Below are positions 1 through 37,818 of a stretch of DNA of 37,818 nt, piece by piece. Made by a program: the position numbers and the translations under genes. Within the stretch, counting starts at the first letter, position 1. Each line of letters starts with the position of its first letter. The notes beneath the pieces were generated by a model. It saw nothing but the letters and a program-made list of their open reading frames with translations. It searched no databases and had not been told where the DNA came from. The stretch is taken from assembly GCA_965372715.1 (NCBI GenBank), contig CBDVDH010000038.1, positions 1 to 37,818 on the forward strand, read 5' to 3'. The DNA comes from an uncultured bacterium (GTDB lineage: Bacteria; B130-G9).

Positions 1-20
1 GCTGGAAAGCCCGCCCCACA
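1..20 (-). repeat. REP-like palindrome half (GTGG type), cut by window edge
   Basis: Minus strand reads tgtggggcgggctttccagc, a GTRG tetranucleotide followed by a GC-rich palindrome arm. Confidence 0.4.
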
Positions 21-100
21 CCTCATGGCATCGCGAGTTTATGAATAATACGGACCAGGTCTAAACACTCACCGGGGTGATGAGGCTTCCTCCACCCTCA

Positions 101-126
101 ATCTGTGTTATCTGCGTAATCTGCGG
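101..126. repeat. 9-nt periodic repeat (atctgtgtt atctgcgta atctgcgg)
   Basis: Three imperfect 9-mers just downstream of the 144-704 gene. Confidence 0.65.
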
Positions 127-143
127 ACAGAGCCTCTCGCCGG

Positions 144-704
144 TTACGCCGATTTCTCCTCGGATGGTCCCGTCACGTCAACGGAAAGAAACGAGGCGAG
201 GTCCATCACGGCCTGTCTGAGCCTGTCCACGCGTTCAGAGATGTCCCCACTAGGTACGCCGGGACCGCTCTTCGCCGACTCAACATACTTGTCGAGGTTT
301 TCGGAAAGCTTGGCAAAATCGTGCCCAAGCGCCTCGACCGCCTTTCGGCCTTTCGCGCTCTCGGCAACGAGATATGAGAAGAAATCGCTCGCCAGCTGAT
401 AACGACCGCCCGCCGAGAGTTCCTCCTTGCTCTGGCAACCCTCGACAAACTCCTTGTATTCCGATTGGAGCCCCTGCTGCGCCGACCCCATCTCGGTCGT
501 GCGCCGCTGCATATCCTCGATTATCTTCTTTAACGGAGCCATCGAGGCCGAAGTATCGACCGCCTGCCCGTCGGCGCCAGCGTCGCCAGCGCTCTCGTCC
601 CGCGCCTCGCCGCCGGGCGCCATCTCCTCCAAGATGGACAAGATGCCCTCGATCTTGCCTCGAAGTTCCCTCTGCGAGGCCTTTTTCCCGCCGCCAAAAA
701 TCAT
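144..704 (-). CDS. Hypothetical alpha-helical/coiled-coil protein
   Basis: Long ORF with helical, charged composition; ATG at 704 preceded by GAGG (GTG at 716 is an alternative start); no recognisable motif. Confidence 0.7.
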   Translation of the reverse strand: MIFGGGKKASQRELRGKIEGILSILEEMAPGGEARDESAGDAGADGQAVDTSASMAPLKKIIEDMQRRTTEMGSAQQGLQSEYKEFVEGCQSKEELSAGGRYQLASDFFSYLVAESAKGRKAVEALGHDFAKLSENLDKYVESAKSGPGVPSGDISERVDRLRQAVMDLASFLSVDVTGPSEEKSA

Positions 705-1157
705 AGCCCGCCTCACTTTATCTCAATCAAAACACCCATCATGCGATCACAAACCAACGCAACTCTAGCACAAGCCTCGTCCGAACACAAGGTTGTGGTG
801 TCTATCAGGAGGAACGTGTCGCGACGTTGGCAGGCGGGGCGTCAAAGGACCCTGGCCGCTGCGATGCAGCGCTGCCGCGTACAACGCGAACCTAGAATTA
901 GGCGACTAAGTCCTGCAAACGGCATCAGCAACCTCAATTCGGCAATCTGAGACAAGCTTTGATTTGCGAAAAAGGCAAACACGTAGTATATTAGAACCAG
1001 AAGACGTAGCCTTTGTGCGTATGTGAATGCTCTTGTATGCTTGGCGGAAGAGCGCGGTGTGCCTGTGGCACCCATCGGCTGGTTTAGTGGTACGAAGTTG
1101 GCCAGTGATACGCGCCAAGACAGGGATGATCCACAATACAGTGGAGGTGATGAATTC

Positions 1158-1370
1158 ATGCTGAAGTCACTTGAGGCTACGATCGGGCCGGATGGAGTTG
1201 TCCGCTTACGTGAACCGGTGCGCCTGAAGCGTGCCTGCCGAGCGATCGTGACGATAATTGACGGACCCGATGTTCCTGAGACGGCTCTTTTGAGCGAGCA
1301 GGCACTTGCAGAGGACTGGACCCGACCGGAGGAAGACGAAGCATGGTCTCACCTTCAGCAGGTTCCGTAG
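1158..1370 (+). CDS. Putative antitoxin (70 aa) of a PemK/MazF-type TA pair
   Basis: GGAGGTGA RBS before ATG 1158; N-terminal EATIGPDGVVRL beta motif; acidic C-terminus LLSEQALAEDWTRPEEDEAW; overlaps the toxin gene. Confidence 0.75.
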   Translation: MLKSLEATIGPDGVVRLREPVRLKRACRAIVTIIDGPDVPETALLSEQALAEDWTRPEEDEAWSHLQQVP

Positions 1371-1714
1371 TCCTCGTCTTCTTCCCATTCTCTGATCTGT
1401 CAGCCAGTAAGTTGCGTCCTGCCATTGTTCTTGCATCGGGTGAGCGAGAAGATTGGGTGCTTTGTCAGGTGACCAGCGGTCCCTATACTGATCGTGCTGC
1501 CATCCGTATAGAGGATGCGGACTTCGTGTTTGGGGGTCTTAAGCGGACGAGCTTTGCCCGTCCCGGCAAACTGTTCACGGCGAACACATCCCTCATGAGA
1601 ACCGAAGTCGGTCGTCTCAATCCGGCAACCTTCAGGAATGTGCTGGATGCAGTGATTTCATTGCTAAGGGGATCGGAGAGCGAGCATCCAACCAGCGAAT
1701 CAGGCAAGATATGA
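1343..1714 (+). CDS. mazF: PemK/MazF-family endoribonuclease toxin
   Basis: GSVVLVFFPFSDLSASKLRPAIVL and LCQVTS motifs; 123 aa; follows a small acidic partner. Confidence 0.85.
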   Translation: MVSPSAGSVVLVFFPFSDLSASKLRPAIVLASGEREDWVLCQVTSGPYTDRAAIRIEDADFVFGGLKRTSFARPGKLFTANTSLMRTEVGRLNPATFRNVLDAVISLLRGSESEHPTSESGKI

Positions 1715-1755
1715 TGAAAGCCGCCCTCCGCATCGTCCTCAATCCCGCATCTAAC

Positions 1756-1828
1756 ACGACACAAACAACTTGACGGGACGCCTGACACCGGCACGGTCGA
1801 TTTGGGTTTCCACTACCCAGTGCCGTGA
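1756..1828 (+). pseudogene. Remnant 3' end of a secreted-protein gene (TTQT..DGTPDTGTVDLGFHYPVP*)
   Basis: 1772-1828 translates as DGTPDTGTVDLGFHYPVP-stop, preceded out of frame by TTQT; resembles a TTxxDGxPDxGxVDMGxHYP motif recalled from beta-helix secreted proteins; no start codon. Confidence 0.5.
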
Positions 1829-1925
1829 TTCCTGATTGGCTTATGAGGTCGGCTGTTGTATTGTTATGATGGCTGAGTTGTGCCGATGATTGTTCTTGAC
1901 TGATAACGCTTGATGGTGGATTTTC

Positions 1926-2246
1926 GTGGGTCGATTCGTGTTGATAGGTCGTGTTTTGCTCGTCGCGGCGGTTGCGTTGATGTTGTTTGCATGGGGCTGC
2001 GATAAGGAGACCGGTTTCTACGTCGGGGCGAAGTTCTACGCCGTCAACAACACCGAAGAGGGCCTGCACATTTATCTGAATTCGGTCTTTCAGTTCAGCC
2101 TCGACGCGGGCGCCGATGACGAGGCCGATGACCTTGACGAAGGGGAATACACGGTGTCGGCGAGGCGCCAATCGGATGGCTCTGTCGTCAAGGAAGAGGA
2201 CATAACCCTTCACGAGGGTGAGAAGTTCCGCTGGGCGATTGGGTAG
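1926..2246 (+). CDS. Small lipoprotein with a beta-sandwich (PEGA-like) domain
   Basis: Basic N-terminus, hydrophobic stretch and lipobox FAWG-C; acidic beta-rich mature part (DLDEGEYTVSA). Confidence 0.75.
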   Translation: MGRFVLIGRVLLVAAVALMLFAWGCDKETGFYVGAKFYAVNNTEEGLHIYLNSVFQFSLDAGADDEADDLDEGEYTVSARRQSDGSVVKEEDITLHEGEKFRWAIG

Positions 2247-2279
2247 CGGAGGCTGGGACATAAACAGGTTTTCCCAGCT

Positions 2280-2446
2280 GTAGGGGCAGGCCACCGCGCC
2301 TGCCCTATCCTAATTGATCGTAAAGGGCAACCGCGGGGGGATTGCCCCTACACTGAGCGGGCGGCCACTTATGACCCAGCCTCCTTGTCCCGCCCTTCAT
2401 ACGTTCGGTCACATCAGAGAAGGGCGGAGACAAGCACCGCCCCTAC
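2280..2446. repeat. Cluster of GTAG-family REP palindromes between convergent genes
   Basis: gtaggggcaggccaccgcgcctgccct (2280-2306, +); agggcaaccgcggggggattgcccctac (2324-2351, -); agggcggagacaagcaccgcccctac (2421-2446, -); partial copy at about 2381-2398. Confidence 0.8.
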
Positions 2447-2491
2447 GGGAGTCGCTGTCGCTGCCCGTTTCCGCGTTGCGGAAACTGCACT

Positions 2492-4873
2492 TCAGCCGCC
2501 GTTTGTAAGCGCTATCGGCAGGACCTGGTCGATGCGGTCAACATAGTGGAAGGTCATGCCCTCGAGAAGCTGCTGCTCGAGGTCCTCGATGTCGCCTTTG
2601 TTGTTCTTGGGCAAGATTATCTCGTAGATGCCGGCCCGCTTGGCGGCGAGTATCTTCTCCTTGATGCCGCCGACCGGTAGAACCTTCCCGCGCAGCGTCA
2701 GTTCGCCCGTCATGGCGACGTCGCAGCGCACCTTCTGCTCTGCAAACAGCGAGACAAGCGCGGTGGCGAGCGTTACGCCCGCGCTTGGGCCGTCTTTCGG
2801 GATTGCGCCCGAGGGGATGTGGATGTGTACGTCGAGCTTTGAAAAATCAGTCGCCATTATCCCCAGTGCTTTTGCGCGTGAACGAACGTAGCTCATAGCA
2901 GCCCTAGCCGATTCCTGAAGCACCTTGCCGAGCTGCCCTGTCAGCTGGAGGTCCCTGGCGCCGCGCATCTTGGTCGCCTCGACAAAGATTATCTCACCGC
3001 CGACGCGGGTCCAGACGACGCCAGCAACGACGCCGACCTCGGCCTTGCGCTCCTTTGTCTCAGGGAAGAACTTGACCGCGCCGAGAAAGTCGCGCAGCGA
3101 TTTGACCGTCATAACGTGCGTTCTGTCGTCGCCTCCGGCGACAGACTTGGCGATTTTGCGGCATATCTTGCCTATGGTGCGTTCCAGTTCCCTCAGGCCC
3201 GCCTCACGAGTGTAGCGCGAGATTATGTGCTGAATCGCGGCGGTCTTGAATCGAACGTTCGAGGACGTGAGCCCGTGCCCGTCGAGCTGCTTTGGGATCA
3301 AGAACCGCCTAGCAATCTTGAGCTTCTCCTCGTCCAAATAGCCGGGCAGCTCGATGATCTCCATCCGGTCTCGAAGCGCTGGGGGAATTGGGTCGAGGAT
3401 GTTCCCGGTAGTGATGAACATGACCTTGGAGAGGTCAAACGGCACCTCGATATAGTGGTCCGCAAACGTGTTATTCTGCTCTGGGTCCAGAACTTCGAGA
3501 AGTGCTGACGCAGGATCGCCGCGGAAATCGGCGCCGATCTTATCGACCTCGTCAAGAATGAATACAGGGTTGTTTGAGCCCACCCGCTTGATCTGCTGAA
3601 TAATCCGCCCGGGGAGCGCCCCAACGTAAGTGCGGCGATGGCCTCGTATCTCCGCCTCGTCCCGCATTCCGCCGAGCGATACCCTGGCGAACTTGCGGCC
3701 CATCGAGCGCGCTATCGACTTGCCGAGCGAGGTCTTGCCGACGCCCGGAGGACCCACAAAGCAGAGAATTGGGCTTTTGAGGTCCTTTTTGAGACTCCTT
3801 ACGGCCAGAAACTCAAGGACGCGCTCCTTGACCTGAGTGAGGTCATAGTGGTCCTCGTCGAGTATCCGCTGAGCGCGCCTCAAATCGAGGCTGTCCTTGG
3901 TGCTCTTGCTCCAGGGCAGAGCCAGGAGCCAGTCAACATACGTGCGAATGACGCTGTATTCCGCCGCAGCCGGATGAATTATACCGAGCCTCTCAACCTC
4001 TTTTTCCGCGGCCAACTTCGCCTCGGGCGGCATTCCTGCTTCGGCAATCTGAGCGTAAAGATCGTCGATCTCGGAAGACCTGTCGTCCGACTCGCCGAGC
4101 TCACCTTGAATCGCCTTGAGCTGTTGGCGCAGGAAATACTCCCGCTGCGATTTTTCTATCTCGCTTTTGGCCTGCGACTGTATCTTCGAGCTCAGTTCCA
4201 GAACCTGTAGGTCGCGGTTCACATACCCGACAACCTTCCTGGCCCGTTTCTCGACATCGAATGTCTCCAAGAGGTCCTGGGCTTCGTCCGAGCTGATCTT
4301 CATGTGGAACGCCACGAAGTCGCAGAGCCGACCCAGTTCCTTTACATTAATCGCGGCGACATACATCTCTTCCGATAGGTAGCGAGATGTCTCGACCAGC
4401 TTCTGGAACTGGGCGAGGATGTTCTCCCTGAGAGCCTGCGCACTCACGGACGTGGGGTCCTTATCATGAACCTCGGTCGCCCTTGCCCTGAAATACGGTG
4501 TTATCGCCACGATTGATTCTATCTTGACGCGGTGTAGCCCCTGAACGATTAACTTGGCGCCTTCGTCAGGCATCTCGAGCTTCTTGACGATCATGCAAGC
4601 GGTCCCGACCCTGTAAAGGTCGTCCTCAACAGGCTCGTTAGTCGATGGGTCCTTCTGCGCAACGAGCGCAACAACATCCTTTTCTTCCTTGGCGTCCGAA
4701 ACCAATTTGAGGCTGCGCCTCCTCCCAACCAGAAGCGGCATCACCGTGTGTGGGAATAGGACTGCGTCTCTCAGCGGCAAGACAGGGAGGATTAGACTTT
4801 TGGGCCCGGGCTTTCGCTGGGCAGGCTTCTTTTTCCGTTTTGGCTTTTTCGAATCGTCTTCGTATTCAGGCAA
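2492..4873 (-). CDS. lon: ATP-dependent protease La (LonA)
   Basis: LPVLPLRD N-domain, Walker A GPPGVGKTS, RGHRRTYVGALPG, catalytic PKDGPSAG and GGIKEK; TTG start with GAGGT RBS. Confidence 0.98.
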   Translation of the reverse strand: MPEYEDDSKKPKRKKKPAQRKPGPKSLILPVLPLRDAVLFPHTVMPLLVGRRRSLKLVSDAKEEKDVVALVAQKDPSTNEPVEDDLYRVGTACMIVKKLEMPDEGAKLIVQGLHRVKIESIVAITPYFRARATEVHDKDPTSVSAQALRENILAQFQKLVETSRYLSEEMYVAAINVKELGRLCDFVAFHMKISSDEAQDLLETFDVEKRARKVVGYVNRDLQVLELSSKIQSQAKSEIEKSQREYFLRQQLKAIQGELGESDDRSSEIDDLYAQIAEAGMPPEAKLAAEKEVERLGIIHPAAAEYSVIRTYVDWLLALPWSKSTKDSLDLRRAQRILDEDHYDLTQVKERVLEFLAVRSLKKDLKSPILCFVGPPGVGKTSLGKSIARSMGRKFARVSLGGMRDEAEIRGHRRTYVGALPGRIIQQIKRVGSNNPVFILDEVDKIGADFRGDPASALLEVLDPEQNNTFADHYIEVPFDLSKVMFITTGNILDPIPPALRDRMEIIELPGYLDEEKLKIARRFLIPKQLDGHGLTSSNVRFKTAAIQHIISRYTREAGLRELERTIGKICRKIAKSVAGGDDRTHVMTVKSLRDFLGAVKFFPETKERKAEVGVVAGVVWTRVGGEIIFVEATKMRGARDLQLTGQLGKVLQESARAAMSYVRSRAKALGIMATDFSKLDVHIHIPSGAIPKDGPSAGVTLATALVSLFAEQKVRCDVAMTGELTLRGKVLPVGGIKEKILAAKRAGIYEIILPKNNKGDIEDLEQQLLEGMTFHYVDRIDQVLPIALTNGG

Positions 4874-4878
4874 AACAC

Positions 4879-6372
4879 TTACCTCGTGGCACTATTGCAA
4901 TTGATGTTCTCAAGAGCGCTGGCAACTTGCAGCATTCCAGCCTCGTCAAACGACCTGGCCATCAGCTGCACCCCCACCGGTAGATCATGGTCTCTTGAGC
5001 CAAATGGGATTGATATGGCCGGAAGGCCGGCGAGATTCGCCGGAATCGTGAAGATATCGGAAAGATACATCATCAACGGATCGTCGGTTTTCTCGCCTAT
5101 TTTGAACGCCTGTTGAGGGCTCGTTGGGCCCATAAGGAAATCCACCTTGTCAAACGCCTTGTTCAGGTCCTGAATTATCAAGGTTCGCGCCTTTTGCGCT
5201 TTGAGATAGTAAGCGCCGTAATATCCGGTACTTAGAACAAACGTGCCAAGCGCTATCCTCCGCTTCACTTCTTGCCCAAAACCTTCCTCTCTAGTCTTTC
5301 GATACATGTCAATGAGGTCGATGAAGGACGAGGCGCGAAAGCCGTATCTGACGCCGTCGTAGCGCAAAAGGTTGGAACTGGTCTCTGCCGTGCAGAGAAT
5401 GTAATAGACCGCCACTGCGTAGTTCAGATGCGGCAACGAGATCGGGATTATCTCGGCCCCGAGGCGCTCAAGAGCGCGCAGAGCATTCTGTATGATTTCC
5501 CTCACGGCCGGGGAGACCTCGCCCTCGACATGTTCCCTAATGAGCCCGATCTTAACGCCCGAAATCTCGCGGTCGAGCAGCTCGCTGTAGTTCGGCACGG
5601 GGCGGTTCACCGAGGTCGAATCCCTGGGATCATATCCGGCGATTACTTCGAGGAGAAGAGCGGCGTCGGGGACGTTCGTGGTTATCGGCCCAATCTGATC
5701 GAACGAGGGGGCGAACGCGACGAGCCCGTATCGAGAGACTCGGCCATAGGTTGGCTTGAGACCTACGACGCCGCAGAAGGACGCGGGCTGGCGGATAGAG
5801 CCTCCCGTATCAGTGCCGAGCGCACACGGCGCACAGCCGGCAGCAACTGAGGCGGTTGAGCCGCCGCTCGAGCCTCCCGGCGAACGTTCCAGGTCGCACG
5901 GATTTCTTGTTATCCCGAAAAAGGAAGTCTCAGTTGACGAGCCCATAGCGAACTCATCTAGGTTGGGTTTCCCGATTATTATCGCCCCGGCGGAGATGAT
6001 CTTCTCCGTTACCGTGGCGTCGTAGGGGGATACGAAGTTCTCCAGAATCCTCGAGCCGCACGTGGTTGTCCCGCCTGACACGCATATATTGTCTTTAACC
6101 GCGATTGGGACGCCAAAGAGAGGCATTCTGGACCGGGCATCACTCGCAAATGAATCGAGGGCCCTGGCTCGTTCCAGAGCCCCCTCATCATAAAGGGTTA
6201 TGAACGCGTTCAGCTGGGGCTGCCTATCGTGCGCCCTTGCTAGGAAAGACTTGGTGGCCTCGACGGCCGACAACTCGCCCGCGACAATTCGGCTCTTCAG
6301 CTCCGATACCGAGAGCCCACAAATGCTCGTCAAACTCTCCCTCTGCGATAGCCGTAGGTTGCAGGCGTCCAC
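4879..6372 (-). CDS. gatA: Asp/Glu-tRNA amidotransferase subunit A
   Basis: Amidase signature VKDN, PGGSSGG, GTDTGGSIRQPA; GatA-specific EGFGQEVKRRI and YYLKAQK. Confidence 0.96.
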   Translation of the reverse strand: MDACNLRLSQRESLTSICGLSVSELKSRIVAGELSAVEATKSFLARAHDRQPQLNAFITLYDEGALERARALDSFASDARSRMPLFGVPIAVKDNICVSGGTTTCGSRILENFVSPYDATVTEKIISAGAIIIGKPNLDEFAMGSSTETSFFGITRNPCDLERSPGGSSGGSTASVAAGCAPCALGTDTGGSIRQPASFCGVVGLKPTYGRVSRYGLVAFAPSFDQIGPITTNVPDAALLLEVIAGYDPRDSTSVNRPVPNYSELLDREISGVKIGLIREHVEGEVSPAVREIIQNALRALERLGAEIIPISLPHLNYAVAVYYILCTAETSSNLLRYDGVRYGFRASSFIDLIDMYRKTREEGFGQEVKRRIALGTFVLSTGYYGAYYLKAQKARTLIIQDLNKAFDKVDFLMGPTSPQQAFKIGEKTDDPLMMYLSDIFTIPANLAGLPAISIPFGSRDHDLPVGVQLMARSFDEAGMLQVASALENINCNSATR

Positions 6373-6524
6373 CAGCCTCGAACCTTGCTAAAGATCACGT
6401 CACAAAGAACCGGCGGACTTTGCGGATGAACCCGAGGGATGAGGTTATAGGCAAGCGCATGAAAACCGCAACCTCTAATCCTGACTGGCGTCGCGCAGAA
6501 GTATCGCCTGGGAGGCCAAGTGAG

Positions 6525-6701
6525 TTAGATAATCTTGTCCTCTTCTTCCTTTTTCTTGCCTCTCCAGACGTCCCGAACGATCCCGTAGATTGTCAGGCCC
6601 AACGCGATCGTTACCGACGACCAGAGCATCATGATGAATAGCATGATGACGGTATTAAAGAGGCCCTCTTCAACCGTGCTGAATTGCAGGTCAAAACTCA
6701 T
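6525..6701 (-). CDS. Small single-pass membrane protein, 58 aa (not in ORF track)
   Basis: Hand translation MSFDLQFSTVEEGLFNTVIMLFIMMLWSSVTIALGLTIYGIVRDVWRGKKKEEEDKII*; GGAGGTGA RBS 6 nt upstream; hydrophobic segment followed by a basic cluster. Confidence 0.7.
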   Translation of the reverse strand: MSFDLQFSTVEEGLFNTVIMLFIMMLWSSVTIALGLTIYGIVRDVWRGKKKEEEDKII

Positions 6702-6852
6702 GTAAAGTCACCTCCCTCTGAACAAGGCGTTATTTCGGATATCCAATATCATTCCTGGCATTACCCTCAATAACACTGTAGCTAGCAGGCAGGCATCCGT
6801 CAAGCGTTGAGGCCTCCCCCGAAAAATCAGATTGGGCCGAACGAAGAGGACC

Positions 6853-7280
6853 TTTTGGAGTGCGGCGGCTGTGCGTCCTGAAAGCTGTGGTATGTCCGAG
6901 TTGGTGAGAGGCCAACCCGCTCGCCCAAAGGCATGGGAGCGGCAACCGAGTCTTGGGAGCATATCAGAAACGAAGTCAGCGAATCGAGCTGAGCGAGATG
7001 AGCAAATGATGTGTTCTAAGCGTAGATAGGGCAGACTTCGCCATAGTAGCCTGTGGCTATGTCGGCTGAAAAGGAGTTCGAGGTGTGAGGGTAATCCCCG
7101 AAACCACTGTCGTTGACGTGCGCCGCTTTCACTTGCCGCGGCCTGACGCGGCGCCGGTTCGCTTCGATTAACGTCCGTATCTTCGAATCGCAATCTGCGA
7201 GGTCGAAGGAGCCGTCCATCAGAGGGTGGTGTCGAGCCACCACCAATGAAAGCGGCGTCAAGCCGCCGCAGTCCGAAAAA
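6853..7280. repeat. Inverted REP pair (ggagtgcggcggcttgacgccgcttt type); left copy interrupted
   Basis: Right copy aaagcggcgtcaagccgccgcagtccgaaaaa at 7249-7280; left copy split into ttttggagtgcggcggct (6853-6870) and cgccgctttca (about 7121-7131); each has a second inner hairpin. Confidence 0.7.
6871..7117 (+). mobile_element. Group II intron 5' fragment (partial domain I); no RT ORF and no domain V/VI
   Basis: Begins with GTGCG; contains ggtgagaggcc, ggcaaccgagtcttggg, stem gagcatatca/tgatgtgttc, ctaagcgtagataggg and ccccgaaa in the order recalled for bacterial group IIB domain I. Confidence 0.65.
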
Positions 7281-7390
7281 GCACAGCCTGCCTCGTGCAG
7301 TATGAGTTTTCGGGCGTCTGACGCATAAGGCCGGCCCATTCATGATTGTTGTTTCTCCGGGAGCTTTGTGTCATAAACGCTAGGTCAAAC

Positions 7391-7413
7391 GGCGGTTCGT
7401 GAACCGCCCCTAC
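7391..7413 (-). repeat. GTAG-family REP
   Basis: Minus strand gtaggggcggttcacgaaccgcc with a perfect hairpin. Confidence 0.8.
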
Positions 7414-7439
7414 AACACATTTCCAAGGGACAATTGCAG

Positions 7440-8558
7440 ATGTTGAAGTTTGAGATCGAGGCGCGAGCTGACAGGAGCGCGGCCAGGGTGGGCAGGCTCA
7501 CGGTCAACGGGCGGACGGCCGAGACGCCGGCCTTCTTTCCTGTGGGGACGCAGGGGACCGTGAAGGCCGTTGCACAGAAGGAGCTCGCCGCACACGGTGT
7601 GCAGGGGATGCTCTGCAACCTCTATCATCTGTATCTCCGGCCCGGAATCGATGTGGTCGAGGCGGCGGGCGGGCTGCACAAGTTCATCAACTGGGATTGG
7701 CTGATAATAACCGACAGCGGCGGCTTTCAGGTATATAGCCTAAAAAGCCTGCGGAAGATCGAGCCTGAAGGCGTTCATTTCGTCTCTCATCTCGACGGCT
7801 CGTCGCACCTCTTCACGCCCGAGAACGTTATAGAGATGCAGATGAGGCTTGGTTCCGACGTAGCCATGGTTCTGGACGAGTGTGTGGAGTATCCGACGAC
7901 GTTCGATTACGCCCACAACTCGATGAACCTGACGCTCGAGTGGGCAAAGCGGTCGTCAAAACGGCTCGGCCAGGGGACCGCGATCTTTGGAATTGTTCAG
8001 GGCGCGACGTTTCCTGACCTTCGGGTCGAATGCGCAAGGCGTTTGACTGAGCTGGACTTCGACGGCTACGCCATAGGCGGGCTGGCGGTTGGCGAGGCGA
8101 AGGACACGATGTTCGAGATGGTGAGGGTCTGCACTGCGGAGCTGCCGCCGGATAAGCCGCGGTATTTGATGGGCGTGGGCTTCGGAGTTGACATCGCGAG
8201 GGCGGTCTCATACGGGGTGGATATCTTCGATTGCGTGATGCCGACGAGGAATGCGCGAAACGGGACGCTGTTCACAGAAAGCGGCAGACTTGTGATAAAG
8301 AACACGCAGTATTCGCAGGATAACAGGCCCATCGAGGAGGACTGCGACTGCTACACTTGTCGCAACTTCAGCAGGTCATATCTGCGGCATCTTCACATTT
8401 CGGGAGAACTTCTCTCGCCGATGTTGAATAGTATCCACAACGTTCGGTATTATATCAGGTTGATGTCCCGGGTTCGGGATGCAATACGAAATGGCCAGTT
8501 TGAGGAATTCGTGGCCGAACTTGAGGCCAAACAGGCGAAGGAGAGTGATATTGCTTAA
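7440..8558 (+). CDS. tgt: tRNA-guanine transglycosylase (bacterial preQ1 type)
   Basis: PVGTQG, DSGGFQ, LDEC, GIVQG, GGLAVGE, YLMGVG, FDCVMPTRNARNG and Zn site CDCYTC..H. Confidence 0.97.
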   Translation: MLKFEIEARADRSAARVGRLTVNGRTAETPAFFPVGTQGTVKAVAQKELAAHGVQGMLCNLYHLYLRPGIDVVEAAGGLHKFINWDWLIITDSGGFQVYSLKSLRKIEPEGVHFVSHLDGSSHLFTPENVIEMQMRLGSDVAMVLDECVEYPTTFDYAHNSMNLTLEWAKRSSKRLGQGTAIFGIVQGATFPDLRVECARRLTELDFDGYAIGGLAVGEAKDTMFEMVRVCTAELPPDKPRYLMGVGFGVDIARAVSYGVDIFDCVMPTRNARNGTLFTESGRLVIKNTQYSQDNRPIEEDCDCYTCRNFSRSYLRHLHISGELLSPMLNSIHNVRYYIRLMSRVRDAIRNGQFEEFVAELEAKQAKESDIA

Positions 8559-8973
8559 GTCATCAGCGTTGGCGCAGCGTGCGAATAAGGCCAGCAGAAA
8601 AGGGTTCTTCCGAACGTTGTCAATTGCGTCGGTCGTGGTGTTGCTTGAATCATCGGCGTATGCGATGGGGTCAGGCGGCGAGGGCGGCGAAGGAGGCGGC
8701 GGCATGCTGGGGATGTTGCCGCTGCTTGTTATCGTCGCGATCATGTATTTCTTGCTCATCAGACCTCAGCAGAAGCGGCAGAAAGATGTCAAGCAAATGC
8801 AAAGCAGCCTCAGAGTGGGTGACAGGGTCACCACTACGGGAGGCATGCACGGCACCATTGCCACTATTTCAGAGACCACTGTGTCCCTGAAGATCGCCGA
8901 AAAGGTGAAGATCGAAGTAGATCGAAGCGCAATAACCGGCATCAGGTCCCCATCGACTGACTCATCGAAATAA
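8551..8973 (+). CDS. yajC: Preprotein translocase subunit YajC with N-terminal extension
   Basis: MYFLLIRPQQKRQK and GDRVTTTGGMHG; TTG 8551 follows AAGGAG; start position uncertain. Confidence 0.92.
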   Translation: MLKSSALAQRANKASRKGFFRTLSIASVVVLLESSAYAMGSGGEGGEGGGGMLGMLPLLVIVAIMYFLLIRPQQKRQKDVKQMQSSLRVGDRVTTTGGMHGTIATISETTVSLKIAEKVKIEVDRSAITGIRSPSTDSSK

Positions 8974-9073
8974 GAGGCCGGGGAAGCGGCTAGTTGTCAT
9001 CGGCCCCGGGTTCTTCCTTTCCACCGAGAGCATTCTCCGGTCGATCTTTCAATACATAGGGAACATTTGCCAA

Positions 9074-10195
9074 TTGGACAAGATACTGTATGTGATGGGG
9101 ATAACTAGACCAGGAGGCGCCTGGGAGAGCTTGAGAGACATTCTGACAACACTAGATAGAAGGGCTTTCGAGCCGCTCTTGGCTTGTTCAACCGCCCCTG
9201 CGTGGAGCAGCATCCAAGAAGAAGTGAGGGCTTTGAGAATCAGGATGCCAATGTGGCGGAAACGAAAGAACATTCTCCGCATACCGTTTGCCGTTGTGCG
9301 GCTTCGAAAAGCGGTCGCTTCGGAACATGTCGCGATTGTGCACGCGAATAGCATCTGGGACATTCCCTATGCGCTTTGGGCGGCAAGACCGTTTGGAGTT
9401 CCGGTTGTTGCCCACATCAGGACGGAGATTGACCGGAAGAAGGCCCGGAAATACAGCGTGGGGAAGGTGGACGCAGCCATCGCCACGTCGTCCAAGTGCA
9501 TCAAGGTGCTGAAGAGCTTTTCTCGGCTTGAGTCGCGGGTTCATTATATCCCCAATGGCGCGAACTTGGAGCGTTTCAATCCGTCCATATCCGGGGAGAC
9601 GGTGAGGCATGAATATGGGCTCGATTCCGAGACGGTTGTTTTTGGCGCGTTTGGTAGGATCGACAGAACAAAGGGGCTCGATGTCTTGATCTCAGCGTTC
9701 TCGGAGGTTACGAGGAGGGTCGGTCGTGCGAAGCTGCTTCTGGTGGGGGACATTAAGGGAAAGGGCAGCTCGTTCAAGGAAGAGCTCATTAGAGATATAA
9801 ATTCGCTGGGTCTTTCAGATGCCGTCTTGTTTGCGGGCTGGCAGCAGGATGTTGTGCCTTATCTGGCGGCGATCGATGTTCTCGTTATGCCGAGCAGGAT
9901 AGAGGACTTCGGCCGTTCCGCAGTCGAGGCCATGGCGATGCGGAATCCAGTCATCGCTTCAGACACCACTGCGCTGCCCGAGATCGTTGTGAATGGTAAG
10001 ACGGGATACATTGTGCCAGTCGATGATGTCACGCGTCTTGCTGAGTCAATGACGGAGCTGGCTCTGAATCCAGCCAAGAGAGAGGCATTCGGACAAGCAG
10101 GTCGAGAAAGAGCGCAGGAGAATTTTGAGCTGAAGAAATTGGTCTTGAGGATTGAGATGGTTTATGCTCAGCTAATAGCGCGGAACAAAAGGTAG
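9074..10195 (+). CDS. Glycosyltransferase family 4 (GT-B)
   Basis: GGA, IVHAN, IPNG, GRIDRTKG and PSRIEDFGRSAVEAMA (EX7E). Confidence 0.92.
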   Translation: MDKILYVMGITRPGGAWESLRDILTTLDRRAFEPLLACSTAPAWSSIQEEVRALRIRMPMWRKRKNILRIPFAVVRLRKAVASEHVAIVHANSIWDIPYALWAARPFGVPVVAHIRTEIDRKKARKYSVGKVDAAIATSSKCIKVLKSFSRLESRVHYIPNGANLERFNPSISGETVRHEYGLDSETVVFGAFGRIDRTKGLDVLISAFSEVTRRVGRAKLLLVGDIKGKGSSFKEELIRDINSLGLSDAVLFAGWQQDVVPYLAAIDVLVMPSRIEDFGRSAVEAMAMRNPVIASDTTALPEIVVNGKTGYIVPVDDVTRLAESMTELALNPAKREAFGQAGRERAQENFELKKLVLRIEMVYAQLIARNKR

Positions 10196-10372
10196 TATCA
10201 AGTGCGCGCCAGGGTGCCGATCCTTCTTTTTGACCGTGTTACTGACCACGGCGAGACCAGCGCCTCGAAGTAACGACGGGCCGGTGGGCGACAGCTCGAT
10301 CCAACCCCCGCTTGCGCCTTCTTGGGCAGAGCATCTATTATCAATCGCCGGATATGTGAAAGCAGGGAACTT

Positions 10373-11497
10373 GTGTCTAAAGTTCTGTATGTGCAGGGGA
10401 CGACCAGGCCGGGCGGCGCCTGGAAGAGTCTCAGGGACATTGTCTATGGCCTCGACCGCGACTGCTTTGAGCTAATAGTTGCGTGCTCAAAGGCGCCCGC
10501 CTGGGGTGGCTCGCGCGATGAGGTCGAGACCGTTGTCATCAAGATGCCGATGTTTAGGAAAGGCAAGAGCTTGCCGCGCATTCCGCTTGCTGTGCGCCGG
10601 CTCAGGCAAGTGGTTCGGTCATACGGTATCTCGCTTGTGCACGCCAACGGCGTCTGGGACGCTCCGTATGCCTTGTGGGCCGCAAAGCCTCTCAAGATAC
10701 CCGTTGTGGTTCACGTCAGGACAGAGATAGACCGGGACAAGGCGAGGAAGTATTCGCTGGACGAGGCCGACGTCGCGGTCTCAACATCCCGTGCGGCCGT
10801 TGAGGTGTTGTCGGGCTTTGAGTCGCTCACAGGAAGGGTCTTCTACCTGCCCAACGGGATCGACCTGACCCGGTTCAGTCCGGCGATCTCGGGCGGCGAG
10901 ACGCGGCAGAGGCACGGCATTGGCAGTGACGCGGTGGTCTTCGGTGCGGTGGGGCGGATCGATCGGCTGAAGGGGCTTGATCTTCTGGTTTCGGCGTTCG
11001 CCCGGGTTGCAGAAGGGGCCGAACGTGCGAGGCTGCTGATCGTTGGCGAGGCGAAAGGGAAGGGCATCTCGTTCAAGGAGGACCTGTTGGAGATGATCGA
11101 GAAGCTCCGGCTTTCAGAGCGCGTGGTATTCGCCGGCCACCAGGACGACCCGGCTCCTTACCTTGCGGCAATGGACATCTTGGTCATGCCAAGCAAAACA
11201 CAGGGCTTTGAGCACTCCGCGGTCGAGGCGATGGCGATGGCAAAACCGGTGATCGCGTCGGATGTCGGGGCACTTCCAGAGATAGTATTGGACGAATTGA
11301 CAGGCTACGTCTTTCCTGACGGGGACGCTCGCGCGCTCGCTGACAGGATGAAGGAGCTCGCGGCCAGCGAGCAGAAAAGGGCTGCATTCGGTCGTGCTGG
11401 AAGATCATTTGCGGAGGGGAGGTTTGACCTCAGCACCATGATCTCAAGGCTACAAAGCATCTACAGCGTGCTGCTGAAGCGGAGCGAGAAAGAATAG
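10373..11497 (+). CDS. Glycosyltransferase family 4, tandem paralog
   Basis: Alignable end to end with 9074-10195; GTG 10373 matches the paralog start; PSKTQGFEHSAVEAMA. Confidence 0.9.
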   Translation: MSKVLYVQGTTRPGGAWKSLRDIVYGLDRDCFELIVACSKAPAWGGSRDEVETVVIKMPMFRKGKSLPRIPLAVRRLRQVVRSYGISLVHANGVWDAPYALWAAKPLKIPVVVHVRTEIDRDKARKYSLDEADVAVSTSRAAVEVLSGFESLTGRVFYLPNGIDLTRFSPAISGGETRQRHGIGSDAVVFGAVGRIDRLKGLDLLVSAFARVAEGAERARLLIVGEAKGKGISFKEDLLEMIEKLRLSERVVFAGHQDDPAPYLAAMDILVMPSKTQGFEHSAVEAMAMAKPVIASDVGALPEIVLDELTGYVFPDGDARALADRMKELAASEQKRAAFGRAGRSFAEGRFDLSTMISRLQSIYSVLLKRSEKE

Positions 11498-11502
11498 CGC
11501 CG

Positions 11503-12303
11503 ATGCGAGTCCGGGTCCCGATCTTCATGTTCCACCACGTTATGGGTCAAGGCGGCTCAGCGCCTCGTTCAGCGCTTGTAGTGAGGAAGTCAACGCTTAG
11601 TGAAATCGCGGCGTGGTTCCTCAGGCGCAACTACGAGTCGATGACGGTGAAAACGCTTGCCGAATTTCTGAGGGCTGGGGATACTGCCTCTTTGAGCCGC
11701 AGATTTGTTTTTACGTTTGACGATGGCGCCAGAGACAACTTCGAGCACGCATATCCCGTGCTCAAAGAGTCGGGCTGCGTGGGTACATTTTACGTGCCCG
11801 CTGACTACATTGGGAAGACAAGCGAATGGCGAAAGAGGAATCGGACGTTCCAAATGATGAGTGAGGGAGAGATTCTAGAGCTTTCGGGGGAGGGTTTCGA
11901 GATCGGCTCGCATGGATGCCAGCACTTGGACCTTACGGCCTTGAGCGACAAAGAGCTCAACGCTCAGATGGCGGAGTCGAGGGCGAAGCTGTCTTCGATA
12001 ATCGGTTCAGAAGTGGCGACGTTAGCGTATCCATACGGGCTTTTCGACGTCAGAGCAGTGGAATATGCAGGGAAGGCGGGCTATATTGCGGCGTGCTCAA
12101 CGATACGCGGCGCCGTGCAAGATTCGATGCGCCCTTTCGCTCTGAAGCGCATCATGATAACCGAGGGCACAAGCTCGCTTCGACTTCGCTACTTCCTGAG
12201 CGGCCTCTTGGATTTCGAGCACCGCAAGGAGTTCAATGCGGCCAACTTGAAGTCGGATGCAAAGGAGCCAGTGCGCCTTATGCAAGTTGAGGTAAGATGT
12301 TAA
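11503..12303 (+). CDS. Polysaccharide deacetylase (CE4/NodB domain)
   Basis: PIFMFHHV, TFDDG, GSHGCQH metal motif and AYPYG. Confidence 0.92.
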   Translation: MRVRVPIFMFHHVMGQGGSAPRSALVVRKSTLSEIAAWFLRRNYESMTVKTLAEFLRAGDTASLSRRFVFTFDDGARDNFEHAYPVLKESGCVGTFYVPADYIGKTSEWRKRNRTFQMMSEGEILELSGEGFEIGSHGCQHLDLTALSDKELNAQMAESRAKLSSIIGSEVATLAYPYGLFDVRAVEYAGKAGYIAACSTIRGAVQDSMRPFALKRIMITEGTSSLRLRYFLSGLLDFEHRKEFNAANLKSDAKEPVRLMQVEVRC

Positions 12304-14129
12304 GCAGCGACGATCTGAAAGCGAAACTCAAGAGTATCGACCGGTCAGGATACAAGTCCTACAAATCCCTGGCTGGACGATACAAGTTCGAGGACTACGT
12401 CCTCATATTCGACAAGATACAGAGCGATCCCTTTGCGCCTCCATCGCGCTTGCGAGTTCGGATGCCGAAGGAGGTCGCGGGCTTCCCAAAGGCGCTCTTC
12501 TCAACGCCTACTCGTCGTGTGGCGCTTGAGGATTTTCTGACGCGACGGTTTCAAGCGAGCGCATCCGATTCACGGCGGAAGATACGCGGCTCGGGCAAGA
12601 GCGGAACCCTTTCGATCGCGTCGTGCGGTCAGGAGGTCCTAGAGAGAAGCTCAATGAACATTACGGACGAATATGTCGAGGCGCGTTTCGTGGCGGGGCT
12701 TCCGGCGGAGGGACGCATCATCCTGGGCAACGAGGCGTATGCTATGCTCTTTGGGACTCTGCCGAATATCGTCCGCCAGTCTCTCAGGTATCAGAATCTC
12801 GACAAGAACGCGTTGTCGAAGCACATTGAGGTTGTTGAGGATCAGGATTTCATACGTCAGAAGCTCGATGAGTTCGACCTGATAGCGTTTGTTGCCGATG
12901 GCTCGGTTCTTCCCCGGCGAAGCGGGATAGACGACCGGCCGATGACCGGTATCGTCGTCAGCGTAGATACCCTCGACGTGGTCAATCCGGGTGAGATCGG
13001 CGCGAACATCGTCATCCCGTTCAAGGCCCCACGGAGCCTGCGAATCAAGATTCAAACGCCGAATCGCGGGCCGGTCTCCGGGATGGCGCTCAAACCTGGC
13101 GTGACGCTCATCGCCGGGGGCGGATTCCACGGTAAATCGACGCTCCTTTCGGCTCTGGAGAAAGGAGTTTACGACCACATACCCGGCGACGGTCGGGAGT
13201 ATGTCGTTACTGTGGAAGGCGCCGTGAAGGTGAAGGCTGAGCAGGGCCGGAACATCGAGAAGGTAGATATCAGGCCTTTCATCAATCACCTGCCGTTCGA
13301 GCAGAGCACGAGAGCCTTCTCAACGCCAAATGCGAGTGGGAGCACTTCCCAAAGCGCGAACATCATGGAGTCGCTTCAGATGGGCGCGAGCGTAATCCTG
13401 ATAGATGAGGACACGTCGGCGACCAACTTCATGATCAGGGACGTTAGAATGCAGCATCTGGTCCCTAAGGACCGGGAGCCAATCACGCCATTCATCGATA
13501 AGATAAGGCTCATGTATTCTGACCTGGGCGTCTCGTCGATACTCGTCATGGGCGGTTCTGGGGACTACTTCGACGTTGCGGATGTCGTGCTGGTGCTAGA
13601 TAACTACAAGGTCTTAGACATGACGGTCAAAGCACAGACTATCGCCATAGAGCACCTGACGAGGCGCGAGATTGAGGGCGGCGAGCGTTTCGGAGATTTG
13701 GTCAGCCGCTGCGCGATAAAGCGTTCGCTGAGTCCGAGGTCGGGGCAGAATGAGGTCAAGATCGACGTGAAGGGCAAAACGAAAATACTTTACGGAGAGA
13801 GCGAAATCGACCTTTCGGGTCAGGATCAGCTAGTAGATTATTGCCAGACTCGCGCCGTGGCCGATGCGATATATTACGGTGTATCAGATTATCTGAAGGA
13901 CCTTGAGAGCAATCTGACGGTATCAGAGCTGATTGAGAAGATCGATGGGGACATTTCAGAAAGAGGCTTGGACATTCTGTCGCCGTTTGTGCGGGGCGAT
14001 TACGCCAGGCCAAGACGTTTTGAGATAGGCGCAGCGATCAATCGTCTGCGGTCGCTGAAGGTTAGACAATTGAGACCCGAGGAACGGGACCAGGAAGGGA
14101 CAATAAGTGAAAAAGAATCTGTTGGGTAA
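12297..14129 (+). CDS. Predicted ABC-class ATPase (ABC_ATPase family, no membrane partner)
   Basis: QSDPFAPPSR N-domain, GSVLPRRSG, Walker A GGGFHGKST, NASGSTSQ, Walker B ILIDED and AAINRLR C-terminus. Confidence 0.88.
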   Translation: MLSSDDLKAKLKSIDRSGYKSYKSLAGRYKFEDYVLIFDKIQSDPFAPPSRLRVRMPKEVAGFPKALFSTPTRRVALEDFLTRRFQASASDSRRKIRGSGKSGTLSIASCGQEVLERSSMNITDEYVEARFVAGLPAEGRIILGNEAYAMLFGTLPNIVRQSLRYQNLDKNALSKHIEVVEDQDFIRQKLDEFDLIAFVADGSVLPRRSGIDDRPMTGIVVSVDTLDVVNPGEIGANIVIPFKAPRSLRIKIQTPNRGPVSGMALKPGVTLIAGGGFHGKSTLLSALEKGVYDHIPGDGREYVVTVEGAVKVKAEQGRNIEKVDIRPFINHLPFEQSTRAFSTPNASGSTSQSANIMESLQMGASVILIDEDTSATNFMIRDVRMQHLVPKDREPITPFIDKIRLMYSDLGVSSILVMGGSGDYFDVADVVLVLDNYKVLDMTVKAQTIAIEHLTRREIEGGERFGDLVSRCAIKRSLSPRSGQNEVKIDVKGKTKILYGESEIDLSGQDQLVDYCQTRAVADAIYYGVSDYLKDLESNLTVSELIEKIDGDISERGLDILSPFVRGDYARPRRFEIGAAINRLRSLKVRQLRPEERDQEGTISEKESVG

Positions 14130-15675
14130 ATCGATCTTTGCGGTCGCACTGGTCGTGCTCGTTGGCTGGTGCGCGTTTCCTCCGAAGGAGAAGGTGATAC
14201 TTGGGCTTGACCTCAAGGGAGGGATACACCTTGTCCTCGAGGTGGAAACGGACAGCGCACTGAAGGGCGAGCTTTCCGAGATGAAGCAGAGGCTTGGCGA
14301 GCATCTCGAGGACCGCGAAATACCAATTGAATCGGAGAGCGTGGAGGACGATCTGTCGATCCGGTTTGTTCTACCGACCACATCCGCCAAGAACTTGGCG
14401 GTCTCGCAGTTTTCTGAGGAGAGCGGCCGCTTTGACACCTACACGACTAAGCTCGACGGCGACAAGTGGGAACTGAAGTTGATGTTCAAATCGGACGAAG
14501 ACAGGCGCCTCAGAGAGAACTCAGTGCGTCAGGCGTTGGAGACGATCCGCAATCGCGTCGATGAGCTTGGCGTTGCCGAGCCGACCATCCAGCGAGTTGG
14601 GATGACTGGCAACCGGATACTTGTTCAGCTGCCTGGTGTGGTTGACCCCGAGCGAGCCAAGAAGATCATCGGTCGAACAGCGATGCTTCAGCTTCGATTG
14701 ATGAAGGACGAGGCCCCTACAAAGCAAGCGTTGCTGGACAAACACGAAGGCAAGGTCCCAGACGGGCATGTGATCCTCGAAATGGCGCCTCCCCGGCAGG
14801 CTGAGAACGGTAAGGAGCGCTATGCGCTAGTGGAAAAGGAGGTGCGTGTCTCTGGCGCGGACCTTGAGGACGCCAGAATCGGGCACGACGAGTTCAACAT
14901 GCCGGCCGTCGATTTCAGGCTGTCGCGTTCGGCGGGTCGCGTTTTCGGCAAGTTTACCGAGAAGCACCTGAACGAGCGGCTTGCCATTGTCCTGGATAAG
15001 CAGGTCGAGTCGGCGCCAGTAATAAGAAGCCGCATCACCGACAAGGGACAGATAACCGGCAACTTCACCGTGCTGGAAGCGGAGGACCTCTCAGTCATCT
15101 TAAGAGCAGGCGCTCTTCCCGCGACGGTCAGATACCTTGAGGAGAGAACCGTGGGGCCGTCGCTGGGACAGGACTCGATCAGACAGGGGACGATCTCCGC
15201 CCTCATAGGTGGCTCTTTGGTCGTGCTATTCATGCTCTTTTACTATCGGGGTGCAGGTGTGATCGCGGACATGGCGCTCTTGCTCAACTTGGTGCTGCTG
15301 ATGGGCTGCCTGGCACTATCGGGGGCCGCTCTTACGCTGCCGGGTATCGCGGGGATCATCCTCACGCTCGGCATGGCCGTTGACGCCAACGTTCTCATCT
15401 TCGAGCGCATCAAGGAAGAGCTCAAGGCCGGCAAGACGACGAGAGCGGCGGTAGAAGGCGGCTTCAAGCGCGCCCTCCTGACGATCGTCGATGCAAACGT
15501 CACGACACTCATCGCGGCAGTCGTGCTGTTTCAGTTTGGAACAGGGCCGATACGAGGTTTCGCCGTAACTCTAATAATTGGCATCCTTGCGAGCATGTTC
15601 ACGGCCCTTTTCATGGGGAAATTGGCGTTCGAGATAATGATTCAGAAGTTCAGGGTCAGGCGGCTTAGCATATAG
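14107..15675 (+). CDS. secD: Protein translocase subunit SecD
   Basis: LGLDLKGG, IRNRVDELGVAEP, LRAGALP, VGPSLG, MAVDANVLIFERIKEE and IVDANVTT. Confidence 0.97.
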   Translation: MKKNLLGKSIFAVALVVLVGWCAFPPKEKVILGLDLKGGIHLVLEVETDSALKGELSEMKQRLGEHLEDREIPIESESVEDDLSIRFVLPTTSAKNLAVSQFSEESGRFDTYTTKLDGDKWELKLMFKSDEDRRLRENSVRQALETIRNRVDELGVAEPTIQRVGMTGNRILVQLPGVVDPERAKKIIGRTAMLQLRLMKDEAPTKQALLDKHEGKVPDGHVILEMAPPRQAENGKERYALVEKEVRVSGADLEDARIGHDEFNMPAVDFRLSRSAGRVFGKFTEKHLNERLAIVLDKQVESAPVIRSRITDKGQITGNFTVLEAEDLSVILRAGALPATVRYLEERTVGPSLGQDSIRQGTISALIGGSLVVLFMLFYYRGAGVIADMALLLNLVLLMGCLALSGAALTLPGIAGIILTLGMAVDANVLIFERIKEELKAGKTTRAAVEGGFKRALLTIVDANVTTLIAAVVLFQFGTGPIRGFAVTLIIGILASMFTALFMGKLAFEIMIQKFRVRRLSI

Positions 15676-15702
15676 TAGGTATTGCGCCTAAAGAGGAATA
15701 AT

Positions 15703-16917
15703 ATGGACATACTGAAAGATACAAAGTTCAGATTCATCGAGGCACGCAAGACAGCCTTCTTGTGTTCCGCCCTCCTCATACTTGCTGGAATCATCTCCCT
15801 CGTTATCAAGGGCGGCCCAAGCTACAGCATAGACTTCGAGGGCGGAACGCTCATTCAGCTGAAGTTCCTTGAACCGGTCGATGTGTCCTCGCTCAGGGAC
15901 ATCCTGAAGAGCATCGACTACGGGGATGCAACTATACAGGAGTTCGGTTCACCGAGGGAAGTCCTCATTCGAGTGAAGGATGTCGCCCCGAAGTCCTCAA
16001 CACCCGAGGACAGCGTGGCGCCTCAAATAACGGGAGCCATCCGTTCGGCGTTCAAGGAGCAGGAAGGCAGGGAACTTTTGATCGACATCAACGCGGCTGG
16101 GCCGAAGGAACTTGCGCTCAACCTCAGGCAACTGGATGCTTTCAAGGAGAATGAGGAGGCCGCAAACTCGCTGGCCGCGGCAATTGTCGAGAAACGGAAC
16201 TCTCTGGGAGGGCAGTTTGCCAGCATGGAGCCGCTGACTTCAGTGCCCGGCATCCCACCTGAGGCGGTCGAGTACTTCAAGACCAAAGCCTACGTGAGCA
16301 AGTTCATCGTAGTCCGCCAGGAGATGGTCGGACCAAAGGTCGGAAAGGACCTGCGGGGTAAGGCCGTGCTTGCGATATTCTGGGCAGTCCTGGGCATCTT
16401 GATCTATATCTCACTTCGCTTCAGGTTCCGTTTCGCCGTGGCCGCGATAATCGCGCTCATCCACGACGTGGCCATCACCGTCGGGCTATTCTCGATCCTC
16501 AATCGCGAGGTCTCGCTCACGATCATCGCTGCCCTTCTTACAATCGTTGGCTACTCGCTGAACGACACAATCGTCGTGTTTGATCGCATCAGAGAGAACT
16601 CAAAGGCGCTAAGAAGCCTACCCTTCGTGCAGCAGGTTAACGCTAGCATCAACATGACCCTCGCCAGAACGCTTCTCACGTCACTCACGACGTTCGTCGT
16701 CGTTCTGACGCTGTTTGTTCTCGGAGGTGAGGTGATACGAGATTTCGCCCTTGCTCTGATGATAGGTATTCTGGTGGGGACATATTCTTCGATTTTCGTC
16801 GCAAGCCCTGTACTCTATGAATGGGAGACGTTCTCCAAGAGCAGAAAAAGGAAGAGTCGCATCCCCTCGAGGAGGCCCTCGGCTCAGACTGCGCGGTCCT
16901 CGAAGAGGCGAAAGTAA
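15703..16917 (+). CDS. secF: Protein translocase subunit SecF with an inserted HhH-like domain
   Basis: IDFEGGT, VGPKVG, ALIHDV, GYSLNDTIVVFDRIRE and GTYSSIFVA; ATG 15703 after GAGGA. Confidence 0.96.
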   Translation: MDILKDTKFRFIEARKTAFLCSALLILAGIISLVIKGGPSYSIDFEGGTLIQLKFLEPVDVSSLRDILKSIDYGDATIQEFGSPREVLIRVKDVAPKSSTPEDSVAPQITGAIRSAFKEQEGRELLIDINAAGPKELALNLRQLDAFKENEEAANSLAAAIVEKRNSLGGQFASMEPLTSVPGIPPEAVEYFKTKAYVSKFIVVRQEMVGPKVGKDLRGKAVLAIFWAVLGILIYISLRFRFRFAVAAIIALIHDVAITVGLFSILNREVSLTIIAALLTIVGYSLNDTIVVFDRIRENSKALRSLPFVQQVNASINMTLARTLLTSLTTFVVVLTLFVLGGEVIRDFALALMIGILVGTYSSIFVASPVLYEWETFSKSRKRKSRIPSRRPSAQTARSSKRRK

Positions 16918-16925
16918 GGGAGTAA

Positions 16926-19244
16926 GTGTTGATCCTCAACGTGTCCGCCGAAGCCAAGAGAAGGTCCGCGGCGGATTACGAGGCGCGGCTTGATGCGATC
17001 AAGCGTGCTGTGCTGTCGAGATACCCGGATACGGCGCCGGTTGACGACGTTGATAAGGCGTTCAGATTCGCGGCGGAATACCACCAGGGCCAGAAGCGAG
17101 TGTCTGGGGAGGACTTCATAGACCATCCACTCTCTGTGGCCGAGATTCTCACTAAGTGGGAGCTTGCGCCGGAGCTCATCATAGCCGCGTTGCTGCACGA
17201 CGTCTTGGAGGACGCGTCCCCCGAACACGTGGTCGGGCAAACCGCTGAAGGGGCATCCCTGCCGGACGCGTCGCGGAAAAGGGAGCGCTCAATCAATGCC
17301 AGGAAGCAGCTCAGAGACGACATAGGCGGTAGATTTGGAAACGACGTTGCGGAGATAGTCGAGGGGCTAACAAAAGTCGACCGGTTAGTGCTCGAATCAC
17401 GTGAGGAGCGAAGGCTTGAGAACCTGAAGCGATTCTTTGTGGCGGTGAGCAAGGACCTCAGAGTGGTGCCAATAAAACTCGCCGACCGGCTTCACAACAT
17501 GCGCACGCTGAAGTCGCTTGCCGACTGGAAACAGAAAAGAACGGCGAAAGAGACGCTGAACCTCTACGCGCCTCTGGCGTATCGTTTCGGGATGGGCGAG
17601 GTTCAGGCCGAGCTAGAGGACCTGGCTTTTGAATGCGTGTTACCCGAGATCTATAACAAGCTGGTAGAAAAGCTCAAGACGACTGAGGACCAGCGCGTCG
17701 CAGCGCTGAAGGCGGCGGAGAAAGCGTTCAGAAAGAGGCTCGCAGCGGCAGATGTATCAGCCACGATCACAACCCGCAGTAAGCACTACTACAGCATTTA
17801 TCGCAAGATGGTGCGACAGAGTCTGACGATCGATGAGGTGTTGGACATCGTTGGGATGAGGCTGATAGCGAAGACTGAGCGAGCCTGCTACCGCGTGCTG
17901 GGCGAGGTCCACTCCCTATGGCTCCCCATACCGGGGACATTCAAGGACTACATAGCGACGCCCAAGTCAAATATGTATCAGTCTTTACACACAGTTGTCC
18001 TCATCAACCCTGGCTATCAGATGGAGGTCCAGATTCGGACGGAGCGGATGCATCTTGTCGCCGAGCGAGGCATAGCGGCCCACTGGCGTTACAAGGCGAT
18101 AGTGGACAGAAGGGTCCTGGACAAGCTCTACAAGGAGAGCGACGTAAGTCTGTGGGTTGAGGAGTTCATTACCGGCTACATAGAAAGGGATAAGGGGACG
18201 GGGCTTTTGGACGGCATAAAGATGATGCTTCAGTCCGAAGACATCTACGTAATAACGCCCAAAGGCGAGATGAGAAGCTTCCCATATGGCGCGACGCTCA
18301 TCGACTTCGCATACAGCGTCCACTCTTCAGTTGGAAACCAGTTCGTGTCGGGTAGGGTCGGTGGGGTTCAGAAACAACCGGACTACCAGCTGAAGACGGG
18401 CGACGTCGTCGAGATCATAACGGATAAAAAGGCGAGGCCCAAGAAGGAGTGGCTGAAGTTCGCCAAGACACCCTATGCTCGGCATGCTATACAGAAGTGG
18501 TTCAAAGTCGAAGAGCGACACCTAATGGGAGAGATAGGTAAGTCGGTGCTGGAGGAGAAACTCAGGATGGCCCGCGTCCCCACCAGGGAATTCTACAAAT
18601 CCCGTGCTCTGGCGACGTTCCTTGACAAGAGCGGCCTGTCAGACATAACCGATCTGTTCGTCAAACTCTCGACTGGCAAGATAAAGCTCATTCATGCGCT
18701 CCAGGCGGTCTTGCCCAAGAACCTCTACGAGAACGTGCATACGCTTAAGATATCGAAATCCCCTCCTGAGGAGGACCTGTTCAACCGGATACGTGCCTAC
18801 AAAAAGGGGCTCGTCATCTCCGACACGACGAGCTCGGAGGTGCTTCTCGCTAAGTGCTGCCATCCAGTGCCGGGCGACCGCCTAGTCGGATATGTCAAGC
18901 GGGGAAGCGGCGTCTCTGTCCACAGAGTCGAGTGTAAACAGATCGAGCGGCTGCTGCCGGACAGCATAAGAATAATAAGAAACATCAGATGGAGCGTGCC
19001 CAAATCCAGCCAGTTCGATGCCTGCTTGCGGCTCAATTCCACTGACATGAAGGGCATATTGGTCCGTATCACAAAGGCGCTGCTGGACACCGACATCGAC
19101 ATTCGGCAGATGAGAAGCGATAGGCTCCCGGACGGTTTGGTAACGTTTAAGATCGACGTTTTATGTTCTTCCGCCAGACAGATCGAGAAGGCGATGGATG
19201 AGTTGAAGGACATCGAGGGAATGATTGACATAGAAAGACAATAA
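16926..19244 (+). CDS. rel: Bifunctional (p)ppGpp synthetase/hydrolase (long RSH)
   Basis: HD motif LHDVLED, IKLADRLHNMRT, KDYIATPK..YQSLHT, EVQIRT, TGS (IDFAYSVH), AKCCHPVPGD and C-terminal ACT. Confidence 0.95.
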   Translation: MLILNVSAEAKRRSAADYEARLDAIKRAVLSRYPDTAPVDDVDKAFRFAAEYHQGQKRVSGEDFIDHPLSVAEILTKWELAPELIIAALLHDVLEDASPEHVVGQTAEGASLPDASRKRERSINARKQLRDDIGGRFGNDVAEIVEGLTKVDRLVLESREERRLENLKRFFVAVSKDLRVVPIKLADRLHNMRTLKSLADWKQKRTAKETLNLYAPLAYRFGMGEVQAELEDLAFECVLPEIYNKLVEKLKTTEDQRVAALKAAEKAFRKRLAAADVSATITTRSKHYYSIYRKMVRQSLTIDEVLDIVGMRLIAKTERACYRVLGEVHSLWLPIPGTFKDYIATPKSNMYQSLHTVVLINPGYQMEVQIRTERMHLVAERGIAAHWRYKAIVDRRVLDKLYKESDVSLWVEEFITGYIERDKGTGLLDGIKMMLQSEDIYVITPKGEMRSFPYGATLIDFAYSVHSSVGNQFVSGRVGGVQKQPDYQLKTGDVVEIITDKKARPKKEWLKFAKTPYARHAIQKWFKVEERHLMGEIGKSVLEEKLRMARVPTREFYKSRALATFLDKSGLSDITDLFVKLSTGKIKLIHALQAVLPKNLYENVHTLKISKSPPEEDLFNRIRAYKKGLVISDTTSSEVLLAKCCHPVPGDRLVGYVKRGSGVSVHRVECKQIERLLPDSIRIIRNIRWSVPKSSQFDACLRLNSTDMKGILVRITKALLDTDIDIRQMRSDRLPDGLVTFKIDVLCSSARQIEKAMDELKDIEGMIDIERQ

Positions 19245-19262
19245 GCGATTTAGGGGAAGAAG

Positions 19263-19649
19263 ATGCCAAAGCAGATTGTAATAACCAACAAGGCCCCGGC
19301 CGCCGTTGGCCCTTATTCGCAGGCGATTCTCGCCGGGGGCTTTCTCTTCGTGTCAGGTCAGATTGCCATCGACCCAGCAACCGGCAATCTCATTGAGGGC
19401 TCTCCTATCGAGCAGACGCGCCTCATAATGAGAAACATCGGCGCAATTCTCAAGCAGGCCGGCGCCTCATACAGCGACGTCGTCAAGTGCGAGATCTTTG
19501 TGACCGACCTTGGTCAGTTCAAAGCGATCAACGAGGTCTATGCCAAGTTCTTCGAGACCGAGCCGCCAGCAAGGGTAACGGTAGAGGTGTCCGCCCTGCC
19601 CCTTGGGGTTGACGTCGAGATCAGTGCGATTGCCTTCGTCAGGCCGTAA
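19263..19649 (+). CDS. ridA: RidA/YjgF/UK114 enamine deaminase
   Basis: APAAVGPYSQA, FVSGQI, INEVY, PPAR and LPLGVDVEI. Confidence 0.95.
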   Translation: MPKQIVITNKAPAAVGPYSQAILAGGFLFVSGQIAIDPATGNLIEGSPIEQTRLIMRNIGAILKQAGASYSDVVKCEIFVTDLGQFKAINEVYAKFFETEPPARVTVEVSALPLGVDVEISAIAFVRP

Positions 19650-19694
19650 GGCTGTCCCGGACGCGGTGAGTATGGCTTACTAACGGGCAGTGAG

Positions 19695-21359
19695 ATGACG
19701 CGACAGATACCGTACAAGGAATCGCTCACAGTTGAGTTTAAGAGCGACCGGGCCGGCTATTCGGACAAGGAATTGGTTGAGTCCGTAGTTTGCATGGCCA
19801 ATGCCGAGGGTGGTGTCATCTATCTGGGTGTCGAGAATGACGGGACAGTCACAGGTCTTTGCAGCAAGCATCGCGATATGTCGGGTCTGGAAGCACTGAT
19901 TCTTAACAGAACCAAACCACCCGTTGCCGTTCACTCACGCGAAATCGTGGAAAGGGGCAAACAGGTTGCGGTAGTTGAAGTGCCAAAGATCACGTCCGCT
20001 CATCCAGTCTCAACCACGGGAGGGAAAGTGCTGCGTAGAAGGCTTGATGCGCACGGCGACCCGCAGTGCGCTCCGTTCTATCCGGATGAGTGGGACAGCC
20101 GCACTTCGAGCTTGAGAAAACTCGATTATTCGGCCCTGCCGGTCGAGGCGTGCGATGAGGACGACTTCGACAAGCTGGAACGACACCGGCTAAGAAGGGC
20201 GATTGAGCGCAACAGGAGAGGAGACAAGTCGCTGCTTGGGCTTTCGGATGGGGAACTCGACCGCGCGCTCGGTCTATGCACGGCCGTAGAGGGGACAGTC
20301 AGGCCCACGGTCGCCGGGTTGCTGCTAATTGGCCGAGAGACCTCACTACGTCAACACATACCCACTCACGAGCTGGCGTTTCAAGTGATGGAGGGCACGA
20401 GAGTTCGCGTCAATGATTTCTATCACACTCCTCTGCTAGCGGCTTTTGAGCGAATCGAAGAGCAGTTCGGAGCAAGAACCGACGAACGCGAGCTTCAGAT
20501 CGGCATGTTCAGAGTGCCAGTCCCCTCGTACGACGGAAGAGCATTCCGTGAGGCGCTGGCCAATGCCGTGGTCCACCGAGACTACACGCGACTCGGAGCC
20601 GTCCATGTTCGCATGGTCCCGGGCGCCATTGAGATCAGCAATCCGGGTGGATTCGTGGAAGGAGTAACTCTGCAAAACATCCTAGTGACGGAGCCGCGCC
20701 CGCGCAATCCACTACTCGCCGACATATTCAAGCGAATAGGCATCGTTGAGCGGACTGGTAGGGGCGTTAGCATCATTTTCGAGGGAACACTTCGCTACGG
20801 ACGGGAAGCGCCCAACTACGACATGTCGAACGAGACCAGCGTGGTTGCTCACATCCCTGGAGGAGAGGCTGACCTGGCTTTCCTTGGACTCGTCCTTGAA
20901 CAGGAGAGTAAAACTCAGCAGGCAATCACAATCGACATTCTGCTCGCGTTGCGAGCGCTCCGTGATAATCGGGAGATTGACACGCAATACCTCTCGAGGA
21001 TCATCCAGAAAGACCAGTCGGGCGCAAGAGCAGTCCTCGAGCGGCTGATCGAACAGGGACTTGCTGATCGAAAAGGAGCTAAGAGGGGTAGGTCGTACAT
21101 GTTTTCTGCCCTTGTTTACAGGAAGCTCGGCATACCGGCAGGATACGTGCATCAGCGCGGCTTTGATCGGCTTCAACAGGAGAGCATGATCAGGAATTGG
21201 GTTGAAGCACATGGCAAGATCACGCGGCGTGATGTCTCCTCGCTTTGCAGATTGACCCTTCGCCAGGCAGGCTATGTCCTGAAGCGAATGTCCGACAAGG
21301 GGGTTGTTGACCTAGTTGGAATGGGAAGAAATGCATATTATGTGCGCGGGACAGATTGA
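19695..21359 (+). CDS. Schlafen/AlbA_2 + HATPase-like (RecG C-term-like) + winged-helix protein
   Basis: ESLTVEFKS and MANAEGGVIYLGV; REALANAVVHRDY and PRNPLLADIF..IVERTGRG; two C-terminal wHTH segments. Confidence 0.9.
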   Translation: MTRQIPYKESLTVEFKSDRAGYSDKELVESVVCMANAEGGVIYLGVENDGTVTGLCSKHRDMSGLEALILNRTKPPVAVHSREIVERGKQVAVVEVPKITSAHPVSTTGGKVLRRRLDAHGDPQCAPFYPDEWDSRTSSLRKLDYSALPVEACDEDDFDKLERHRLRRAIERNRRGDKSLLGLSDGELDRALGLCTAVEGTVRPTVAGLLLIGRETSLRQHIPTHELAFQVMEGTRVRVNDFYHTPLLAAFERIEEQFGARTDERELQIGMFRVPVPSYDGRAFREALANAVVHRDYTRLGAVHVRMVPGAIEISNPGGFVEGVTLQNILVTEPRPRNPLLADIFKRIGIVERTGRGVSIIFEGTLRYGREAPNYDMSNETSVVAHIPGGEADLAFLGLVLEQESKTQQAITIDILLALRALRDNREIDTQYLSRIIQKDQSGARAVLERLIEQGLADRKGAKRGRSYMFSALVYRKLGIPAGYVHQRGFDRLQQESMIRNWVEAHGKITRRDVSSLCRLTLRQAGYVLKRMSDKGVVDLVGMGRNAYYVRGTD

Positions 21360-21401
21360 GGCTGTGTCAGACGGTTGGCGCAGCGATCCTGTCGATCAAT
21401 T

Positions 21402-21439
21402 AACTAACGTTGTAAGTTTGAAAACTAACATTGTAAGTT
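21402..21439 (+). repeat. 17-bp direct repeat with 21-bp period (candidate protein-binding site)
   Basis: aactaacgttgtaagtt (21402-21418) and aactaacattgtaagtt (21423-21439), one mismatch, AT-rich. Confidence 0.7.
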
Positions 21440-21655
21440 GGTTATGTGTAACCCTCTATTGACTGGGTAGCGATTGGCGTTTCTGACCGCGCTTCCATTC
21501 AAGGGGCTTGCTAGTGAGATTGCCGGGCAGCTAGCCGCGCTAGCTTGGTTCCTAGCCCGCTACGGGCACAGCTAGCAGCTATGCTAGCAGCTGATTCATT
21601 TGAATGAGCTGCTCTGAGCACCGGACGCACCATGTGTTAAGGCGCAAGTGAAGGA

Positions 21656-22573
21656 ATGAAGATGAAGATCGCGGTGTGTTTTCCGGGGCAGGCCTCGTTT
21701 CCCACGTTGGATATGCTCGAGCAGCTCAGGGCGGTCCCGATCGCAAGGCGGATAGTCGAGGAGGGGCTACGGTTCGTTGATGCAATCAAAACGTCAGTTT
21801 CGGACCGCACGGTCCAGCAGCTTCGGACATTCATCGCGAGCGTCGCCTCGTATCAGATCGTTCGAGAGGTCGGCACACCGATATCGGTGTTCGCGGATCA
21901 CGGCATAGGCTTCTACGCCTCACTCGTCGCAGCGCAGGCCATGTCCTTTTCCGAAGGCCTCGAGATCATCGAGATGACCGGCTATCTGCTCGACGAAGTG
22001 GCTCAACAGGGCGACTATGACACAGCGTCGATAATCGGGCTGAACCGCGACGAGATCAACGCCGTCTGCTCCGTTGCGGCAGAGAGCGGCGAAGTGTATC
22101 TCGCGAACATCAACGGTCCGACGTGGTTCGCACTTTCCGGCCACACAATCGCAGTGGCTGCCGCTTGTGATGGCGCCATCAGGCGAGGCGCAATCGAGGC
22201 GAGGCTGCTCGGTATCGCCGCCCCAATCCACACGAATCTCCTGGAACACAGCAGCCGCCGGCTCCGGAAGCGGCTGGCCACAACGACATTTCAGTCCCCC
22301 ACAACGCCGATCATTGAGCATATCTACGCCCACCGCGTCGTCGCGCGCAATATCCTCGACCTGTTGTCGCAGCAACTATTCATGCCAGTCAAGTGGACCA
22401 GGGTCATGGACGTGCTCTCTGGCAAGGGCATCGACACGTTCATCGTACTGGCCCCCGGCGGGGACCTATCCAGGCTGATCGAGGTCAACCGAGAGGATGC
22501 GACAATCATCTCGCTCGGCGAGCCGGACGGCCTCGATGAGGCCATCGAGCAGCTGTCGCGACTCAATCCGTGA
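21656..22573 (+). CDS. FabD-like (malonyl-CoA:ACP transacylase fold) protein with degenerate active site
   Basis: FPGQ, ANINGP..LSG, APIH and QL.MPVKW; the GHSxG motif reads DHGIG. Confidence 0.85.
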   Translation: MKMKIAVCFPGQASFPTLDMLEQLRAVPIARRIVEEGLRFVDAIKTSVSDRTVQQLRTFIASVASYQIVREVGTPISVFADHGIGFYASLVAAQAMSFSEGLEIIEMTGYLLDEVAQQGDYDTASIIGLNRDEINAVCSVAAESGEVYLANINGPTWFALSGHTIAVAAACDGAIRRGAIEARLLGIAAPIHTNLLEHSSRRLRKRLATTTFQSPTTPIIEHIYAHRVVARNILDLLSQQLFMPVKWTRVMDVLSGKGIDTFIVLAPGGDLSRLIEVNREDATIISLGEPDGLDEAIEQLSRLNP

Positions 22574-22630
22574 GTGGACGAGGGATTCCCGCTCGCCGTT
22601 CGTCGGATATCCGGTTTTGAGCGTTCGACT

Positions 22631-22817
22631 GGCGAGCCGCCGCTGGCCTAGCCCTTGTGTCTTCGTGCGCCTTCGTGTTCTTCGTGGATCAAGCTTGCAT
22701 TAGATAAGGATCCACTAAGGACACCAAGAAACACGAAGAAGCTAGAGGATAGAATCCCCCCGTTCGGATTCATCCGTGGTTCCTTTTACCTTCGTGCGCC
22801 TTCGTGTTCTTCGTGGA
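22631..22817. repeat. 9-nt periodic palindromic repeat cluster (cttcgtgcgccttcgtgttcttcgtgga and inverse arm)
   Basis: Identical 28-mers at 22661 and 22790; inverse arm ccactaaggacaccaagaaacacgaag at about 22712-22738. Confidence 0.8.
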
Positions 22818-22894
22818 AGATTTTCCTCCTTTCTCCTTTGCTCCCCTCTTGATATTATCCATATCCCACAAAACACAAACATCGGAGGCGTTGC

Positions 22895-24637
22895 TTGGAG
22901 AAAGAAGAGGTTCTGCACACTGATTCCGACGAGCATAACGTCATGCCGGAACTCGACGAGGCAGGCAATCCGACTGGCTGGGTCAGATATAAGAAGGCAC
23001 GTTACCAGTGCATCTCCGCCAGGATAGCTGCAGAGAAGATACTCAAGGGCCAAGAAATAAAAAACTGCTACATCATGGCTGTGACCGTCGAAGCCCTTGC
23101 GGCAGCTGAGAAGGAACTCAAGACCGGCCACTTCTTGCCAAAAGGTTCAATCGAGATTGACGGCAAGAAGCGCGAAGGTCCTGTCCTGAAGCAGCCGATT
23201 CGATGTGGGGGCTGCCTCATCGGCGAGATCGGTTTGCAAGGGCTCATATTTGAAAGAGACATACAGTTCTTTTTGTTCGCGCGTGTCTCTGAGGAAACCT
23301 GCATGCTGGAAACCTGCATACTCGGCGACGCGGATTTCAGTTCCGCGAGTTTCGGCGGCTCCGCGCATTTCACTCGGGCGAGTTTCGGTGGCTGCGGGGA
23401 TTTCAGTTCCGCGAGTTTCGGCGGTGGGGCGGACTTCACGGCGATGTTGTGCTCCTATGGGGCCTTCACGCGAGCGACTTTCAAGGGCAAGGCGCGCTTC
23501 TATGGAGCGGCTTTTGACCGTTATGCGAACTTCTGCCAGGCAACTTTCGGTGACGACGTGGCATTCAGTGGAGTGACGTTCGGGCGCAAGGCAGGCTTCA
23601 GGGAAGCGACGTGCGGCGGCAAGGCCGACTTCCGGAGATCCGCTATGCTCTCTTTCGATCTTGGACATGCCCGCTTTGACAAGCTTTGCGACATGACAGA
23701 GGTGGCTGCGGGGAAGGTGAATCTCAAAGGAACCGTATTTGCCGAGAACGCGCTACTCTCGTCTCCTCAGAGCGCAAGACGTCTCCAAAGCAGGCAGGAG
23801 CAGATCGGGCGATCACTCAAAAGGCGAGAACGGAAGGTGGGGATTCCGGAGGAGCTCGAGCAGCTACGCGAATGGCAGGAAAGCAAACGCGGCATTTACA
23901 GCATCGATTTCGGGAATACGCTCGTGCTGGGTGACCTGGTGTGCGACTTTGAGGACCTCCGACCACAAGCCGGCAAGCCTGTTATCAAGCCGCATAGAGA
24001 GGGCAAATGGGACGAGGCGCGGAAGCAATATGCTTGGTTGAAGGAGCAATTCCGCAGGCGAAGCGCCTACAAGGACGAGGACGAGGCACACTGGTTCGCC
24101 TCGGAGTGCTCGAGGAAGAATGCCAAGCGGTCCAGGCCTTTGTTCCTACTCTGCATAGCGGCGATGCTTCTGACAATCGTGCTCTCTGTGGCGATTCACG
24201 CCCCGGGAAGATCCTATGTCACACGTGAGTTGGGATTCTTGACCGATTGCTCGGCCCTCATCGTCTGCGCCCTTCTCGCGGCAATCCTCGTAGGTTTCCC
24301 TCGACATGGGATGTGGCTTATATATCGGAAGGTCTTCGGCTACGGCGTGAAACCGATGAATATGGTATTCACGATCGTAGCCGTTATTCTCGTGTGCTCA
24401 GTCCTATTCTGTTGCGCTTATTACACCGGAAAGATAACATCGGATTCGGGACCGTCGCCATTTATCTCTGCGTTCCTTAATGGGCTGTATTTCAGCGTGA
24501 TAACGTTCGCGACGGTGGGTTATGGCGACCTCAGCCCGACGGGATGGGCGGCCGGGCTGGCGATGGTTGAGGGCCTGCTGGGCGTCGCCCTGAATGCGAT
24601 CCTGGTCGTCCTTATCTCACGGAAGCTCACCCGGTAG
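22895..24637 (+). CDS. Pentapeptide-repeat protein with C-terminal K+ channel pore (Ion_trans_2)
   Basis: Repeats of type ADFSSASFGG/ARFYGAAFD; GYGVKP; pore helix and filter LYFSVITFATVGYGD; TTG start after GGAGG. Confidence 0.88.
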   Translation: MEKEEVLHTDSDEHNVMPELDEAGNPTGWVRYKKARYQCISARIAAEKILKGQEIKNCYIMAVTVEALAAAEKELKTGHFLPKGSIEIDGKKREGPVLKQPIRCGGCLIGEIGLQGLIFERDIQFFLFARVSEETCMLETCILGDADFSSASFGGSAHFTRASFGGCGDFSSASFGGGADFTAMLCSYGAFTRATFKGKARFYGAAFDRYANFCQATFGDDVAFSGVTFGRKAGFREATCGGKADFRRSAMLSFDLGHARFDKLCDMTEVAAGKVNLKGTVFAENALLSSPQSARRLQSRQEQIGRSLKRRERKVGIPEELEQLREWQESKRGIYSIDFGNTLVLGDLVCDFEDLRPQAGKPVIKPHREGKWDEARKQYAWLKEQFRRRSAYKDEDEAHWFASECSRKNAKRSRPLFLLCIAAMLLTIVLSVAIHAPGRSYVTRELGFLTDCSALIVCALLAAILVGFPRHGMWLIYRKVFGYGVKPMNMVFTIVAVILVCSVLFCCAYYTGKITSDSGPSPFISAFLNGLYFSVITFATVGYGDLSPTGWAAGLAMVEGLLGVALNAILVVLISRKLTR

Positions 24638-24641
24638 CGGG

Positions 24642-24850
24642 AACCACGAAACGGCGACCCGCCGCTGGCCTGGCTCCTTTTACCTTCGTGTGTCTTCGCG
24701 GAGCAAGCTATCTAAACCACAAAGGCACAAAGACACGAAGAAGAGAGACGGGTCTCAGACACTGCCCCAACATTGATTCCCTTTTCGCCTTTTCGCCCCT
24801 TCGCCTTTTCGCCTCTTCGCCCCTCCTGTGTTCGTGTGTATTCGTGGTTT
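24642..24850. repeat. Composite 9-mer palindromic arms plus 8-mer tandem array (ccttttcg x5)
   Basis: aaaccacaaaggcacaaagacacgaag (24715-24740) paired with tgttcgtgtgtattcgtggttt (to 24850); five 8-mers at 24780-24819. Confidence 0.8.
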
Positions 24851-24889
24851 CCTCTCTTCTCCTTCCGCCGGTTCGAGCTCTAGGCTTGT

Positions 24890-26362
24890 TTAACTTTCTT
24901 TCTGTTCGTCGATGAGGCGGATGGTGCGGGGCCGTGAGAGCCTATCGACAGCGGGCTTGAGCTGCGCGAGCTGCTGTCTGATCGAGTCGAGGACGTTGAT
25001 GAGTTCCTTTGTGCTGGTCAGCAGTTCGAGGTTCCTGTTGGTTGCGTTGAGGCTTTCGGTGGCTTTTTTCTGCTCATCGACTGCGGTTGTGAAGGCATCC
25101 ACCTTAGCCTCAATGGCTGATTTAAGGGACACGATGGAAGAGGCGCCGTCCGAAGCCGTCTTTCTTAGGGTCTGAATCAGGGTAGATATCTGTTGCTGAG
25201 CGGCCTCTCTCTCCTTTGCCAGAACCGCGACGTTCTGCCTATACGCCTCGGCGATCTTGTCGCTGGCGGTGGCGGCGGCGGAGGTTGCCGACTCAGTCAT
25301 TTCCTTCGACAGCGCCTTAAGCTCGCTGAAACGGCTAGTCATCGATTCGGCGAGACGCGCAAACTCCAAGAGGCTCTTTTTCTGGCTATCCGTGAATCCA
25401 GAGACCGTCGTTGAGAAGCTCTCGCACTCGCCGCTCAGCATTGACATGAATGAGCTCTTGAAGCGCTCAAGGATGTCGAGCTGGTTTCTCATCGATACTT
25501 CCAGGACCTTGGCTAGTATTGCGGATTCGGGGGTTGGCGTCTCGACTCTCCTCTTGACGGCCATCGTAATCACGTTGTCGATGCAGTACCTGTCGAACGC
25601 CGATAGCAGGTTTTCCTCCGCCTTCTGAAGCGCTGACATTGGGATCATCATAATGAGGCTGACGACGAGCGCCAGAAGCGTCGTCTCAAAGGCCACGGAC
25701 AGACCGCTCGTAACGAGGCCCAGGCCCGACTTTATCTCCGATATGTCCGCGACCGAGGCGTCAACGAAGTCCGAGAAGCCCGAGACCGCTTGCACGATGC
25801 CGATGACCGTGCCGATGAAGCCAAGAATCGGGATCGCCCAGACGAATACCTTAGTCATCACGTATGACGACGAGAGCTGGGCCTCGTCAATCTCACTCTC
25901 TTCCCGCAGAACGCCCTGCATCGATTCGGGCTCGGCGGTTGAGGCGAATTGGCCGAGCATTCTGGTGATTCTGTTTGGCAGGACGGTGGCTCTGGAGGCT
26001 TCCCAGAGTTCGGACAAGTCGGAGGTGATGCGTCTGGCGGATTCTGGGCCGAAGGGCTCCTTGTGCACCTTCGCGACCGGATCGGCCAGCAGGTATCCTC
26101 TCTCCATTCTCATGCCGATGTATTTGGCAAGAAGAATGGAGGCGCCCCAGAAAAAGAGGAATGTTATTCCATAAGGGACCCACCCTCGCTGGACAAACAG
26201 CTGGTGGAAGTAGTTGTCGGACCTAAGAAGCGGGATCGGGAATAGGTAGTAGAAAATAGCTGAAAGAATGAGGCCCAAGAGGCCGCAGACGCCAAGATTG
26301 GCATCCATTCTCCCGACATAGAAGTAACGCAAAATCCCACGATGACCGTATTCTTGGGGCAT
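24890..26362 (-). CDS. MotA/TolQ/ExbB proton-channel family protein with long coiled-coil tail
   Basis: WAIPILGFIGTVIGI and GLSVAFETTLLAL; two N-terminal TM segments; about 220-aa helical C-terminus. Confidence 0.88.
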   Translation of the reverse strand: MPQEYGHRGILRYFYVGRMDANLGVCGLLGLILSAIFYYLFPIPLLRSDNYFHQLFVQRGWVPYGITFLFFWGASILLAKYIGMRMERGYLLADPVAKVHKEPFGPESARRITSDLSELWEASRATVLPNRITRMLGQFASTAEPESMQGVLREESEIDEAQLSSSYVMTKVFVWAIPILGFIGTVIGIVQAVSGFSDFVDASVADISEIKSGLGLVTSGLSVAFETTLLALVVSLIMMIPMSALQKAEENLLSAFDRYCIDNVITMAVKRRVETPTPESAILAKVLEVSMRNQLDILERFKSSFMSMLSGECESFSTTVSGFTDSQKKSLLEFARLAESMTSRFSELKALSKEMTESATSAAATASDKIAEAYRQNVAVLAKEREAAQQQISTLIQTLRKTASDGASSIVSLKSAIEAKVDAFTTAVDEQKKATESLNATNRNLELLTSTKELINVLDSIRQQLAQLKPAVDRLSRPRTIRLIDEQKES

Positions 26363-26472
26363 GTCATAAAATCCTTAAGAGTGAGAGCTTTTTCGAAACT
26401 GTGATTTTGAGTCTAACCGGGCCGATAGTCCGGTCAAGAGCAAATCAAAGATGAGTTTCCGCAACGCGGAAA

Positions 26473-26580
26473 TTCGCCGTTCGGCGAACAGGCGGGAAAA
26501 GGACAAAAGGGAAAATGGAGAAGGGGGGTTGCTGACGTCCTTTGTTCACGGTTGAATCTCGTCTCCGGCGAATCGGAGAC
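26473..26580. repeat. Short hairpins and degenerate 8-mer array
   Basis: ttcgccgttcggcgaa; ggaaaagg acaaaagg gaaaatgg agaagggg; gtctccggcgaatcggagac. Confidence 0.5.
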
Positions 26581-26683
26581 AGCCGCGGTGGGCCGCATTC
26601 AGATGACAAATCTGAGTAGACTCCCGCTGAAACTACCGATGAAGCGTGTGGTTAAGACAGAAGCCTGGCCGGTTCAACGCCGG

Positions 26684-28153
26684 TCAGGGCGCCGCGGCCA
26701 CACCTGCATCGAGGTCTGCCTCGCGGCCAACTGGTATAGTGTGATCCACAGCAGCCGTTGTCTTGGACCTGTCTGCCTCGGTCTCGCCAGTAAGGATGTG
26801 TTGCCACTCGCCCGCCTCCCAGGCCTTATCCAGTATCGCGGAAACGCCGTCGCGGTTCTTGTCCAGCGCGACAGCGAGGTCCGTCACAAGAGACTCGGCG
26901 CCTTTGTGGGTCGCCCTGGGGTGGAAGCGCTGATAGTGCTCACGAAAGACCTCCGGACGATCGATCAACATACAGCATCTTAGCAGATTGCCGTCGTAAG
27001 GGATTCGCTCGCGAATCGCGCGGAAGAACGGGCTTCTAAGCGCCTCGGTTACCGTCTTGTCGTAAACGTTGTCAACCGCGAAATGACAGAACGCGCACGG
27101 CTCAATGTCGCCTTTGCTGTTGATGTGCAGATACCGCTTTCCGCCTGCCATGCAGCCGTTAACCGCGGTGCCATCGTTCCAGAAATCGGCCAAGAAAATC
27201 GGCTTCGTTGCGCGCTCAGTATAGAGCCTGTGTCGCAAGAAATCGCGCTGCTCGGGCGTCACCATCAGGTTGGCGTCTGGTCTGTCCCCTACGGGGATGT
27301 ACTGGAAGTACCACCCTATGAGCGCGCCCCAATCGATCATCGTATCAATGAACTCGGGGCTGGACACTACGGCAACGTTGTGGCGTGTTGCTGTGGCCGA
27401 AAAGCCGACTAGCACTCCCATGTCTCTCATCATCTTGGCCGCTCTTTCGACCTTCTTGAAGGTCCCTTTGCCCCTTCTGGCATCGGTTTCCTCTTCCATC
27501 CCCTCCACGCTAAGCATCTGACCAGTGTTGCCCAGCTTCGCAAGACGCTTTACGACACGCTCATCGATGCAGAGACCATTAGTGTAGATCAAGAACCAGC
27601 AATCGTTGTGCTTCTCATATAAATCAAGCATGTCGGGCCGCATGAATGGCTCGCCGCCAGTGATCGTGAAGAAGTGCAGACCGAACTCCTTCGCCTCACA
27701 GATGACCCTGTCAATTGCCTCGAAGGATAAGTCAGGATCACCCCGAAACTCTTTTGCCCAGCAACCCCGGCAGTTGAGATTACACTTGGAGGTTACGCTG
27801 ATTACCATGACGTCAGGTGGTCTGAAGCCCTCCCGGTCTCGAAATGCGAGCTTCTTCTCCTCCCCGACGAACATCGAGTTGAGGAATACGTTAACGACAA
27901 AGCCTTTCCTGCTAGGTCCATTAAGTTGCGAAGATAGCCGCTTGAGCCACTTGCCAACCGGATGTCCCTTCTCGATTATGTTCCGCAAAGCACGCGCGGC
28001 GAGCTTGTGGTCATCCACAACAGCAAGTCGCTCCCAGAAACCCGTCATTCGGATGATCTCCTCGTCCGAGCCGGTCGCAAGAGCGCCCATTATCTTCTTG
28101 CCCAGATGCTTAACCATCCTCTTTTCAAGATGCTGAGTGAGTACCCTTCTCAT
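26684..28153 (-). CDS. Radical SAM protein with C-terminal SPASM/Twitch-like region
   Basis: CNLNCRGC, TGGEP, YTNG and GCMAGGKRYLHINSKGDIEPCAF; strong GGGAGGAG RBS. Confidence 0.93.
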   Translation of the reverse strand: MRRVLTQHLEKRMVKHLGKKIMGALATGSDEEIIRMTGFWERLAVVDDHKLAARALRNIIEKGHPVGKWLKRLSSQLNGPSRKGFVVNVFLNSMFVGEEKKLAFRDREGFRPPDVMVISVTSKCNLNCRGCWAKEFRGDPDLSFEAIDRVICEAKEFGLHFFTITGGEPFMRPDMLDLYEKHNDCWFLIYTNGLCIDERVVKRLAKLGNTGQMLSVEGMEEETDARRGKGTFKKVERAAKMMRDMGVLVGFSATATRHNVAVVSSPEFIDTMIDWGALIGWYFQYIPVGDRPDANLMVTPEQRDFLRHRLYTERATKPIFLADFWNDGTAVNGCMAGGKRYLHINSKGDIEPCAFCHFAVDNVYDKTVTEALRSPFFRAIRERIPYDGNLLRCCMLIDRPEVFREHYQRFHPRATHKGAESLVTDLAVALDKNRDGVSAILDKAWEAGEWQHILTGETEADRSKTTAAVDHTIPVGREADLDAGVAAAP

Positions 28154-28227
28154 CTTACTCCTCCCTCACAGTGCTTCGATTGACAGCAAAAGCAAATCAT
28201 CAGTGGCCAACGACCTGTCGAAATCGA

Positions 28228-28860
28228 CTAGTCACCCGTTGCTGCGGGCCCGGTGTTGGCCGACTTGAAAAATATGTCCATGATGAATGATGCGCGTTTA
28301 TCGGCGTCCGCAGTGTCACCATCTGCCTTCGACCTCGAGAGATAGGTCTCAACCGTGCTCAAGAGCGCAAGCGCCTTGCCCCCAGCGCTCGAAGACCCAA
28401 GATGTCCCTCTTCTATCCAGCGCCGCAACTCGCTCTCCGCGTGCTCCACGTAGCTCGCAATGCGAGCCTTCATCCGAGCGTGAAGCTCTTCCCCAGGTTC
28501 ATGTGCAAGCGCAGACTTCTCTGCCATATAAATCTTGAAAAAATGCGTGTTCTGCTGAAAAAACTGCAAATGGTGCGAGACAAAACGCACTACAGCCTTG
28601 TGCCAATCGAGCTTCATCTCGCTTATCTGGGCGAGGCCCTCCTGAAGCCTCGAAAGCTTCTCATCAATAATCGAGGAATAAAGGTCACGCTTGCTGTTGA
28701 AGAACTTGTATAGAGTGGACATCCCGAATTCCGACTCTCTGGCGACCTCACCCATAGTGGCGGCAGAAAAGCCTTTGCGAGCAAAAATCTCCTCCGCCAC
28801 ATCAAGTATGCTCTTGCGCCTCGTGCGCCTTTCTCTTTCTTTGCGTCCAATTCTCTCCAT
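28228..28860 (-). CDS. TetR/AcrR family transcriptional regulator
   Basis: ILDVAEEIFARKGFSAATMGEVARESEFGMSTLYKFFNSK HTH; ATG 28860 after GAAGG. Confidence 0.93.
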   Translation of the reverse strand: MERIGRKERERRTRRKSILDVAEEIFARKGFSAATMGEVARESEFGMSTLYKFFNSKRDLYSSIIDEKLSRLQEGLAQISEMKLDWHKAVVRFVSHHLQFFQQNTHFFKIYMAEKSALAHEPGEELHARMKARIASYVEHAESELRRWIEEGHLGSSSAGGKALALLSTVETYLSRSKADGDTADADKRASFIMDIFFKSANTGPAATGD

Positions 28861-28919
28861 GCCTTCATCGACCCTTTCACAACGGATAATCAACTTCGGA
28901 TCAAAACCAATTGCGCACC

Positions 28920-28935
28920 TGGAATATCTATTCCA
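28920..28935. promoter_or_regulatory. Candidate TetR operator TGGAATA-N2-TATTCCA (copy 1)
   Basis: Perfect 7-bp inverted repeat just downstream of a TATTAT -10 element on the minus strand. Confidence 0.7.
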
Positions 28936-29128
28936 AAAGGATAATACCCATTCCAATCATAATGTTAAACACGTTCTTGCCACTTTAGTTCCCGCTCGCC
29001 AGTTGCCGGGTGTCCCTCTTGCTGCGCCTTATGTGCCTTACTCTTTCTTTGCGTCCAATTCTCTCCGTGCCTTCATCGACCCTTTCACAACGGACAATCA
29101 ACTTCAGATGAAAACCAATTGCACACTT

Positions 29129-29178
29129 TGGAATAACTATTCCATAAGGATAATACTCATTCCCACATACAGTGTAAA
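29129..29178 (-). promoter_or_regulatory. Sigma70 promoter TTTACA-N17-TATTAT plus operator copy 2 (29129-29144)
   Basis: Minus strand tttaca ctgtatgtgggaatgag tattat, followed by tggaatagttattcca. Confidence 0.65.
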
Positions 29179-29400
29179 GCTATTCTTGGGTGAGTCTTCT
29201 CAGAGGGGAAACAGCCGAAAAAGATAAGATGGGAGTTTACGTTCGCTGCCGCTACAGCGGGCGATAGAAGCGAAAGGGAAACAGTAATCTCTTTCACAGA
29301 ACGTAGTTATTGGAGAACAGGCTAGAAAGCAAACCACCGCTGGCCTATCCCGGTCAGGATGGTCTCTCTGTGGAACTTGCGGAACAGGAGGCCACCCAAT

Positions 29401-29434
29401 GCCCGCCACTCGTGCCCAGAGCTCAGTGGCGGGC
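29401..29434 (-). terminator. GC-rich hairpin downstream of iclR-like gene
   Basis: gcccgccact/agtggcgggc 10-bp stem; no clear U-tract. Confidence 0.35.
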
Positions 29435-29484
29435 TGCTAGCTTCTTAAATCAAACGCTGTCGTTGTGGTAGTCGAGACTACTGA

Positions 29485-30162
29485 CTAGCCAGTGGATTCC
29501 CCCAAGGAGACTGCCTTTTCCTTGCACAGCTGGGAGTATCTCTTGACCTTCTTGTCGTCGAGGCGGTCCTTCGGGACCATGATCGCAAGAACTCCTTTGA
29601 CCTCTTTCTTCTTGTCATAGACGATAGAGCTGATGCACTTGATCCGCTCGTCCTGGTGCGAAGTCGTGTAGTCGGTCGCAGGCATCGCGACTCTAGTTGC
29701 CAGATTGACCTTTTCGAGCTTGATGCCAAATGTCTCCTCTGAGATGCACTTACCGAGATACGACTGGAGTCGGATCGGGTGTGGCGTCTCCCTTTCAGAG
29801 ACAACAAGAAGCCCTGGAAATTCGGGACTAGCAACCGCAAATACAGCCGTTTCACTAGTCGCTGCGGCGATCTCATCCATAGCAGGCTCAATCTTGTCGG
29901 CAGCAAAGGACCTGCGCAGAACGACAGAGCCTAGAGCATGAGCCTTGGGGCCCGGCCTGTATGGTCCTTTCGGCTTCTGGATAACGAAATTATGCTCCTT
30001 CATAACCTGAAGGACGCGATGGGCAGTTGACTTGCTCAAGTCAAGTCTTTGGGCAATCTCACTGACTGTCATTGGCTTCTCGCTCCAGCAAACGAGCTCC
30101 AAAACGTTGAGGCTGTGAGACACCATAGGCAGTCCAGCGTATTGATCACTTACTCGTGCCAT
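29485..30162 (-). CDS. IclR family transcriptional regulator
   Basis: HTH MTVSEIAQRLDLSKSTAHRVL, YRPGP and ETAVFAV; shortened effector domain; AGGAG RBS. Confidence 0.88.
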   Translation of the reverse strand: MARVSDQYAGLPMVSHSLNVLELVCWSEKPMTVSEIAQRLDLSKSTAHRVLQVMKEHNFVIQKPKGPYRPGPKAHALGSVVLRRSFAADKIEPAMDEIAAATSETAVFAVASPEFPGLLVVSERETPHPIRLQSYLGKCISEETFGIKLEKVNLATRVAMPATDYTTSHQDERIKCISSIVYDKKKEVKGVLAIMVPKDRLDDKKVKRYSQLCKEKAVSLGESTG

Positions 30163-30398
30163 TTTGGTACTCCTGAAAGTTCCTCGGTTGATACAACAGT
30201 TTAGGCAATCCCACCTTGAGTTTATGTGTCACAATTGCTTACGTGTCATTATATGTTACGCACCTGACACACCGTAACACCTTATCTTCTTATATTCACC
30301 TTGCTCTTCACAAGTGTCAAGTCCTAATTGTCAAAGGAGTTTCCCCAAAAGGGGAAACGGCAGAAAAGGCGAAAAGGGAGAGGCGAGTGGTAGCCAGA

Positions 30399-30816
30399 AG
30401 GGCTTAGCCCTGACAATTATACGCATTTTTCAAGTTGGGCCGGTTTGCTTATCGGGTGTCGTATGTCGAATTCCCTGAAGGGGAATGACAACAGTAGCCC
30501 CGCGTTTCAACGCGGGGTCCCCGTCAGCCGAAACCAAAGTGCCGACCCTGAAGGGGTCGCACGAATGTTTGACATGGGGTCTTTTGTTCAGCCCCTTCAG
30601 GGCTGAAGATGTCTCTGTGTGCCATCGACCCCGCGTTGAAACGCGGGGCTACTCACGTTAATCCCTTTCAGGGATGGCCAAGCCCAAGTCTCCATTGTCT
30701 CCTACTCCACCAGCGCGAAGGCTCTCTACCAACTACCACCGGGACGACCCATCCGTGCATCCCTAAAGATAAACCTACCCCGAAGAATATGCGTACAATT
30801 GTTAGGGCTTAGCCCT
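30399..30816. mobile_element. Nested non-autonomous palindromic element (REPIN/MITE-like)
   Basis: Outer 28-bp IR (30399-30426 and 30789-30816, 3 mismatches); inner element 30472-30674 with a perfect 27-bp IR (30493-30519 and 30627-30653) and four ccctgaa(a/g)ggg units in mirror symmetry. Confidence 0.75.
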
Positions 30817-30853
30817 GTCCCTGACGAATCCGGGACAGCAAGGATTCCGCCTC

Positions 30854-30889
30854 AATAAAATAAGGGCGCGGCCCGGAGGCAGCGCCCTT
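30854..30889 (-). terminator. Rho-independent terminator of groESL
   Basis: aagggcgc/gcgccctt stem followed by attttatt on the minus strand. Confidence 0.75.
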
Positions 30890-30916
30890 CTCGAAACAGA
30901 CTTATCTTGCTGAACT

Positions 30917-32548
<1,632 letters not shown>

Positions 32549-32602
32549 TTAAGAGTAGTGTTCCATTTGCTTTTCGCTATTCAAGAAGAACCATCCTGCG
32601 CT

Positions 32603-32890
32603 CTACTGAAGAATGCCCAGAACCTCGTCTTCCTTCATGATGATGAACTCTTCATCATCAAGCTTCACCTCGCTGCCGGAGTACTTACCGAACAACACCT
32701 TGTTGCCGACTTTGAGCTCCATCGGGATGATCTTGCCCTGATCGTCCTTGCGACCCGGACCGACCGCCATCACCTCGCCCTGGCTCGGCTTCTCTTTCGC
32801 GGTATCAGGAATAATGATCCCGCCTTTCTTAACCTCGCCCTCCTCAAGCCTCTTGACTAGAACCCTGTCATGCAAAGGCTTAAACTTCAT
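32603..32890 (-). CDS. groES: Co-chaperonin GroES
   Basis: KPLHDRVLV, GGIIIPDTAKEKP, AVGPG and FGKYSG. Confidence 0.99.
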   Translation of the reverse strand: MKFKPLHDRVLVKRLEEGEVKKGGIIIPDTAKEKPSQGEVMAVGPGRKDDQGKIIPMELKVGNKVLFGKYSGSEVKLDDEEFIIMKEDEVLGILQ

Positions 32891-32939
32891 AAGCAGACCT
32901 CCTTTAGTTAGTAATTGTTAGAACTTGTTCCCATTTTCA

Positions 32940-32966
32940 TTAGCACTCACTATCATTGAGTGCTAA
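32940..32966. promoter_or_regulatory. CIRCE element (HrcA operator)
   Basis: Perfect TTAGCACTC-N9-GAGTGCTAA upstream of groES; TTGACA -35 on the minus strand at 32989-32994. Confidence 0.97.
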
Positions 32967-33129
32967 TAACAACACACCACAAAACTACTGTCAACACGAA
33001 CTTTGGAAATCTCAACAGAGGCTAGCTCTCACCTTCCGTACTGGCAAACAACCAGCAAACCCTACGGTTCCAACGCCGTCAACATCCCTTGGTCGAGCCA
33101 GCGACTACGCATGGGGAGTATTTGCAGCT

Positions 33130-33272
33130 AACCACAAAGGCACAAAGAAAAGAGGAAGGATGAGGCTTCCGGCAGCTTGTTTCACTTAAGTCAGCGATTG
33201 GTGGTCCGGCTAAACCTGCCGCTTGGTTCCGGCTTTCCCCCGTGTTTCGTGCCTTTGCCTTTCGTCTTGCTG
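33130..33272. repeat. 9-mer palindromic-arm repeat, degenerate
   Basis: aaccacaaaggcacaaag at 33130 is identical to the copy at about 24715; degenerate inverse arm cgtgtttcgtgcctttg at about 33241. Confidence 0.6.
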
Positions 33273-33288
33273 GAATCGTCCCCCTGGC

Positions 33289-33630
33289 TCATGGCTCGTC
33301 TGGGGGCACCAAGGGTTCGATCAGTCGAACGAGTTCAGGTATGTCCTTCTTTACGACGTCCCAGACTTTTTCAGGGATCATCCGGAAGTATTCGTGCACC
33401 AAACGATGGCGCATGCCGACGATCTCGTGCCACGGGATTTCGCGGTGGTCTTCCTTGAATTCAGGCGAGACCTTGCGCGCTGCCTCGCCAACAATCTGGA
33501 TGAGGCGCATCAAGGCGTGCTGTAAGACCTTGTCGTCGTCGAAGTTCTCCTGCGATACTCCTTCGGTGAAATCACAGATATCTTTGGCCGCGAGCAACAT
33601 ATCAAGCACGTATGCCTCATCACGCCACAT
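33289..33630 (-). CDS. HEPN (DUF86/HepT-like) RNase toxin, intact motif
   Basis: IVGEAA, IPW and RHRLVHEY (RX4HXY); overlaps the upstream MNT stop. Confidence 0.92.
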
Positions 33631-33934
33631 GGATAGGTTCCAGTGAACTTAGAATGTGACGGCGGCGAATATAGTTCCTACTAGCCTCGACGGACGTGCG
33701 CGTAACCAGGTCAACCTTCCGCCCGAGGAGTTCACCGACCTCGTCCTCCATGTGGACCATGTCGAACAGGCCCCAGTCAGCGTCTTCAGCGAAGCTGACA
33801 AGGACATCTACGTCGCTTTGGGGAGCGAAGTCTTCCCGCAGGACAGAGCCGAACAAGGCGAGCTCGGTGATCTTCCACTTACGGCAGAACTCCGCGATCT
33901 TCTCGCTGGGGATGTCAATTCCGACACTACTCAT
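33620..33934 (-). CDS. Minimal nucleotidyltransferase (MntA-like) antitoxin
   Basis: [16 protein letters not shown] (GSX10DXD) and GRKVDLV. Confidence 0.92.
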
Positions 33935-34046
33935 GGTCTGAATCCGTCCACTTCCAAGACCCCGCAAAGAAAGGTCATGCTATCTCCATCCTGCCATGCT
34001 CTTCCCGCATTGCATTGTCGCAAATGAATGCCGGCGGTCAATCAGG

Positions 34047-34409
34047 CTACTCCTTCGTCTCCGGCGGCAGCGGGGGCAGCAGAGGCTGCAGTTGCTCTAT
34101 CAAATGCGGGATCTCCTCGACGGCCAACCGCCAGATGCGCTCATGGTCAATCTCATCATAGTTCTGGATCAGAACGTTTCTCTGTGCGATGATTCTGCGC
34201 CAGGGTATTTCTGGGTGCTCGGACCTGAACAGAGGGCTGAGGCGGCGCGCGGCTTCCCCAATGATCTCAATGCGCCGCTCTACCGCTAGACGAAGTTCCT
34301 GATTGGCCCGGTATTGCTCCAGACCAACGTCTTTCAGCGATGCAACAAGCCCTTTTGCAGCCGTGAACATGTCCCAGAGGCTCGCGGCGTCTCCTCGCTC
34401 AAGCGGCAT
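34047..34409 (-). CDS. HEPN (DUF86/HepT-like) protein with His-to-Gln change in the RNase motif
   Basis: EIIGEAA, PEIPW and RNVLIQNY instead of RX4HXY. Confidence 0.9.
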   Translation of the reverse strand: MPLERGDAASLWDMFTAAKGLVASLKDVGLEQYRANQELRLAVERRIEIIGEAARRLSPLFRSEHPEIPWRRIIAQRNVLIQNYDEIDHERIWRLAVEEIPHLIEQLQPLLPPLPPETKE

Positions 34410-34704
34410 ACACAACCTGCTTCGTGCGTAGGATTTCGTATCTTCTGAACGGATTGCGCAGGGCCCGTTTCTCGACCAGGTCCACTTCTCGACCGAGCAC
34501 CCCTTCCAATTCCTCCTGCATATCCATCAAATGCCAAAGGTTCCAGCTGGCGCCTTCTGCGAAGCTGACCAGAACGTCGATGTCGCTCTCGGGGCCGAAG
34601 TCATCCCGCAGGACAGAGCCGAACAAGGCGAGCTCGGTGATCTTCCACTTACGGCAGAACTCGGCGATCTTCTCGCTGGGGATGTCAATTCGGAGATTGT
34701 TCAA
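34399..34704 (-). CDS. Minimal nucleotidyltransferase (MntA-like) antitoxin, second copy
   Basis: FGSVLRDDFGPESDID and GREVDLV; TTG start after GAGGA. Confidence 0.92.
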   Translation of the reverse strand: MNNLRIDIPSEKIAEFCRKWKITELALFGSVLRDDFGPESDIDVLVSFAEGASWNLWHLMDMQEELEGVLGREVDLVEKRALRNPFRRYEILRTKQVVYAA

Positions 34705-34915
34705 TAGCGGTCCTCGATCAGATTCTTACCCTTTTCTGGCCTGCGTTCATCTCAATCATAATACCTCAACATCTGGCCAGTTTGTCAACTTTCCCACCCT
34801 AATCAGGCCTGCAAGTAGGCAGCCTCCATTTGACTAAGCACGCGCCCTGAGGATAATCTCTACGCTCCGGCTATTGAATGGCTTGCGGCGGCACGAACAG
34901 TGAGGAGATTGAACC

Positions 34916-35773
34916 TTGCGTAGGGTACTGGTCATCGGTTCAAAAGGGATGCTGGGACGTGATCTTTGTGCCCGGCTTCGGCAGGACTTCGAGGTGCTTG
35001 AGGCAGACATCGACGAGGTCGATATCACTGACTTTGGCGCCACCCGCGAATTGGTCGCTGGTCTTAGCCCTGACGAGGTCGTTAACGTGGCGGCGTTTAC
35101 CGACGTTGACGGCGCTGAGAGCAAGGCTTGGTTTGCCTACGAGATAAATGCCGAGGGCGCAAGGAACGTGGCGAAAGCGGCTGCGGCGGTCGGGTCGCGA
35201 TGCACTTACGTCGGCACGGATTTCATCTTCGACGGCAAGAAAGGCTCACCCTACGTTGAGGACGATGCGCCGAATCCACAAGGCGTCTATGCCAAGTCCA
35301 AGCTGGCGGGCGAACTGAATGTCCAGAAACACGCTGACAGGTATTTGATAGTGCGGACGGCGTGGCTCTTCGGGATGCACGGCAAGAATTTCGTCGAGGC
35401 GATCATGAGGCGGGCAGAGACCGGCAACCTGCGGGTCGTCCGTGATCAGGTGGGTTGCCCGACGTTCTCGGTCGATCTGTCCGAGGCGATAGCACGGCTG
35501 CTCAGGACGGAAGAGACAGGCGTATTCCACTGCGCGGGCTCAGGCAGCTGCTCCTGGTTTGATTTCGCGAAAGCGATCGTCAAGACAGCAGGAATGGGCG
35601 AGGTGGAGGTCTGGCCGATAAGCTCTGCCGACCTCGATCGTCCCGCGCCTCGTCCGCCGTATTCGGTGTTGGACACCAGCAAGTTGTATCGGGCGATAGG
35701 CTTTAGGATGCCAACCTGGGAGGATGCGCTGAGGCGCTATCTGCGGCTCAGGAAGGAGCGGATTGGAGAATAG
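34916..35773 (+). CDS. rmlD: dTDP-4-dehydrorhamnose reductase
   Basis: GSKGMLG, AAFTDVDGAE, TDFIFDG, YAKSK, DQVGCPT and APRP.YS. Confidence 0.95.
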   Translation: MRRVLVIGSKGMLGRDLCARLRQDFEVLEADIDEVDITDFGATRELVAGLSPDEVVNVAAFTDVDGAESKAWFAYEINAEGARNVAKAAAAVGSRCTYVGTDFIFDGKKGSPYVEDDAPNPQGVYAKSKLAGELNVQKHADRYLIVRTAWLFGMHGKNFVEAIMRRAETGNLRVVRDQVGCPTFSVDLSEAIARLLRTEETGVFHCAGSGSCSWFDFAKAIVKTAGMGEVEVWPISSADLDRPAPRPPYSVLDTSKLYRAIGFRMPTWEDALRRYLRLRKERIGE

Positions 35774-35775
35774 AA

Positions 35776-36621
35776 TTGCCGGATAGGATCAGACTGATCG
35801 TCGCGGGCGCCTGCGGTCGGATGGGTCGGATGATCGTGGAGCTGGCCGCCTCTGACAGCACGTTCAAGATCGTCGGAGCAACTGAAAGACCAGACCACGA
35901 GATGATCGGGAGGCCGCTGTCTGAGGCGCTAGGCATCGCCTCGTTGGCGGACGCCGTGGTGTCGGCCCAAATGGCCCCGCTGCTTTTCCATGCGGACGTG
36001 ATAACTGACTTCACGACGCCGGGCGCCTCGATGGCCAATCTAACGCTGGCGGCGGAGCAGGGCAAGGCTATCGTCATCGGAACGACGGGCTTCTCTCCGG
36101 CTCAACTTGCAGGCATACGTCGGCGGAAAGACGAGGCCCGATGCGTCCTTTCGCCAAACATGAGCCGCGGGATGAACTTGATGTTCGTTCTGGCCAGAGT
36201 TCTGGGCGCGGCGCTTCCGGACTTCGACGTTGAAATAACGGAATCGCATCATCGAGGCAAGAGGGATTCTCCCAGCGGGAGTGCGCTCCGGATAGCGGAG
36301 AACCTGGCCGCCTCACGTGGCGTTGAGCTAGACGAGGTTGCCGTGTATGGCCGTCGCGGCAAGGAGCTCAAGCGGCCCCGGGGCCAGATCGGGATGCACT
36401 CGGTGCGCGCGGGCGAGATCGCCGGTGAGCACACGCTGCTCTTGGCTGGTCAAGGCGAGCGGCTAGAGGTTACACATCGCGTTGAGAGCAGGCGGACGTT
36501 TGCGGCAGGGGCGCTCTTGGCCGCGGAGTTCGTGGCCAAAGCTGAGCCCGGCATATACTCGATGGCTCAGGTGCTGAGGCTTGACGAGTTGGCTGACGCG
36601 GCGAGTTCCTTGACGAAATGA
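35776..36621 (+). CDS. dapB: 4-hydroxy-tetrahydrodipicolinate reductase
   Basis: GACGRMG, DFT, IGTTG, ESHHRGKRDSPSG and FAAGA. Confidence 0.95.
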   Translation: MPDRIRLIVAGACGRMGRMIVELAASDSTFKIVGATERPDHEMIGRPLSEALGIASLADAVVSAQMAPLLFHADVITDFTTPGASMANLTLAAEQGKAIVIGTTGFSPAQLAGIRRRKDEARCVLSPNMSRGMNLMFVLARVLGAALPDFDVEITESHHRGKRDSPSGSALRIAENLAASRGVELDEVAVYGRRGKELKRPRGQIGMHSVRAGEIAGEHTLLLAGQGERLEVTHRVESRRTFAAGALLAAEFVAKAEPGIYSMAQVLRLDELADAASSLTK

Positions 36622-36649
36622 GTCCTCGAAGGGAAGGCGGCAGCTGCGG

Positions 36650-37345
36650 TTGACAGCAAAGGCAGCAATCTTCGACCTCTACGGCACGCTGATCGACCTT
36701 TTTTCGTGGGAAGACCATCAGAAGCTGCTGTCAGAGATTGCGACGACGCTCGGACTTCCCTTCGAGCCTTTCTCGCGCCTATGGGCCAATACCTACCCTG
36801 AAAGAGTGACGGGGGCCTTTCCTGACAGTGAGTCCTACCTGTTGGACCTGTGCAAACGACTGCGAATTGTGCCTTGCGAAACCAGCGTCGAGGCGGCGGT
36901 TGAGATGATGAATGAGTTCACGCGCGGCCTGATGGTTCCCAGGCCGGACGCGGAGGAGACGCTGACGAGGCTCAAAGGGGCCGGAGTCAAGCTAGCGCTT
37001 CTGACCAACTGCGCGTGCGAGGTCCCGACGCATTGGAATCGGACTCCATTGGCGTCGCTCATGGATGCCCCAGTTTTCTCATGCGAGGCGGGAATCAAGA
37101 AGCCCGATCCCAAGGTGTATGTTCTGACGTGCAAGAGACTGGACGTTCAGCCGGGAGACTGCATCTTCGTCGGCGACGGCGGGAACGAGGAGCTAGACGG
37201 CGCTGAGGCCGTGGGAATGACTGCCGTCATGATCCGGACCCCGGAAGACGACCTCTATAACCCTCGCCGGACGGCGTCGGACGCCTGGCCAGGCCCCAGA
37301 ATCTCACGTCTGAGCGAAGTTTTCGATATTGCCCTCGGCGAATAG
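36650..37345 (+). CDS. HAD-superfamily hydrolase
   Basis: FDLYGTL, LLTN, GIKKPDP and FVGDG..ELDGA. Confidence 0.9.
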   Translation: MTAKAAIFDLYGTLIDLFSWEDHQKLLSEIATTLGLPFEPFSRLWANTYPERVTGAFPDSESYLLDLCKRLRIVPCETSVEAAVEMMNEFTRGLMVPRPDAEETLTRLKGAGVKLALLTNCACEVPTHWNRTPLASLMDAPVFSCEAGIKKPDPKVYVLTCKRLDVQPGDCIFVGDGGNEELDGAEAVGMTAVMIRTPEDDLYNPRRTASDAWPGPRISRLSEVFDIALGE

Positions 37346-37379
37346 ACGAAATTGGGGCGTCATACGCGTAAATGGCCAT

Positions 37380-37404
37380 GTAGGGGCGGTGCTTGCCCCG
37401 CCCT
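37380..37404 (+). repeat. GTAG-family REP between convergent genes
   Basis: gtaggggcggtgcttgccccgccct, nearly identical to the reverse complement of 2421-2446. Confidence 0.8.
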
Positions 37405-37467
37405 AAGAGACAGACGGATGCGGCTCGCCGCGCGCGCGAACGTCTGCCCTCTGTTCTCTGAAATGGG

Positions 37468-37818
37468 TCAGCGCGGCGCAGCAACCGCATCAGCCCGCAG
37501 CGTAAACGGGAAGAGCGAGATCTCGCCGATTATCTCGAATTCGTCCGGCGTCGAGAGCGCCGCCGCAAAGAGATAGGCGCCGAATGGGATGCCGTCCGGA
37601 ACCGTTGCCTCGAACATCGGCGCGGGGCCGTAGGAATAGCCCTCGGGCAAGAGCATATACTCCATCCAGGGCTGGATTTCGCCAATTAGACCCCCGTGCG
37701 GAGTTATGCAGAATATCGCTCCGTCTGGCAGCACGAAACCAACATAGACATCGACCTCGATACCCAGCCCGTCGTTTGCGACCTTGAGCGAGCCGACGAG
37801 ATAACCTCCGGGACGGAA
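37468..37818 (-). CDS. 3' end of a probably secreted protein with a beta-rich C-terminal domain (runs off window)
   Basis: Frame open to the edge: FRPGGYLVGSLKVANDGLGIEVDVYVGFVLPDG...YLFAAALSTPDEFEIIGEISLFPFTL. Confidence 0.8.
   Translation of the reverse strand, partial: FRPGGYLVGSLKVANDGLGIEVDVYVGFVLPDGAIFCITPHGGLIGEIQPWMEYMLLPEGYSYGPAPMFEATVPDGIPFGAYLFAAALSTPDEFEIIGEISLFPFTLRADAVAAPR

What the first reader, a model, noticed from the sequence alone, without database searches (positions are those of the whole stretch)
6853..7280. Group II intron 5' remnant inserted in the loop of a REP hairpin
Seen: the left member of an inverted REP pair is split after ggagtgcggcggct. The ~247-nt insert starts exactly with GTGCG, and the REP resumes at (tgacgtg)cgccgctttca, matching the intact right copy. 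The insert has stable stems and motifs (ggcaaccgagtcttggg, ctaagcgtagataggg, ccccgaaa). Established: group II introns start with GUGYG, and class IIC introns target hairpins such as terminators and attC sites. Inference: this is a IIB-like intron lineage that homes into a multicopy REP family and was later truncated, possibly by recombination between short matching sequences at the junction. REP homing would give an intron many neutral landing sites.
Basis: partly seen in the sequence, partly recalled or inferred. Interest (0 to 1): 0.72.

Follow-up and report, generated by a model that had tools for sequence, protein, structure and literature searches.

The report
Dead group II intron in REP hairpin
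A 247-base wreck of a self-splicing mobile intron sits exactly in the loop of a small repeated DNA hairpin, and its better-preserved sister copies show that this intron lineage uses such multicopy hairpins as its landing site.

Summary
Window 6853-6870 and 7118-7280 are the two parts of one member of a ~160-190-nt repeat family: 30 long and 16 short copies in this genome. They are split in the loop of the left hairpin by a 247-nt insert (6871-7117) that starts with GTGCG.

The insert is a group II intron remnant. On its own it scores below threshold on Rfam RF02005 (26.5 bits, cut-off 49). It is 96% identical to a longer copy that passes (51.6 bits), and relatives in sister genomes score 76-100 bits.

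It is an internal deletion, not a plain 5' fragment. It keeps the last four bases and the exact 3' junction, but has lost the EBS1 loop, D2-D6 and the reverse-transcriptase gene.

Fifteen 5' junctions in four related genomes all lie in GC-rich hairpin arms. The EBS1 loop changes together with the 5' exon. Intron copies are far more alike than the repeats that carry them.

An EBS2-like loop supports the IIB-like reading. This is a new variant of known intron homing. Earlier, unchecked notes of this scan report hairpin-homing introns on other DNA.

The parts
6853..6870 (+). 5' half of the left terminal hairpin of the REP-like element, which serves as the 5' exon. IBS1 is 6865-6870 (GCGGCT). The candidate IBS2 is 6859-6862 (AGTG).
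   Evidence: 18/18 identical to the left end of intron-free family members such as C26 and C34. 89% complementary to 7261-7278. EBS1 of sister copies pairs with these six bases.
6871..7117 (+). Internally deleted, ribozyme-dead group II intron copy (247 nt).
   Evidence: 96.2% identical over 239 nt to G000:C48 and 98.2% over 167 nt to C107. C48 passes the RF02005 cut-off.
6871..6875 (+). GTGCG, the 5' splice-site consensus (GUGYG).
   Evidence: Read. The same first 19 bases occur at all 15 5' junctions of relatives.
6907..7038 (+). Partial match to Rfam RF02005 (group-II-D1D4-6), which models part of domain 1.
   Evidence: 26.5 bits against a cut-off of 49, E 1.4e-5.
6968..7004 (+). 37-nt lineage-specific expansion in the loop of a long D1 hairpin.
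   Evidence: Treated as a 38-nt insert by cmscan. Absent in G003 and G001:C22 copies. Contigs of three metagenome runs join 6967 to 7005.
7031..7070 (+). 40-nt palindromic mini-element inserted into the intron.
   Evidence: Absent at this point in G001:C38, G003 and G001:C22 copies. Contigs of three runs join 7030 to 7071. Twelve copies of at least 30 nt occur elsewhere in the genome.
7104..7109 (+). Candidate EBS2 (CCACTG) in the asymmetric internal loop of D1.
   Evidence: The homologous loop tracks the exon in relatives. CACU can pair with AGUG at 6859-6862. Inference.
7113..7114 (+). Deletion junction. Everything from just before the EBS1 hairpin to the last four intron bases is missing.
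   Evidence: Sister copies continue CCACTGTCGT(C/T)GAAGG.GCCGATG.... Metagenome contigs run on into that sequence from 7105-7116 (table 7).
7114..7117 (+). TGAC, the intron's 3' terminal bases (other copies read ...CTACTCGAC).
   Evidence: 3' junctions.
7118..7280 (+). Remainder of the REP-like element, which serves as the 3' exon: the 3' arm of hairpin 1, a second hairpin (GCCGCGGCCTGACGCGGC), the body and the right terminal hairpin.
   Evidence: 93.5% and 93.9% identical to intron-free copies C87 and C30; 79-81% to the bodies next to other intron 3' ends.
7252..7269 (.). Intact right terminal hairpin GCGGCG-TCAAGC-CGCCGC. On the minus strand it is an unoccupied copy of the target.
   Evidence: Folds at -8.0 kcal/mol, z -2.04.

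Best explanation
Window 6871-7117 is the inert relic of a mobile group II intron. The intron is IIB-like in RNA layout, belongs to Rfam type D1D4-6, and encodes a reverse transcriptase/maturase without an endonuclease domain.

The intron RNA reverse-spliced into the loop of the left GC-rich hairpin of a REP-like multicopy element lying between an amidase gene and tgt. Targeting was by base pairing. The six-base EBS1 loop reads the last three bases of the hairpin's 5' arm plus the first three loop bases (GCG|GCU). An EBS2-like loop may read AGUG a few bases upstream.

Because the protein lacks an endonuclease, cDNA priming would depend on nascent strands at a replication fork. This step is established for En-less introns but only inferred here.

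The copy later lost everything from just before the EBS1 hairpin to its last four bases, through a deletion between short matching sequences. It had already taken up a 40-nt palindromic mini-element.

It can no longer splice or move. Its only present effect is to split one REP hairpin.

Shown: homology, junctions, covariation and independent insertions. Inferred: the priming route, and whether the folded hairpin (not only its sequence) is recognised.
For: Group II identity:
- RF02005 scores 26.5 bits for the window, 51.6 bits for the 96%-identical C48 copy, and 75.9-100 bits in G001/G003 copies.
- G003 has a canonical D5/D6 at 62.3 bits.
- The ORF in G003:C152 has RVT_1 at 68.6 bits, with the GsI-IIC RT (3e-41) and LtrA (2.7e-30) among its solved relatives.
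- An IEP C-terminal remnant (...RRSQK...LPRPHITHP...) lies upstream of D5 in C51. It matches the En-less C-terminus of a full relative, which has no HNH domain in Pfam.

Target:
- 15 of 15 5' junctions in G000, G001, G002 and G003 lie after GC(G/C)G.GG.. of a hairpin arm. Eleven are the same REP left end.
- 10 of 13 3' junctions resume with .GACGCCGC-type REP sequence.
- Three further REP-left sites occur in metagenome contigs L185, L201 and L202.

Base pairing:
- Seven copies keep the EBS1 hairpin. Pairing is 6/6 in four of them, with four different EBS1 sequences (GGUCGC, GCCUAC, GGCCGC, GGCCUC), 5/6 in two and 3/6 in one.
- 48 of 5040 permutations of exons reach the observed total.
- The same loop pairs with the exon in distant relatives.

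Independent insertion:
- Intron parts are 92-99% identical to each other (window v. sister copies 93-98%), while the REP bodies next to them are 79-81% identical.
- The window's REP is 93.5-93.9% identical to intron-free copies.

Many empty sites: 147 perfect GCSGYG-N6-CRCSGC hairpins occur in the genome (294 counted on both strands).

No protein family matches any of the 4 ORFs that overlap the insert.
Against: - The window fragment alone fails the Rfam cut-off and lacks EBS1, D5, D6 and the ORF, so its identity rests on homology to other copies.
- No reverse transcriptase was found in this genome (0 RVT_1 matches, 95.9% complete). No intact IEP was found in any of the five relatives searched.
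- In genus g1 every D5 has its 5' strand replaced by a palindrome. RF00029 scores are 17.7-25.6 bits against a cut-off of 40. Copies with identical internal deletions nevertheless sit at different sites. That pattern needs gene conversion between copies or some other way of spreading.
- One copy (G001:C22) pairs only 3/6 with its exon.
- Three 3' exons are not REP-like.
- The 3' exon start GTGC is found at no empty site.
- The copies are related, so junction counts and permutation figures overstate independence.
- The join C48-C51 is inferred from a 55-nt overlap at contig ends.
- The deletion junction is not verified on reads.
Confidence: 0.85

Rival explanations
1. There was one ancestral insertion and no REP-directed homing. 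A single intron landed by chance in one REP element, and the composite then multiplied passively with the repeat family, or by segmental duplication and recombination.
For: - C31 and C51 share the intron 3' end, the REP body and about 110 nt beyond it at 95.6%, so at least one pair is a duplicated composite.
- All three G000 3' exons share the odd GTGC start.
- Crippled copies with identical deletions lie at different sites.
Against: - Intron parts are 92-99% identical to each other, but the carrying REP bodies only 79-81%. The window's REP is closest (93.5-93.9%) to intron-free copies.
- 5' exons differ at IBS1 positions, and EBS1 changes with them.
- Occupied sites have unrelated outer flanks in four genomes of three genera.
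- 27 of 30 long REP copies are empty.
Confidence: 0.07
2. Targeting is by sequence only. The repeat is simply a multicopy stretch that matches EBS1 (and perhaps EBS2), as with introns that home into IS elements. The hairpin fold plays no part, so the 'loop' position is incidental.
For: - Sister lineages with the same 5' end home into non-hairpin '..TGAATA.T.C.GGY|' sites that resemble the terminal repeat of another mobile element. There EBS1 and an EBS2-like loop track the exon.
- No consistent hairpin lies upstream of the 15 sites.
- EBS1 must open three base pairs of the stem in order to pair.
Against: - The six-base IBS1 pattern occurs 19,449 times in the genome, yet all 3 G000 5' junctions lie in the 123 hairpin sites. 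Longer sequence recognition would also explain this.
- The 4 'type-2' sites differ from REP upstream of -9, but G001:C17 again resumes with the hairpin's 3' arm. G001:C73's 3' exon could form an 8-bp stem with a type-2 5' exon, though the link between those two contigs is not shown.
Confidence: 0.4
3. The internal deletion is an assembly artefact. The real locus carries a longer (ORF-less or full) intron, and the assembler collapsed it.
For: - This is a metagenome-type assembly of 112 contigs in which other intron copies end contigs (C13, C48, C31, C51, C107).
- No reads were available.
Against: - The junction shares only 2-4 bases, far below any assembler overlap.
- The contig is 37.8 kb with unique flanks on both sides.
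- A comparable natural scar (the last 11 intron bases only) exists in G003:C162.
- The window copy has private substitutions: 9 mismatches against C48 over 239 nt.
Confidence: 0.05
4. The insert is not an intron but another structured RNA or a MITE that happens to begin with GTGCG.
For: There is no Rfam match at gathering threshold in the window. The insert contains a 40-nt mini-element that is itself a repeat.
Against: It shows 96-98% identity to copies that pass RF02005 and that continue into an IEP remnant, D5 and D6. The only sub-threshold Rfam match of the region is to a group II family.
Confidence: 0.01

Closest known systems
Bacterial group II introns without an endonuclease domain that home by EBS/IBS pairing into other multicopy mobile DNA (for example RmInt1 in ISRm2011-2, E.c.I introns in IS elements)
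   Same: A retroelement with an En-less IEP. The target is read by EBS1, with an EBS2-like loop. The target is itself a repeated selfish element, which offers many near-neutral sites. Fragmented and ORF-less copies outnumber intact ones. Basis: PMC3522654 passages, PMC4424553 passages.
   Different: The target here is an 18-nt palindromic hairpin of a REP-like repeat. The insertion point is the centre of its loop, so the two exons are the two arms of one hairpin. No IS or gene is involved.
Class C (IIC) introns that insert after terminator stem-loops or at attC sites
   Same: Association with DNA hairpins and intergenic, multicopy, low-cost sites, with an En-less IEP. The best solved relatives of the IEP fragment are IIC RTs (GsI-IIC 3e-41). 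Known target types come from PMC4424553 and PMC3001079.
   Different: - IIC introns sit downstream of the whole hairpin. Here the intron sits inside the loop, and no consistent hairpin lies upstream.
- EBS1 pairs with 6-7 bases.
- An EBS2-like loop is present, whereas IIC introns have only EBS1 and EBS3 (PMC3522654).
- RF02005 does not ring in the Bacteroides thetaiotaomicron control, a species listed as holding a class C intron.
REP sequences as targets of mobile elements (ISPpu9/10, ISPa11, IS1397; Tobes and Pareja 2006, PMC1525189)
   Same: Palindromic extragenic repeats used as landing pads by another mobile element. The paper's table lists a Pseudomonas putida KT2440 group II intron as REP-associated in 2 of 9 copies (table passage seen).
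   Different: In that paper the association is a minority of copies, and the passage seen shows no base-pairing analysis; its additional files were not seen. Here 11 of 15 5' junctions are the same repeat end, at one fixed position, with EBS1 covariation. No RAYT link was found for this repeat.
Group IIB introns next to attC-like hairpins in hypersaline and soda-lake integrons (Sonbol and Siam 2021, PMC7923331)
   Same: IIB-type, En-less introns, some of IEP class E, found truncated beside DNA secondary structures. The authors propose that such structures aid target recognition (abstract and sections 7 and 12 read).
   Different: Those introns lie after attC sites in cassette arrays, and only 3' fragments were found for two of them. 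No repeat-family homing or covariation was shown. The supplementary figures with the folds were not seen.
ORF-less and degenerate bacterial group II introns
   Same: Copies that lost the IEP by internal deletion while keeping both ends. Per PMC4424553, such copies are said to occur nearly always in genomes with related IEP-bearing introns.
   Different: No RVT_1 gene at all was found in this genome, and D5 is disrupted in every copy of the genus. The family here appears extinct rather than mobilised in trans.

Membership tests
Group II intron (ribozyme part) | 5' end GUGYG | tested here: met
   GTGCG at 6871-6875. Identical in 15 of 15 related 5' junctions.
Group II intron (ribozyme part) | Domain 1 fold recognised by a curated covariance model at its gathering score | tested here: inconclusive
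   The window copy scores 26.5 bits against a cut-off of 49 because it is truncated. The sister copy C48 scores 51.6 bits, and G001/G003 copies 75.9-100 bits.
Group II intron (ribozyme part) | Catalytic domain 5 and domain 6 with a 3' end AY | tested here: not met
   Deleted in the window copy; only TGAC remains. In G000 and G001 copies the 5' strand of D5 is replaced, and RF00029 scores are 17.7-25.6 bits against a cut-off of 40. G003 copies are canonical (62.3, 62.3 and 48.4 bits) and end ...CUACUCGAC. The lineage therefore meets the feature but this copy does not.
Group II intron (ribozyme part) | EBS1-IBS1 pairing with the 5' exon | tested here: met
   Tested on sister copies only, because the window copy has lost the loop. 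Pairing is 6/6 in 4, 5/6 in 2 and 3/6 in 1 of 7 copies. 48 of 5040 permutations reach the observed total.
Group II intron (retroelement part) | Intron-encoded reverse transcriptase/maturase in domain 4 | tested here: not met
   None in the window and none in G000 (0 RVT_1 matches). A C-terminal remnant lies in C51. G003:C152 has a 228-aa interrupted ORF with RVT_1 at 68.4-68.6 bits.
IIB-like structural class (IEP classes B, D, E, F, CL) | EBS2-IBS2 pairing in addition to EBS1 | tested here: met
   The variable start of the asymmetric D1 internal loop pairs with exon positions about -6 to -12 in relatives, for example 9 bp in L139 and 5 bp in L162 and L194. The cognate total is 97.0 against a permuted mean of 88.6 (sd 3.5), and 32 of 2000 permutations reach it. 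In the REP lineage only 4 bp pair (CACU:AGUG), so support there is modest.
IIB-like structural class (IEP classes B, D, E, F, CL) | IEP falls in one of those clades in a reference tree | not tested
   No labelled reference set was at hand. Among solved structures, IIC RTs score best, but those of known class are C (GsI-IIC), ML (LtrA) and CL (6ME0), the last two labels recalled; none is known to me to be D, E or F.
Class C (IIC) introns | Insertion directly downstream of a stem-loop (terminator or attC) | tested here: not met
   The insertion lies inside the loop. Folding the 48 nt upstream of each of the 15 sites gives no shared hairpin.
Class C (IIC) introns | No EBS2 | tested here: not met
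   An EBS2-like signal is present.
REP/REPIN elements mobilised by RAYT transposases | Short extragenic palindromes in many copies, often as inverted pairs | tested here: met
   46 BLAST hits. 147 perfect hairpins of the motif. Terminal inverted hairpins in the window. The family is present in all five relatives searched.
REP/REPIN elements mobilised by RAYT transposases | A Y1 (RAYT) transposase gene flanked by the same palindromes | tested here: not met
   Four Y1_Tnp genes were found (78-92 bits). None has the hairpin motif within 1.2 kb. 'REP' is therefore used here descriptively.

The most novel reading that the evidence does not exclude
A IIB-type, endonuclease-less group II intron lineage in an uncultured bacterial family has taken the loop of a REP-like hairpin as its natural homing site. 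This would be a further natural target type beside gene or IS homing sites, terminators and attC. The guide loop (EBS1) reads the top of the hairpin's 5' arm plus half the loop, and it co-evolves with variants of the repeat. Insertion may require the hairpin to be opened or extruded as single-stranded DNA at replication forks. After the reverse transcriptase was lost, the crippled copies were kept alike by gene conversion. The result is nested selfish elements: REP, then intron, then a 40-nt mini-element and a TIR element.
Probability: 0.5. Interest if true: 0.6.

Novelty: new variant of a known kind. Interest (0 to 1): 0.5.

Why it matters
Bacterial group II introns are thought to survive by choosing sites where they do little harm. 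The review read here (PMC4424553) names three natural target types: homing sites, after terminators, and attC.

A lineage that homes into the loop of a multicopy palindromic repeat adds a fourth flavour. It gives a natural series of EBS1/IBS1 co-variants on one scaffold. It also shows how an intron family behaves when it has about a hundred empty sites but loses its reverse transcriptase: decay, shared deletions, and invasion by still smaller elements.

For genome annotation, it explains why REP-like repeats can appear 'split', and why contigs of such assemblies break there.

If hairpin structure proves to be part of recognition, the lineage could guide the design of introns that target structured or single-stranded DNA. 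The window copy itself is an inert fossil.

Tried and rejected
- **Rfam at gathering threshold on the whole window:** no match. The evalue scan was needed to see the remnant.
- **GIIM (PF08388) in the genome:** only a 14.3-bit chance-level hit elsewhere.
- **RVT_1 hits in G006:C343 and G002:C155:** these are 538-aa and 523-aa non-intron reverse transcriptases with no intron RNA beside them, so I set them aside.
- **PDB search with the 61-aa IEP C-terminal remnant:** only a chance hit (E 0.13).
- **IIC reading:** I considered it because the best solved relatives are IIC RTs and because the closest plasmid relative sits right after a palindrome upstream of umuD. I rejected it as the label because of the EBS2-like signal, the insertion geometry and the negative B. 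thetaiotaomicron control.
- **Assigning an IEP class (D, E or F):** not achieved. Papers on Kl.pn.I5 gave no class in the passages seen. The Rfam 15 paper only lists RF02005 among families improved.
- **First regex attempt at EBS2:** too strict, 11 of 14 loci not parsed. Replaced.
- **Type-2 sites in G000:** none found.
- **Orthologous locus in the sister species G001:** the two flanks lie on different contigs without the repeat or the intron, so the insertion could not be dated by an empty site.
- **Sequencing runs:** no RNA holder is listed and no run holds more than 13% of the words. Contigs of four runs cover only parts and none spans the stretch. Expression and the deletion junction therefore remain untested.
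- **One fold (L012:1580-1625):** aimed at the wrong coordinates and is not used.
- **Two calls failed on form:** (a search term was too long; paper not held).
Full report
**What is in the sequence.** Between an amidase-family gene (4879-6372, minus strand; Pfam Amidase 538.7 bits) and tgt (7434-8558, plus strand; Pfam TGT 499.1 bits) lies a member of a short repeat family. Its left end TTTTGGAGTGCGGCGGCT (6853-6870) is followed at 6871 by GTGCGTCC... The repeat resumes at 7118 with GTGCGCCGCTTTCACTTGCCGCGG... and runs to the right terminal hairpin at 7252-7269. The outer arms 6853-6870 and 7261-7278 are 89% complementary. The right hairpin folds at -8.0 kcal/mol, and 7 of 200 shuffles fold as well.

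blastn of 7113-7285 against the genome gives 46 hits at E<=1e-8, 30 of them at least 100 nt long. Twenty-seven of those 30 carry no insert, and most read ...TTTGGAGT GCGGCG GCTTGA CGCCGC TTT... across the point that is split here. The genome holds 147 perfect hairpins of the form GCSGYG-N6-CRCSGC (294 counted on both strands). The commonest loops are GCTTGA (62) and GCCTGA (38).

**The insert is a group II intron remnant.** At gathering thresholds Rfam finds nothing in the window. A permissive scan of 6700-7440 finds a single match, RF02005 (group-II-D1D4-6), at 6907-7038: 26.5 bits against a cut-off of 49, E 1.4e-5. A 128-position block of the model is missing.

The genome holds other copies of the insert:
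- C48:29971 to the contig end;
- C13:72406 to the contig end, together with C107:1-;
- 3' pieces at the starts of C31 and C51.

The window copy is 96.2% identical to C48 over 239 nt and 98.2% identical to C107 over 167 nt. C48 passes the RF02005 cut-off at 51.6 bits, and copies in related genomes score 100, 87.4, 77.9 and 75.9 bits.

C51 and C31 carry, just upstream of the repeat's 3' half, an IEP C-terminal remnant (...RRSQKVCKKRLYSLIDHEFALPRPHITHP...). It is followed by a D5/D6-like segment that ends ...CTACTCGAC|GTGCGCCGCTTTCAC. That is the same 3' junction as window 7117|7118.

The end of C48 overlaps the start of C51 by 55 nt. This suggests an ORF-less copy of about 790 nt, but the join is inferred, not proven.

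**What happened to the window copy.** Longer copies continue ...CCACTGTCGT(C/T)GAAGG(C/T)GCCGATG... into the EBS1 hairpin. The window reads ...CCACTGTCGT|TGAC|GTGCGCC. It therefore keeps about 243 nt of domain 1 and the last four bases of the intron. It has lost the EBS1 hairpin, the rest of D1, D2-D4 with the ORF, D5 and D6.

Contigs of other metagenomes run on from 7105-7116 into GAAGGTGCCGATG... (table 7), which marks the same breakpoint.

Before the deletion the intron had gained two additions:
- A 37-nt expansion of a D1 hairpin loop (6968-7004).
- A 40-nt palindromic mini-element (7031-7070). Both are absent from some relatives, and contigs of three runs join across each of them (table 5).

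The four ORFs that overlap the insert match no Pfam family. I could not check the deletion junction on reads, because no run holds more than 13% of the sampled words.

**Relatives and their landing sites.** A search of G000 and 60 other genomes found the intron only in the window's own family: 4 of its 6 other genomes, and 0 of 54 genomes from other families. RVT_1 is absent from G000. It is present, interrupted, in G003:C152 (68.6 bits; a 228-aa ORF), as a sub-cut-off fragment in G003:C96 (27.2 bits, cut-off 29.6), and in G001:C38 with a stop codon. G003 has three D5/D6 matches above the cut-off: 62.3, 62.3 and 48.4 bits.

I collected 15 distinct 5' junctions: 3 in G000, 6 in G001, 1 in G002 and 5 in G003. 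Eleven read (T)TTGGAG(T/C)GC..GG..|GTGCG, which is the left end of the same repeat. Four read small hairpin, about 9-12 nt, then (T/A)AGCCG(C/T)G....|GTGCG. The sequences upstream of those four are unrelated to one another.

Of 13 3' junctions, 10 resume with .G(A/G)C(G/A)CCGC... of the repeat. One of them (G003:C162) is a scar that keeps only the last 11 intron bases. The other three are different. G001:C17 combines a 'type-2' 5' exon with a REP 3' arm.

It added three new REP-left sites (L185, L201, L202) and one new type-2 site (L156).

More distant relatives sit at unrelated sites, as expected for other introns. These share 39-59% IEP identity (one further locus, L113, at 79%, carries the same 3' exon as G003:C96), and 13 of the 20 loci scanned have RF02005 RNA.

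**How the target is read.** In the hairpin ..GCCGAUG-loop-GCAGGC of D1, seven copies keep the loop. A six-base stretch at the aligned position pairs with the last six exon bases as follows:
- 6/6 in four copies: GGUCGC:GUGGCC, GCCUAC:GUGGGU, GGCCGC:GCGGCU and GGCCUC:GAGGCU;
- 5/6 in two copies;
- 3/6 in one copy.

Several differences are compensatory, for example exon A at -5 with U in EBS1, and exon G at -2 with C. Only 48 of 5040 permutations of exons among introns reach the observed total. The copies are related, so this figure is indicative rather than a probability.

The same loop pairs with the exon in the Klebsiella plasmid relative (ACUGU:ACAGU, read by eye) and in metagenomic sister lineages. 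IBS1 (GCG|GCU) consists of the top three bases of the hairpin's 5' arm plus the first three loop bases, so the intron sits in the centre of the loop.

The window copy has lost EBS1. Its exon GCGGCT would pair 6/6 (two of them G-U) with the GGUCGC of its sister C48 (matrix).

**IIB-like or IIC.** The IEP fragment's best solved relatives are IIC RTs: GsI-IIC at 3e-41, against LtrA at 2.7e-30 and chain 6ME0 at 4.3e-16. The solved relatives whose class I know are C (GsI-IIC), ML (LtrA) and CL (6ME0, recalled label); none of D, E or F.

Three results argue against IIC:
- The intron is inside the hairpin, not after it, and the 15 upstream regions share no hairpin.
- RF02005 does not ring in the Bacteroides thetaiotaomicron control, a species listed as carrying a class C intron (PMC3001079 methods passage). 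The Bacteroidaceae and Prevotella relatives carry RF01999 instead.
- The variable start of the asymmetric internal loop (GAAA-xxxxx-AUCGUC) pairs with exon positions about -6 to -12 in relatives: 9 bp in L139, 5 bp in L162 and L194. Over 23 distinct intron-exon pairs the cognate total is 97.0 against a permuted mean of 88.6 (sd 3.5), and 32 of 2000 permutations reach it.

IIC introns are described as having only EBS1 and EBS3 (PMC3522654 introduction passage). In the REP lineage itself the pairing is only 4 bp (CACU:AGUG), and the IEP class is still open. The C-terminus is of the En-less type: a full relative ends ...RRRSQK...LPHPRILHPFP... and shows only RVT_1 in Pfam.

**Homing versus hitch-hiking.** Intron parts are 92-99% identical to one another. 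The repeat body beside the window copy is only 79-81% identical to the bodies beside the other 3' ends, and 93.5-93.9% identical to the intron-free copies C87 and C30. Outer flanks are unrelated. This fits repeated insertion into repeat copies that had already diverged.

At least one duplication of a composite also occurred. C31 and C51 share the intron 3' end, the repeat and about 110 nt more at 95.6%.

In the sister species G001 the two flanks of the window locus lie on different contigs and carry neither repeat nor intron.

**State of the family.** In genus g1 (G000 and G001) every D5 has its 5' strand (CCGGAUGCGG in G003) replaced by the palindrome UUCGCCGCGCGGCGAA. RF00029 scores fall to 17.7-25.6 bits. 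G001:C17 and C40 share two identical internal deletions yet sit at different sites. I read this as concerted evolution by gene conversion among copies, which is an inference. Mobility of crippled copies is the alternative.

No intact IEP was found in the genomes searched, which are 86-96% complete draft assemblies that break at these repeats.

**Comparison with what is known.** The review by Zimmerly and Semper (PMC4424553, passages seen) names three bacterial target types: homing sites, after terminators, and attC. It also states that En-less introns use replication-fork primers.

Tobes and Pareja (PMC1525189, table passage seen) list a P. putida group II intron as REP-associated in 2 of 9 copies. 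Sonbol and Siam (PMC7923331; abstract and sections 7 and 12 read) report IIB introns beside attC-like folds.

My searches for 'group II intron' with 'repetitive extragenic palindromic' (9 papers) and with 'REP sequences' plus 'Pseudomonas putida' (2 papers) listed no title or abstract on a REP-loop-homing lineage with EBS covariation. Of these I read only passages of PMC1525189. Subscription journals and supplements were not searched.

Earlier unchecked notes of this scan describe REP- or hairpin-homing introns in other genomes. notes call this organism Coatesbacteria-like; I did not test that.

The repeat has no demonstrated RAYT. Four Y1_Tnp genes exist, but none has the hairpin motif within 1.2 kb.

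**Verdict.** The window copy is an inert fossil. The interest lies in the lineage, which is a variant of known retrohoming that uses the loop of a multicopy palindrome as its site.

Noticed in passing
window 7031-7070; also G000 C18:44632-44675, C14:26136-26176, C10:52743-52785 and others; C51:~252-345: A ~40-nt palindromic mini-element (AGACTTCGCCATAGTAGCC, a 2-5-nt loop, GGCTACGTCGGCTGAA) has 12 copies of at least 30 nt in the genome. A ~92-nt longer form lies in C51, and one copy sits inside the RT ORF of G001:C38. In contigs of cold-seep and marine-sediment runs this stretch reaches a summed word depth of up to 64,626, and empty-site joints are seen.
   Followed up: partly
G000 C13:72482-72531 and C107:1-53: A third copy of the intron is split after GGGAGTG by an element with terminal inverted repeats and TTAA ends (TTAACCCGAATAATTCAAGG... 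/ ...TTTATGAATAATACGGATTAA). Sister intron lineages in metagenomes home into '..TGAATA.T.C.GGY|' sites that resemble this terminal repeat.
   Followed up: partly
G000 C31:101-116, C51:357-372; G001:C72 upstream of tgt (L098 ~1470-1490): The 16-nt perfect palindrome TTCGCCGCGCGGCGAA replaces the 5' strand of domain 5 in all genus-g1 intron copies. Related TTCGCC-N-GGCGAA hairpins cap other intron stems, and one stands alone upstream of tgt in the sister species.
   Followed up: partly
window 7118-7126; G000 C31:176-184, C51:432-440: All three 3' exons in this genome begin GTGCGCCGC. This loop variant was not found at any intron-free copy of the repeat, and it repeats the intron's own first five bases. 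The cause is unknown: co-conversion, shared descent, or the scar of a tandem intron.
   Followed up: partly
L068/L103 (Klebsiella quasipneumoniae plasmid NZ_CP155712.1, about 17,000-21,000): Two tandem RF02005-type introns (183.7 bits) lie directly after the palindrome CTGTATATATATACAG upstream of umuD. The upstream copy begins TTGCG instead of GTGCG. The IEP is 55.5% identical to the G003 fragment, and the tblastn search reached its 5000-record limit, 3748 of the matching plasmid records being Klebsiella.
   Followed up: partly
L065 (G001:C103) 200-530; also G001:C63, C73: Decayed intron ORF regions in the sister species carry one to three tandem units of about 130 nt that begin GCGGATTGCGGATTAACCGCATGAAGTC.
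   Followed up: no
window 6525-6701 (minus strand): A 58-aa ORF with a hydrophobic core and a lysine/glutamate-rich tail lies just upstream of the repeat. The stretch is 95% conserved in the sister species, and the ORF has no Pfam match. It may be a real small membrane protein.
   Followed up: no
L133 (metagenome contig) 461-524: One copy of this intron lineage starts directly after the 3' end (...GAACTACTCGAC) of another copy. This is a tandem arrangement like the one on the Klebsiella plasmid.
   Followed up: no
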